A stretch of DNA of 32,000 nt from Acaryochloris marina MBIC11017 (GTDB lineage: Bacteria; Cyanobacteriota; Cyanobacteriia; Thermosynechococcales; Thermosynechococcaceae): positions 62,962-94,961 of the forward strand of contig NC_009931.1 in assembly GCF_000018105.1 (NCBI RefSeq), written 5' to 3'. The position numbers were made by a program, and so were the translations under genes. This document shows, piece by piece, positions 1 through 32,000 of the stretch. The notes under the pieces were generated by a model. The model had not been told where the DNA came from, did not search any database, and saw nothing but the letters and a program-made list of their open reading frames with translations. Numbering within the stretch: the stretch's first letter is position 1; every line of letters starts with the position of its first letter.

Positions 1-1449
1 GGGTTCTACGTCCATCTCGGCCAAGCGGACAATGGCACTAGCCGCATCATTCGTGTGCAAAGTGGTTAACACCAAGTGCCCCGTGAGCGCGGCTTCAATA
101 GCAGTTTTGGCGGTTTCCTTGTCCCGTGTCTCACCCACGAGTAGGACATCAGGGTCTTGTCGGAGAAAGGCTCGCAGGATCGAGGCAAAGTCCATGCCTT
201 TTTCTCGCAGCACCTGCACCTGGGTAATCCCTGGCAGTGTATATTCAATCGGATCTTCAACGGTACTGATATTAACTTCGGGGGTATTGCGTTCCGTCAA
301 AGCCGAATACAAAGTGGTCGTTTTACCAGAACCCGTGGGACCCGTGACTAAAATTAGACCGAACGGACGATCGACCATGGACCTCACCAACTCCAGGCTC
401 ATTGGGTCATCAATCAAATTGTCGAGACCCAGCTGCATGGAAGAGTTGTCTAAGATCCGCAACACCACTTTCTCGCCATAGCGACTCGGCAAGGTGCTGA
501 CACGAAAGTCAACTTTACGTCCTTGAAACAGTCGAAGAATACGTCCATCCTGGGGCAGACGCCGTTCCGCAATATCTAAATTGGCAATGATTTTAAATCG
601 AGAGACCAGGGCAGGCGTAATTCGCCGTGGAAGAGGTTGGAAGGCGTTATGGAGGAGGCCGTCTTTCCGAAAGCGAACTCGCAGGTTTTCTTCTTGCGGT
701 TCAATATGAATATCCGAAATCTGATTCTGTAAGGCCTTCGCTAAAATCTTATTAACCAAAGAAATGATGGGTGCTGCATTTTCGTCTAGCAGTGCTTCAT
801 CTAAGTTGATGTCGGCATCATTGGTGGCCAGATCTTCAATGCCGCCTAAGCGATCGAGATCATCTTCCAGCCCATACTCAACGGGCAAATTCTCTTGGAT
901 CGTGGCTTGGCGTTTGGCTTGAGCGTCCAAAAACTTGGCGATCAACATTTGGTAAGTATCCAAATCCAGGACGACCCGTTGGAAGGTCATGCCATTGGAG
1001 CGCAATAAGTAGCCAATATCATCAATGGCGCTGAGGTGATCGGGATTGACCATACCGATCCGAACAACTGGCGGATCCTCTTCTTCATTGAGTGAAAGTG
1101 GTAACAACTGATAGCGACGGCAGTAGTCGAGGGGAATAACGGTGCGAATCAGCCGATCAATTTCATCGAAGTCAACTTGAGTAAGCTCAGGATCCAGACA
1201 CTCTAGGCCATAGAGGATTTTTAACTCAAAGAGTTGCTGGCGCTTGATCTGCCGTAACAAGCGGGGAGGAAGTGGCTTCCCCGTCATTTTCTGGAGAATC
1301 ACCAGCAGAGATCGACCTTTGCGCCGACTCTCATAAATCGCTTCGCGCAAGCGTGCTTGGTCTACATAACCACTTTTTATTAATTTTTCATTTGAAGGAG
1401 AAAAGTTATTTCTAACGAGTAAATCTCGCTTGGATGAGTCATTCCCCAT
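1..1449 (-). CDS. pilB: Type IV pilus assembly / type II secretion ATPase (GspE/PilB family); C-terminus runs off the window start
   Basis: The minus-strand frame is open from the ATG at 1449-1447 to position 1. It is absent from the ORF track because there is no stop inside the window. My translation reads MGNDSSKRDLLVRNNFSPSNEKLIKSGYVDQARL... It continues through GSPII_E N-domain-like segments, Walker A GPTGSGKTTT, LLVGETRD and TGHLVLTTLHTND, all typical of GspE/PilB hexameric ATPases. Confidence 0.9.
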   Translation of the reverse strand, partial: MGNDSSKRDLLVRNNFSPSNEKLIKSGYVDQARLREAIYESRRKGRSLLVILQKMTGKPLPPRLLRQIKRQQLFELKILYGLECLDPELTQVDFDEIDRLIRTVIPLDYCRRYQLLPLSLNEEEDPPVVRIGMVNPDHLSAIDDIGYLLRSNGMTFQRVVLDLDTYQMLIAKFLDAQAKRQATIQENLPVEYGLEDDLDRLGGIEDLATNDADINLDEALLDENAAPIISLVNKILAKALQNQISDIHIEPQEENLRVRFRKDGLLHNAFQPLPRRITPALVSRFKIIANLDIAERRLPQDGRILRLFQGRKVDFRVSTLPSRYGEKVVLRILDNSSMQLGLDNLIDDPMSLELVRSMVDRPFGLILVTGPTGSGKTTTLYSALTERNTPEVNISTVEDPIEYTLPGITQVQVLREKGMDFASILRAFLRQDPDVLLVGETRDKETAKTAIEAALTGHLVLTTLHTNDAASAIVRLAEMDVEP

Positions 1450-1619
1450 GAGATAAAAACGCTATAAATTTAACTGAATTTGAAGCTAAAAAACCGTGTA
1501 TTCACGAGTACATTAGGTTGTCGAAAACCCAAGGCCAATGCAGACTTACTCAGTCGCCACCTACCAATACCACAAATATCCTTTCGGCAGCAATTGTTGA
1601 CATGTTGCTCCCATGACAA

Positions 1620-2105
1620 TCAATACCTTCCCACACTGTAAGCTCTCAATTCTGTTGACATACAATCTTGGCATATACAGTTTATTTCTAGTTGTGGGCT
1701 CGCAAGATGAAAGCCTGCATCGCTAGTGTTTTTCTTTAGCAAATCCATAATTGGTGCGCTTATCGCGACTTCCTTAACTTTTTGGCATTGACCACAGATT
1801 AAAAATTGCGTCTGAGCATGTTCTTGTTCGCACTTTATGTGTTCGCAAGCGACATACTTATTGATCAGATCAAGGCGATGCACCAAGTTCTCTGCCATTA
1901 AAAACTCTAAAATTCGATACATAGACATGGCAGGCATGGTGTCACCCAATTCAGTTTTATAAGCCTCCACTAACTCATAAGCAGAGAGTGCTTTGCTCGA
2001 TTTAAGTAACAGTGATAGCGCTAGTTTTCTTTTTTTAGTTAAACGCGAGCCGTTTTCTTTACAGCGTCGCTCTGCGTGATCGATCACCCGTTGAATAGCA
2101 TCCAT
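1620..2105 (-). CDS. Fur-family metalloregulator, proteobacterial Zur-like architecture
   Basis: 161-aa ORF. It has a long N-terminal helix (AERRCKENGSRLTKKRKLALSLL) followed by a winged helix (SAYELVEAY...MYRILEFLMAENLVHRL). Cys/His ligands are present (CEHIKCEQEH, CGQC, CICQDC). The overall layout resembles E. coli-type Zur more than the cyanobacterial Zur at 8585. It lies downstream of a COG0523 gene on the same strand. Confidence 0.75.
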   Translation of the reverse strand: MDAIQRVIDHAERRCKENGSRLTKKRKLALSLLLKSSKALSAYELVEAYKTELGDTMPAMSMYRILEFLMAENLVHRLDLINKYVACEHIKCEQEHAQTQFLICGQCQKVKEVAISAPIMDLLKKNTSDAGFHLASPQLEINCICQDCMSTELRAYSVGRY

Positions 2106-2353
2106 TCTTTATCTCAATGAAATTGCATTTTTAGTAGAGGCCAACGTTACTGTGCTCTGCTTGATTTCTGTTGCCCGCATCACATCACTTTTTTACTCCG
2201 GGGAACTTCAATAAATAGGGCCATTACACAAGTCAATCTTTAAGGCCTTTACAGCTAAAACACTAGCTCGCAGATATTTCGCTGTGGGCACTTTCATCAT
2301 GTTCTTCTGAGTTCATTACATCTGTTAAAAGTGAGTAATTCATATTAGTGAAC

Positions 2354-3562
2354 TCATGCGCTGTGACCCCACTCAGGAAATGGGTCGTTTAATGATTTCC
2401 AATAAGTGTGGCCCCGCACAATTTCTTCCTCGCTTAATAGACATTCATCAAGCGCTTGTGTGATGCGTTCTTTATCCAAACCCTGGCCGATAAAAACTAG
2501 CTCCTGACGCATATCACCAAAAGGCTCTACCCATTGCTTTTTAATTGCGGCGAGATATTCTTCGTCTTGCGGCCAGTTTTCCTTGGGTACGGCTTTCCAG
2601 AACATCCCTGCGACACCGTGGCGAGCTATGCCTCCAGCCTGACTCCAGTGACCCGCAAACTGAGGGCGCGAAGCTAGCCAGAAGTACCCTTTAGAACGGA
2701 TTAACTTACCGTATTTGTCTCTACTGGACAGAAACTGGTAAAACTTTTCTGGATGGAAAGGTCGTCGCGCAACGTAGCTAAAACTGCCTATGCCGTATTC
2801 TTCGGTTTCAGGGACATGCTCACCTCGCATCTCCTTGAGCCAACCAGCCGCTTGTTGTGCGCGCTCGAAATCGAATAATCCGGTGCTAAGCACATGATCA
2901 ATATTAACTTGGCCTTGAGCAATCGGTACTATTTTCGCGTGCGTATTCAGCGTTTTAAGAATGGCTGTTAAGCGTTCGATATCAGAAGGGAGCACCAAGT
3001 CGGTTTTGCTTATGAGAATGACGTCGGCGAACTCCACTTGATCGACCAGCAAATCGGCGACACTGCGTTCATCTTCTTCACCCAAAGATTCACCCGTATC
3101 CTTTAAGGATCGCGCCTTTTCATAGTCCTCCAGAAAATTGACTGCATCGACCACGGTCACCATTGTGTCTAGATCGGCAACATCAGAAAGCGAAGCGCCA
3201 TCTTCATCCGTAAAGGTAAAAGTTTCAGCTACAGGTAAAGGTTCAGAAATACCAGTGGATTCAATTACTAAATAATCAAAGCGACCCTCCCGTGCAAGCT
3301 TGTTAACTTCCTCAAGCAAATCTTCCCGTAAGGTGCAACAAATGCAGCCATTACTCATTTCAACAAGCTTTTCCTCGCTGCGGTTGAGAGAAACTTCACT
3401 TTGTACAATCGCCGAATCAATGTTGATTTCACTCATATCATTGACAATTACGGCGACCTTCTTGCCTTCCCGGTTGTTCAGAATGTGGCTCAGCACGGTG
3501 GTTTTACCGGCCCCAAGGAAACCTGAGAGTACGGTGACGGGGAGTTTGTTTGTATGTCTCAT
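2354..3562 (-). CDS. COG0523/CobW-family G3E GTPase, ZigA/YeiR-like putative zinc metallochaperone
   Basis: 402-aa ORF. It has the P-loop [11 protein letters not shown], the signature metal motif [21 protein letters not shown] and SKTDL. The long CobW C-terminal domain ([20 protein letters not shown]) is typical of ~400-aa ZigA-type proteins. Confidence 0.9.
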
Positions 3563-3626
3563 TGATTTCTATTACATTTCAATATGGTTCGTCTTTGGTT
3601 TGGCCAACTGATTGAATATTGAAAAC

Positions 3627-3652
3627 AAATGATATGATACATCGTATCATTT
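3627..3652. promoter_or_regulatory. Candidate Fur-family (Zur-type) operator upstream of the COG0523 gene
   Basis: The sequence is AAATGATATGATACATCGTATCATTT. It contains the 7-3-7 palindrome ATGATAC-atc-GTATCAT (3634-3650), nested in outer arms AAATGATA/TATCATTT. It lies about 70-90 nt upstream of the start at 3562. Confidence 0.45.
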
Positions 3653-4083
3653 TATTCTTTTGAATTTCGTGGAGCAGCCTAAAAGTCACTGTCTGTAACC
3701 ATTCGTTGGCCCAGTAATCAGTAGATGGAGCATGATAGCCCTCTCGTTTAGGCTTAAAGATCGCGAATCTGCATCCAAGTACCACGTGATCGTTGAAAGC
3801 TATATCTAGTAAGCATCCTTGGAAAATTTCCAAAAACTTTCCTGAGAACGGCAATTTATTGGAAAGTTTTTATTTTTTGATCCAAGCCGTGTTGTTCTAT
3901 CACAGGCATTTCTCAGAATAAATCTTGTCTAGAAGTTATTAGGCAACATTTATTACTTTGATTTTTGATTAATATTTAGATGTGGGTACTTACAGTTATG
4001 AATACTAGGTTTCACATAGATGTTTTTTGACCCCAGATGTTCCTTCTTAGAGATGGCTAGCACTTTTCTGTAGGTACTTATAG

Positions 4084-4509
4084 ATGCAACAACAAGCAGA
4101 TAAAATTATCCAAACTTTAAAAGCGAAAGGCCTGCGAGTCACACCCCAGCGTTTTGCAGTCTATGCAGACTTACTAGCTCGCTCAGACCACCCAACTGCG
4201 GAGCAAATTACGAATCATCTGAATCAAGATGGACCTACCTCTTCTCAGGCAACGGTCTACTCCTCACTCCAGGCCTTACGCGAAGTGGGGCTTGTTCGAG
4301 AGGTTCTCTTAGAAGAAGGTGTTTGTCGTTATGATGCCAATATCGAACCTCACCATCACTTCCGATGTCAGTCTTGTGGAGCGATTGAGGATATTGCCTG
4401 GGATCAGCTTCAGGATTTAGATTTTAAGGCGCTTCGCCCTGGGTTACAGGTCACTCATTATGAGATCACGGTACATGGTGGATATTGCAATCGCTGCCAC
4501 CCCGAATAA
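4084..4509 (+). CDS. Fur-family regulator, PerR-like
   Basis: 141-aa ORF. LRVTPQRFAVYADLL...HPTAEQI forms the winged helix. It also has VYSSLQALREVGLV, the HHHFRCQSCG motif and a C-terminal CNRC pair. The arrangement resembles PerR/FurC-type paralogs. Confidence 0.75.
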   Translation: MQQQADKIIQTLKAKGLRVTPQRFAVYADLLARSDHPTAEQITNHLNQDGPTSSQATVYSSLQALREVGLVREVLLEEGVCRYDANIEPHHHFRCQSCGAIEDIAWDQLQDLDFKALRPGLQVTHYEITVHGGYCNRCHPE

Positions 4510-4662
4510 AAGCAAAAAGCGTTTAGATACCCCGTTAATCTTATATCCTGCAATCGCAGAGTGATGACCCATTACCAATGATTTGCCCAGGACTTTTCGC
4601 AATTTTTCCCAGACTTAATTCACCATTGACAAGCCCTTGATTCAGATGGGTAGTAAGGACCG

Positions 4663-5091
4663 CTAACATTGAGGACAGATGGCATGAATTGATAATTGAC
4701 AATCTAACAGATGAAATCCTAATTTTTTGGCTGTCTTGGAACCGATTTTCAGAACAGCATCACTTTTAAACTCAATGGTTTCATTGCATTTAACACAAAT
4801 TAGATGGTGATGATGGTGGGGATAGGGCTGATTCAGTTCATAGTGTTTATGACCTTCAGCTAATTCTAACTCTCGCAAAATCCCCATGCGAGCCATTAAT
4901 TTCACCGTTCGATAAATGGTCGATAAACTAATGGGCTTACCCTGTTCTTGCAGGAGAGTATCTAAATCTTCGGCACTCAAATGTTTGCCTTTTTCGAGGT
5001 CTATAAACACATTAAGAATGGTTTCCCGCTGAGGGGTGAGGCGCCAACCTCGATCGTTCAGTTCTGCTTTGAGCGAGTTAGCGTCGTACAT
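4663..5091 (-). CDS. fur: Ferric uptake regulator Fur (cyanobacterial FurA type)
   Basis: 142-aa ORF. The N-terminus SLKAELNDRGWRLTPQRETIL, the segment LSTIYRTVKLMARMGILRELELAEGHKHYEL, the His run PHHHHHLICVKCN and the C-terminal CPQC closely match what I recall of the cyanobacterial Fur sequences (Synechocystis sll0567 / Anabaena FurA). Confidence 0.9.
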   Translation of the reverse strand: MYDANSLKAELNDRGWRLTPQRETILNVFIDLEKGKHLSAEDLDTLLQEQGKPISLSTIYRTVKLMARMGILRELELAEGHKHYELNQPYPHHHHHLICVKCNETIEFKSDAVLKIGSKTAKKLGFHLLDCQLSIHAICPQC

Positions 5092-5428
5092 AGTCTTTTC
5101 TCAAGAACATAAGCTTATTGAAAGTCTAACTATACATGGATGCTTTAGCAACAAGAAGATTTTATTGAGAAAAGAATAGCGGATTTTTTGCTCTCTGTAA
5201 TTGCTGATCGCCTGCATTAACAGGGTGTTTGAGCGATCAACCTTATCCTTGCTCAGCGATATGAAGCGCTAGTCCAGCCCCATTTAGAGTCCCAATCTGA
5301 CTGATGGTGACAGATTTTACTATGCTAAATCTCGGCTCTATGGACTTTCCCTAGAATTTAGTCCACCAGCTTATGCTTATCCGTTCTGTACCAGATGGGA
5401 TGGGGGCGTTGGCTGATTCTAAAAAATT

Positions 5429-5449
5429 ATGATAATGATAATCATTATA
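5429..5449. promoter_or_regulatory. Fur-box-like operator, copy 1 (upstream of the flavoprotein/FeoB-like operon)
   Basis: ATGATAATGATAATCATTATA. Positions 5431-5449 match the classical 19-bp Fur consensus GATAATGATAATCATTATC at 18 of 19 positions. The site ends about 30 nt upstream of the ATG at 5479. Confidence 0.7.
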
Positions 5450-5478
5450 TTAAACTCTTGCTGGCAGCAAGTCTATCC

Positions 5479-6600
5479 ATGAAAGAGACAAATTCTTCCT
5501 ATGACGTGGTGATAGTCGGTGCAGGGCCAGCCGGGGTCGGTTGTGCGGTTGCACTTCAAGAGCTGGGACTAGAAAACTTTATCTTGTTGGAACGACAGCA
5601 GGTAGGAGCCTCCTTTAGCCGCTGGCCAACGGAGATGAACTTGATAACCCCCTCGTTTCCGAGTCATGGTTTTGGCCTACTTGATCTCAATGCCATTACC
5701 CTGAAAACATCGCCAGCGATTGCCTTTCGCCGAGAACATCTTAATGGCCAGCAGTATGCGCTCTATTTGCAAACGGTGGTCAACCACTTCCAGTTACCTG
5801 TGAAGACAGGAACGGACGTTTTGGCAATTAAGCCCCTTTCTCAGTGTCGCGGCTTTATCCTCAAGACTTCTGGCGGAGACGTCAAAACCCAGTTTGTGAT
5901 CTGGGCTGCTGGGGAATTCCAATACCCAAGGTTAAATCCATTTGTGGGAGCAGACCATTGCATTCACAATTCTCAGATTCGCTCTTGGAAAAATTTGCCA
6001 GGGGATGAATTTACGATCATCGGTGGCTATGAAAGTGGTATGGATGCCGCGACCCACTTAGTCGAATTAGGGAAGAAGGTCAGGGTTTTAGATCGGACTG
6101 GGGCTTGGGACAACCCGGATACTGATCCGAGTATTGCGTTGTCACCCTATACAGTGCAGCGTGTAAAGCTAGCCACTCAAACGGGTCGCCTCAAACTGAT
6201 CGGCAATGTCTCCATTGAGGAAGTCAAAAAAGTGTCAGAGGGCTATGCCGTTTTCAGCAAATACGAGAAATGGCTGACAGTTCATCCCCCGATTCTGTGT
6301 ACTGGTTTTGAGACCAGCTTGCAGCAGATTGCGTCGCTGTTCGATTGGACGGAGGGTTATGCCATGTTGAATGATCAAGATGAGTCTACTCTGACGCCAG
6401 GTCTCTTTGTGGCTGGCCCCTCAGTCCGTCATCACAACGTTATTTTTTGCTTTATCTATAAATTTCGCCAGCGGTTTGCGGTAGTGGCTGATGCGATCGC
6501 ACGCCGTTTAGACCTTGACCCTGCACCATTAGAAATCTACCGCCGGCAAGGCATGTTTCTAGATGACCTGTCTTGTTGCGACAACGACTGTATCTGCTAA
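5479..6600 (+). CDS. FAD/NAD(P)-dependent oxidoreductase (CzcO/YpdA-like flavoprotein) with a C-terminal Cys-rich tail
   Basis: The tracked ORF is 5395-6600. I moved the start to the ATG at 5479 because the upstream 84 nt contain the operator. It has the dinucleotide-binding motif YDVVIVGAGPAGVGCAVAL and a second Rossmann-like segment FTIIGGYESGMDAATHL. The protein ends in LSCCDNDCIC. Confidence 0.8.
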   Translation: MKETNSSYDVVIVGAGPAGVGCAVALQELGLENFILLERQQVGASFSRWPTEMNLITPSFPSHGFGLLDLNAITLKTSPAIAFRREHLNGQQYALYLQTVVNHFQLPVKTGTDVLAIKPLSQCRGFILKTSGGDVKTQFVIWAAGEFQYPRLNPFVGADHCIHNSQIRSWKNLPGDEFTIIGGYESGMDAATHLVELGKKVRVLDRTGAWDNPDTDPSIALSPYTVQRVKLATQTGRLKLIGNVSIEEVKKVSEGYAVFSKYEKWLTVHPPILCTGFETSLQQIASLFDWTEGYAMLNDQDESTLTPGLFVAGPSVRHHNVIFCFIYKFRQRFAVVADAIARRLDLDPAPLEIYRRQGMFLDDLSCCDNDCIC

Positions 6601-6644
6601 CCCCTGTATCTGCTGAAAAATTTCTAAGTTGCTCAACATCCGCT

Positions 6645-8324
6645 ATGCCCCTGCTTACTTCACCAGCTCAGCGTTCTATCGTCGTAATCGGTAAAGAGAA
6701 TACGGGCAAATCTCAACTGGTTGCCTCGCTCACGGGATGTTTGCCCGACAGCATTAACTTCCGAGGCTCTACGATTGCCTGTGACACCTATATCGGAGGC
6801 GGACTGACTGTTGTGGATACCCCCGGTATTTTGTACCGTTCTGATCGGGTCACCACTCAAGCTGCACTGGCCCAATTAGAAACCCATGACACCGTGTTGT
6901 TGGTGATCAAAGCAACCCATATTGATGAAGATCTAGCGGATTTATGGCCCTTGGTGGTGGGGAAGCGGGGCATTGTTGTGATCACGTTTTGGGACAAAGC
7001 GTCTCAAGCTGGGTTTACCCAGCAGATTGTTCAATGCTGGGACCAAACCTCGAATCTGGCGTTTATCCCCGTTGATGCCAGACATCTAACCCCAGCCCAA
7101 CACCACGACATTCGGGCAGCCTTGCAAGAGCCGACTATATTTTCCCCAGAATGGCAACCCATTCCCACGGGATGGCGAATTGAACCGCGACCAACGGTGT
7201 TAGAACATCCACAGTTTGGCTGGCTGGTAGCGATCAGTTTTCTATTGCTGCCGACCCTACTTGCGGTGTGGTTTGCCAATAGTTTCGCAGCAGTTGCCGA
7301 TCCTCTGATGCAAGCGCTGCTCCAACCTCTAGTAGACGTTCTGGCTAATATACCTCTGTCTTTGCCCAGGGAAATGCTGATTGGGCGTTATGGCTTGCTA
7401 ACCATGGGACCGTTGCTATGGGTCTGGGCTGTACCGACCGTTATTCTCTATGCCTTATGTCTGGGAACTTACAAGGCCAGTGGCTTGGTAGAGCGAATCA
7501 CGGTTGCCCTCCATCCCCTGTTGCACCCCTTGGGTTTATCTGGACGGGATTTGGTGCGGGTCGTGATGGGATTTGGCTGTAATGTGCCAGCGGTGATCAG
7601 TACCCGTGCCTGTTCGAGTTGCGCTCGCCAAACATGTATGTCGGCGATTGCCTTTGGTTCTGCCTGTTCGTATCAATTCGGTGCCACCCTGGCAGTGTTT
7701 AGTGCAGCCCATCGGCCTAGTTTGGTGATTCCCTACCTGGGTTATCTCACTGTGACAACGCTGATTTACACTCGCTTGCTTGCCCCCAAGTCGGCTCGTT
7801 CGTCTCACAACCGGCTGATGATTGAACACCGCACATTTTTGGAAAGGCCCCGCTGGGCCACCATCTGGCGAGAAACCCAGGGCATGCTTCATCAGTTTTT
7901 TACCAGTGCTATTCCCATTTTTGTGGCCATTACCTTGATCGCGTCGCTTTTAGACGAGCTGAGTCTTCTGACTGCTGCTGCATCGATCATCCATCCCCTA
8001 ATGCAGATCTTTCGCCTCCCTCCAGAAGCAGCGTTGCCCATGATCCTGGCCTCTATTCGCAAAGATGGTCTGCTGCTCATTGCTGAACCTGAAACCCTCT
8101 CTGCTCTCACACCACTGCAGATTCTCACAGGGGTGTACCTGGCAGGTGTTTTATTGCCTTGTTTGGTCACGGCACTGACGATTGCCCGAGAACAGTCTCT
8201 CCGATTTGCCCTGGCGTTAATGGGTCGCCAGGCAATCATGGCAACTTGCTTCTCCTTGATCTTGGCCTGGGGTGGATACTGGTGCTCGAGTGCATTAGCC
8301 AACGTGGTGTTCCCCTTGCCTTAA
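6645..8324 (+). CDS. feoB: FeoB-family GTPase-permease (ferrous iron transporter-like); no feoA present
   Basis: The tracked ORF is 6573-8324. The ATG at 6645 avoids overlap with the upstream gene. The N-terminal G domain has VIGKENTGKS (G1) and VVDTPG (G3). The polytopic membrane part carries the FeoB gate signature GFGCNVPAVISTRAC. Confidence 0.8.
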   Translation: MPLLTSPAQRSIVVIGKENTGKSQLVASLTGCLPDSINFRGSTIACDTYIGGGLTVVDTPGILYRSDRVTTQAALAQLETHDTVLLVIKATHIDEDLADLWPLVVGKRGIVVITFWDKASQAGFTQQIVQCWDQTSNLAFIPVDARHLTPAQHHDIRAALQEPTIFSPEWQPIPTGWRIEPRPTVLEHPQFGWLVAISFLLLPTLLAVWFANSFAAVADPLMQALLQPLVDVLANIPLSLPREMLIGRYGLLTMGPLLWVWAVPTVILYALCLGTYKASGLVERITVALHPLLHPLGLSGRDLVRVVMGFGCNVPAVISTRACSSCARQTCMSAIAFGSACSYQFGATLAVFSAAHRPSLVIPYLGYLTVTTLIYTRLLAPKSARSSHNRLMIEHRTFLERPRWATIWRETQGMLHQFFTSAIPIFVAITLIASLLDELSLLTAAASIIHPLMQIFRLPPEAALPMILASIRKDGLLLIAEPETLSALTPLQILTGVYLAGVLLPCLVTALTIAREQSLRFALALMGRQAIMATCFSLILAWGGYWCSSALANVVFPLP

Positions 8325-8451
8325 TAGCGGTTCACCCTTGAGCGTAACCCATTGTTTCTAAACTCTAGGAAGAGGTTGGAAGATGCGATCACGCTTGGGC
8401 CACCATTGATCCTCTGCAACCGCCTGCGGTACTTAACCCGACGAGACTTGC

Positions 8452-8543
8452 CAGGGGTTAGGGTTGAATCTTGGTATCAGCAGCCTCTCAAGCAAAGCCG
8501 CTATTATAAAATGATAATGATAATCATTCTGATAACTCTTGAG
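8452..8543 (+). repeat. About 90-bp promoter/operator module, copy A
   Basis: The sequence is caGGGGTTAGGGTTGAATCTTG...CTCTCAAGC...TATAAAATGATAATGATAATCATTCTGATAACTCTTGAG. It is near-identical to 10377-10467: about 80 of 90 positions by eye, with one 1-nt indel. Confidence 0.9.
8511..8528. promoter_or_regulatory. Fur-box-like operator, copy 2 (upstream of zur)
   Basis: The exact 18-mer ATGATAATGATAATCATT. It contains the 6-1-6 palindrome AATGAT-A-ATCATT and overlaps a -10-like TAAAAT (8507-8512). It lies about 57-63 nt upstream of the 8585/8591 start. Confidence 0.7.
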
Positions 8544-8584
8544 ATCTGCAATCACACTGTTCTCATTCAAGATGCAATAAGAAG

Positions 8585-8980
8585 GTGAGTATGCCAGAGA
8601 AACTAACTCCCAATCAGCGACGCGTGTTGGAAGTCCTCTTTTCCACTCCTCAAGAATTCTCTGCCCAAGATCTGCATAAAGAATTCAAAAAGCAGCAACA
8701 AAGAGTGGGATTGGCAACGGTTTACCGTGCCCTTAAGGTCCTTCAGAAGTGTGGAAAAGTGCACACGCGCTTGTTACAGAATGGAGAAGCGGTTTATAGT
8801 ATTCCCTCTGCTCATCAACATCATCTAACCTGTGTGAGCTGTGGCAGTTCCATGCCTTTAATGAACGGTCCAGTCCACGAGTTAGAAAAGGAACTTGCCC
8901 AAACACAGAAATTTCAAGTTTTTTACCACACCCTAGAAGTCTTTGGTCTGTGTCAGAACTGCATTGAAGCAAAGGTTTAA
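8585..8980 (+). CDS. zur: Fur-family zinc uptake regulator (cyanobacterial Zur/FurB type)
   Basis: 131-aa ORF with a GTG at 8585 and an alternative ATG at 8591. LTPNQRRVLEVL...FSAQDLHKEF...GLATVYRALKVLQKCGKV, then HQHHLTCVSCG and a C-terminal CQNC. It resembles Synechocystis/Anabaena Zur as I recall them. Confidence 0.8.
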   Translation: MSMPEKLTPNQRRVLEVLFSTPQEFSAQDLHKEFKKQQQRVGLATVYRALKVLQKCGKVHTRLLQNGEAVYSIPSAHQHHLTCVSCGSSMPLMNGPVHELEKELAQTQKFQVFYHTLEVFGLCQNCIEAKV

Positions 8981-9131
8981 GCCAGAAGAAAGGTGATTAG
9001 GTGAGCCTAAATCTCCTTGACTTCATAACACCGGGTATCTAACTGATTGCTTATCAAAAACGCCAGCTCTTTGAAGGTTATAATGATGCCACCTTTGCGA
9101 CAACCCACGTTCTTCGGCTCTCTCTGACTTC

Positions 9132-9638
9132 ATGACACATGTCAGCATGTACTATCCAATTTTTGGGCCTGAGACGCTCTGCCCCCATTGCCGACAAGTG
9201 ATGCCAGCGTTGACCCTAACAGATACCTATCTTTGCAAACGTCATGGTGCATTTGAAGCAGATCCCAATACTGAAGAGTTAGTGCACTTACAATCTGGAC
9301 GCCATTGGCGGTTATGGGACGGGCAATGGTATCGCCAACATATCCATCCAGATGGCATTCGTTTCGAAATTCATGAAGCGTTAGATCGACTCTATACCGA
9401 AGGATATCGGGCGACAAAAGTCATCATCGCCCCGCGCTATCGCACGTTGATTAACTCTTTTCTAGAGCATTCTCCCTGGCCTGATCAAACCTCATCTGGG
9501 CATCCCTATTTATACGGTCTACCCGTAGAATTTGGTCCTGATCCCGAGCAAGATCCCCGTTGGCAAGTGATTAATTTTGATCTCGATAAAGAACCAGGAA
9601 TTCCCATTAATTCTCCCCATTCTCAGCTATTGTATTAG
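9132..9638 (+). CDS. Conserved hypothetical protein with an N-terminal CxxC...CxxH zinc-ribbon-like motif
   Basis: 168-aa ORF. It has LCPHCRQVMPALTLTDTYLCKRHGAF. The codon usage looks coding, and there are no competing ORFs except an antisense shadow. I suspect a cyanobacteria-restricted conserved family but cannot verify this. Confidence 0.65.
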   Translation: MTHVSMYYPIFGPETLCPHCRQVMPALTLTDTYLCKRHGAFEADPNTEELVHLQSGRHWRLWDGQWYRQHIHPDGIRFEIHEALDRLYTEGYRATKVIIAPRYRTLINSFLEHSPWPDQTSSGHPYLYGLPVEFGPDPEQDPRWQVINFDLDKEPGIPINSPHSQLLY

Positions 9639-9786
9639 GGCTTCTGAAGCGAAGCTTTTGTGTCTCATTAGTCAGATGGTGCGCTTTTTCCGTAAACAAG
9701 CGACCTCCAAAGCGTACTGGAGGGGCTGGGGCGATCTGCATCAGAGGCTGAGTTGGAAGTCCTTGCAACTCCATGAAGCGATCTAA

Positions 9787-9951
9787 AATGCGATGAAACA
9801 GGCACCCAGAGCCAGTTTCTTGGTGGAGAATCTAAACTCTAGTCTGCGCAACTATTTCACGCTTCTCACACATCTTGGGACACCCAATTTAGGACATCTT
9901 CAGTTCTTTCTCAACCACCGACAATTCATGAGTAGGGCATTGTCAACTTAA
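9787..9951 (+). pseudogene. C-terminal fragment of a DDE transposase
   Basis: The translation ...SFLVENLNSSLRNYFTLLTHLGTPNLGHLQFFLNHRQFMSRALST* matches the conserved C-terminal block (ENLNS.LRNYF...LQFFLNHR) of a transposase family common in cyanobacteria. There is no upstream catalytic part. Confidence 0.55.
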
Positions 9952-10045
9952 CGACCGATCACACAAAATGGGCACTATTTTTAACAATAGGCTCAGGATG
10001 GAGGGTTAAGCAGCAGTGCTTAGACCCGTCACATCACGCTAGCTT

Positions 10046-10348
10046 TCAAAACGCTGACTCAGCGTACTCAAAATTCAGGAGCAGATTGTTGATGTTGCAA
10101 GGGATGAAAATGTCCTCGTATGGGTTCAAATGTAGAGAAAAACGTTGAGCGTGGCCGGGAGATTTGAAGCGTCCCATCCGCGTTTCTCTCATCCTTGTCG
10201 GTCGATGTGGGTTCTCCGCTCGATTATTCAGTTCTTTATGCTGTCTGTGATCTACCCCCTTCAGGCTCTTTTTCGTGGCCACAGCATCATGCAAACGATT
10301 GTGGACGGTTCCCGCACTGATGCACGAATAAAATAGGTGGCGTAACAA
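10046..10348 (-). pseudogene. IS6-family (IS6100-like) transposase C-terminal fragment
   Basis: The translation contains ELNNRAENPHRPTRMRETRMGRFKSPGHAQRF. This is the LNNRAENSH..R.RER.M.RFKS block of IS6-family transposases. The DDE N-terminal portion is missing. Confidence 0.65.
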
Positions 10349-10376
10349 CTCAACGACACCTCAATAAGATGAATGG

Positions 10377-10467
10377 CAGGGGTTAGGGTTGAATCTTGTC
10401 TCAACGGTCTCTCAAGCAGAGTCGCTATCATAAAATGATAATGATAATCATTCCGATAACTCTTGAG
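10377..10467 (+). repeat. About 90-bp promoter/operator module, copy B
   Basis: Near-identical to 8452-8543 and in the same orientation. It ends 11 nt before the ATG of the HNH gene, with an AAGGA Shine-Dalgarno sequence in between. Confidence 0.9.
10435..10452. promoter_or_regulatory. Fur-box-like operator, copy 3 (upstream of the HNH endonuclease gene)
   Basis: The exact 18-mer ATGATAATGATAATCATT, 27 nt upstream of the ATG at 10479. Confidence 0.7.
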
Positions 10468-10478
10468 GATAAGGATCT

Positions 10479-10976
10479 ATGGGCAATGTTCTCGTTCTGA
10501 ATGCCTCCTATGAGCCGCTCAATATCACCAGTTGGCGTCGAGCGGTTGTTTTGGTCCTTAAAGAAAAAGCTGAGCAAGTGGAACACAACGGTAAGTTTGT
10601 GTATCGAGACTTTCCCCTCCCCACGGTTATTCGATTGCTCCAATATGTCCGTGTTCCGTATAAAGAAATTACCTTAAACCGTCGGAACTTACTGCATCGA
10701 GATAATCATACCTGCCAATACTGTGGATATACTGGCAGTGATTTGACCCTTGATCACGTAATGCCGAGATCCCGTGGCGGCGGTGATACTTGGGAAAATA
10801 TGGTGACGGCCTGTGTGCGCTGCAATGTCAAAAAAGGCAACCGCACTCCTAAAGAGGCACGGATGATACTGAATAAAACCCCGCGTCGCCCCCATAGTAG
10901 CTTGTACTTTGAGGTTACTAAACATTTTCGGAATGGGGTTCACCAAGAATGGCGCAAATATGTCATTGGCATGTAA
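10479..10976 (+). CDS. HNH endonuclease (McrA/COG1403-like)
   Basis: 165-aa ORF. The HNH/Zn-finger core is CQYCGYTGSDLTLDHVMPRSRGGGDTWENMVTACVRCNVKKGNRTP. The N-terminus VLVLNASYEPLNITSWRRAV is typical of this small HNH family. Confidence 0.9.
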   Translation: MGNVLVLNASYEPLNITSWRRAVVLVLKEKAEQVEHNGKFVYRDFPLPTVIRLLQYVRVPYKEITLNRRNLLHRDNHTCQYCGYTGSDLTLDHVMPRSRGGGDTWENMVTACVRCNVKKGNRTPKEARMILNKTPRRPHSSLYFEVTKHFRNGVHQEWRKYVIGM

Positions 10977-11192
10977 TGTGCATCTTCGTTTTTGGCTGAA
11001 AAATATATGTGAGGTGAGTATTCCTCCCTATCCATTTGGGGGTATCTTCACATCAAGGTGATAATCTTTTCGAATAGGATCGGAGAAAATAAGAGATATA
11101 TCTGCTCTGTTAGCTAACCTGCTGAATATGGGTTAGCAATCTCTTGTACTGAATGTGTACTAAATTGCCTTATATCGCAGTTTCAGATAAAG

Positions 11193-12869
11193 TCATTCGC
11201 CTCCATACTGGGCCTTGAGTTCAGCGACGAGATCGTCATCTATCTTTTGAAAGAGGGGAGCCGGGACCATAAAGGAGCGACCTGCGGCTAAAAGTGTTAA
11301 ATCCGATGCTTCAGTCATGGTGTGACGGCGTTCTACATCAGTCAGCTGGAGGGCATCAAACAGAGCTTGGGTTGTGTGTGGAATGAATGGAGCGCTTGAG
11401 ATCGCATACAGCCGAATTAGGTTAACGCAGGTACGAATCACCATCGCAGTCTCGTCCTGATCCGTCTTAAACAATACCCACGGAGCCCGCACATCAATGT
11501 ACTGATTTCCTGTTCTCCAAAGGGCATTTAAAGTCTCCGTTGCTCGACGGAACTCTAGGTTATGCAGATATTTGCGTAGTTTTTCCACCAGCTCGTTACA
11601 GGTCACCTGCAGCTCGGCTTCAGCATCACCAGGGGTGCCCCCCTCCGGCAAAGTCATCCCAAATCGAGATGCTGTAAATTTGAGGATGCGATTTACAAAA
11701 TTACCCAGATTATCAGCCAGCTCCTTATTCACCTGCTTCTGGAACTGTTCCCAAGTAAAAGCAGAGTCAGCCGATTCAGGAGCATTGGCGATCAGCATAT
11801 AGCGCCAATTGTCTGCTGAGGCGATTTCAAGGGCTTGGTCTAAAAAGACCCCTCTCTGGGAACTGGTCGAGAACTTGCCGCCGTAGTAGTTAAGCCAATT
11901 AAACCCCTTAATATAGTCCACCATCTTCCACGGCTCACGGCTGCCTAAAATCGTGGCGGGCCACATGATCGTATGAAAGGGCAAATTATCCTTTGCCATG
12001 AACTGGGTGTAGTGAACATCATCGCTCTCCTTCCACCAGCATTCCCAGTCATTGTTAGTGATATCGCCCCAAGCCTTTGTGGCTGAAATGTAGCCGATAG
12101 GAGCATCAAACCATACGTAGAAGACCTTCCTCTCAAATCCTTCAGTGGGCACTGGCACACCCCAGACTAAATCACGGGTGATGCATCGGCTTTTTAATCC
12201 TTCATTAAGCCACTTGAGAGCAATCGATTTAGTCAGGGTCGACCATTGAGTTTGTTTATCGACCCAATTGCGGACTTCATCACTGAGCTTATCTAGCCTT
12301 AAGAACAAATGCCTTGAAGTACGCAATTCTAGGTGCGTGCTGCCGGAAATTGTAGAACGAGGTTTAATCAGCTCGGTTGGAGTGAGAACTTTAGTGCAGT
12401 TCTCGCACTGATCGCCTCGGGCCTGTTCATAGCCGCAGTGCGGACAGGTACCAGTGACATAGCGATCAGGCAGAAACCGTTGATCGTCTAATGCATAGAA
12501 CTGGCTGATTTCACGTTCTTCGATAAAGTTTTGCTTTGCTAGTTGTTGATAAAAGTACTGGGTGAGTTCATGATTTTCAGGAGCCGACGTCCGACCAAAA
12601 TAATCGAAAGAGAGACCAAAGCGCTTGTAGATTTCCTTCTGCTTGTGGTACTGCTTTGCACAAAATTCTGCTACTTCTAGCCCTGCATCAATGGCCGCAA
12701 TTTCAGCAGGAGTCCCATGCTCATCAGTGGCGCAGATGTAGAGAACCTCTTCCCCCTCTTGTCGTAAAAAACGTGCGTATATATCAGCGGGAAGCATTGA
12801 GCCCACAAGATTTCCTAAATGCTTAATACCATTGATATAAGGAAGAGCACTGGTAATGAGATATCGCAT
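11193..12869 (-). CDS. metG: Methionine--tRNA ligase (MetRS1-type, single zinc knuckle, no C-terminal tRNA-binding appendix)
   Basis: 558-aa ORF. The class I HIGH region is ALPYINGIKHLGNLVG. The zinc knuckle is CPHCGYEQARGDQCENC. The KMSKS equivalent is GKFSTSS. The anticodon-binding helical domain follows. Confidence 0.95.
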   Translation of the reverse strand: MRYLITSALPYINGIKHLGNLVGSMLPADIYARFLRQEGEEVLYICATDEHGTPAEIAAIDAGLEVAEFCAKQYHKQKEIYKRFGLSFDYFGRTSAPENHELTQYFYQQLAKQNFIEEREISQFYALDDQRFLPDRYVTGTCPHCGYEQARGDQCENCTKVLTPTELIKPRSTISGSTHLELRTSRHLFLRLDKLSDEVRNWVDKQTQWSTLTKSIALKWLNEGLKSRCITRDLVWGVPVPTEGFERKVFYVWFDAPIGYISATKAWGDITNNDWECWWKESDDVHYTQFMAKDNLPFHTIMWPATILGSREPWKMVDYIKGFNWLNYYGGKFSTSSQRGVFLDQALEIASADNWRYMLIANAPESADSAFTWEQFQKQVNKELADNLGNFVNRILKFTASRFGMTLPEGGTPGDAEAELQVTCNELVEKLRKYLHNLEFRRATETLNALWRTGNQYIDVRAPWVLFKTDQDETAMVIRTCVNLIRLYAISSAPFIPHTTQALFDALQLTDVERRHTMTEASDLTLLAAGRSFMVPAPLFQKIDDDLVAELKAQYGGE

Positions 12870-13464
12870 GTATGAGTGACTCGTACGGAAAACATCTAGA
12901 TTATCGAGGGCTGTGAGGTTCGAGAATACCTCAGTATGTTATTGTTGACACTCCCCGGACTAAAGTCACGGGGCTACCAAGCTACCGTATTCTTTCCCGT
13001 GTATTGAAGCTACCTGTTTGCAGGGGTAATTGAAGGGTAGACACTGTTGGCTAAAGTATTACAAGTACAACTACAAGAGTATTACAGAATCATAACTGCA
13101 ACGGAACTTGGTCAGTTGAGCTGTGCGTAGTATTTAAATTCTATACTTGCAGCTCATTCGCCAACAGGAACCGTTGCTATTGGAAAGCTAAACGGTGCCG
13201 CTGTATTAATACCTCCTGCTCCCATGGCGATTCAAGCACTTCGGCGTGCGTGGACAAATCCGGCTTGTCGAGCAAATAAGTCTCGGAATGTACTCATGCC
13301 TTGCTAAATCGTGTTGGTGATACCGACAAAGGGAAGCATTGTTGAGAGGGCAACAGAACTGAAACAAACACCAATGGTGACACAATTTTATGGTCTCAAT
13401 GGGAAACTTTGCTAAGTCGTAACGTAAGCTAGCTATAGCTACTGTTCATGACTTGCTCCGGTCC

Positions 13465-13734
13465 ATGCAGCCTAACTATCGTCTGTGTATTAGCTGTCGC
13501 CAAGTTGCCCCCAAATCTGAGCTTTGGCGAATTGTTCGGGTCTATCCAGATCATCAAATCCAGCTTGATCAGGGCATGGGACGCTCTGCCTACCTCTGTC
13601 CCCAGGCAAACTGTCTCAAGGCTGCCCAAAAGAAAAATCGGTTAGCGAAGGCTCTAAGGGCCAAGGTGCCCGATAGCCTTTATGAATCCTTGTGGGAACG
13701 ATTAGAGCTCCCCTCAAGGATCTTCATAGACTGA
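13465..13734 (+). CDS. ylxR: YlxR/DUF448-family RNA-binding protein
   Basis: The tracked ORF 13453-13734 starts with TTG, so I prefer the ATG at 13465. RLCISCRQVAPKSELWRIVRV...GRSAYLCPQANCLKAAQKKNRL matches the YlxR pattern (C..C...K.EL.R.V...GRGAY.C....C...A.KK). Confidence 0.8.
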   Translation: MQPNYRLCISCRQVAPKSELWRIVRVYPDHQIQLDQGMGRSAYLCPQANCLKAAQKKNRLAKALRAKVPDSLYESLWERLELPSRIFID

Positions 13735-13989
13735 TTGGCAAAGGCAGATAATTAGTGGGCTCCCCATTGACTATGGCAATTTCTCCCACCAGCATTCGTG
13801 GCATGGTTTTAAAAAAGGGATTTTGGGTAACACTTCCAAGCCAAAATAAGTCATTAATTATCGATGACTGGAGGTCTACTAGCTCCCAATCTGGTCAGAC
13901 TGCTCTTTGGAATCGCTTGTAAAAACTGCAGAATATTTATGCTTCTAAATCCAATAACCCTCAAGAAACGCTGTTATTGGAAAGCTCCT

Positions 13990-15294
13990 CTAAGAGAAAA
14001 GCCTTCGACGAAACTCTTCAGTTTGGGCTGGATTGGGAATTTTGATAACAAGTAATTCAACGAGTTCTTCCTCAGACACATCTGGATTCTGAGCTAAAAC
14101 ATGCTGATAGACAATCGATGAAATCGGGCCAATATATTCTGCTAAGACTTGCTGACATTTTTTTCCAAACTCAGGCCTAATCTTTGATATTGGTTTGGCT
14201 ACATTTGGTTCAGCTATGGACTTAGATTCCTCTGTGGGTTCATAAGTTTGAGGTGGTTGTCGGAGAATGGGCTGATTCAATGAGGAGGTTGGCGGATTAA
14301 TTCTCTCAATAGAAGAGTATTGGTTAGTAGGTGGGCTCTCTGCACTCGAAGTCTCTTTCACAGTTGATGATTGAGCCTCTGAAACTTTTTTTAAGTGGGT
14401 ATTTAGATTAAATCGGCCACTACTTTCTAGTATGGAAATTTGCTTTAAAACCACTTCGGCATTGGCTGGGCGGTGACTGGCTAGTGGTTTGATTAACCAC
14501 TCCAAGATAGTGGCAAATTGAGTCGAAACCTTCTGGGTTGATTTATTCCAATTGCATTCACCCACTCCTTCATCAAAGAACTCACTGAGTTCTTTTCCTA
14601 TGATCAAGTAGATAAAACTACGACCCAAAGCAAAAAAGTCGGACTGGGGGACTGCCTGATCCTGAATTTGTTCGCGGGGTGTGTAAAAGGACGAAAAAAC
14701 TCTCGTTCCTATAGGTTGATTGAGGGTAGTGCCGACAATACAGGCACTACCAAAGCCAACCAAGCAGATATGACCATTGGCTTTCAACATAATGTTGGAC
14801 GGTTTAATATCTCTGTGCAAGACTTGACGACCATGAATGACATGAAGAATCTTGAGGACTTGCTTGAGCCACTGTATCGCCAACCTTTCATCTATGGGAA
14901 AGCCCCTCTGATTTAAATATTCTTGGAGATCTAAGCCAACGATTTTTTCCATGACGAAACAATGTAGAGGTTCTTTACTATTGCCTGGATAGAACATGAA
15001 ATAAGAATTGGGTTCAATTCTAGGAATACCGGGGTGGTCTAACTGACTTAGAAGATTTACTTCCCGTTGGAATAATTCCACGTGCTTTGGGTGATTATCG
15101 GTGAGAATCTTAAGAATTTTAGGGCTACTACCTAAGTCACTGACTTCATAGGTTCTCCCAAGACCGCCTTGACCCCGCATCCCTAGGACACGATAGCGAC
15201 CCTCTAGTAGGAGTTCTGAACCACAGCTTTTACAAAATAGATGGTCGTCAGAATTTTGAGGATCGGCACAGCCGGGATTAATACATAGACTCAT
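13990..15294 (-). CDS. Ser/Thr protein kinase with an N-terminal 4-Cys zinc-ribbon prefix
   Basis: 434-aa ORF. The 4-Cys prefix is CINPGCADPQNSDDHLFCKSCGSEL. The Hanks kinase motifs include HRDIKPSNIML, a degenerate G-loop GQGGLGRTY, and a VGFGSA segment where the canonical DFG would be expected. A low-complexity linker and a C-terminal helical domain follow. Confidence 0.9.
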   Translation of the reverse strand: MSLCINPGCADPQNSDDHLFCKSCGSELLLEGRYRVLGMRGQGGLGRTYEVSDLGSSPKILKILTDNHPKHVELFQREVNLLSQLDHPGIPRIEPNSYFMFYPGNSKEPLHCFVMEKIVGLDLQEYLNQRGFPIDERLAIQWLKQVLKILHVIHGRQVLHRDIKPSNIMLKANGHICLVGFGSACIVGTTLNQPIGTRVFSSFYTPREQIQDQAVPQSDFFALGRSFIYLIIGKELSEFFDEGVGECNWNKSTQKVSTQFATILEWLIKPLASHRPANAEVVLKQISILESSGRFNLNTHLKKVSEAQSSTVKETSSAESPPTNQYSSIERINPPTSSLNQPILRQPPQTYEPTEESKSIAEPNVAKPISKIRPEFGKKCQQVLAEYIGPISSIVYQHVLAQNPDVSEEELVELLVIKIPNPAQTEEFRRRLFS

Positions 15295-15611
15295 AATGAA
15301 GAAATATGCCTAACAGGTCTGTGGAAACTAGCAACTCATTTCGGATTTACATCATGGGTCAAATCATCTGAAATCCTTTTACTGAATAGCTTTCCTTCGA
15401 TACAGACTAAAATGGATCCAGCCATTAGTTTGACGTTCGATTGGGATTGAAGATGCCTAAAACTCAATCCTGTAAATGGATTTCAACATTCTTAACCCTT
15501 GAGCAGTTTGAAATATTTATCTCGCACTACTTGCATATCGGTAGTAGAGGGCTTTAGTCAAAGCTTTCTCTACATGCCGCCTTCAACTATATTTTAATGT
15601 TCCTGCATACT

Positions 15612-16096
15612 GCACCCCATGTCGTAATAAGCACAATTTTTACCACAGGATCACTAAAAGGTTCTCAGTTAAAGGGTTGCAGAGATTCAAAATCTATTTT
15701 CTCGATCACAAGTATTATCATTCTTACTTAAATATATTAATAACAGCTAAAAACCTTAATTAGTAAAGGTTCCATCTATATTGATAGTCAATCCTAAATT
15801 CATCTATTTGTTTGGGAATATGGTATTAACACGCAAATAATTGATTGTTCAATCTAGTGAGGGTAGATTCCCCTCTGCTTGCAGCGAAGAAATGGAATTG
15901 CAATCCAAATCTACGGTTTGGGAGCAAATCGTATTCCATACCCCGTCTGCTTGCAGCGGGGCAGTTGATTTGGCAGCAAACCATACTTAGAATAGCTTTC
16001 AGAATTTATCCATAGAAAATTTGACTATCTAGGATAAAGATGTTGAATTTTGAGTCTTCAAAAGTCCCTTGCTATATGTATTACGGCATGGGGTGC
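15612..16096. repeat. AT-rich 485-bp segment bounded by 18-bp imperfect inverted repeats (MITE-like)
   Basis: The left arm is GCACCCCATGTCGTAATA (15612-15629). The reverse complement of the right arm TATTACGGCATGGGGTGC (16079-16096) is GCACCCCATGCCGTAATA, a 17/18 match. There is no ORF inside. Confidence 0.4.
15866..15977. repeat. Two related hairpin-containing repeat units spaced exactly 72 nt apart
   Basis: The shared 12-mer CTGCTTGCAGCG occurs at 15875-15886 and 15947-15958, in the context ATTCC..CCC.TCTGCTTGCAGCG.. The second unit forms CCCCG-tctgcttgcag-CGGGG. The flanks are only about half conserved. Confidence 0.35.
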
Positions 16097-16168
16097 TATA
16101 GACGAAACATCCATTGCTGCCAAAATTAAGATCGTATCCCATGTGAATTCCCTTCATTCGAGCGAAAC

Positions 16169-16534
16169 TCACCTTCCTTGTCTTAAACAATAGTCTGAAC
16201 AGTCTTGTGCTGCTGCCATTAAGACTTTACTGGGATGTACAGCACACTTGAGATAAGCGTTATGGTGATAAAACTTACAGCTACGGCAATGGCTATTGTT
16301 AGCTTCTCTCAAAGAACCCCATGCACGACTGATTGTCTTCAAAAAGTTAGCATTCCAGTGAATCAGGATCATAAGTGAGATCACCATCCATACCCCCAAA
16401 ATAATAGAGATATTATCGTTGATGGCAGAAACTTCATTTACATGAGATGTATCCAATCTATCCCTTGGAACAACAACTACAGGCCTGTATGATCGATTGT
16501 TGAATATTCGGCCCAAAGTCATGTAGTATCTCAT
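16169..16534 (-). CDS. Small hypothetical membrane protein with a Cys-rich C-terminal motif
   Basis: 121-aa ORF. It has one clear hydrophobic helix (ISIILGVWMVISLMILIHW). The tail is CRSCKFYHHNAYLKCAVHPSKVLMAAAQDCSDYC. It is the only long ORF in an AT-rich region. No family name is asserted. Confidence 0.55.
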   Translation of the reverse strand: MRYYMTLGRIFNNRSYRPVVVVPRDRLDTSHVNEVSAINDNISIILGVWMVISLMILIHWNANFLKTISRAWGSLREANNSHCRSCKFYHHNAYLKCAVHPSKVLMAAAQDCSDYCLRQGR

Positions 16535-17010
16535 TTTCAGTATCCAGAGTTTGATTAAAAAAATTGCTATGGCATAGTTCTGACATGCTCAAAAAGCTGA
16601 AAGAAACCTACGTTCAGTTCGTTGTTATATATCAACTTCAGAATCTATTAACGGGCTTATTGACCGCTTTTTAATCAATATTTTCTACCCCAAACCTAGA
16701 GATAAAATTTGAGCATTATGTGAGAAAAATTCCATTTATCTTGGCGTAGGTGTACTCCACACCCATCAGCAGAATGACCACTTCCTTGAAAATAGAACAT
16801 TCACTAAGAATCTAACCATGATCACAGATGACTGGTCACATTTGTAATTTTTAGTGTACGTCAATGGCAATTTCCGTACACATATCCCAATTAATCATTA
16901 TTTGGACTTTGACTAAACTTTGACTAATAAGCATGGTAAGCTATGGGGGGATTTGCAGAAAGAGAGCAAATCCTTGGCTGAAACCCATCCCCTAACTACG
17001 GTTTAAAACG

Positions 17011-17490
17011 ATGGCCCGTGCGATCGCAGAAAAATGCAGGCGGTGTTCCAAGCTACCCGTGGAAGAAGCCAAGTCAAAAGAGTGCTGGGTGGGCCAGCGT
17101 TGCCATGTCCGTCGTTCCTCGTATAAACACCGCGATCGCTATAACCGAAACAAAAAGCGTAAATATCAGCTTCAGACGGGGAAGCTGATACCTGAAGTTA
17201 AGGTGGAAGTCCCCGTCAAACCTGCGGCCATTCGACGGATGTATCGAGCGAGAAGGGATGCCCCCCTACATGCCATGTCAGCGGAGCTGTGGATAGGCCA
17301 AAAGCGGGTTGCGATCGTCGAGCCTGTCCATACCCTGGGGTGGACTAACTCTGATGTGACGAAGTACTCAAGGAATATACTCAACCGTTTCTCTGAGCAT
17401 CTAGACGGTAAAGTACTGCATCAGTTTGATTCACAAGTCGAAGTGGATCCAAGTCAATGCCCGATTCGTCCCTGCCCTTTGTTCCCGTAG
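17011..17490 (+). CDS. Hypothetical basic protein with an N-terminal Cys cluster (zinc-ribbon-like)
   Basis: 159-aa ORF. It has CRRCSKLPVEEAKSKECWVGQRCH followed by the Arg/Lys-rich stretch RRSSYKHRDRYNRNKKRKYQ. It ends with CPIRPCP. The stop lies 13 nt before the next gene's ATG, and that gene's AGGAGG ribosome-binding site (17489-17494) overlaps the stop codon, suggesting co-transcription. Confidence 0.65.
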   Translation: MARAIAEKCRRCSKLPVEEAKSKECWVGQRCHVRRSSYKHRDRYNRNKKRKYQLQTGKLIPEVKVEVPVKPAAIRRMYRARRDAPLHAMSAELWIGQKRVAIVEPVHTLGWTNSDVTKYSRNILNRFSEHLDGKVLHQFDSQVEVDPSQCPIRPCPLFP

Positions 17491-17503
17491 GAGGCTGTTC
17501 ACG

Positions 17504-18169
17504 ATGGCATTACAACTGGAACTCGATCTTTGGCAGCAGTTGAATCAAGCGGAAGCGGTTCCAGTGGAGAGTGACCTCCAGCAGTTGCAGGAGCGATTGG
17601 ACTTAGTGATAGCCCAGTTGCCATTAGAGGAGAAGTTATCTACGGCGGGGACTGCCCTTTTGCAGATGGCGGAAATCTTGAGTCGGCGAGCGGAGGTCTT
17701 CCTCAGGGACTGGCGAGATACCTACAACGATGACGGTCCCATCCTTGATTTGGATGACGAAATGGGGATGGTTCGGCAATCCATGGTGTTAGACGATGAT
17801 CTACTTGCTGAACCCGAGCCGGTGACTCGGCGAACATTACCCAAAGAGGAGAGTGAGTCGATCGTTGTGCTCAAGGACAAGGCATCGTTGCTGGAAGAGC
17901 TGGAGACTGAGTTAAGGGTTGAGCAACCTGATGAAGTCTTGCAAGTCTTGGAAGAAGAGGATGTTTTGGCATGGGTACATGCCATCTCAACGTACTTACA
18001 AGGGACATCTGGGATGGTGCCTTTGGTCGAGCTAAAGCAGGAGCTACAGCTGTCACTTGTTCCTATCTGGCTAGGAATGCTACTCGGTGGATTTAAGTTT
18101 GAGCAGCGGGGTGGGTTTTACGATCAGAATGTCTGGATTGAAACGGGTGCCTTGAACAGCCAGCCTTGA
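17504..18169 (+). CDS. Hypothetical acidic protein; C-terminus resembles a kleisin (ScpA-like) winged helix; paralog of 21977-22600
   Basis: The tracked ORF is 17426-18169. I prefer the ATG at 17504, which is preceded by AGGAGG with 9-nt spacing. The 221-aa protein is very acidic in the middle. The C-terminus LVELKQELQLSLVPIWLGMLLGGFKFEQRGGFYDQNVWIE is shared with the 21977 ORF. Confidence 0.7.
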   Translation: MALQLELDLWQQLNQAEAVPVESDLQQLQERLDLVIAQLPLEEKLSTAGTALLQMAEILSRRAEVFLRDWRDTYNDDGPILDLDDEMGMVRQSMVLDDDLLAEPEPVTRRTLPKEESESIVVLKDKASLLEELETELRVEQPDEVLQVLEEEDVLAWVHAISTYLQGTSGMVPLVELKQELQLSLVPIWLGMLLGGFKFEQRGGFYDQNVWIETGALNSQP

Positions 18170-18624
18170 AGACTATCACCCTTTTTTCGAAGACCTATGC
18201 AAGAAGCCGTACCTGGATAACTCGGATGAGATGCCAGTGATACACTCAATCAGCGAATCGAATACGAATCACGGAGCAGCGGGTGACACAACAGGAGTCC
18301 ATTGACCATGATGGTCTGTTCAAAGAACTGATCGAGACGTTCTTTTGGGAATTCTTAGATTTGTTTTTACCTCAAGTCTTAGACTATGTGGAGCGCGGAC
18401 CCGTCACGTTTTTGTATCAGGAAGTCTTCAGCAGTATTGGCGCGGAGGAGAAGCGTATCATTGACTTGCTGGCTCAAGTCCAGTTTCGAGGACAGGACAG
18501 CTACTTTCTATTTCACATAGAACCCCAATCGTCAGTTCAAGCGGACTTTGAGAAACGCATGTTCTACTACTTCGCACGATTGCATGAGAAATATGATTTG
18601 CCCATTTACCCAGTGGTAATTTTT

Positions 18625-20009
18625 GGCTCTCCGGGAATTAGCGTGGTAGCCGCTAGATATAGTGTTTAGGTCACAGCGAATGTCTGATACCCATTGAGGT
18701 CAAGAGAAATCCTTTGGAAGAGTCTTTCAATATCGAAAATACCGTAGCATCGTCTTTTTAAGACTTTGACTCGGTTATTAAATCCTTCCACAAAACCACT
18801 GGTCCACCCCTCCAGGAAATAGTTGGTCATCTCGTCCATCCAATTATTGATAGTGGTCAGAAAACTATCGAATTCCTTGATGCCACTCTTGAGTACTTGT
18901 TTACACCAAGCTCGGATGGCACATTTAGCTCCATGCTTGGTGTACCTGCCCTCAAATATCTGCGTGAGTTTCTCTCGGAGATTGTACGCCTGTTTCAGTT
19001 GTGGAGAATAAGCAAACAATCGCTCAAGGAGTTGTTGCTCTGACTCTTTCAGATTCTCTGGTCGTTTTCTAAAAGGCCACATCGCGCCTTTGATGCTGTC
19101 ATACTCTTGCTTAGAAAGCTCTCGTCGTAGACGTTTGACCTCACGTTTACGAACCGTATCAGCACAATTACGATAGGCTTTGGTCACATGAAAGCGGTCA
19201 ATGACAATTTTGGCTTGCGGCAATTGTTCTCGGACTGCACTGACAAATCCTTGGTACATGTCCGTACAGACGCGCTCAATGGTTTGGCGTAAATCAATGG
19301 GAATCGATTGAAGGAAATTTGCCACTGTCTGCTGTTTACGGTCGGCTAGAACTGCCAATATATCCACCCCATCCGTCGTAGGAATCGTGATCAAAACCAC
19401 AAAATCACGATGGCCTCGTTTGAGAGAAATCTCATCCATCCCCATAACTTTGAGGTCTGCATATTCGCTCCAGTCAACTTGAGCGGCAATCCAACGATCA
19501 ATGATTCCACTGACGATATCCTCACTAACGCCTAGTTTTCTGGCAACATCTGAGACCGTTGAATTGATCAAGATTCGCAGAAGCCAACGCTCATATGCTT
19601 TTGTATTGGGACTGCGAGGTTCGTGCCATTCTAAATGTTGAGTTGTTGTGGGATGGTCATCGCAATACTTGCATCGATAACGCTTGGGCCGAATTTCTAA
19701 GTAAACGGGGACTTCAAATAATGGCAGGTGACGAATCCGAAAAGGCTGATCATGACAATGGAGGTCAGTAATCTCACGTCCGCATTGGTGACAGGTTGTT
19801 CCTTGAAGCGTACTCTCAATCTTGATGAGCCAATCCCCTCTCTCAGTCTTCGATAGCTCTAGAACTCGAATATCAGGAAGGTTGAGCGGGATGCGAATTG
19901 AGTTATCCATTACGCCATTGCTCTGAAGTACTACCTCAGATCATTCCATAGGGATGAAAAAGGAAACACACTAAATGTAGGACTGCTACACGCTAATTCC
20001 CAGAGAGCC
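18625..20009 (-). mobile_element. Intact ISL3-family insertion sequence (1385 bp) with 8-bp target duplication
   Basis: The terminal inverted repeats are GGCTCTCCGGGAATTAGCGTGGTAGC (left) and GGCTCTCTGGGAATTAGCGTGTAGC (right, reverse complement). The flanking direct repeat TAATTTTT occurs at 18617-18624 and 20010-20017. Confidence 0.9.
18666..19910 (-). CDS. ISL3-family transposase
   Basis: 414-aa ORF with the N-terminal zf-ISL3-like motif (CHQCGREITDLHCHD...RYRCKYC) and a DDE domain (GMDEISLKRGH...IDRFHV...GFNNRVKVLKRRCYG). Confidence 0.95.
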   Translation of the reverse strand: MDNSIRIPLNLPDIRVLELSKTERGDWLIKIESTLQGTTCHQCGREITDLHCHDQPFRIRHLPLFEVPVYLEIRPKRYRCKYCDDHPTTTQHLEWHEPRSPNTKAYERWLLRILINSTVSDVARKLGVSEDIVSGIIDRWIAAQVDWSEYADLKVMGMDEISLKRGHRDFVVLITIPTTDGVDILAVLADRKQQTVANFLQSIPIDLRQTIERVCTDMYQGFVSAVREQLPQAKIVIDRFHVTKAYRNCADTVRKREVKRLRRELSKQEYDSIKGAMWPFRKRPENLKESEQQLLERLFAYSPQLKQAYNLREKLTQIFEGRYTKHGAKCAIRAWCKQVLKSGIKEFDSFLTTINNWMDEMTNYFLEGWTSGFVEGFNNRVKVLKRRCYGIFDIERLFQRISLDLNGYQTFAVT

Positions 20010-20705
20010 TAATTTTTTCTTATGACAGCCCCCAAAAGGAAGCAGACAATAGCTACAAAGTTGAGTTTCCCGATTTCCAGGTTCTGCAGTTCAATTTTCG
20101 AGACATTCAACTGAATCGTTTGAACTGGAGAGATTTTCTGAAACGGGATAACCCTGTGGCGTCGGCATTAATGGCCAAGATGCAGATTGCTAAAGAGGAT
20201 CGGCCACGAGTCAAAGTGGAGTGTTTGAGGATGCTGGCTACCTTGCAGCTTGATCCAGCTAGAACAGAGTTCATTTCTCAATTTATCGACACGTATCTCC
20301 GACTAGAAGCAAACGAGGAGCAACGCTTTCAAACAGAAATTGATACATTAGAATTAGGAGAACGAGAAGCCATCATGCAAACTTTGACTAGCTGGGAAGA
20401 AAGGGGTTGGCAAAAAGGAGAGGTGAGTATTGTTCTACGTCAACTTAATCGGAAGTTTAATCAGCTTTCTCCCGAAATGGAAACTCAAATTCAATCCTTA
20501 GAGGTTGATCAACTTGAATCACTGAGCGAAGCACTTTTGGAATTCGAGAGCTTAGATGATTTGAACGCTTGGTTGCAAAATTTGGAGAATTCCTAAATTA
20601 GCTCTAGGTAACTGGTTATGTTAGGTGTGTGTTGCTAGTAACTAAGACTTCACACGCTTCAAGATACAATTTTCTGGTTATTACCTTATTCAATTGAATA
20701 GAGAT

Positions 20706-21827
20706 ATGACAGCAACAGGAACATCCCCGACATTACTCAGCAGTTTCAATCTTCATAATTTGCCACTCGCCAATCGTATAGTCATGGCTCCCATGACAAG
20801 ATCGCGAGCTGGGGAAGAAATGTTGGCGAATGCAATGATGGCTGAATATTACGCTCAACGGGCATCAACAGGCTTGATTGTCACAGAAGGAACCTTTATC
20901 TCAGACCAAGCCATCGGTTGGCAGCATGTCCCTGGAATTTACACCCAAGAGCAAACCCAAGCTTGGCAAGTAGTAACTAAAGCTGTTCATGAAAAAGGGG
21001 GTAAGATTTTTCTGCAACTTTGGCATTGTGGGCGAGCTTCTCACAGCAGCTTTCATCAGGATTATCAGCTTCCTGTAGCCCCCTCAGCTATCAAACTTGA
21101 GGGGGATTCAATTCATACTCCACAAGGCAAGCAGCCCTATGAAACCCCACGTGCTCTAAGTACCGATGAGATTCCACTGGTTGTTGAAGATTATCGACAA
21201 GCTGCTAGCAATGCCAAAACGGCTGGCTTTGACGGTGTGGAAATTCACAGTGCCAACGGTTATCTGCTCGATAGCTTCTTGCAAAGTAAAACCAATCAAC
21301 GTCAAGATCGTTACGGTGGAACTTTGGAAAATCGCTATCGATTTCTAAAGGAAGTTGTAGAGGCAATTTCCCAAGTCTGGTCAACTCAGCGCATCGGTGT
21401 GCGGCTTTCGCCGAATGGCGTCTATAACGACATGGGGTCTCCAGACTATCGTGAAACATTCTTGTATGTAGCTCAGCAGTTAAATGTCTTTGATTTAGCT
21501 TATCTCCACATACTAGACGGTCTGGCTTTTGGATTCCATGAGTTAGGTGAACCCATACATTTATCTGAATTTCGGACTGTCTATAACGGAACCATCATTG
21601 GCAACTGTGGTTACACTCAAAAGGATGCAGACGATAGAATTTCGAACGGTCACGCTGACTTAATTGCTTTTGGCCGTCCATTCATCAGCAATCCAGATCT
21701 AGTGGAACGATTTACGAATGGCTGGCCCTTAAATCCACCTGCCGAGCAAAGTATTTGGTATTCTTTCGAGAGAGAAGGATACACTGACTTTCCGACTTAT
21801 TTAGAATCCCAAGTCAAAACCACCTAA
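20706..21827 (+). CDS. Old Yellow Enzyme family NADH:flavin oxidoreductase / alkene reductase (NemA-like)
   Basis: The tracked ORF starts with TTG at 20694, so I prefer the ATG at 20706. LANRIVMAPMTRSRA, LWHCGRASH, HSANGYLLDSFL and FGRPFISNPDL are OYE hallmarks. Confidence 0.9.
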   Translation: MTATGTSPTLLSSFNLHNLPLANRIVMAPMTRSRAGEEMLANAMMAEYYAQRASTGLIVTEGTFISDQAIGWQHVPGIYTQEQTQAWQVVTKAVHEKGGKIFLQLWHCGRASHSSFHQDYQLPVAPSAIKLEGDSIHTPQGKQPYETPRALSTDEIPLVVEDYRQAASNAKTAGFDGVEIHSANGYLLDSFLQSKTNQRQDRYGGTLENRYRFLKEVVEAISQVWSTQRIGVRLSPNGVYNDMGSPDYRETFLYVAQQLNVFDLAYLHILDGLAFGFHELGEPIHLSEFRTVYNGTIIGNCGYTQKDADDRISNGHADLIAFGRPFISNPDLVERFTNGWPLNPPAEQSIWYSFEREGYTDFPTYLESQVKTT

Positions 21828-21976
21828 TTCAGGGTTTGCTACTATTTCTCTTCTGTACCATCATTTGTGGGCCAACCCAGCGACGAGGTAACAATATGAA
21901 ACTATCAGGAGAGGTTTGCTAAGCATTCACATCAAGTGCCTTCCTCTATCCAACTTGAGCTAGATTTTCCAGTACA

Positions 21977-22600
21977 TTGGCTTCTACTTTGGATGAACCC
22001 GAGCAGGTGGATGTCCTTCAACTCTGGGATGGGATGCTGCCAGAGTTGCAAGCCCTCTCTCAGCATGAACGGCTCCAAGTCGCTGGCGAGATGGCCCTTG
22101 GGATTACTGAAGTCTTTTGTCAGCAGGCAGGGCTGCTGATCCAGGATTGGGAGGATCGGCATAACACCCAAGGGCCAGTGCTGGATGATGACTTCTTGGC
22201 CGGGATGGTTCAAGAGACCATGTTCCTTGATGTCTCGGATCTGTGTCGGCAGCCCAAGTCACGGAAGCGACGCCAGGGGTTTTCGGGAAAGCCTGTGGAG
22301 TCCGTCGTAGGTGAGGTTAGTAAGGATGCTGTGTTGGAGTTTGTGGAGGAACTGGAAAGCGGGGAGGCGATTGCTCTGAAGGTCAGCCACGAGGAAGACG
22401 TGTCGGCTTGGGTGGGTGCGATCTTAGAGTATTTGGAAGGGACTGAGGGGGAGGTTTCGTTTGGGGAGCTGGTGAATGGGCTAAGGATGCCTGTTGTGGC
22501 GGTTTGGCTTGGGGTTCTACTTGGGGAGTTTCGGGTGGAGCAGAGAGGAGGATTTTTTGAGGGTGAAATACTGATAGAAGCATCTCACCCGTACCAATAA
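21977..22600 (+). CDS. Paralog of the 17504-18169 acidic protein (TTG start in track; probably frameshifted at its 5' end)
   Basis: It shares LIQDWEDRHNTQGPVLDDD (compare FLRDWRDTYNDDGPILDLDD), EEDVSAWVGAILEYLEGTEG (compare EEDVLAWVHAISTYLQGTSG) and VWLGVLLGEFRVEQRGGFF (compare IWLGMLLGGFKFEQRGGFY). The overlapping ORF 21936-22139 begins MPSSIQLELDF, which matches the MALQLELDL start of the first copy but in another frame. Confidence 0.65.
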   Translation: MASTLDEPEQVDVLQLWDGMLPELQALSQHERLQVAGEMALGITEVFCQQAGLLIQDWEDRHNTQGPVLDDDFLAGMVQETMFLDVSDLCRQPKSRKRRQGFSGKPVESVVGEVSKDAVLEFVEELESGEAIALKVSHEEDVSAWVGAILEYLEGTEGEVSFGELVNGLRMPVVAVWLGVLLGEFRVEQRGGFFEGEILIEASHPYQ

Positions 22601-22633
22601 TTCCGATTGAAGTCAATCGGTAAAGCTGTAGAA

Positions 22634-22697
22634 GGGGTTTGTGGGGCAATGGAACAATAAACAACGTTGTTTATTGTTCCATTGCCCCACAAACCCC
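22634..22697. repeat. 64-bp perfect palindrome (32-bp arms, no spacer)
   Basis: The left arm GGGGTTTGTGGGGCAATGGAACAATAAACAAC is followed directly by its exact reverse complement GTTGTTTATTGTTCCATTGCCCCACAAACCCC. It starts 34 nt after the stop at 22600. Confidence 0.95.
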
Positions 22698-22939
22698 AAC
22701 AAGCCTTAAATCTAGGCCATTGCAAAATTGTTTCCATGCCTTTCTTAGCAAGGCTTTAGGAGGTTGGCGACATCATAAAAGATTTCAAATGGGTTCTGTA
22801 AGATTGGCCTAAGGACAGGAAACTCCTGGGGTCAATCAGCGTCATATTTAGCACATAGGAATTGCGTAACTCTATGCTCACTATGCTCAAGCGGGCAGAG
22901 CGATACGCCTATAATGCTGTTTCATCGTCTGGTGACTTT

Positions 22940-23800
22940 ATGAAAGATGCAGTTTCCCAGCTGCCCATTTCTAAGCGTGTTGTTGTTGCTACTACTTTAG
23001 CAACAAGTCTTGCGATCTCAACTCCAAATCCAGCCCAAGCAATTCCTTTAAGAGATTTGATCTTCCGTGGAGTTCAAGTGATTCAGCTGTCCAATCTTTC
23101 ACATCAACAGGAACGGGAGCTAGGCGAGCAGATCCACCGCAACCTGCAAAACCAAGGCATGCGCTTACATCAGGGACGAACCCTCAATCGCTACGTTAAT
23201 CGCATTGGTCAGCGTTTGGTGCAAGCGGGTGCCAAACGACGGAAAGTAGTTTACCGATTTCAGGTGGTGGATGATAAACGAGTGAATGCCTATGCCACCA
23301 TGGGAGGGCGAGTCTATGTCACCACGGGTCTGATTAATGCCGCAGACAATGAAGCCCAGCTAGCTAGTGTGATTGGCCATGAAATTGGCCATATTGATCG
23401 GAAACATTTGGTCAAGCAAATTCGTAAGACGATGGTTGCCCAAGGATTAACCACAGCCATCACTGGCTCAAACCGAAGCCAAGTCGCCAATATTGGGGTC
23501 AACTTATTGGTCAGTCGCCCCCAAAGCCGGAGTGATGAATATGAAGCAGATCGCGAAGGATTAAGGCTTCTGAGGGCAGCAGACTATGCGACCTCAGCCA
23601 TGCCTGCGTTCATGCAAAAACTAGTGTCTAACCGATCCACTCCCACTTTCTTAAGTACGCACCCCGCGACCCCTGATCGCATTGAGCGTCTGGAACAATA
23701 CATTCAGTCCGGTCCTAAAAATGTGTGTGATCGCAACCCCGATCTCAGAAGTTGCGGTCTCAGTGAAAGTCGCTATCGGCAAATCGTTGGCAGTCGTTAA
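22940..23800 (+). CDS. M48-family zinc metalloprotease (secreted/periplasmic)
   Basis: The tracked ORF starts with TTG at 22862. The ATG at 22940 gives a signal-peptide-like N-terminus (VVVATTLATSLAISTPNPAQA). The HEIGHIDRKH zincin motif and the downstream EYEADREGLRLL are typical of M48 peptidases. Confidence 0.85.
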   Translation: MKDAVSQLPISKRVVVATTLATSLAISTPNPAQAIPLRDLIFRGVQVIQLSNLSHQQERELGEQIHRNLQNQGMRLHQGRTLNRYVNRIGQRLVQAGAKRRKVVYRFQVVDDKRVNAYATMGGRVYVTTGLINAADNEAQLASVIGHEIGHIDRKHLVKQIRKTMVAQGLTTAITGSNRSQVANIGVNLLVSRPQSRSDEYEADREGLRLLRAADYATSAMPAFMQKLVSNRSTPTFLSTHPATPDRIERLEQYIQSGPKNVCDRNPDLRSCGLSESRYRQIVGSR

Positions 23801-24380
23801 GGACCAGCGTGCGTATTGAAGTTAGCTCAGTAGACGAGCAAAAACCTAGCGTACCAAGCGAACCTGTTAGGTTGATGTAAAAACTACCAACGGCGTATTC
23901 CCGCAATCGAGGCATAAGCTCTGCCAGATTGCAGGGAGAATGGCGGACATCTAATTGGTCTTGGATCAGGTCATCCCAACCCGTGCGGCAAGCACCGGAT
24001 GAACCAAGTAGGCAAAACAGGTAGGTGCCATTGGCCACGCCCGATAATGCCCGAGACTGAATCGTGGAGGTCTTAATGTCTTCGTAGGAGATCATGCGGA
24101 AGAGTTCCCCGAATCCCTGAATTTCCTTATCCAGCACGGGTTGGATGGCTTCTGGCGTGCCGTCACGCCCCGTCACGCCTGTCCCTCCGGTGGTGATGAT
24201 GGGCTGTACAGATTCATCGGCAATCCAGCGAGAAACCACAGCTCGGATTTTGTAGATGTCATCGAGGACAATAACTTTTTCAGCTAGAGGATGTCCATGA
24301 CTAGACCGCAGCCCCTTCAGATGAAAGATCATCAGACCAGTCTCCAGAGCTTCTGGGAGATCATAGTTGCAACAAGGCAT
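23760..24380 (-). CDS. moaB: MoaB/MogA-family molybdenum cofactor biosynthesis protein, with atypical N-terminus and C-terminal extension (possibly decaying)
   Basis: The core is IITTGGTGVTGRDGTPEA...GFGELFR...SRALSGVANGTYLFCLLGSSGACRTGW...QLDVRHSPCN. The usual N-terminal SDTR segment is replaced by MPCCNYD. About 45 extra residues follow the normal end and overlap the M48 gene 3' end by 41 nt. Confidence 0.65.
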   Translation of the reverse strand: MPCCNYDLPEALETGLMIFHLKGLRSSHGHPLAEKVIVLDDIYKIRAVVSRWIADESVQPIITTGGTGVTGRDGTPEAIQPVLDKEIQGFGELFRMISYEDIKTSTIQSRALSGVANGTYLFCLLGSSGACRTGWDDLIQDQLDVRHSPCNLAELMPRLREYAVGSFYINLTGSLGTLGFCSSTELTSIRTLVLNDCQRFADSDFH

Positions 24381-24430
24381 GAAGAGGTAATAACGATCAT
24401 GGCCTTTACTCGAAAAAGTGGACAGTTCAT

Positions 24431-24604
24431 TTAAGCTGCAAGTGTTTGATTTCGTATCCTCCAGTAATCCTCTTCAAACTGTGAAGGGGCGCAATATCCA
24501 ATGGTTCAATGAAGTCGTTGTCGGTTGTAGAACACCTCTATCCATTCTGCAATGGTCGTCTTAGCTATCGCTCGATTAGCGAAGGTTTTGGGATAAATTA
24601 ACTC
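24431..24604 (-). pseudogene. IS3-family transposase (OrfB) C-terminal remnant with an in-frame stop
   Basis: The translation is ELIYPKTFANRAIAKTTIAEWIEVFYNRQRLH*TIGYCAPSQFEEDYW... The motif IE.FYNR.RLHS.LGY.SP..FE is diagnostic of IS3 integrase-type transposases. A TGA replaces the conserved Ser codon. Confidence 0.65.
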
Positions 24605-24608
24605 AGTT

Positions 24609-26096
24609 CTTGAGTTTGGACTAAGTTTAAATCTCCAGACAGAGTAAAATATCCCATGGCCCTTGAAAGCCTGAGCATAAGTTTTTCTGGTATTAACTCA
24701 GCAGTTAAGCAGCGGTTTTTGAGACAATCTTTGCTTTCCTGCGTTTGGAGACTCGTTTTTTGACCGTTGGATATCGAGTTCTTGGTGGTTGAGATTGGCC
24801 TTGCTTGCGTCCGGGTGATTTACCGCGAGTTTTTGGTGCTTGAGCAGGTGTTCCAATCGCCGCAATAATACTTGGGAATGCTTGAGCGACGCGTCCTGGT
24901 GATAGAACTTGTTGAGGAGACTGCCAGGGTAAAGGCGTATCCATACAGTCTGACCGAGCAAACCACAATTGCCAAGATATCATCCCAATCAAAGTACTCC
25001 ATCGCTCTGTCGCTTCATTGGACGTGAGTTGAGGGGTCGTCCAATAGAGCCGTTGTTTGGCAAATCGATACCAATGCTCAATGCTAAAGCGCTGCAGATA
25101 TCTTCGCCATAATCGCTCCAGACTTGGCATGCATTCTCCAGTCCAGGCCAGCCAAAGCGGCTTAAACTTTCGTCGTTTACCTTTCGGTTGGATGATCTCA
25201 ACGCGCAAAATTTCCATTTCTCGTTTGGCCGAATTACGGAAATGGAATTGGCTCCAGCGAGTTACTCTGACCTGTCCAAGTTGGGTGTCTTCTATCTCCA
25301 ATATTTCGCTGGCTTCTGGATATGTATTAGGGGCATTCAATTTGAACTTATGTCCATGCTTACGAGGAGCCCCTCGTCCTGAATAGGCGAGGGGAATACC
25401 ATAGACACAGCGATTGGATGCTAAGCGCAATAACAGGTCGACTTCAATCCCTGCAGTGTGATTGAGAAAGATGCCATTACCGTAGTGACGGTCAAACGCG
25501 GCTAGAGGACGCACCGGCAAATGACGACAGACTTGCTTTAATTGAAACGTGGCTTTGGTCAAAGCGGTCTCAAAGCTCGTGATTCGTTCATGGCGTAGGG
25601 GCAGTGCCCAATGCTGACTTTCGTCTGGGACCCAAGAAAGGGTGCTATAACTTTGGCCTACCCCGACAGTATGTCCCCCTTGATGATGAAAACCTCTGTT
25701 TTTGAGGGTCTTGGCCTCGGGACGCAGCCAAGGACTACTATCTCCCACGAAGAGCGGCTGGTCTTGAGTGGAAACTTGTCGAACTAAATATCGGTGAAGT
25801 TTGGCACGATGGATACGACCATCATGCAGGGCTGAATAGGTACTCGACCATTGACGACGGAAGATAGGATGTTGAGACAAACACACAAATGAACGCAGGC
25901 TCGGACTCATCAATACCGCATCCATTAGCTCAAATAACGCGTCTTTACTGGCGCCAAAGCAGCTATACAGAGTTTGGCGGAATTGACGCAGATGGTCGAA
26001 AATCATAAGGGCAATGAGTGTGATGATTCATTGACCTTAAAGCAGTCGGTGTACTTCATTGACTGCTTTTCTCGTTTGCTTTAGTCCAAACTCAAG
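24609..26096 (-). mobile_element. IS701/IS4-superfamily insertion sequence (about 1.49 kb) with perfect 16-bp terminal inverted repeats
   Basis: CTTGAGTTTGGACTAA at 24609-24624 and its exact reverse complement TTAGTCCAAACTCAAG at 26081-26096 bracket the transposase ORF. I could not identify a clean target-site duplication. Confidence 0.75.
24705..26006 (-). CDS. DDE transposase (IS701-like)
   Basis: 433-aa ORF. FDRHYGN, PLWLAWTG and FSIEHWYRFAKQRL are blocks that I associate with cyanobacterial IS701/IS4-like transposases. It has a basic C-terminal tail. Confidence 0.9.
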   Translation of the reverse strand: MIFDHLRQFRQTLYSCFGASKDALFELMDAVLMSPSLRSFVCLSQHPIFRRQWSSTYSALHDGRIHRAKLHRYLVRQVSTQDQPLFVGDSSPWLRPEAKTLKNRGFHHQGGHTVGVGQSYSTLSWVPDESQHWALPLRHERITSFETALTKATFQLKQVCRHLPVRPLAAFDRHYGNGIFLNHTAGIEVDLLLRLASNRCVYGIPLAYSGRGAPRKHGHKFKLNAPNTYPEASEILEIEDTQLGQVRVTRWSQFHFRNSAKREMEILRVEIIQPKGKRRKFKPLWLAWTGECMPSLERLWRRYLQRFSIEHWYRFAKQRLYWTTPQLTSNEATERWSTLIGMISWQLWFARSDCMDTPLPWQSPQQVLSPGRVAQAFPSIIAAIGTPAQAPKTRGKSPGRKQGQSQPPRTRYPTVKKRVSKRRKAKIVSKTAA

Positions 26097-26487
26097 TCAT
26101 TAATCCTCACCTCAGTATCCTCCAGAAGTACGTCATCATAGAGTGAGTGATGTCTTGGAGGATCAGTGATGTTCCCATTTTGCTGCCAACCGAATACTGG
26201 CCATCAAACGAAATCGAGAGAGAACTATCGACAGCACCAGCTTGAATTCTTGAAGATGATTCAGGATCATTTGGAAGCGGGTTTAGCGGCTGTTAGCGCA
26301 GCTATTAATACCATTGATGCTCAAGTTCAAAACTCTGACTCACAACAAGAAGGGGATGCCGCCTGATGATCTTACAGACGAAGGGGATGCCCATCTAAAG
26401 ACTTTGGATCTTTGCCAATCTGAACTCGTCCTAAATCCCGCATAAGTTTGATATTCTGCAGTTGGTTAATCCAACGGCAGGCGTTTC

Positions 26488-27702
26488 ATGAGAATTAAGG
26501 GACTGTTGAAAGCCTCACATCAAGTCAGAGATCAGCTTAAAATTGGCATCCCGATCAACGAAGTTCCTCAGTTCAAACAATATGTGAAAGATTCAATCAA
26601 AGTTACAGAGCAAATCTGTGCCAAAGCCAAGACTTCGCCCAATCAGTTACCACTCCCCTCCCGAAAAGCCTACAAATTCTTGAAGAGCGTTGATCTGAAG
26701 AATTTGCCCATCATTCAGCAGTGCAGCACACTCCAGAGCCAAAAACGGATCTCCATTCGTCAGATCCGTCCCCAACATCAACGCCTGCAGCGTCAAATCG
26801 CTGAGGTTGCCAACGGCTCTGGTTTAAATTCAAAGCAAGGACAAGATCTGGTCCAACAACTTCAACACACGGCACAGGACATTGAGGTTCTATGCAATCG
26901 CCAAGTGGCAACGCCTGCGAATTTAACGGGGCAATCCCGGCAAATCTATTGCTGGATCAAGTTCCTCTTGAGTGATGACAATCTTCAATCCCACCTTAAT
27001 GCCGTACAGACCTTTTATCAGCTTTTACAACTTGGTCTTGAACAAAAGAAGCCTTCCGACAATACTAACTGGCAACAGCTCAAAGATCCTAAAAACCTAT
27101 CCATCGAGTTTGCCCATATATCAGCGTTGTACCGCTGCAAACTTGGAACTGAACAGGGGAGCATCAAGGTCAATGAGGGATTTATTCTTGCCGATGAATT
27201 AATACTGGAAGCATTGGTTAACTCCATTTTGAACGGCAAGACGCCAAAAACGACCAGTGTGTTTTATGAGTACTCCTTATCAGAAGAGTTTGCGGAACTC
27301 CTAATGGAAATGGAACTCTTGGTGGAGGATCTGAACGAAACTGCTCAGGGAAGTACTTATAACCTTGAGGAGGTGTATCAAAAAGTGAATCAAGCTTATT
27401 TCGATGGAACTTTGGATAAACCCAAACTCTGCTGGAGCCGCACCTACAGCAAACGCAAGTTCGGACATTATGAACCCAGTAGGGATCAGGTGGTGATCAG
27501 CCTAAACTTAGATACGAAGAAGGTCCCCAGATATGTGGTTGAGTTTGTGATGTACCATGAACTACTCCATAAGGTTCATGGGCACCGAACTCAAAACGGA
27601 CGCCAAATGGCTCATACTCCTGAGTTTCGGAGGGATGAGCGTTTGTTTCAGAAATATTTACAAGCAGAGGAGCATCTTCAACGGCTTGCCAGAGCGTCCT
27701 AG
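26488..27702 (+). CDS. SprT-like zinc metalloprotease domain protein with a ~290-aa uncharacterised N-terminal region
   Basis: 404-aa ORF. The C-terminal ~110 aa read NQAYFDGTLDKPKLCWSRTYSKRKFGHYEPSRDQVVISLNL...VVEFVMYHELLHKVHGHRTQNGRQMAHTPEF. This follows the SprT pattern (YF...W...G....I.LN...HELxH x13 H..EF). I recognised nothing in the N-terminal region. Confidence 0.75.
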   Translation: MRIKGLLKASHQVRDQLKIGIPINEVPQFKQYVKDSIKVTEQICAKAKTSPNQLPLPSRKAYKFLKSVDLKNLPIIQQCSTLQSQKRISIRQIRPQHQRLQRQIAEVANGSGLNSKQGQDLVQQLQHTAQDIEVLCNRQVATPANLTGQSRQIYCWIKFLLSDDNLQSHLNAVQTFYQLLQLGLEQKKPSDNTNWQQLKDPKNLSIEFAHISALYRCKLGTEQGSIKVNEGFILADELILEALVNSILNGKTPKTTSVFYEYSLSEEFAELLMEMELLVEDLNETAQGSTYNLEEVYQKVNQAYFDGTLDKPKLCWSRTYSKRKFGHYEPSRDQVVISLNLDTKKVPRYVVEFVMYHELLHKVHGHRTQNGRQMAHTPEFRRDERLFQKYLQAEEHLQRLARAS

Positions 27703-27795
27703 CGAAGGATGCATGTTCATTGATAAATTTATTCTTGGGAATGCTAATCCTTAGCATCCAAATATTGCTTAATCTACAACAATTGAAGATAGCCT

Positions 27796-28494
27796 ATGAC
27801 CACTGATAACAATTATTCCAAAGTCCTCCTTGAGTTGAAAACCAAATATGAGCAGACACTCGCTGAATTGGAAGCTCAAACGAATCAACTCAAAACTAAA
27901 CTCAATTCCTTAAGTCCGCTAATTGAAAATCCAGCCTTGGGTGCAGATATCCTTTCTATCCTTCAAGATGCATCCGACTCCATCACCCCAACAGCAACAA
28001 ACTCCGCCTCAACCGTCATTGAAACTGTAGAGCCTAAAACTAAGAGTAAGTCTCAAAAAGCTGCTCCAAAAGCTTCAACCTCTACCTCAAAGAAATCAAC
28101 CTCAACTTCTAAAAAACCGCCATCTCAGGCCAAGACCAAGAAGACACCCCAGAAAAAAAATACAGGTCGTTCTTCATCCACCAAGCTGCCGATGAAAAAG
28201 CCTTATGACCAGATGACCAAAATGGATGCAATCGAAAAGTTCATGCAAGGGAATCCTGGCAAGGTCATTCACACAGATAACTTGATTAAGGAACTGTTTG
28301 GTGAATTGAGCCAAGAACAGCATAAAGCTGAACGTGGAAGGATGAAAACTGCCATGTATCGGGGTGTTCGACTGAAACGGTGGATAAAAGTACCCAAAAA
28401 GCAAATGTGCTTCGTCTACGAATCACACTTAGCGGCTGAATCTAAGAAAGCAACTACAACAAAGACTCAGAAGTCTCGAAAGAAGACCAAATGA
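27796..28494 (+). CDS. Hypothetical protein: N-terminal coiled coil, K/S/T-rich histone-H1-like linker, C-terminal winged-helix-like domain
   Basis: 232-aa ORF. The low-complexity basic stretch is KTKSKSQKAAPKASTSTSKKSTSTSKKPPSQAKTKKTPQKK. The C-terminal domain MTKMDAIEKFMQGNPGKVIHTDNLIKELFGEL...YRGVRLKRWIKV is reminiscent of HARE-HTH-type winged helices. It ends in a basic tail. Confidence 0.7.
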   Translation: MTTDNNYSKVLLELKTKYEQTLAELEAQTNQLKTKLNSLSPLIENPALGADILSILQDASDSITPTATNSASTVIETVEPKTKSKSQKAAPKASTSTSKKSTSTSKKPPSQAKTKKTPQKKNTGRSSSTKLPMKKPYDQMTKMDAIEKFMQGNPGKVIHTDNLIKELFGELSQEQHKAERGRMKTAMYRGVRLKRWIKVPKKQMCFVYESHLAAESKKATTTKTQKSRKKTK

Positions 28495-28521
28495 AACGAT
28501 AGTGTTTGATGTGCCAAAAAC

Positions 28522-28803
28522 TCAAGCAGAAGCCATCATTCTTTTAACCGAGAATGATGGTGGAGCTAGTAGAAAAACTTTTTTGCCAATCTCGATATAC
28601 TCACCCGACAACGCAAAAGTGCTTCCAGCGAAGTAATCTGCGAGCCGCTGAGCCAGCGTGGGTTTCACCGCCACCAAATTCACGAGAAGCATATCATCCG
28701 TTCTCATCGTGTTGATCGCTTCCTCGGCATCTTCAAATGACTTGGGATGATACACGCGGATTTTATGGGGTGATACTCCTTGAAAGGAAAGAAGGTTGTC
28801 CAT
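28522..28803 (-). CDS. SepF-core (DUF552) domain protein lacking the N-terminal membrane-targeting helix
   Basis: 93-aa ORF. IRVYHPKSFEDAEEAINTMRTDDMLLVNLVAVKPTLAQRLADYFAGSTFALSGEYIEIGKKVFLLAP aligns with the SepF core of B. subtilis ([62 protein letters not shown]). AAGGAG lies 9 nt upstream of the ATG. Confidence 0.8.
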   Translation of the reverse strand: MDNLLSFQGVSPHKIRVYHPKSFEDAEEAINTMRTDDMLLVNLVAVKPTLAQRLADYFAGSTFALSGEYIEIGKKVFLLAPPSFSVKRMMASA

Positions 28804-29048
28804 AAACCAGTACTCCTTTGCGACCTAGTCCAGGCACATCCTCAGCGTTCCGTGAATACTCCAGGCAGTCTGTTTATACATGCTCAAGCCTAGGATCTCA
28901 CCTGATAGGTTACTCTCCATGACATCAGAGCCAGCGGAAAGTTCCAGCTCCACAGATTCTCTTGGAGTTCGCGGTTGACTGATCTGAAGGTTTTTTGAGG
29001 ACACTGACTGAGGTAGTCCGTCCGGAATAGAGTTGAAAATTGAAGAAG

Positions 29049-29876
29049 TTATCTTTTTCGGGCAATGTGAAAGGCAGAAATGTTCAAGAGTTTGATGTGA
29101 CCTGCAAAGTGATTGTCTATTTTCTTCTGCAATCCTACGAACAAGTCTTTCCTGCTTTTTTCATCTAACTCCAAGTATTGTGAAAAGGTACTCAACAGTG
29201 TCAAATATTCATCCACACTATATGAGGTCTCCCAAATAATCTGTTCAAAAACGATGCCTTCGAATTGATCTGAGGTAGCAACAATCTGTCCTAGTTCTCT
29301 CAATTCAGCCTCATGAGTATCTCTGCCTTTGTAGTGAGACAGGGATGGAGCATGGATTTGATATACATCCTGTAACACCTGATGGAACTCTCGATAAGGA
29401 ATGGCTGGCACATTCCATAACAGTATGAGCACTCCATTATCCTGTAATGCATTGGCCACTTTAGGGTACGCAACTTCTGCCGGAATCCAATGAATCGAAG
29501 TTGCTGCTAAAACAGCGTTAAACGGCTTCGCTTCAGGTTTCCATTCCTCAAATGAGGTGTTTTTGATCTCGAGATTTGGGTAGTGAGAACAATTTCTCCG
29601 AGCAATCTCGTAAAAGTCTGGGTTTGGCTCAAGACAAAGCATTGAAAAACCCAGGTTAGCAAACGAAACTGTTGCAGTTCCAGGGCCACAACCTATTTCA
29701 AGAATTCTCGACCCATTTTCAAGTTGAGTTAACTCGACAACTCGACTAATCAATGTATCAGGATAATGGGGTCGTGTTCTGTTGTAAGCCTCTGCTGCGG
29801 GAGAGTACCAAGTCTTTCTCTGTTTCAAGTCTTTGCTAGAGTACTGCTTGGTTGTTTGATCGTTATCTTTCACCAC
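29049..29876 (-). CDS. Class I SAM-dependent methyltransferase
   Basis: 275-aa ORF with a GTG start. Motif I is ILEIGCGPGTAT and the post-I motif is LCLEPNP. The substrate cannot be inferred. Confidence 0.85.
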   Translation of the reverse strand: MVKDNDQTTKQYSSKDLKQRKTWYSPAAEAYNRTRPHYPDTLISRVVELTQLENGSRILEIGCGPGTATVSFANLGFSMLCLEPNPDFYEIARRNCSHYPNLEIKNTSFEEWKPEAKPFNAVLAATSIHWIPAEVAYPKVANALQDNGVLILLWNVPAIPYREFHQVLQDVYQIHAPSLSHYKGRDTHEAELRELGQIVATSDQFEGIVFEQIIWETSYSVDEYLTLLSTFSQYLELDEKSRKDLFVGLQKKIDNHFAGHIKLLNISAFHIARKR

Positions 29877-30151
29877 TCAGCCTCAAACTCAAAATGCTCT
29901 CTGTCTATTCTGAAACTACATTCTAATCAATAGGATTAGATGCCTAACCTTGGATATCTGTCGGTCAGCCAGGTTAAGGGGGTGAAGTCAACTCTGAAAC
30001 AAATCATAATGAGACACTCAGATACCAATAACGGCAAAGAAAATATGTAGGTTAAATTGTGCGATCGCTTGTCCAAATCAACTGATTGACGGGGAACTAT
30101 CTGGCTATCAATAGACTCAACTTCACCAACGCAGATAATAGAAGGTTTCTA

Positions 30152-30394
30152 ATGACTGATTTCAAGCATAGACCTACTAACTTAGGGCAGCACCTATGGA
30201 GTCTAAGGAATTTAGCTGAACAGACCCACGCTGCTGCTCAAAGCGCTGAACTACACTCCCGTACTGTTGGACAAGCCAGTCTCTCCCAGAAATTACTGGA
30301 TATCCAACGTCAATTATGTATCCTTCAACTAAGACTCAAAGATCCTGAAATTCAAGAGTGGACTGGAAAGCAAATGCAGCTACCATTCAGATAA
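30152..30394 (+). CDS. Small hypothetical protein
   Basis: The tracked ORF starts with TTG at 30086, and the ATG at 30152 follows AGAAGG. I recognised no motifs. It is helical and Gln/Leu-rich. Confidence 0.35.
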   Translation: MTDFKHRPTNLGQHLWSLRNLAEQTHAAAQSAELHSRTVGQASLSQKLLDIQRQLCILQLRLKDPEIQEWTGKQMQLPFR

Positions 30395-30426
30395 AATGCT
30401 CAACTCTCCCAGGTTCATACCTGTTC

Positions 30427-30650
30427 TTAACAATGAAGCTCTCCCACCTTCAAGAGGATGGGAGTTTCTAATGCTAATCTAGAGCTACGCCAGTAGACCA
30501 TAGATCACATAAAACAGGCCAGCTTCTAGCCTTACGCCTGGAACTTTTGCCAGAACGTAACTGACGGTCATTTCTGCCGATCAGCTTAAGAATGCCTCGA
30601 GCTGCAATATTCCGAGACCCGTTAATGTCAGCATTTATAGGAAAGACCTT
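30427..30650 (-). pseudogene. IS200/IS605-family TnpB (OrfB) C-terminal remnant
   Basis: The minus-strand translation includes INADINGSRNIAARGILKL. This is the conserved (H/N)ADxNAAxNI block at the RuvC-III end of TnpB. No upstream part is present, and the frame is broken downstream. Confidence 0.5.
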
Positions 30651-30849
30651 TTAACCCCAACACTCCGTTACCCGCTCCCACTCAAGCTCCGCCTGAACCC
30701 TCTCCCAGATCCGCTTCATCGCCTTCTGTGGACGAAGCTTAATCACTTGTAAAATCTCAAAGTTCTCCTCAATTTCGACGGCGCACTCAAATCAACCCCC
30801 CGGTGTAGCAAACGATTCCCTCACGAAAGGCTTCCCCGTTCTCTTCACC
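30651..30849 (-). pseudogene. Degraded copy of the gene tail found intact at 31802-32000
   Basis: It aligns colinearly with 31802-32000, with identical blocks AATCTCAAAGTTCTCCTCAATTTC and CCTCACGAAAGGCTTCCCCGT. The minus-strand reading is broken by a stop or indel (VKRTGKPFVRESFATPGG*FECAVEIEENFEILQVIKLRP...). Confidence 0.6.
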
Positions 30850-30915
30850 AAAACTATTATTGCCCTAAGTTATTCTTGGAGATGGTCAGCGTCTCTAACT
30901 CGCTTCGACATCCAT

Positions 30916-31659
30916 CTAGTTAGGAGATTGTTCGCATTTCAGTGTATAACCTACCCCTCGAATCGTATGGATAAGTTCGGTTCCAACCTGATTGGCTTTG
31001 AGCTTATTCCGAAGACGAGACACATGGACATCAACTACTCGCGAGTCAACGATGCTCCCATTACTATATCCCCACACTTTCTCTAACAACTCTTGACGAG
31101 AAACTACTGCTCCAGGGGTACTTGCCAATAGTTCTAACAGACTAAACTCCATGTGGGTTAGGATGATACGTTCTTGACCTCTGAAGACCTTCCGCTTGTT
31201 GGTATCAATGTGGAGTGAACCGATGTTCAGCACTCCGGTCACTCGATAATTAAAAGGTTTTAGAGAACCCATTCGGCGTATGATGCATCGCACTCGAGAT
31301 TCTAGTTCCTTGGGTGAAAAGGGCTTGACCATGTAATCATCCGCACCCATTTCTAAGCCAGTAATCCGATCTCCTACCTCAGAAAGTGCCGTCAGCATAA
31401 TGATTGGAACCCTCGAGGTCTTACGGATGGCCCGACAGACACCATACCCATCCAGTCTGGGCATCATAACATCTAAAACAATCAAATCAGGGTGCTGACG
31501 ATCAAAGATTTCTAGTGCTTCTACGCCGTCAGCAGCAGTGAAGACGTGATAGCCCATCATGGATAGCCTAGTGTCTAAAATTCGTCGAATCGGCCCTTCA
31601 TCATCAACTACCAAGATAGAATGCTGCTTATTGCTCTGATTATTCATGAATTCAGGCAT
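30916..31659 (-). CDS. OmpR-family response regulator, RpaB (Ycf27)-like paralog
   Basis: 247-aa ORF. ILVVDDEGPIRRILDTRLSMMGYHVFTAADGVEALEIF...PDLIVLDVMMPRLDGYGVC...PIIMLTAL...DRITGLEMGADDYMVKPFSPKELE closely tracks RpaB. A winged-helix output domain follows (MEFSLLELL...VWGY...VDVHVSRLRNKL). Confidence 0.9.
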   Translation of the reverse strand: MPEFMNNQSNKQHSILVVDDEGPIRRILDTRLSMMGYHVFTAADGVEALEIFDRQHPDLIVLDVMMPRLDGYGVCRAIRKTSRVPIIMLTALSEVGDRITGLEMGADDYMVKPFSPKELESRVRCIIRRMGSLKPFNYRVTGVLNIGSLHIDTNKRKVFRGQERIILTHMEFSLLELLASTPGAVVSRQELLEKVWGYSNGSIVDSRVVDVHVSRLRNKLKANQVGTELIHTIRGVGYTLKCEQSPN

Positions 31660-31801
31660 CTTTGGCTACGCTTTAGTTCAACGTAGCATTTATACCTAAG
31701 CAATAATGCTTAAGACGCTTGATAGAAATGATTCTTATGATTAGGTCATTTTCGAGGGAAATTGCCAAGTCTGCTGCTTCGGCATTTGCCCAAAACTCAA
31801 C

Positions 31802-32000
31802 TCATCCCCAAACCCTACTCACCCGCTCCCGCTCCAACCACACACCAACCATCTCCCCAATCCGCTCCATCGTCTCCGGTGGCCTCAGCTCAATCACTTC
31901 CCCAATCTCAAAGTTCTCCTCAATTTCAACCGCGCACTCCCAACAGAACTCCGGCGTAGCAAAAGTATTCCTCACGAAAGGCTTCCCCGTCCCTGCCACC
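31802..32000 (-). CDS. 3' end of a hypothetical gene whose 5' part lies beyond the window end
   Basis: The minus frame is open from the window edge to the TGA at 31804-31802: ...GKPFVRNTFATPEFCWECAVEIEENFEIGEVIELRPPETMERIGEMVGVWLERERVSRVWG*. The overlapping plus-strand Pro-rich ORF looks like a shadow. Confidence 0.5.
   Translation of the reverse strand, partial: VAGTGKPFVRNTFATPEFCWECAVEIEENFEIGEVIELRPPETMERIGEMVGVWLERERVSRVWG

Follow-up and report, generated by a model that had tools for sequence, protein, structure and literature searches.

Three identical Fur-box-like sites on an Acaryochloris marina plasmid are likely operators for the zinc regulator Zur

Sequence comparison suggests that three identical 18-nt sites on a plasmid of Acaryochloris marina are operators for the cyanobacterial regulator Zur, encoded at 8591-8980 and/or by an 86%-identical chromosomal twin, and we consider this assignment likely. 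The window, meaning the whole 32-kb stretch of DNA analysed, is from a plasmid-type replicon of A. marina with 96-99% identity to pREC2 of strain MBIC10699. It contains three exact copies of ATGATAATGATAATCATT, all on the + strand, at 5429-5446 (copy 1), 8511-8528 (copy 2) and 10435-10452 (copy 3); a scan for TGAGAATnATTCTCA-type boxes elsewhere in the window returned only these same sites. Chance matches to the 18-mer averaged 0.08, with a maximum of 1, over 100 shuffles (up to three mismatches allowed). Each copy lies 26-62 nt 5' of a start codon: 32 nt from copy 1 to the ATG at 5479, 56 nt from copy 2 to a GTG at 8585 (62 nt to the annotated ATG at 8591), and 26 nt from copy 3 to the ATG at 10479. 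The copies and their positions agree with the first-pass annotation, which had named them a Fur-box-like operator. That name holds for a Fur-family repressor operator at three promoters, but in cyanobacteria this sequence is the Zur box. The sites are an ordinary kind of regulatory site.

The resemblance to the classical Fur box is nevertheless real. On direct reading, copy 1 (5431-5449, GATAATGATAATCATTATA) agrees with the 19-bp E. coli consensus GATAATGATAATCATTATC at 18 of 19 positions, as had been claimed; the sequence is practically the same and the hexamer-array architecture is shared, but in cyanobacteria the cognate regulator is most likely Zur instead of Fur. In Bacillus and E. coli this sequence serves as the iron Fur box, and the 7-1-7 box of B. 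subtilis Fur is TGATAATnATTATCA. The Zur (FurB) box is said to have been defined in Anabaena sp. PCC 7120 by Napolitano et al. in 2012. The Anabaena Zur box is likewise a 7-1-7 palindrome (PMC3323870), and published sites include TGATAATCATTATCA, TGATTATGATAATCA and TGATAATAATAATCA (PMC10957091 Table S3). EMSA-supported Anabaena Zur sites give the experimentally defined consensus TGATAATnATTATCA, the A/T-rich palindrome also seen in the window, where the sites at 5430, 8512 and 10436 each agree with it at 14 of 15 positions. A second, overlapping 7-1-7 site lies 6 nt downstream of each (at copy 1, TGATAATGATAATCA at 5430-5444 and TGATAATCATTATAT at 5436-5450), and overlapping double sites with the same 6-nt shift occur at Anabaena all3515 and alr4028. 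On the Fur side, our comparison was with the Anabaena FurA consensus, AAATAAATTCTCAATAAAT, which was derived experimentally (PMC4005646); the window sites differ from it at 8-9 of 19 positions, a poor fit to a consensus that comes from a single species. Since the sequence called the 'classical Fur box' is the box for Zur in cyanobacteria, a Zur ortholog is indicated as the regulator. The earlier view that sequence alone could not say which paralog binds thus gives way to comparative evidence pointing to the ortholog at 8591-8980.

This gene (+ strand) encodes 129 aa if translation starts at the ATG at 8591, or 131 aa if it starts at the GTG at 8585. The best PDB relative of the protein is Synechococcus WH8102 Zur (7NE9, E 6.6e-24), with the Zur proteins of M. 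tuberculosis and S. coelicolor next; it shares 100% identity with an A. marina protein and 86% with the chromosomal copy. Copy 2 lies in the zur promoter, within a module (8449-8543, + strand) homologous to all Acaryochloris zur promoters examined, and TGAGAATGATAATCA occupies the homologous position in 8/8 other Acaryochloris zur promoters. As copy 2 precedes the gene for the Zur ortholog, it implies zur autoregulation. A box in front of zur itself distinguishes the window from the Anabaena Zur box, and in a review table Zur autoregulation is asterisked for Synechococcus PCC 7002, not Anabaena (PMC6103462). A TIGR02652/DUF2396 gene located 3' of zur (9132-9638, + strand) may be co-transcribed with it. 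Hexamers resembling a -10 element adjoin copies 2 and 3, and no consensus -35 was found in the zur/HNH module. We dropped an inverted repeat around these two boxes, CTCAAG...CTTGAG, as chromosomal zur promoters do not keep it.

Copy 1 precedes a two-gene operon on the + strand. The first gene (5479-6600) encodes a NAD(P)/FAD-dependent oxidoreductase (Pyr_redox_3, CzcO-like) with a Cys-rich, invariant C-terminus, and the second (6645-8324, start annotated as in pREC2) encodes a FeoB-like GTPase/permease with MMR_HSR1/FeoB_N and Gate domains. A consensus scan predicted a sigma-70-type promoter, TTGGCT-16 nt-GATAAT, at 5409-5436 (+ strand), whose -10 hexamer falls inside box 1; the Anabaena Zur box is also positioned over the -10 region. 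TTGGCT/TTAGCT is kept in the Acaryochloris paralogs of this promoter. Zur-type boxes were identified 5' of the flavoprotein operon on an Acaryochloris chromosome (L121), on a chromosomal-type metagenome contig (L122), on pREC1 and in Leptolyngbya PCC 7375, with orthologous copy 1 boxes at loci L081, L121, L122 and L212. They were likewise present at 13/13 metagenomic flavoprotein orthologs (>=65% identity), 33-55 nt from the inferred start at 12 of the 13 loci. Across these metagenomic loci, box matches numbered 14 in 1,300 upstream nt versus 10 in 63,087 nt elsewhere. Comparison with orthologous promoters, proposed as a check on the sites, thus shows a Zur-type box kept in relatives at both the zur and the flavoprotein-operon promoters. 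Copy 1 itself appears to be an independent ancestral site, widely conserved 5' of orthologous operons. Some distant flavoprotein homologs bear a different Fur-family box, TGAGAATGATTCTCA.

The position of the box 5' of this operon and of an HNH paralog is a further difference from the Anabaena Zur box. The operon has no entry in the published Zur regulon lists, as far as compared, and a literature search for Zur-regulated FeoB in cyanobacteria returned nothing specific. We asked whether a Zur-regulated FAD oxidoreductase of the Synechococcus PCC 7002 plasmid pAQ7 belongs to the family of the window flavoprotein. The two are probably different enzymes, since a tblastn search of the flavoprotein against plasmids (E <= 1e-20) gave no Synechococcus record among the organism names listed.

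Alternatively, the sites may be iron (Fur) boxes, bound by a Fur-type paralog in the window or by another Fur homolog, with the transporter operon repressed when iron is sufficient. Besides the 18/19 fit of copy 1, this reading has in its favour that Bacillota and Proteobacteria make up the majority among the matches listed for the exact 18-mer in genome contigs, that the second operon gene is FeoB-like, and that a Fur-type gene (4663-5091, - strand; 142 aa, best PDB relatives Fur proteins) is divergent from the operon; the operon genes were also described as iron-acquisition duplicates (Miller et al. 2011; PMC3156569). We nevertheless regard it as improbable. The FurA consensus differs and fits poorly, and the FeoB-like protein reaches 106 bits with NCBIfam TIGR00437, far below the cut-off of 316. 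The same box is found at Acaryochloris zur and, as TGATAATCGTTATCT, at a chromosomal COG0523 gene near it; in other cyanobacteria, among the matches listed, the exact 18-mer occurs at znuA/ABC-ATPase divergent promoters and 5' of COG0523, GTP cyclohydrolase I (folE) and TonB-dependent-receptor genes. These gene types (znu, COG0523, GTP cyclohydrolase I, TonB-dependent receptor) are among the published Zur-regulon categories (PMC6103462). Neither zur nor the HNH gene is an iron gene.

The four Fur-family genes reported in the first-pass annotation are present, at 1620-2105 (- strand), 4084-4509 (+ strand), 4663-5091 (- strand) and 8585/8591-8980 (+ strand). The gene at 4084-4509 encodes a 141-aa PerR-like paralog for which the PerR model is the top NCBIfam hit, below its cut-off. 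The 161-aa protein encoded at 1620-2105, downstream of zigA, is of the proteobacterial Zur-like type, and we also considered it as the protein binding the three sites: its best PDB relatives are the Zur proteins of Xanthomonas (7DH7) and E. coli (4MTD), and its gene lies on the same island and adjoins that of the ZigA zinc chaperone. However, the operon formed by zigA and this gene has a different palindrome 5' of it, AAATGATATGATACATCGTATCATTT (3627-3652), which departs from the Zur 7-1-7 consensus at 4 positions, and the chromosomal Acaryochloris zur loci examined have the box but no such gene within 6 kb on either side, which makes this candidate very unlikely. A. marina MBIC11017 encodes at least 13 Fur homologs (PMC3516471), and therefore another paralog could bind, or cross-talk could occur.

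With Zur as the favoured regulator, the origin of the three identical sites can be considered. Copies 2 and 3 have more in common than the first-pass annotation noted, as they lie inside a direct repeat of ~94 nt with ~89% identity (8449/8450-8543 versus 10374/10375-10467). The second occurrence (10374-10467, + strand) has the appearance of a transplanted zur promoter module; it ends 11 nt before the start codon of an HNH endonuclease gene (10479-10976, + strand) and begins ~25 nt downstream of an IS6-family transposase remnant (10046-10348, - strand). The HNH protein, encoded on the plasmid, is a paralog of a 165-aa HNH endonuclease that is core to cyanobacteria. No Zur box was found, allowing up to 3 mismatches, in the upstream regions of native HNH genes from four other lineages. 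On this comparison, copy 3 appears to be a copy of the zur promoter put before the plasmid HNH paralog, and the identity of copies 2 and 3 would follow from the copying of one promoter to a position before another gene. The suggestion that recent duplication underlies the identity therefore stands for copies 2 and 3 but fails for copy 1. Starting from the chromosomal zur box, TGAGAATGATAATCATG, only about two base substitutions are needed for the match between copies 1 and 2, which seems to reflect two near-consensus sites, with no special event. The exact identity of all three would accordingly come from the descent of copy 3 from copy 2 and from copies 1 and 2 each being near-consensus. A downstream block said to be shared by the three copies, AACTCTTG, does exist, but at copy 1 it is shifted by 1 nt. 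Flavoprotein promoters of paralogs and orthologs have AATCCTG or AACCCTG in its place, and its presence at copy 1 is thus probably coincidental; we rejected it as a functional element.

A reading of the 18-mer, or of the 94-nt module, as part of a mobile or dispersed repeat without a regulatory role, which the direct repeat beside an IS6 remnant and the abundance of IS elements on Acaryochloris plasmids might suggest, has a negligible probability, given that the module has only two copies in 32 kb, each immediately 5' of a gene, matches just two Acaryochloris plasmids (four places in total) among 72,556 plasmids, with the best match on each in an unannotated gap just 5' of zur, is orthologous to chromosomal zur promoters, and has no terminal inverted repeats seen at its ends. 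A repeat family, which the first-pass annotation had named as an outcome that would count against regulation, is rejected by these window and plasmid counts. The other two module matches are both on pREC2.

Regulon rewiring through promoter capture or duplication is a close parallel, together with the plasmid-borne paralogs described for Acaryochloris (Miller et al. 2011; PMC3156569). The present case is similar in that the duplicate of a core gene (HNH) lies close to IS remnants on a plasmid, and in having a paralogous metal-homeostasis cluster on the chromosome and two plasmids. It differs in that the breakpoint can be read at the nucleotide level, the 94-nt zur promoter being fused 11 nt before the HNH start. 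Compared with the Anabaena Zur box, the window sites stand out in lying on a plasmid and in having exactly the same sequence.

We propose that under zinc sufficiency Zn-loaded Zur dimers would occupy the overlapping 7-1-7 sites (TGATAATGATAATCA and the second site, shifted by 6 nt), and that the bound sites would cover or abut the -10 region and so block transcription. Under zinc limitation Zur would dissociate and three units would be derepressed. The first is the flavoprotein/FeoB-like operon, a putative ancestral regulon member widely conserved across cyanobacteria. The second is zur, possibly together with the downstream TIGR02652 gene, where the circuit would be a negative autoregulation conserved in Acaryochloris. 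The third is the plasmid HNH paralog, whose native promoter may have been replaced by the 94-nt zur promoter copy, probably via an IS-associated rearrangement. The HNH paralog retains its CxxC...CxxC and HNH motifs; because its zinc-finger cysteines are kept, the 'zinc-free paralog' pattern usual for Zur regulons does not apply to it.

We tentatively suggest, with rather less than even confidence, that the flavoprotein/FeoB-like pair is a conserved but unlisted member of the cyanobacterial Zur regulon, and that a spare HNH gene has been wired to zinc starvation via the zur promoter. The value of these observations is mainly corrective and practical: a 'textbook Fur box' in cyanobacteria should be taken as a zinc (Zur) site, and an Acaryochloris gene set earlier given as iron-acquisition duplicates would move to the zinc regulon. 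The HNH case would offer a clean nucleotide-level example of regulon recruitment through promoter duplication. If the assignment is correct, the flavoprotein/FeoB-like pair becomes a candidate for zinc uptake or allocation under zinc limitation, and not for iron transport. The Zur-type box at the flavoprotein/FeoB-like operon in many cyanobacterial lineages is the most useful lead, and it may mark a new zinc-responsive transport system.

The window contains exactly three copies of the 18-mer ATGATAATGATAATCATT (5429–5446, 8511–8528 and 10435–10452), all on the + strand; dinucleotide-preserving shuffles of the window yield a mean of 0.08 matches with three mismatches allowed. Copy 1 lies upstream of a Pyr_redox_3 flavoprotein gene (5479–6600), with a FeoB-like GTPase/permease gene (6645–8324) 44 nt further downstream. 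Copy 2 precedes a Fur-family gene of 129/131 aa (8591/8585–8980) and copy 3 an HNH endonuclease gene of 165 aa (10479–10976). The distances from site end to start codon are 32, 56/62 and 26 nt, respectively. The first 9 kb hold a zinc chaperone gene (ZigA/COG0523) together with four genes of the Fur family. Of the 19 bp of the classical Fur consensus, copy 1 matches 18. Since the exact sites, the neighbouring genes and the consensus match all check out, the first-pass annotation, which had reported identical sites at three promoters, a near-perfect Fur box and four nearby Fur paralogs, was accurate in its description.

In cyanobacteria, the Zur box is the element that resembles a textbook Fur box. 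The sites that have been used or validated for Zur binding in Anabaena are TGATAATCATTATCA, TGATTATGATAATCA, TGATAATCATTATCG and TGATAATAATAATCA (PMC10957091 Table S3), and cyanobacterial Zur sites have the architecture of a 7-1-7 palindrome (PMC3323870). The window sites read TGATAATGATAATCA, matching the Zur 7-1-7 consensus at 14/15 positions, and each is overlapped by a second 7-1-7 site 6 nt downstream, a double-site layout shared with Anabaena all3515 and alr4028. The nearest solved structure to the 129/131-aa paralog is Zur of Synechococcus WH8102 (7NE9), followed by the Zur proteins of M. tuberculosis and S. coelicolor. The nearest solved relatives of the 142-aa paralog are Fur proteins and those of the 161-aa paralog are Xanthomonas and E. 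coli Zur, while the 141-aa paralog is PerR-like (NCBIfam). We consider Zur the likely cognate regulator of the three sites. Binding by an iron-responsive Fur, or by a different paralog from the large Acaryochloris set (no fewer than 13 Fur homologs are reported for A. marina MBIC11017; PMC3516471), is the main rival and would fit the FeoB-like cargo of the copy 1 operon and the Fur-type gene divergent from copy 1. The three sites show 8–9 mismatches in 19 to the Anabaena FurA consensus AAATAAATTCTCAATAAAT (PMC4005646), a consensus derived from one species, and we regard this explanation as improbable. Under regulation by Zur, the zinc-bound protein would, by the classical mechanism, repress at the -10 region; copy 1 overlaps the -10 element of a predicted consensus-like promoter (TTGGCT-16-GATAAT). 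Three units would then be released from repression at low zinc: the flavoprotein/FeoB-like operon, the zur gene and the HNH paralog.

Eight other Acaryochloris zur promoters carry TGAGAATGATAATCA at the homologous position, and the chromosomal COG0523 gene neighbouring zur in Acaryochloris carries TGATAATCGTTATCT. Among the matches listed, the exact 18-mer lies between divergent ZnuA and ABC-ATPase genes in Gomphosphaeria and Crocosphaera, and upstream of COG0523 in Coleofasciculus and Crocosphaera watsonii, of GTP cyclohydrolase I in an Acaryochloris MAG and of a TonB-dependent receptor gene in a Leptolyngbyaceae MAG, all of which are gene categories listed in published accounts of Zur regulation in cyanobacteria (PMC6103462).

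The window also encodes a different palindrome, AAATGATATGATACATCGTATCATTT (3627–3652), 65–90 nt upstream of zigA (2354–3562, - strand) and identical in the Acaryochloris marina plasmids pREC1 and pREC2. The 161-aa Zur-like protein, whose gene follows zigA (1620–2105, - strand), more plausibly serves this palindrome than the 18-mers, and the two may make up an additional, independent zinc-responsive circuit of the proteobacterial kind.

Copy 1 is ancestral. The orthologous operon of Leptolyngbya sp. PCC 7375 (70% nucleotide identity) is preceded, at a distance of about 60 nt, by a perfect TGATAATGATTATCA, and TGATAATGATTATCA or TGATAATGATAATCA is found at the same place in an Acaryochloris chromosomal locus, a chromosomal-type metagenome contig and the pREC1 copy. 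A metagenome scan with a 16-sequence flavoprotein alignment returned 80 loci. Close orthologs (≥65% identity) carry a Zur-type box with at most two mismatches in 13/13 loci, which include several near-duplicates and represent perhaps eight independent lineages. The box is 33–55 nt from the inferred start in 12 of these, and on every contig that extends far enough a FeoB-like gene follows. Zur-type box matches number 14 in the 1,300 upstream nucleotides of the 13 loci versus 10 in the remaining 63,087 nt. Distant homologs in the same scan (≤57% identity, mostly on high- or low-GC non-cyanobacterial contigs) are generally without a Zur-type box. In four low-GC metagenome loci the sequence about 30 nt ahead of the flavoprotein homolog is instead TGAGAATGATTCTCA, a different Fur-family box, which suggests that the gene answers to another metalloregulator in other lineages.

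Homologs of the flavoprotein (39–50% identity) are also plasmid-borne in Klebsiella (~500 plasmids), Enterococcus, Paenibacillus and haloarchaea. The Paenibacillus homolog adjoins a gene annotated ‘FeoB small GTPase domain’, and more distant metagenomic homologs are also flanked by FeoB-like genes; the flavoprotein/FeoB-like pairing therefore reaches beyond cyanobacteria. The protein ends in a Cys-rich tail (6490–6600), LSCCxNDCIC, which shows no variation among 16 cyanobacterial orthologs and might bind metal. A hairpin, CTTGCTGGCAGCAAG (5457–5471), separates box 1 from the start codon; the chromosomal and pREC1 paralogs share it, and it may be a structure of the 5'-UTR.

A ~94-nt direct repeat (8449/8450–8543 and 10374/10375–10467, ~89% identity), overlooked in the first-pass annotation, surrounds copies 2 and 3; outside the box, copy 1 has little in common with it. 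Copy 3 descends from copy 2, transplanted with the zur promoter segment onto the HNH gene. Similarity of the window to the native HNH locus starts only ~10 nt ahead of the ATG, and upstream of that point come the 94-nt segment and then an IS6 transposase remnant (10046–10348). The HNH family is ~80% identical across cyanobacterial orders. No Zur-like site was found in 6.5 kb around a 90%-identical copy in a dnaK-HNH-DHH-ftsH context, whose sequence stems from one sequencing-run series with several Acaryochloris zur contigs, or upstream of the orthologs of Leptolyngbya O-77, Nostocales (protein named for Tolypothrix) and Limnothrix. Native HNH promoters of four cyanobacterial lineages instead share a GTGCTACTAT-like motif 80–40 nt upstream of the gene. 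The plasmid paralog is not a zinc-free substitute, because its CxxC...CxxC motifs and HNH residues are intact. A further block, TTAGGGTTGAATC (8458–8470 and 10383–10395), is common to all Acaryochloris zur promoters and the HNH copy. It precedes the Zur box by ~40 nt, at too great a distance from the -10-like hexamers for a -35 element.

The identity of the sites had been attributed to recent duplication or strong selection. Duplication holds for copies 2 and 3, but copies 1 and 2 are each close to the consensus. Within the repeat the box is unchanged while about 10 of the other ~76 positions differ, a pattern compatible with purifying selection on the box but alone not statistically compelling; the plasmid and chromosomal zur boxes differ by one substitution inside the 18-mer (T for G at position 5). 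The block AACTCTTG is shared by all three copies, as first claimed, but is absent from paralogous flavoprotein promoters, and its sharing with copy 1 is probably coincidental. That the 18-mer might belong to a dispersed repeat family is dismissed, the repeated segment matching only four places, on two Acaryochloris plasmids, among 72,556 plasmids searched.

Plasmid pREC2 of A. marina MBIC10699 (AP026077.1, 330 kb, conjugative) is 96–99.6% identical to the window and carries a TnpB/IS605 element (404 aa) that is absent from the window, where it would sit at ~9860–9871. An Acaryochloris marina protein has the same sequence (100% identity) as the Fur-family protein encoded after copy 2. A paralogous island on pREC1 is without the FeoB-like and HNH genes, and a third cluster, on the chromosome, comprises flavoprotein, FeoB-like, 486-aa and zur genes adjoining a COG0523-WD40 pair; such a chromosomal pair near a zur gene was already reported by Barnett et al. 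(PMC3323870). Miller et al. 2011 (PMC3156569) list this gene set of MBIC11017 (AM1_3038/B0139 and AM1_3040/F0079) as duplicates, under the names ‘Fur regulator’ and ‘putative Fe2+ transporter’. The replicon holds extra copies of usually core chromosomal genes, namely TIGR02652/DUF2396 (9132–9638), HNH (10479–10976) and metG (11193–12869); ylxR is also in pREC2. Elsewhere in the window are a perfect 32+32-nt palindrome with zero spacer (22634–22697; GGGGTTTGTGGGGCAATGGAACAATAAACAAC and its reverse complement) and a response-regulator gene (30916–31659) bracketed by a 212-nt direct repeat (30628–30839 and 31779–31990, 73% identity).

The 18-mer belongs to a known kind of element, the cyanobacterial Zur box. 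Beyond the literature found, the comparisons point to a consistent Zur-type box ahead of the flavoprotein/FeoB-like operon across cyanobacteria, to putative zur autoregulation in Acaryochloris, read from the box at its promoter, and to the transplant of that promoter onto HNH; none of the three is categorically new. The main lead is that the flavoprotein/FeoB-like operon may be a zinc-responsive system.

Follow-up and report, generated by a model that had tools for sequence, protein, structure and literature searches.

A Zur-boxed flavoprotein and FeoB-like permease pair in Acaryochloris marina, a candidate zinc-starvation module

Bacterial zinc import is known to proceed through ZnuABC-type ABC systems, ZIP/ZupT proteins, metallophores, and a few outer-membrane or exoprotein systems. 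Two records describe loci close to the gene pair analysed here. In Staphylococcus aureus, the Zur-boxed operon HG001_02621-02624 contains a COG0523 gene, an 'iron transporter', and an 'oxidoreductase', and both mutation of zur and calprotectin raise its expression (PMC13586535). Haas 2009 (PMC2770081, additional file 3) lists 'TrxB' and 'FeoB' as neighbours of COG0523 subgroup 14 in staphylococci and Cyanothece ATCC 51142/Crocosphaera. The FeoB-like protein of Cyanothece/Crocosphaera subtropica ATCC 51142 is 66% identical to the Acaryochloris one. Both records are passing mentions that give no function, family definition, or mechanism, and our search of the literature on FeoB, COG0523, or CzcO in connection with Zur or zinc yields no paper devoted to the module. 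The arrangement was initially called unusual; this holds for the literature, which assigns it no published function, but not for the neighbourhood, which was already recorded in the Haas 2009 supplement and in the S. aureus study of 2026. In addition, the Corynebacterium glutamicum Zur target cg0795 is an 'oxidoreductase' gene divergent from a COG0523 gene and derepressed 45,500-fold; it is a candidate member of the flavoprotein family, as a lead only.

The window, the whole 32,000-nucleotide stretch of Acaryochloris marina MBIC11017 plasmid DNA that was analysed, contains the pair together with a Fur-family repressor gene and a COG0523 gene (Table 1). The two-gene layout described in the initial annotation is correct: the flavoprotein ends in a Cys-rich tail, and the FeoB-like gene begins after a gap of 44 nt (6601-6644). 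The flavoprotein boundaries are identical to the RefSeq call in pREC2 of A. marina MBIC10699, a 95.4%-identical plasmid. A longer ORF starting at 5395 is not taken as the gene, because it crosses the operator and because RefSeq and the orthologues begin at the MKE codon. Sixteen aligned orthologues back the MPLL start of the FeoB-like protein. Purifying selection acts on all copies (dN/dS 0.13-0.19, computed for the FeoB-like genes on a codon alignment). An Rfam scan of 3500-11200 finds no known RNA element.

Table 1 Features of the locus (positions in the window)
Feature	Position	Strand	Remarks
ZigA-type COG0523 zinc metallochaperone GTPase	2354-3562	-	Same island; NCBIfam NF038288 707.7 bits, cut-off 600
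FurA-like gene	4663-5091		Divergent, upstream of the pair
Promoter-like site	5409-5436	+	-35 TTGGCT (5409), 16-nt spacer, -10 GATAAT (5431-5436)
Zur operator, two overlapping 7-1-7 boxes	5429-5450		TGATAATGATAATCA (5430-5444) and TGATAATCATTATAT (5436-5450)
Flavoprotein gene	5479-6600	+	ATG 5479, stop 6598-6600, 373 aa; Pyr_redox_3 type, two dinucleotide-binding folds
Flavoprotein C-terminal tail LSCCDNDCIC	6568-6597	+	Last ten residues of the translation
FeoB-like GTPase-permease gene	6645-8324	+	559 aa; G domain ~1-170, membrane domain ~185-559
Gate motif GFGCNVPA, then R-A-C-S-S-C-A-R cluster (C323, C326)	7569-7622	+
Second operator copy	8511-8530		Before zur
zur, Fur-family repressor	8585-8980	+	Likely binder of the operator, as predicted from sequence

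By its sequence, the operator upstream of the flavoprotein gene is a cyanobacterial Zur box. It carries the 7-1-7 box TGATAATNATTATCA of cyanobacterial Zur regulons, which here overlaps the promoter and is common to znu, COG0523, and paralogue genes, and it is nearly identical to the double site that gel shifts validated at Anabaena all3515/zepA (PMC10957091, S3 table). Within the window, ATGATAATGATAATCATT is found three times, at 5429, 8511, and 10435. A 14-mer derived from it has 19 matches at ≤3 mismatches, compared with 4.6 expected, and none of 100 shuffles gets as high as 19. The -10 element of the promoter-like site falls within the operator box; the site itself is a consensus match, one of two such sites in the region against 4.0 expected, and is weak alone. 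The best solved relatives of the zur product are the Zur of Synechococcus WH8102 (7NE9, E 5.5e-24) and the Zur/FurB of Mycobacterium tuberculosis (2O03).

Genome-wide, the operator box occurs at 24 sites, compared with 4 for a control pattern. It precedes the divergent thrS2 and folE+COG0523 genes, hemB2-znuA, cysS2, and zur, and it also adjoins further COG0523 genes. Leaving zur aside, these genes match the Zur regulon that PMC6103462 reviews for Anabaena. Perfect or near-perfect boxes also precede the flavoprotein gene in seven other cyanobacterial loci, the chromosomal copy included; in Prochloron and in genome G250, no recognisable Zur box is present within 350 nt. The Staphylococcus coagulans flavoprotein gene has the firmicute-type Zur box TCGTAATTATTTCGA upstream, and that of a Tatumella-like locus has the gamma-proteobacterial type ATGTTAcgTTATAACAT. 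Membership of the pair in the Zur regulon is established in silico.

The initial annotation offered iron uptake as one reading, with the flavoprotein as the reductase of Fe(III) and the FeoB-like protein as the importer of the Fe(II) so formed. Consistent with it, the operator has 18 of the 19 bases of the classical E. coli Fur-box consensus, and the divergent upstream gene is FurA-like. However, the same sequence is the Zur site in cyanobacteria, and we reject Fur (iron) as a reading of the operator on the strength of the genome-wide census, in which the box marks zinc genes and not iron genes.

Co-occurrence of the two genes is strict in the genomes sampled. Of 400 cyanobacterial genomes, the same five contain each gene, and the two are adjacent in all five and divergent in one; the module is accessory. 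At each of the 13 related loci with enough upstream DNA, a flavoprotein gene adjoins the FeoB-like gene. The loci span nine phylum-level lineages, archaea included, and come from Cyanobacteria, Planctomycetes, Verrucomicrobia, Spirochaetes, Chloroflexi, Nitrosopumilus, and Halorubrum. Conservation of the neighbourhood, the first check proposed for the pair, is strongly positive. Operon anatomy, family hallmarks, and strict co-occurrence are established in silico. A COG0523/ZigA gene adjoins the pair at six loci and on Klebsiella plasmids, about 500 of which match the module in PLSDB. The COG0523-bearing islands also carry FolE2, DksA2, gamma-carbonic anhydrase, paralogues of HisI, CysRS, and ThrRS, and Fur-family genes. 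This company of COG0523 and zinc-paralogue genes in many phyla argues against iron uptake. The alternative first reading, in which a FeoB-type transporter under Zur has been turned to zinc, is supported in its regulation and genomic context by the Zur box, the genome box census, and these zinc-island neighbours. Metals other than zinc are possible, because a NikR-like regulator stands beside the pair in Nitrosopumilus and a P-type ATPase in Pirellulaceae.

The permease has the build of the Fe(II) transporter FeoB (TIGR00437/PRK09554; 786 aa in the FeoB of this genome, L109): a small GTPase at the N-terminus is joined to a polytopic membrane domain that carries two Gate motifs. The motifs G1 GKENTGKS, G3 DTPG, and gate GFGCNVPA are present as first read. 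Pfam FeoB_N is matched at 33 bits (cut-off 27), MMR_HSR1 is matched as well, and two separate stretches match Gate (PF07670). Canonical FeoB has aligned counterparts of GFGCNVPA, C341, and C506, and the FxSCS-like and PC(L/V)xT cysteines are common to both proteins. In hhalign, the protein aligns with the canonical FeoB of its own genome at a probability of 97.8%, with ~25% identity over ~425 columns. This homology of the membrane domain speaks for iron uptake, but the protein is far below the FeoB equivalog cut-offs (TIGR00437, 106.6 against 315.65 bits; NF007105, 42.3 against 683).

Unlike FeoB, the permease is ~230 residues shorter and has no helical (GDI/S) domain, a gap of ~100 residues lying opposite canonical positions 170-270 in hhalign. 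Its G4 is atypical (TFWDK), and its G domain is no nearer to FeoB than to Era, Der, or TrmE. It also has an extra CxxC (C323, C326) past the gate motif, which is missing from the canonical FeoB of this genome. Of 14 family members, 13 have the CxxC, among them archaeal ones and the staphylococcal partner without a GTPase, and the sole exception (L026) is a bad reading frame. Identity drops from 42-71% within the FeoB-like family to at most 29% with canonical FeoB. The AlphaFold model is of moderate confidence (pLDDT 70; CxxC loop <50). A fold search with this model finds only G domains and weak matches to nucleoside transporters (CNT), and PDB searches with the single sequence and a profile find only G-domain relatives (Der, Era, TrmE, NFeoB) and no full-length FeoB. 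In further contrast to FeoB, the gene comes without FeoA or FeoC, its operator is a Zur box and not an iron box, and a flavoprotein is its constant partner. The absence of FeoA and FeoC from the locus, already noted initially, is confirmed; FeoA domains occur in this genome solely beside two canonical feoB genes (contigs C1 and C2). Because these two canonical FeoAB systems exist elsewhere, the ferric-reduction reading is unsupported.

Pfam Pyr_redox_3 covers the full length of the flavoprotein (E 2.9e-100). From its sequence, the protein appears to be of the same family as its best solved relative, PDB 3D1C (E 4e-76, TM 0.90-0.94), a 'flavin-containing putative monooxygenase' (NP_373108.1) of S. 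aureus Mu50 from structural genomics, 2008. The two have in common the (L/F)C(Y/F)IYKFR motif and the terminal tail, which is DDYSCCEVSCTC in 3D1C; they differ in that identity is 35% and the staphylococcal partner permease, that of S. coagulans, has a Gate domain and the CxxC but no GTPase. The flavoprotein shows each mark of the Cys-tailed family that 3D1C typifies, namely a Pyr_redox_3 core, an invariant Cys, a terminal CCxxxCxC, and an adjoining permease gene. The tail consensus is [DE]DLSCCxxxCxC at the extreme end of the protein. In 35 diverse sequences, C371 and C373 are invariant and C367 is conserved in ≥90%; the internal C324, in FCFIYKFRQRF, is invariant. In the AlphaFold model, pLDDT falls below 50 over the last residues, which suggests that the tail is a flexible arm.

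Right behind 3D1C, Foldseek ranks the NADPH-dependent bacillithiol disulfide reductase YpdA/Bdr (7A7B and 7A76, TM 0.75-0.85), the nearest characterised fold. The flavoprotein resembles YpdA/Bdr in its NADPH/FAD fold with two dinucleotide-binding domains and in its alignment, which shows no internal CxxC beside the flavin. It differs in that identity is 19-20%, and YpdA has neither a C-terminal Cys tail nor a permease partner. The fold is thus nearest a disulfide reductase, not the known ferric reductases. Given this fold, the Zur box in place of an iron box, the zinc-gene company, and the two FeoAB systems, ferric reduction feeding FeoB is not upheld, and we regard iron uptake as very improbable.

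The YpdA/Bdr fold is consistent with transport of a thiol, a disulfide, or a zinc-ligand complex. Here the permease would import a small sulfur-containing carrier of zinc, or the disulfide of that carrier, and the flavoprotein would reduce it inside the cytoplasm and free the zinc, much as YpdA/Bdr acts on bacillithiol disulfide. At other loci, the flavoprotein is partnered with Gate-only and ACR3/SBF-like permeases, and such a variable partner is to be expected if the flavoprotein works on the cargo and does not dock to a single permease fold. Nucleoside transporters, too, contain Gate domains, in line with the weak CNT matches. Against a carrier, the YpdA model TIGR04018 scores 78.8 bits, below its 339.9 cut-off, and the loci examined have no linked genes for carrier biosynthesis. 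In addition, lineages that share the Cys tail use different low-molecular-weight thiols. Conservation of the tail despite this difference points to a substrate of the flavoprotein that is protein-borne, and the invariant tail and the permease CxxC likewise suggest protein-borne ligands. We consider the carrier reading unlikely.

The ACR3-like partners, some of which bear an APCTDW motif, also bear on metalloid handling, in which an ArsO-like flavoprotein with an ArsD-like CC...C motif would act with the permease on As(III)/Sb(III). Vicinal-Cys sites do bind As(III). The NCBIfam ArsO match is weak (E 1.4e-11) and reaches 44 bits against a cut-off of 425, ars genes are not linked, and Zur boxes and COG0523 neighbours are found even at the ACR3-like loci. 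Metalloid handling is extremely improbable.

On plasmid C3 of this genome, the flavoprotein gene is intact and the FeoB-like gene is deleted. This copy, together with the varied permease partners, means that the flavoprotein may have a role independent of this permease or of a GTPase. It also favours a pair that does not import zinc and instead redistributes or spares it, for example by mobilising zinc held in thiolate stores or compartments, or by shielding zinc-free Cys sites from oxidation while zinc is scarce, with the permease working outward or between compartments. Many Zur-regulon genes have sparing or replacement functions, and CzcO of Bacillus subtilis is a flavoprotein that helps a zinc exporter, CzcD. 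However, zinc export during starvation is physiologically implausible, the genomes sampled show strict co-occurrence of the flavoprotein with the permease, and the membrane partner comes from an uptake family. We judge such a role decidedly unlikely.

To the reading that we prefer, a Zur-repressed zinc-starvation operon for FeoB-type import of Zn(II) or a thiophilic metal with a relay through the Cys arm of the flavoprotein, we give about an even chance. Zn(II) as substrate, the direction of import, and the thiol relay are what we infer. In favour of this reading are the Zur operator and the census of its box, the coupling of the two genes, the company of zinc genes, the presence of canonical FeoAB systems elsewhere, the S. 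aureus operon, purifying selection, and several thiol features: the family-specific CxxC, the invariant terminal CxC and C324, the predicted flexibility of the tail, the kinship of the fold to bacillithiol disulfide reductase, and the conservation of the tail across lineages with different low-molecular-weight thiols. When zinc is replete, Zur would sit on the double box that overlaps the -10 element; when zinc is short, both genes would be co-transcribed. The shortened FeoB-type permease, with its extra cysteines in the pore region, would then move Zn(II), or another thiol-loving divalent metal able to replace zinc, into the cytoplasm. The flavoprotein is presumably an NAD(P)H-dependent enzyme of the thioredoxin-reductase/YpdA structural class, and its flexible four-cysteine arm would pick up the metal on the cytoplasmic side. 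The role of the flavin would be to hold the arm, and perhaps the permease CxxC as well, in the reduced state, or to cycle the arm between an oxidised and a reduced form. Distribution of the metal would then fall to COG0523 chaperones, for example the neighbouring ZigA. Zn(II) is redox-inactive, and the need for a flavin is unexplained unless the flavin serves thiols. A broader proposal, unlikely in our estimate, is a new class of redox-coupled zinc importers in which a thiol-lined permease (FeoB-type here, Gate-only or ACR3-type at other loci) hands Zn(II) to the arm, and a flavin-driven redox cycle of the arm powers high-affinity capture and later release to COG0523 chaperones.

If import of zinc by the pair is correct, it would be an additional route of zinc import, made up of a conserved FeoB-type permease under Zur control and its obligate flavoprotein partner, and the question would arise of what purpose a flavin serves for a redox-inert metal. 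The module extends beyond cyanobacteria to zinc islands of archaea, planctomycetes, and verrucomicrobia and to staphylococci. Because it is found in staphylococci and on the Klebsiella plasmids, it may bear on how pathogens withstand zinc withholding by the host. As annotations of these genes, 'ferrous iron transporter B', 'thioredoxin reductase', and 'flavoprotein involved in K+ transport' probably mislead. From 3D1C and the S. coagulans locus, we infer that the genes of the S. aureus operon belong to the same family.

Two known systems resemble parts of the proposed one. In B. subtilis CzcO/CzcD (COG2072, 'CzcD-associated flavoprotein'), a flavoprotein of the Pyr_redox_3 type has a genetic link to a zinc transporter; unlike the Acaryochloris pair, which stands in a starvation context, CzcD is an exporter induced by metal excess. 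Mercuric reductase MerA is a flavoprotein whose flexible C-terminal Cys pair receives a thiophilic metal, and it reduces Hg(II), whereas zinc, the likely metal of the Acaryochloris pair, is not reducible.

The flavoprotein ends in LSCCDNDCIC, and the gene of the FeoB-like permease starts 44 nt downstream. The permease carries the motifs G1 GKENTGKS and G3 DTPG, an atypical G4 (TFWDK), and the gate motif GFGCNVPA, and it matches the Pfam models FeoB_N (33 bits), MMR_HSR1, and Gate (two stretches). Neither FeoA nor FeoC is encoded at the operon; the four FeoA domains of the genome all adjoin its two canonical feoB genes (~786-805 aa, on contigs C1 and C2). The gene boundaries, the motifs, and the absence of FeoA and FeoC therefore confirm what the initial annotation had observed, a Cys-tailed flavoprotein followed by a FeoB-like GTPase-permease with no FeoA or FeoC. 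Plasmid pREC2 of Acaryochloris marina MBIC10699 matches region 5300-8400 at 95.4% identity; on it, RefSeq names the products 'NAD(P)/FAD-dependent oxidoreductase' and 'nucleoside recognition domain-containing protein' and the boundaries agree with those derived here.

Features in and beside the zinc island of the window (contig C7, 62962-94961, of the source genome G000; 8.36 Mb, 10 contigs)
Feature	Position	Strand	Length	Remarks
Fur-family gene	1620-2105	-		closest to enterobacterial Zur
ZigA-type COG0523 GTPase gene	2354-3562	-		
Fur-family gene	4084-4509	+		PerR-like
Fur-family gene	4663-5091	-		Fur-like
Operator ATGATAATGATAATCATT	5429			first copy
-10 element GATAAT	5431-5436			within operator box
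Flavoprotein gene	5479-6600		373 aa	Pfam Pyr_redox_3 over full length, E 2.9e-100
FeoB-like gene	6645-8324		559 aa	start set by alignment of 16 orthologues
Promoter-operator module	8445-8540			5' of zur
Operator ATGATAATGATAATCATT	8511			second copy
Fur-family gene (zur)	8585-8980	+		cyanobacterial Zur
Promoter-operator module	10377-10470			5' of HNH endonuclease gene
Operator ATGATAATGATAATCATT	10435			third copy
HNH endonuclease gene	10479-10976			
Methionyl-tRNA synthetase gene	11193-12869	-		

Positions 5430-5450 comprise two overlapping 7-1-7 boxes, TGATAATGATAATCA and TGATAATCATTATAT. In the Anabaena all3515/zepA promoter, which is bound by Zur in gel shifts, TGATTATGATAATCA overlaps TGATAATCATTATCG, and the perfect Anabaena Zur site is TGATAATCATTATCA (PMC10957091, S3 table). 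The -10 element within the box belongs to a promoter-like -35/-10 pair, a weak match on its own. The initial annotation had offered ferric reduction feeding FeoB as one reading of the pair. The operator is also similar to the Fur box of E. coli in its classical form, and the divergent gene upstream of it is FurA-like; we therefore count the box genome-wide. The pattern TGATAATNATTATCA at ≤1 mismatch gives 24 sites in the whole genome, versus 4 for the control pattern. Beside these boxes lie genes for a ThrRS paralogue (divergent from GTP cyclohydrolase I and a COG0523 zinc metallochaperone GTPase), three more COG0523 proteins, ALAD (hemB2) followed by ZnuA, a CysRS paralogue, an OprB porin, DUF1636, and a MetH-like protein, a set that corresponds to the Zur regulon of Anabaena (reviewed in PMC6103462). 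The zur gene of the window has its own copy of the box upstream, and its product resembles Synechococcus WH8102 Zur (7NE9) and M. tuberculosis Zur most closely. Given the box census, the neighboring genes, and this similarity, the predicted Zur control of the pair is well supported in silico, and the operator is very probably a Zur box. The boxes mark zinc genes throughout the genome and FeoA occurs only beside canonical feoB; the ferric-reduction reading is therefore not supported, and iron uptake by the pair is disfavored.

Four Fur-family genes and the ZigA-type gene are packed in 7.4 kb (1620-8980). The promoter-operator module, ~90 bp long (cagggguuaggguugaaucuug...ATGATAATGATAATCATTc.GATAACTCTTGAG), is duplicated. 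The plasmid methionyl-tRNA synthetase gene adjoins the zinc island and is possibly a zinc-sparing paralogue of the thrS2 and cysS2 kind; no Zur box is found near it at ≤3 mismatches. On the chromosome (locus L113, G000:C1:3038200-3043200), a perfect Zur box separates an alpha/beta hydrolase gene from that of another, unrelated flavoprotein (408 aa, Lys_Orn_oxgnase/NAD_binding_9 type), which is followed by SufE.

The initial annotation had proposed neighborhood conservation as a check, and its outcome is clearly positive. The FeoB-like protein and the flavoprotein are each present in the identical 5 genomes of a 400-genome cyanobacterial sample, and the two genes are adjacent in all five, divergently so in one. 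A wider scan of one genome per prokaryote species finds FeoB-like relatives of 42-71% identity in Cyanobacteria, Planctomycetes, Verrucomicrobia/Opitutales, Alkalispirochaeta, Dehalococcoidia, Nitrosopumilus, and Halorubrum, below which identity falls steeply to ≤29% for canonical FeoB. The flavoprotein gene is adjacent in 13/13 of those loci with upstream DNA.

The source genome holds further copies. A chromosomal pair (L110, G000:C1:3057000-3073000), 91% and 94% identical, has the order flavoprotein, 407-nt spacer, FeoB-like gene (611 aa, with a C-terminus 52 residues longer than that of the window protein), an overlapping 486-aa gene with one TM segment and no Pfam match, and a Zur-like gene. 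Six Zur boxes in C1:3040696-3095111 make up a chromosomal zinc island. Plasmid C3 (G000:C3:86000-101000; L111, L010) carries a duplicate of window 1-6768 at 96.9% identity, in which 6769-8485, practically the entire FeoB-like gene, is deleted. What remains is an intact, Zur-boxed orphan flavoprotein gene with zur and DUF2396 directly downstream, in effect a permease knockout made by nature. With dN/dS of 0.13-0.19, every copy is under purifying selection. Redistribution of zinc, or protection of thiols, is a rival explanation to be weighed beside this orphan.

The genomic context is zinc in each phylum examined, with exceptions at Prochloron, the sampled genome G250, and Nitrosopumilus. The Opitutales locus L027 reads flavoprotein, FeoB-like, 125-aa protein, ZigA, MerC-like, CysRS paralogue, YidD/cytidine deaminase, Fur-family, and COG0523; its MerC-like membrane protein thus lies inside the zinc island. 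In Alkalispirochaeta, a Fur-family gene is divergent from flavoprotein, COG0523, and FeoB-like genes, and in Halorubrum COG0523 is divergent from the pair. A Tatumella-like locus (L106) and, likewise, Klebsiella pneumoniae plasmids hold gamma-carbonic anhydrase, FolE2, DksA2, COG0523, a Fur-family repressor, the pair, ZigA, HisI, and a second repressor; by tblastn, the FeoB-like gene is on 527 PLSDB plasmids, of which Klebsiella accounts for 498. At seven loci (L011, L014, L015, L019, L094, L095, and L096), a perfect or near-perfect box of the cyanobacterial type lies 5' of the flavoprotein; in Staphylococcus coagulans the box is of the firmicute type, and in the Tatumella-like locus it is of a gamma-proteobacterial type. 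Just 5' of the flavoprotein gene, the palindrome TGAAAGnGACTTTCA is common to two Opitutales loci (L027:5700-5810, L028:4040-4140) and is a candidate verrucomicrobial Zur box. No recognizable Zur box lies within 350 nt in Prochloron and G250. In Nitrosopumilus (L021:4283-4690), the pair is divergent and a gene for a NikR-C-domain regulator adjoins the flavoprotein gene, a possible sign that this archaeon uses another regulator or another metal.

Compared with the genome's own FeoB, the FeoB-like protein lacks ~100 residues of helical domain, is 25% identical across the remaining sequence, and scores far under the FeoB equivalog cut-offs. A CxxC directly follows the gate (GFGCNVPA....R-x-C-x-x-C-[ST]-R; C323 and C326 in the window protein) in 13 of 14 members compared, the exception being L026, which has a bad reading frame. 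Canonical FeoB lacks this CxxC. The family has C312, C341, and C506 in common with FeoB. The partner in staphylococci has 449 aa and is Gate-only; it retains the CxxC and lacks the GTPase.

The flavoprotein is the constant element of the module, and the partner permease varies. Elsewhere the flavoprotein is paired with ACR3/SBF-like permeases; one such pairing sits in an archaeal-type island with three COG0523 genes, class I aldolase, and M24 peptidase. Handling of metalloids by the module is a further, unlikely rival reading. A locus in another lineage (L104:2567-7113) reads ZIP transporter, Fur-family gene, 336-aa and 401-aa proteins without Pfam match, and Cys-tailed flavoprotein; the 401-aa protein is rich in His and Cys at its C-terminus, where CxxC pairs occur. 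Among 1.84 billion cluster representatives, only ~211 clusters are related to the flavoprotein at E ≤ 1e-30, and [DE]DLSCCxxxCxC forms the end of the majority of the full-length ones. A set of 35 diverse sequences shows no variation in the two dinucleotide motifs, in C324 (within FCFIYKFRQRF), or in C371 and C373. The AlphaFold model (pLDDT 92.5) is confident except for the last residues, which suggests that the tail is a flexible arm. PDB 3D1C (S. aureus Mu50, structural genomics, no assigned function) is a family member and shares the tail. The next closest fold is bacillithiol disulfide reductase YpdA/Bdr (TM 0.75-0.85), followed by thioredoxin-reductase-like enzymes and, lower still, N-hydroxylating monooxygenases.

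A rival explanation is that a zinc-thiol carrier is imported and then reduced. Lineages with the conserved tail differ in the low-molecular-weight thiols that they use, and retention of the tail across them argues for a protein-borne substrate. In our preferred reading, the permease would take up Zn(II), or a thiophilic stand-in, by a cysteine-lined path, and the flexible Cys4 arm of the flavoprotein would receive the metal. NAD(P)H and FAD would hold the arm, and perhaps also the permease CxxC, reduced, or would cycle it, and COG0523 chaperones would then hand out the metal. This redox-arm mechanism is tentative and rather unlikely as it stands; a role of the module in zinc acquisition is at even odds or slightly better. 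The in silico evidence shows the pair as a strictly coupled, two-gene module under predicted Zur repression and part of the zinc-starvation response. The other proposal in the initial annotation, a FeoB-type transporter recruited for zinc under Zur, is supported by the predicted regulation and by the genomic context, with zinc as the putative substrate.

Parts of this neighborhood have been recorded before. In the supplement of Haas et al. 2009 (PMC2770081), COG0523 'subgroup 14' co-localizes with ZnuA, 'TrxB', and 'FeoB' in S. aureus, S. epidermidis, Crocosphaera watsonii, and Cyanothece ATCC 51142, and Zur sites are given on the Klebsiella pLVPK island. For S. aureus, a 2026 paper (PMC13586535) places Zur boxes 5' of HG001_02621-24, labeled COG0523, 'putative iron transporter', and 'putative oxidoreductase', whose proteins become more abundant when zur is mutated and when calprotectin is present. 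In C. glutamicum, cg0795 encodes an 'oxidoreductase' under Zur repression, adjoins a COG0523 gene, and may be related. In the searchable literature, we find no definition of the family or of its cysteine hallmarks and no account of its function. Beside these known systems, a FeoB-family permease combined with a thioredoxin-reductase-like flavoprotein is possibly a genuinely new transport mechanism.

Follow-up and report, generated by a model that had tools for sequence, protein, structure and literature searches.

Duplication of a probable zur promoter/operator module in front of an HNH endonuclease gene on an Acaryochloris marina plasmid

The locus and its duplicated segment

The window, the whole 32,000-nt stretch of DNA that was analysed, is a plasmid region of Acaryochloris marina with 97–99% identity to plasmid pREC2 of strain MBIC10699. 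Two copies of a segment of about 95 nt lie within it, one upstream of a zur paralog and the other upstream of an HNH endonuclease gene. The features considered here are as follows.

5430..5450, plus strand: third double predicted Zur box, without the flanks of the duplicated module, before a Pyr_redox_3/FeoB-like operon
8449..8543, plus strand: copy 1, probable core of the native zur promoter/operator (donor lineage); direct repeat, conserved before zur paralogs
8502..8512, plus strand: overlapping −10 candidates of copy 1, TATTAT (8502–8507) and TAAAAT (8507–8512), read from the sequence
8512..8532, plus strand: two overlapping predicted Zur boxes with a 6-nt offset, TGATAATGATAATCA and TGATAATCATTCTGA, 1 and 2 mismatches from TGATAATNATTATCA
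8591..8980, plus strand: zur paralog of the FurB type, 129 aa (Pfam FUR)
9132..9638, plus strand: TIGR02652/DUF2396 gene, 3′ of zur on both plasmids
9660..9945, strand not given: repeat common to several Acaryochloris plasmids, possible IS debris
10006..10279, minus strand: IS6/IS240-family transposase gene fragment, C-terminal part only (tblastn, weak Pfam DDE_Tnp_IS240 match)
10374..10467, plus strand: copy 2, a probably captured zur promoter/operator in place of the native HNH promoter (direct repeat, comparison of HNH loci)
10426..10456, plus strand: −10 candidates of copy 2, TATCAT (10426–10431) and TAAAAT (10431–10436), with predicted Zur boxes at 10436–10450 and 10442–10456
10468..10478, plus strand: remnant of the native HNH leader, ATAAGGATCT, with an AAGGA ribosome-binding site (alignment of four native Acaryochloris HNH loci)
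10479..10976, plus strand: extra plasmid copy of a conserved cyanobacterial HNH endonuclease gene, 165 aa (Pfam HNH)
10977..11093, plus strand: native HNH 3′ flank, duplicated with the gene (blastn to the chromosomal HNH locus)

An earlier note on this DNA had described a module of about 90 bp duplicated with one indel, each copy carrying GGGGTTAGGGTTGAATCTTG and a −10-like TAAAAT overlapping the operator, the second directly before the HNH gene; all of these points were borne out. In a hand-checked alignment of 95 columns, 8449–8543 and 10374–10467 share 84 identical positions with 10 mismatches and 1 gap (84 of 94 positions match), and blastn aligns the two copies over 92 nt at 90.2% identity (E 2e-25). 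A repeat search returned two adjoining blocks, 8449–8473/10374–10398 (25 nt, 96%) and 8474–8543/10398–10467 (70 nt, 89%), and the one-base offset between them is the indel. The window contains exactly two occurrences of GGGGTTAGGGTTGAATCTTG, at 8454 and 10379 (expected 0), while AATGATAATGATAATCATT is the same in both copies, at 8510 and 10434, with a third site of this type at 5428 that has one mismatch and lacks the module flanks. The predicted Zur boxes begin at the last base of the TAAAAT candidate. The distance to the start codon is 47 nt from the end of copy 1 (zur ATG at 8591) and 11 nt from the end of copy 2 (HNH ATG at 10479). Both copies are 100% identical in the second strain, MBIC10699, where copy 2 lies on pREC2. 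Divergence between copies 1 and 2 amounts to 2 of 42 positions in the −10/operator half and 9 of 53 in the upstream half (Fisher p = 0.10, not significant), so that selection on the operator half would be a trend at most.

Two further claims of the note stood only in part. The inverted pair CTCAAG...CTTGAG bracketing the operator lies where it was said to (8487–8492/8538–8543 in copy 1, 10412–10417/10462–10467 in copy 2), but we rejected a functional palindrome because the pair is not conserved in the pREC1 and chromosomal zur promoters, and it is probably incidental. As for transposase debris between the copies, the IS6/IS240 fragment (10279–10006, minus strand) matches a Leptolyngbya transposase (tblastn E 6e-20), whereas the repeat at 9660–9945 has no Pfam transposase domain and could not be confirmed as transposase-coding. 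MBIC10699 carries a TnpB element of 1344 nt, inserted at 9860/9871.

The zur and HNH loci compared with their relatives

The sequence of copy 1 recurs before zur paralogs on plasmid pREC1 and at three chromosomal or metagenomic Acaryochloris loci (7-locus alignment). Homology among these upstream copies runs past both ends of the 95 nt, and the 3′ end of the module falls in the would-be zur 5′ leader. The conservation supports the module as the ancestral zur promoter, native to copy 1, in line with the earlier proposal that this copy drives zur. The gene falls in the clade named Zur in A. marina by Barnett et al. (PMC3323870), where its chromosomal ortholog is given as zur, and the window paralog is 85–86% identical to that chromosomal protein. 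Where a zinc-sensing Cys is predicted, it has Gly93, a replacement unique among 111 scorable homologs. Three further Fur-family genes lie within 7 kb, and the window codes for Fur-like, PerR-like and proteobacterial-Zur-like paralogs.

The plasmid HNH gene has 78–93% identity across 80 cyanobacterial loci, and an alignment with homologs from Acaryochloris and other cyanobacteria gives the same range. Its reading frame is intact and every invariant family residue is kept; the zinc-binding cysteines are retained, so the protein would not be a zinc-independent substitute. The chromosome retains an HNH gene of its own, which makes the plasmid gene an extra copy with a swapped promoter. The chromosomal A. 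marina HNH locus matches 10471–11093 at 82.7% (blastn), extending 117 nt past the stop codon, and homology to native Acaryochloris HNH loci starts at 10467–10471 (blastn), that is, at the 3′ end of the module; the gene thus brought its 3′ flank along, while its 5′ flank breaks off precisely at the edge of the module. The native upstream sequence (TGCTACTATCTG...), conserved among four Acaryochloris loci, is absent before the plasmid gene. The operator was found before none of the 80 other cyanobacterial HNH loci, the best candidate having 5 mismatches in 19, and this, together with homology ending at the module edge, agrees with the note's suggestion that a zur promoter/operator was captured in front of an unrelated gene. 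Among 80 cyanobacteria, none has HNH in synteny with metG, DUF2396 or zur, which makes the plasmid arrangement a mosaic.

The part of the zur leader beyond the module (47 conserved nt) is absent at HNH, homology ending at 8543/10467, which speaks against a segmental duplication of the zur gene. A string in the native HNH upstream region resembles GTTAGGGTTG of the module; we judged the likeness coincidental because homology between copies 2 and 1 reaches 9 nt further upstream, and the string is degenerate among native loci. Identity of copy 2 is highest with copy 1 (89.4%), lower with the pREC1 copy (78.7%) and lowest with the chromosomal copies (71–73%), and the two window copies have in common a derived TTG>TCA change in the former −35. 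These comparisons establish the duplication, its direction and its exact breakpoints, and support the adjacent zur locus, or a direct ancestor of it, as the probable source from which copy 2 was derived. Microhomology between the parental sequences marks the 3′ junction (zur CTCTTGAG|A, native HNH CTCCTTGG|A), and on its 5′ side copy 2 abuts the truncated IS6-family element. Together these point to an illegitimate or IS-associated rearrangement as the origin of copy 2, rather than transposition of the module. The junction of copy 2 with the leader also generates GAGGA and left a candidate ribosome-binding site 9 nt from the HNH ATG.

Promoter, operator and alternative readings

The core of the copy 1 promoter contains the overlapping predicted Zur boxes TGATAATGATAATCA and TGATAATCATTCYGA, which abut a TATYAT/TAAAAT −10 region. 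Among aligned zur-type promoters (n = 7), TATYAT is present in 7/7 and TAAAAT in 6/7. The 7-1-7 inverted repeat TGATAATNATTATCA is found with 1 mismatch at 8512–8526 and at 10436–10450, and the second, overlapping box departs from it by 2–3 mismatches. Using the reference Zur sites of table S3 in PMC10957091, we found that the operator matches the Zur motif, agreeing with the Anabaena Zur 7-1-7 consensus at 13 of 14 positions. Its doubled-box layout equals that of the Anabaena all3515 site, which has been gel-shift-tested (PMC10957091). Sites within 3 mismatches of the Zur box number 10 in the window against 2.3 expected, and the one at 5430–5450 recurs on pREC1, pREC2 and a MAG. The motif also lies about 42 nt upstream of a chromosomal COG0523 gene (four Acaryochloris loci), before zur in all Acaryochloris loci examined, and before a TonB-dependent receptor and the FeoB-like operon. 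A COG0523 gene is a hallmark Zur target. Neither copy has an Rfam match and their folding z-scores (+0.07 to −1.7) indicate no significant fold, on which grounds a structured RNA element (riboswitch or sRNA) was rejected.

We consider it likely that the zur promoter core was copied before the extra plasmid HNH gene and displaced its native promoter, with the result that HNH would be derepressed at low zinc; promoter activity, Zur binding and zinc response of the module we infer. In the proposed mechanism, the autoregulated zur core, a −10 region followed directly by two overlapping Zur boxes, would have been joined 11 nt before the start codon of the extra HNH copy in place of the native promoter (TGCTACTATCTG...). 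With zinc replete, Zn-Zur dimers would sit on the boxes, covering the region where transcription starts, and shut out RNA polymerase. The dimers would probably be supplied by the chromosomal and pREC1-type paralogs, since the adjacent paralog lacks the predicted sensing Cys. With zinc scarce, the plasmid HNH gene would be derepressed along with zur, COG0523, the Pyr_redox_3/FeoB-like operon and the TonB-dependent receptor, while the chromosomal HNH copy would stay under native control. Zinc-starvation control of a zinc-finger HNH protein has no obvious rationale.

Copy 2 might instead be an inert scar of an IS-driven rearrangement, leaving HNH silent or read through from the zur-TIGR02652 unit. 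A simple sigma-70 consensus scan called a promoter in neither copy. The ancestral −35, TTGACG, has become TCAGCA (copy 1) and TCAACG (copy 2), and an alignment of zur promoters shows that the chromosomal TGN extended −10 has been lost in the plasmid copies. We found no plus-strand terminator between zur and HNH (8980–10479), so read-through could add to HNH expression; moreover, the IS debris lies upstream, in a region where MBIC10699 tolerates the TnpB insertion, and the operator half is not significantly better conserved than the upstream half. Copy 2 nevertheless retains its −10 and both predicted Zur boxes intact, and the −35 of copy 1 is equally degraded, yet copy 1 is the sole promoter for the zur paralog. 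The intact HNH gene, the good candidate ribosome-binding site at the junction and an arrangement unchanged in two strains also speak against a scar, and read-through would itself begin at Zur-controlled promoters. On balance we regard this explanation as unlikely.

The operator could also be a Fur box, responding to iron, or belong to another of the clustered Fur paralogs; HNH would then be iron- or peroxide-responsive. It agrees with the E. coli Fur box at 16–17 of 19 positions (18 of 19 at the 5431 site), and other Fur-family paralogs are encoded in the window, as noted above. FeoB-like transporters and TonB-dependent receptors, both represented among the other targets, are classical Fur targets. 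The cyanobacterial FurA consensus of Anabaena, AAATAAATTCTCAATAAAT, differs, however, and is matched here at only 10 of 19 positions, whereas the gel-shift-supported Anabaena Zur site is matched in its doubled form as well. The presence of the motif before zur in every Acaryochloris locus examined and before chromosomal COG0523 likewise favours Zur, and TonB-dependent receptors are among the Zur targets of Anabaena too (PMC3323870). An iron box therefore seems distinctly improbable.

More speculatively, the plasmid could be a growing zinc-starvation 'backup' island, in which extra copies of zinc-requiring housekeeping proteins (HNH, perhaps the nearby MetRS and PriA) have come under Zur control through promoter capture, raising their dosage at low zinc, with the Gly93 Zur as an altered-threshold regulator. 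We find this very doubtful; if true, it would set the plasmid apart from the known strategy, in which zinc-independent paralogs take over.

The earlier note had also asked whether the module is a generic dispersed repeat, and among PLSDB plasmids it is not: a 121-mer match was found only on pREC1 and pREC2 of MBIC10699, in four places, each of them a zur or HNH locus or a bare operator. An exact 20-mer gave 0 matches in 185,579 species-representative genomes, a set outside which the source genome falls, which indicates a lineage-specific 5′ part of the module, and the module plus operator pattern gave 0 matches in metagenomes. It is thus hardly credible that the 95-mer belongs to the small MITE/REP-like repeats, mobile or dispersed, and carries an operator by chance. 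Its ends form a weak inverted repeat in the fold (CAGGGGTTA versus CAAGAGTTA, 7/9) and mobile DNA lies nearby, but this terminal similarity is unconserved in other zur promoters, copy 2 lacks a target-site duplication and the homology among zur copies exceeds 95 nt on both sides.

Comparison with known systems

Capture of the zur promoter core by the plasmid HNH gene, the reading we prefer, would be a clear-cut case, found in nature, of promoter reuse, which is a known process, and no new kind of system or mechanism. Our literature search turned up no earlier account of this case or of any promoter capture linked to Zur. The capture would tie a very highly conserved cyanobacterial HNH protein to a condition where one copy might be induced.

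The cyanobacterial Zur regulon (Anabaena FurB/Zur; Napolitano et al. 2012; PMC10957091; PMC3323870) shares a TGATAATNATTATCA-type site, which in Acaryochloris would overlap the promoter, and Anabaena all3515/zepA likewise has a doubled site with a 6-nt offset. COG0523 and a TonB-dependent receptor are regulon partners in common. In contrast, an HNH endonuclease is not a member of the Anabaena regulon as summarised in PMC3323870 and PMC6103462. Autoregulated Fur-family promoters offer a second parallel: copy 1, as at all Acaryochloris zur loci examined, would put the regulator's operator over its own promoter, whereas copy 2 would bring this autoregulatory element to a non-regulator gene.

Promoter capture in experimental evolution is represented by two cases recounted in PMC3575422, the rnk-citT fusion of Cit+ E. 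coli (Blount et al. 2012) and the IS-mediated activation of ldh in Lactococcus. In such accounts, as here, a rearrangement puts a gene behind a foreign, differently regulated promoter. The Cit+ capture reportedly arose by a tandem duplication fusing whole segments, whereas here just ~95 nt of promoter lies between an IS remnant and the gene.

The closest comparison is with the putative mobile promoters of Matus-Garcia, Nijveen and van Passel (2012), who described promoter reuse in prokaryotes (summarised in PMC3575422). Their criterion, as outlined in that summary, required the −150 to −50 regions of two genes of one genome to be 80% or more identical over 50 nt or more; the zur/HNH pair has 85.7% identity over 56 nt (E 1e-15), and the coding sequences are not paralogs, belonging to the FUR and HNH Pfam families and showing no blastn similarity. 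Shared with the cases outlined there are closely similar upstream DNA before unrelated genes of one genome and, as in several of the described captures, a nearby IS remnant. The survey as outlined left out the −50 to −1 zone, home of most of the present operator. By comparison with those cases, the zur/HNH segment also carries an identifiable transcription-factor operator, and would represent a well-resolved natural case of a regulon growing through the copying of an entire cis-regulatory unit (double operator and −10 region). Donor, recipient, direction, breakpoints and the displaced native promoter can here all be reconstructed from relatives, and with the untouched chromosomal HNH paralog as an internal control, the locus lends itself to asking, in a simple experimental setting, whether a captured promoter brings its regulation along.

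The repeat pair and its surroundings

A repeat search of the window bore out the direct repeats that the earlier note had aligned by eye, resolving them as two blocks with a one-base offset between them. The module of ~95 nt lies before a FurB-type zur paralog (copy 1, 8449–8543) and before the plasmid HNH endonuclease gene (copy 2, 10374–10467), among the following features:

1620–5091, three further Fur-family genes and a COG0523/zigA gene
about 5479–6600, plus strand, Pyr_redox_3 oxidoreductase
6573–8324, plus strand, FeoB-like protein
8449–8473 and 10374–10398, repeat block 1, direct (25 nt, 96%)
8474–8543 and 10398–10467, repeat block 2, direct (70 nt, 89%)
8591–8980, plus strand, Fur-family gene (zur paralog, 129 aa)
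9132–9638, plus strand, TIGR02652/DUF2396
about 700 nt between TIGR02652/DUF2396 and HNH, stretch without an intact gene
10279–10006, minus strand, truncated IS6/IS240-family transposase gene (C-terminal part), 95 nt upstream of copy 2
10479–10976, plus strand, HNH endonuclease gene (165 aa)
beyond the HNH gene, minus strand, metG, convergent

The checked alignment of the copies has 84 matches, 10 mismatches and one gap (blastn: 90.2% over 92 nt, E 2e-25). The 20-mer GGGGTTAGGGTTGAATCTTG occurs twice in the window, in copies 1 and 2 only (0 expected), while the 19-mer AATGATAATGATAATCATT is the same in both and recurs at 5428–5446 with one mismatch and without the flanking module.

A generic dispersed repeat, the alternative that the earlier note had set against its own reading, is rejected within PLSDB, the GTDB representatives and the JGI metagenomes. 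A 121-mer matched in PLSDB only pREC1 and pREC2 of A. marina MBIC10699, with no copy in plasmids of other Acaryochloris strains, and all places were at zur, at HNH or bare operators; no GTDB representative genome contains an exact match to the 20-mer, and the module pattern does not occur in the JGI metagenomes. No target-site duplication was seen at the module, nor was an Rfam match or significant fold of it found.

MBIC10699 pREC2 (AP026077.1) is 97–99% identical to the window region and 100% identical in both module copies. It differs in a 1344-nt IS605-type TnpB element (4049–5392 of its locus, L001), inserted at window 9860/9871 between the TIGR02652 gene and HNH; since the window does not have it, the two nearly identical plasmids show an insertion polymorphism of recent origin.

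A stretch of about 7.4 kb (1620–5091 and 8591–8980) contains four Fur-family genes, namely proteobacterial-type Zur-like (next to zigA/COG0523), PerR-like, Fur-like and FurB/Zur-type. The whole cluster is duplicated on the second plasmid, pREC1 (L084, 2864–8547), and partly on the chromosome; so dense a set of metal regulators is unusual. The Pyr_redox_3 operon comprises a flavin oxidoreductase and a FeoB-like GTPase/permease, and its chromosomal equivalents encode an additional uncharacterised 486-aa protein immediately before zur. A double Zur box at 5430–5450 (18/19 against the E. coli Fur consensus) falls within the longest Pyr_redox_3 ORF (listed from 5395), so the true start is probably ATG 5479, which gives 373 aa and is annotated likewise in MBIC10699.

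The zur promoter and its candidate operator

The 129-aa Fur-family protein is 85–86% identical to its chromosomal A. marina counterpart, whose gene lies a few genes away from a COG0523 gene adjoining a WD40-repeat gene. Zur upstream regions were aligned from the window, pREC1, two Acaryochloris chromosomes, one MAG and one Logan contig. The entire promoter region is conserved, including sequence flanking the 95-nt core on both sides, and the common core reads ...GTTAGGGTTGAATC...TTGACGG...TATCATAAAATGAGAATGATAATCAT.... The hexamers named in the earlier note are present at its positions, but the CTCAAG/CTTGAG pair, which it had counted as part of the module, is not conserved in the other zur promoters.

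We read the module, native at copy 1, as an autoregulated zur promoter whose candidate Zur operator begins on the final base of the -10 candidate. This reading draws on the Zur-box match and on recurrence of the motif elsewhere: it precedes COG0523 on the chromosome by ~42 nt in four Acaryochloris loci, and it also lies before a pREC1 TonB-dependent receptor and before the oxidoreductase/FeoB-like operon. The operator consists of two overlapping 7-1-7 boxes, TGATAATGATAATCA and TGATAATCATTCYGA, with one and two to three mismatches, respectively, to the consensus TGATAATNATTATCA. Anabaena Zur sites, e.g. the gel-shift-tested one at all3515, have the same consensus and are doubled with a 6-nt offset (PMC10957091), a layout that the operator shares; it fits a cyanobacterial Zur box, and agrees with the Anabaena FurA consensus at only 10/19 positions.

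In the alignment (A1), TTGACG is accompanied by a TGN extended -10 in chromosomal zur promoters; the pREC1 promoter keeps TTGACG and has lost TGN, and the window copies (8476–8484, 10400–10408) have lost both, which suggests that plasmid zur-type promoters are weaker or recognised differently.

Residue 93 of the zur paralog is Gly (codon GGT, 8867–8869), at a position occupied by Cys in 110 of 111 scorable homologs. That Cys belongs to a C-P-V-H motif and is retained by the pREC1 and chromosomal paralogs; its equivalent (C98, Pro1502 model) is one of four predicted zinc-sensing ligands in cyanobacteria (PMC3323870). The Gly93 plasmid Zur may not sense zinc at all, or may respond at a different threshold.

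Origin of the copy before the HNH gene

The earlier note had proposed that the zur promoter was copied in front of an unrelated gene, and we regard this event as very probable. The HNH protein belongs to the cyanobacterial core (78–93% identity across 80 genomes; 78–83% for the non-Acaryochloris cyanobacterial loci listed). At none of the 80 loci does the operator lie within 300 nt of the HNH start codon (best, 5/19 mismatches), and none shares synteny with the window. Native Acaryochloris HNH loci have a well-conserved upstream sequence, ...ATGCTACTATCTGTATCAGATCTCCTTGG|ACAAGGATTCATG, of which the window retains only the final 11 nt. By blastn, homology to native HNH loci starts at 10467–10471, the exact 3' end of the repeat, and with the A. 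marina chromosomal locus runs to 11093, 117 nt past the stop codon; the gene therefore carried its 3' flank along and had its 5' flank replaced.

Copy 2 resembles copy 1 most (89.4%, against 78.7% for pREC1 and 71–73% for chromosomal promoters) and shares with it a derived change in the old -35 (TTGACG to TCA...); its source was therefore the lineage of copy 1. On the donor side the break falls within the zur leader, as the other 47 nt of conserved leader were not copied, and the 3' junction has microhomology (CTCTTGAG|A versus CTCCTTGG|A). The transposase debris of the earlier note is in part a truncated IS6/IS240-family fragment; the stretch ahead of it is a repeat common to Acaryochloris plasmids. 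From these sequences we infer capture by IS-associated or illegitimate recombination.

The chromosome keeps its own HNH gene, flanked by a DnaK-like and a DHH-family gene, so the plasmid gene is an extra copy. At 90% clustering its protein groups with non-marina Acaryochloris MAG proteins rather than A. marina chromosomal ones, and by alignment it is 93% identical to a MAG protein (P0261) and equally to the chromosomal one (P0243); acquisition by transfer, not intragenomic duplication, is weakly hinted at. Native HNH promoters of distant cyanobacteria (L003–L082) have a conserved string ~30–40 nt upstream of the start codon, which reads (G)CTACCATCTG across many lineages and TTAATATATGTAAAACTAATACCTTGAG among Nostocales. 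The HNH domain has a sub-threshold NCBIfam match to IscB/Cas9 HNH domains.

Possible function and known promoter reuse

An active copy 2 would have its transcription start around 10438–10445, within the boxes, giving a chimeric leader of about 35–40 nt that carries GAGGA/AAGGA ribosome-binding sequences; the start would be blocked by Zn-Zur, and scarce zinc would derepress the HNH gene. Such a regulatory function is plausible, although it is weakened by several observations: neither copy was called as a promoter by a simple sigma-70 scan, both have a degraded -35 and the TGN is lost in plasmid copies, no plus-strand terminator was found between zur and HNH, the CTCAAG/CTTGAG pair lacks conservation in other zur promoters, and the operator also resembles an E. 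coli Fur box, with three other Fur paralogs close by. Differences between the copies number 2/42 in the -10/operator half and 9/53 in the other, a trend only (p = 0.10). Event and function together, we consider the overall interpretation likely.

A literature search found no paper describing the module pair. Promoter reuse, or 'putative mobile promoters', has been defined operationally by an identity of 80% or more across 50 nt or more in the -150 to -50 zone of unrelated coding sequences (PMC3575422), and copies 1 and 2 are 85.7% identical over 56 nt; with the fit to the Zur box, the repeat pair is a new, well-resolved instance of this already known phenomenon.
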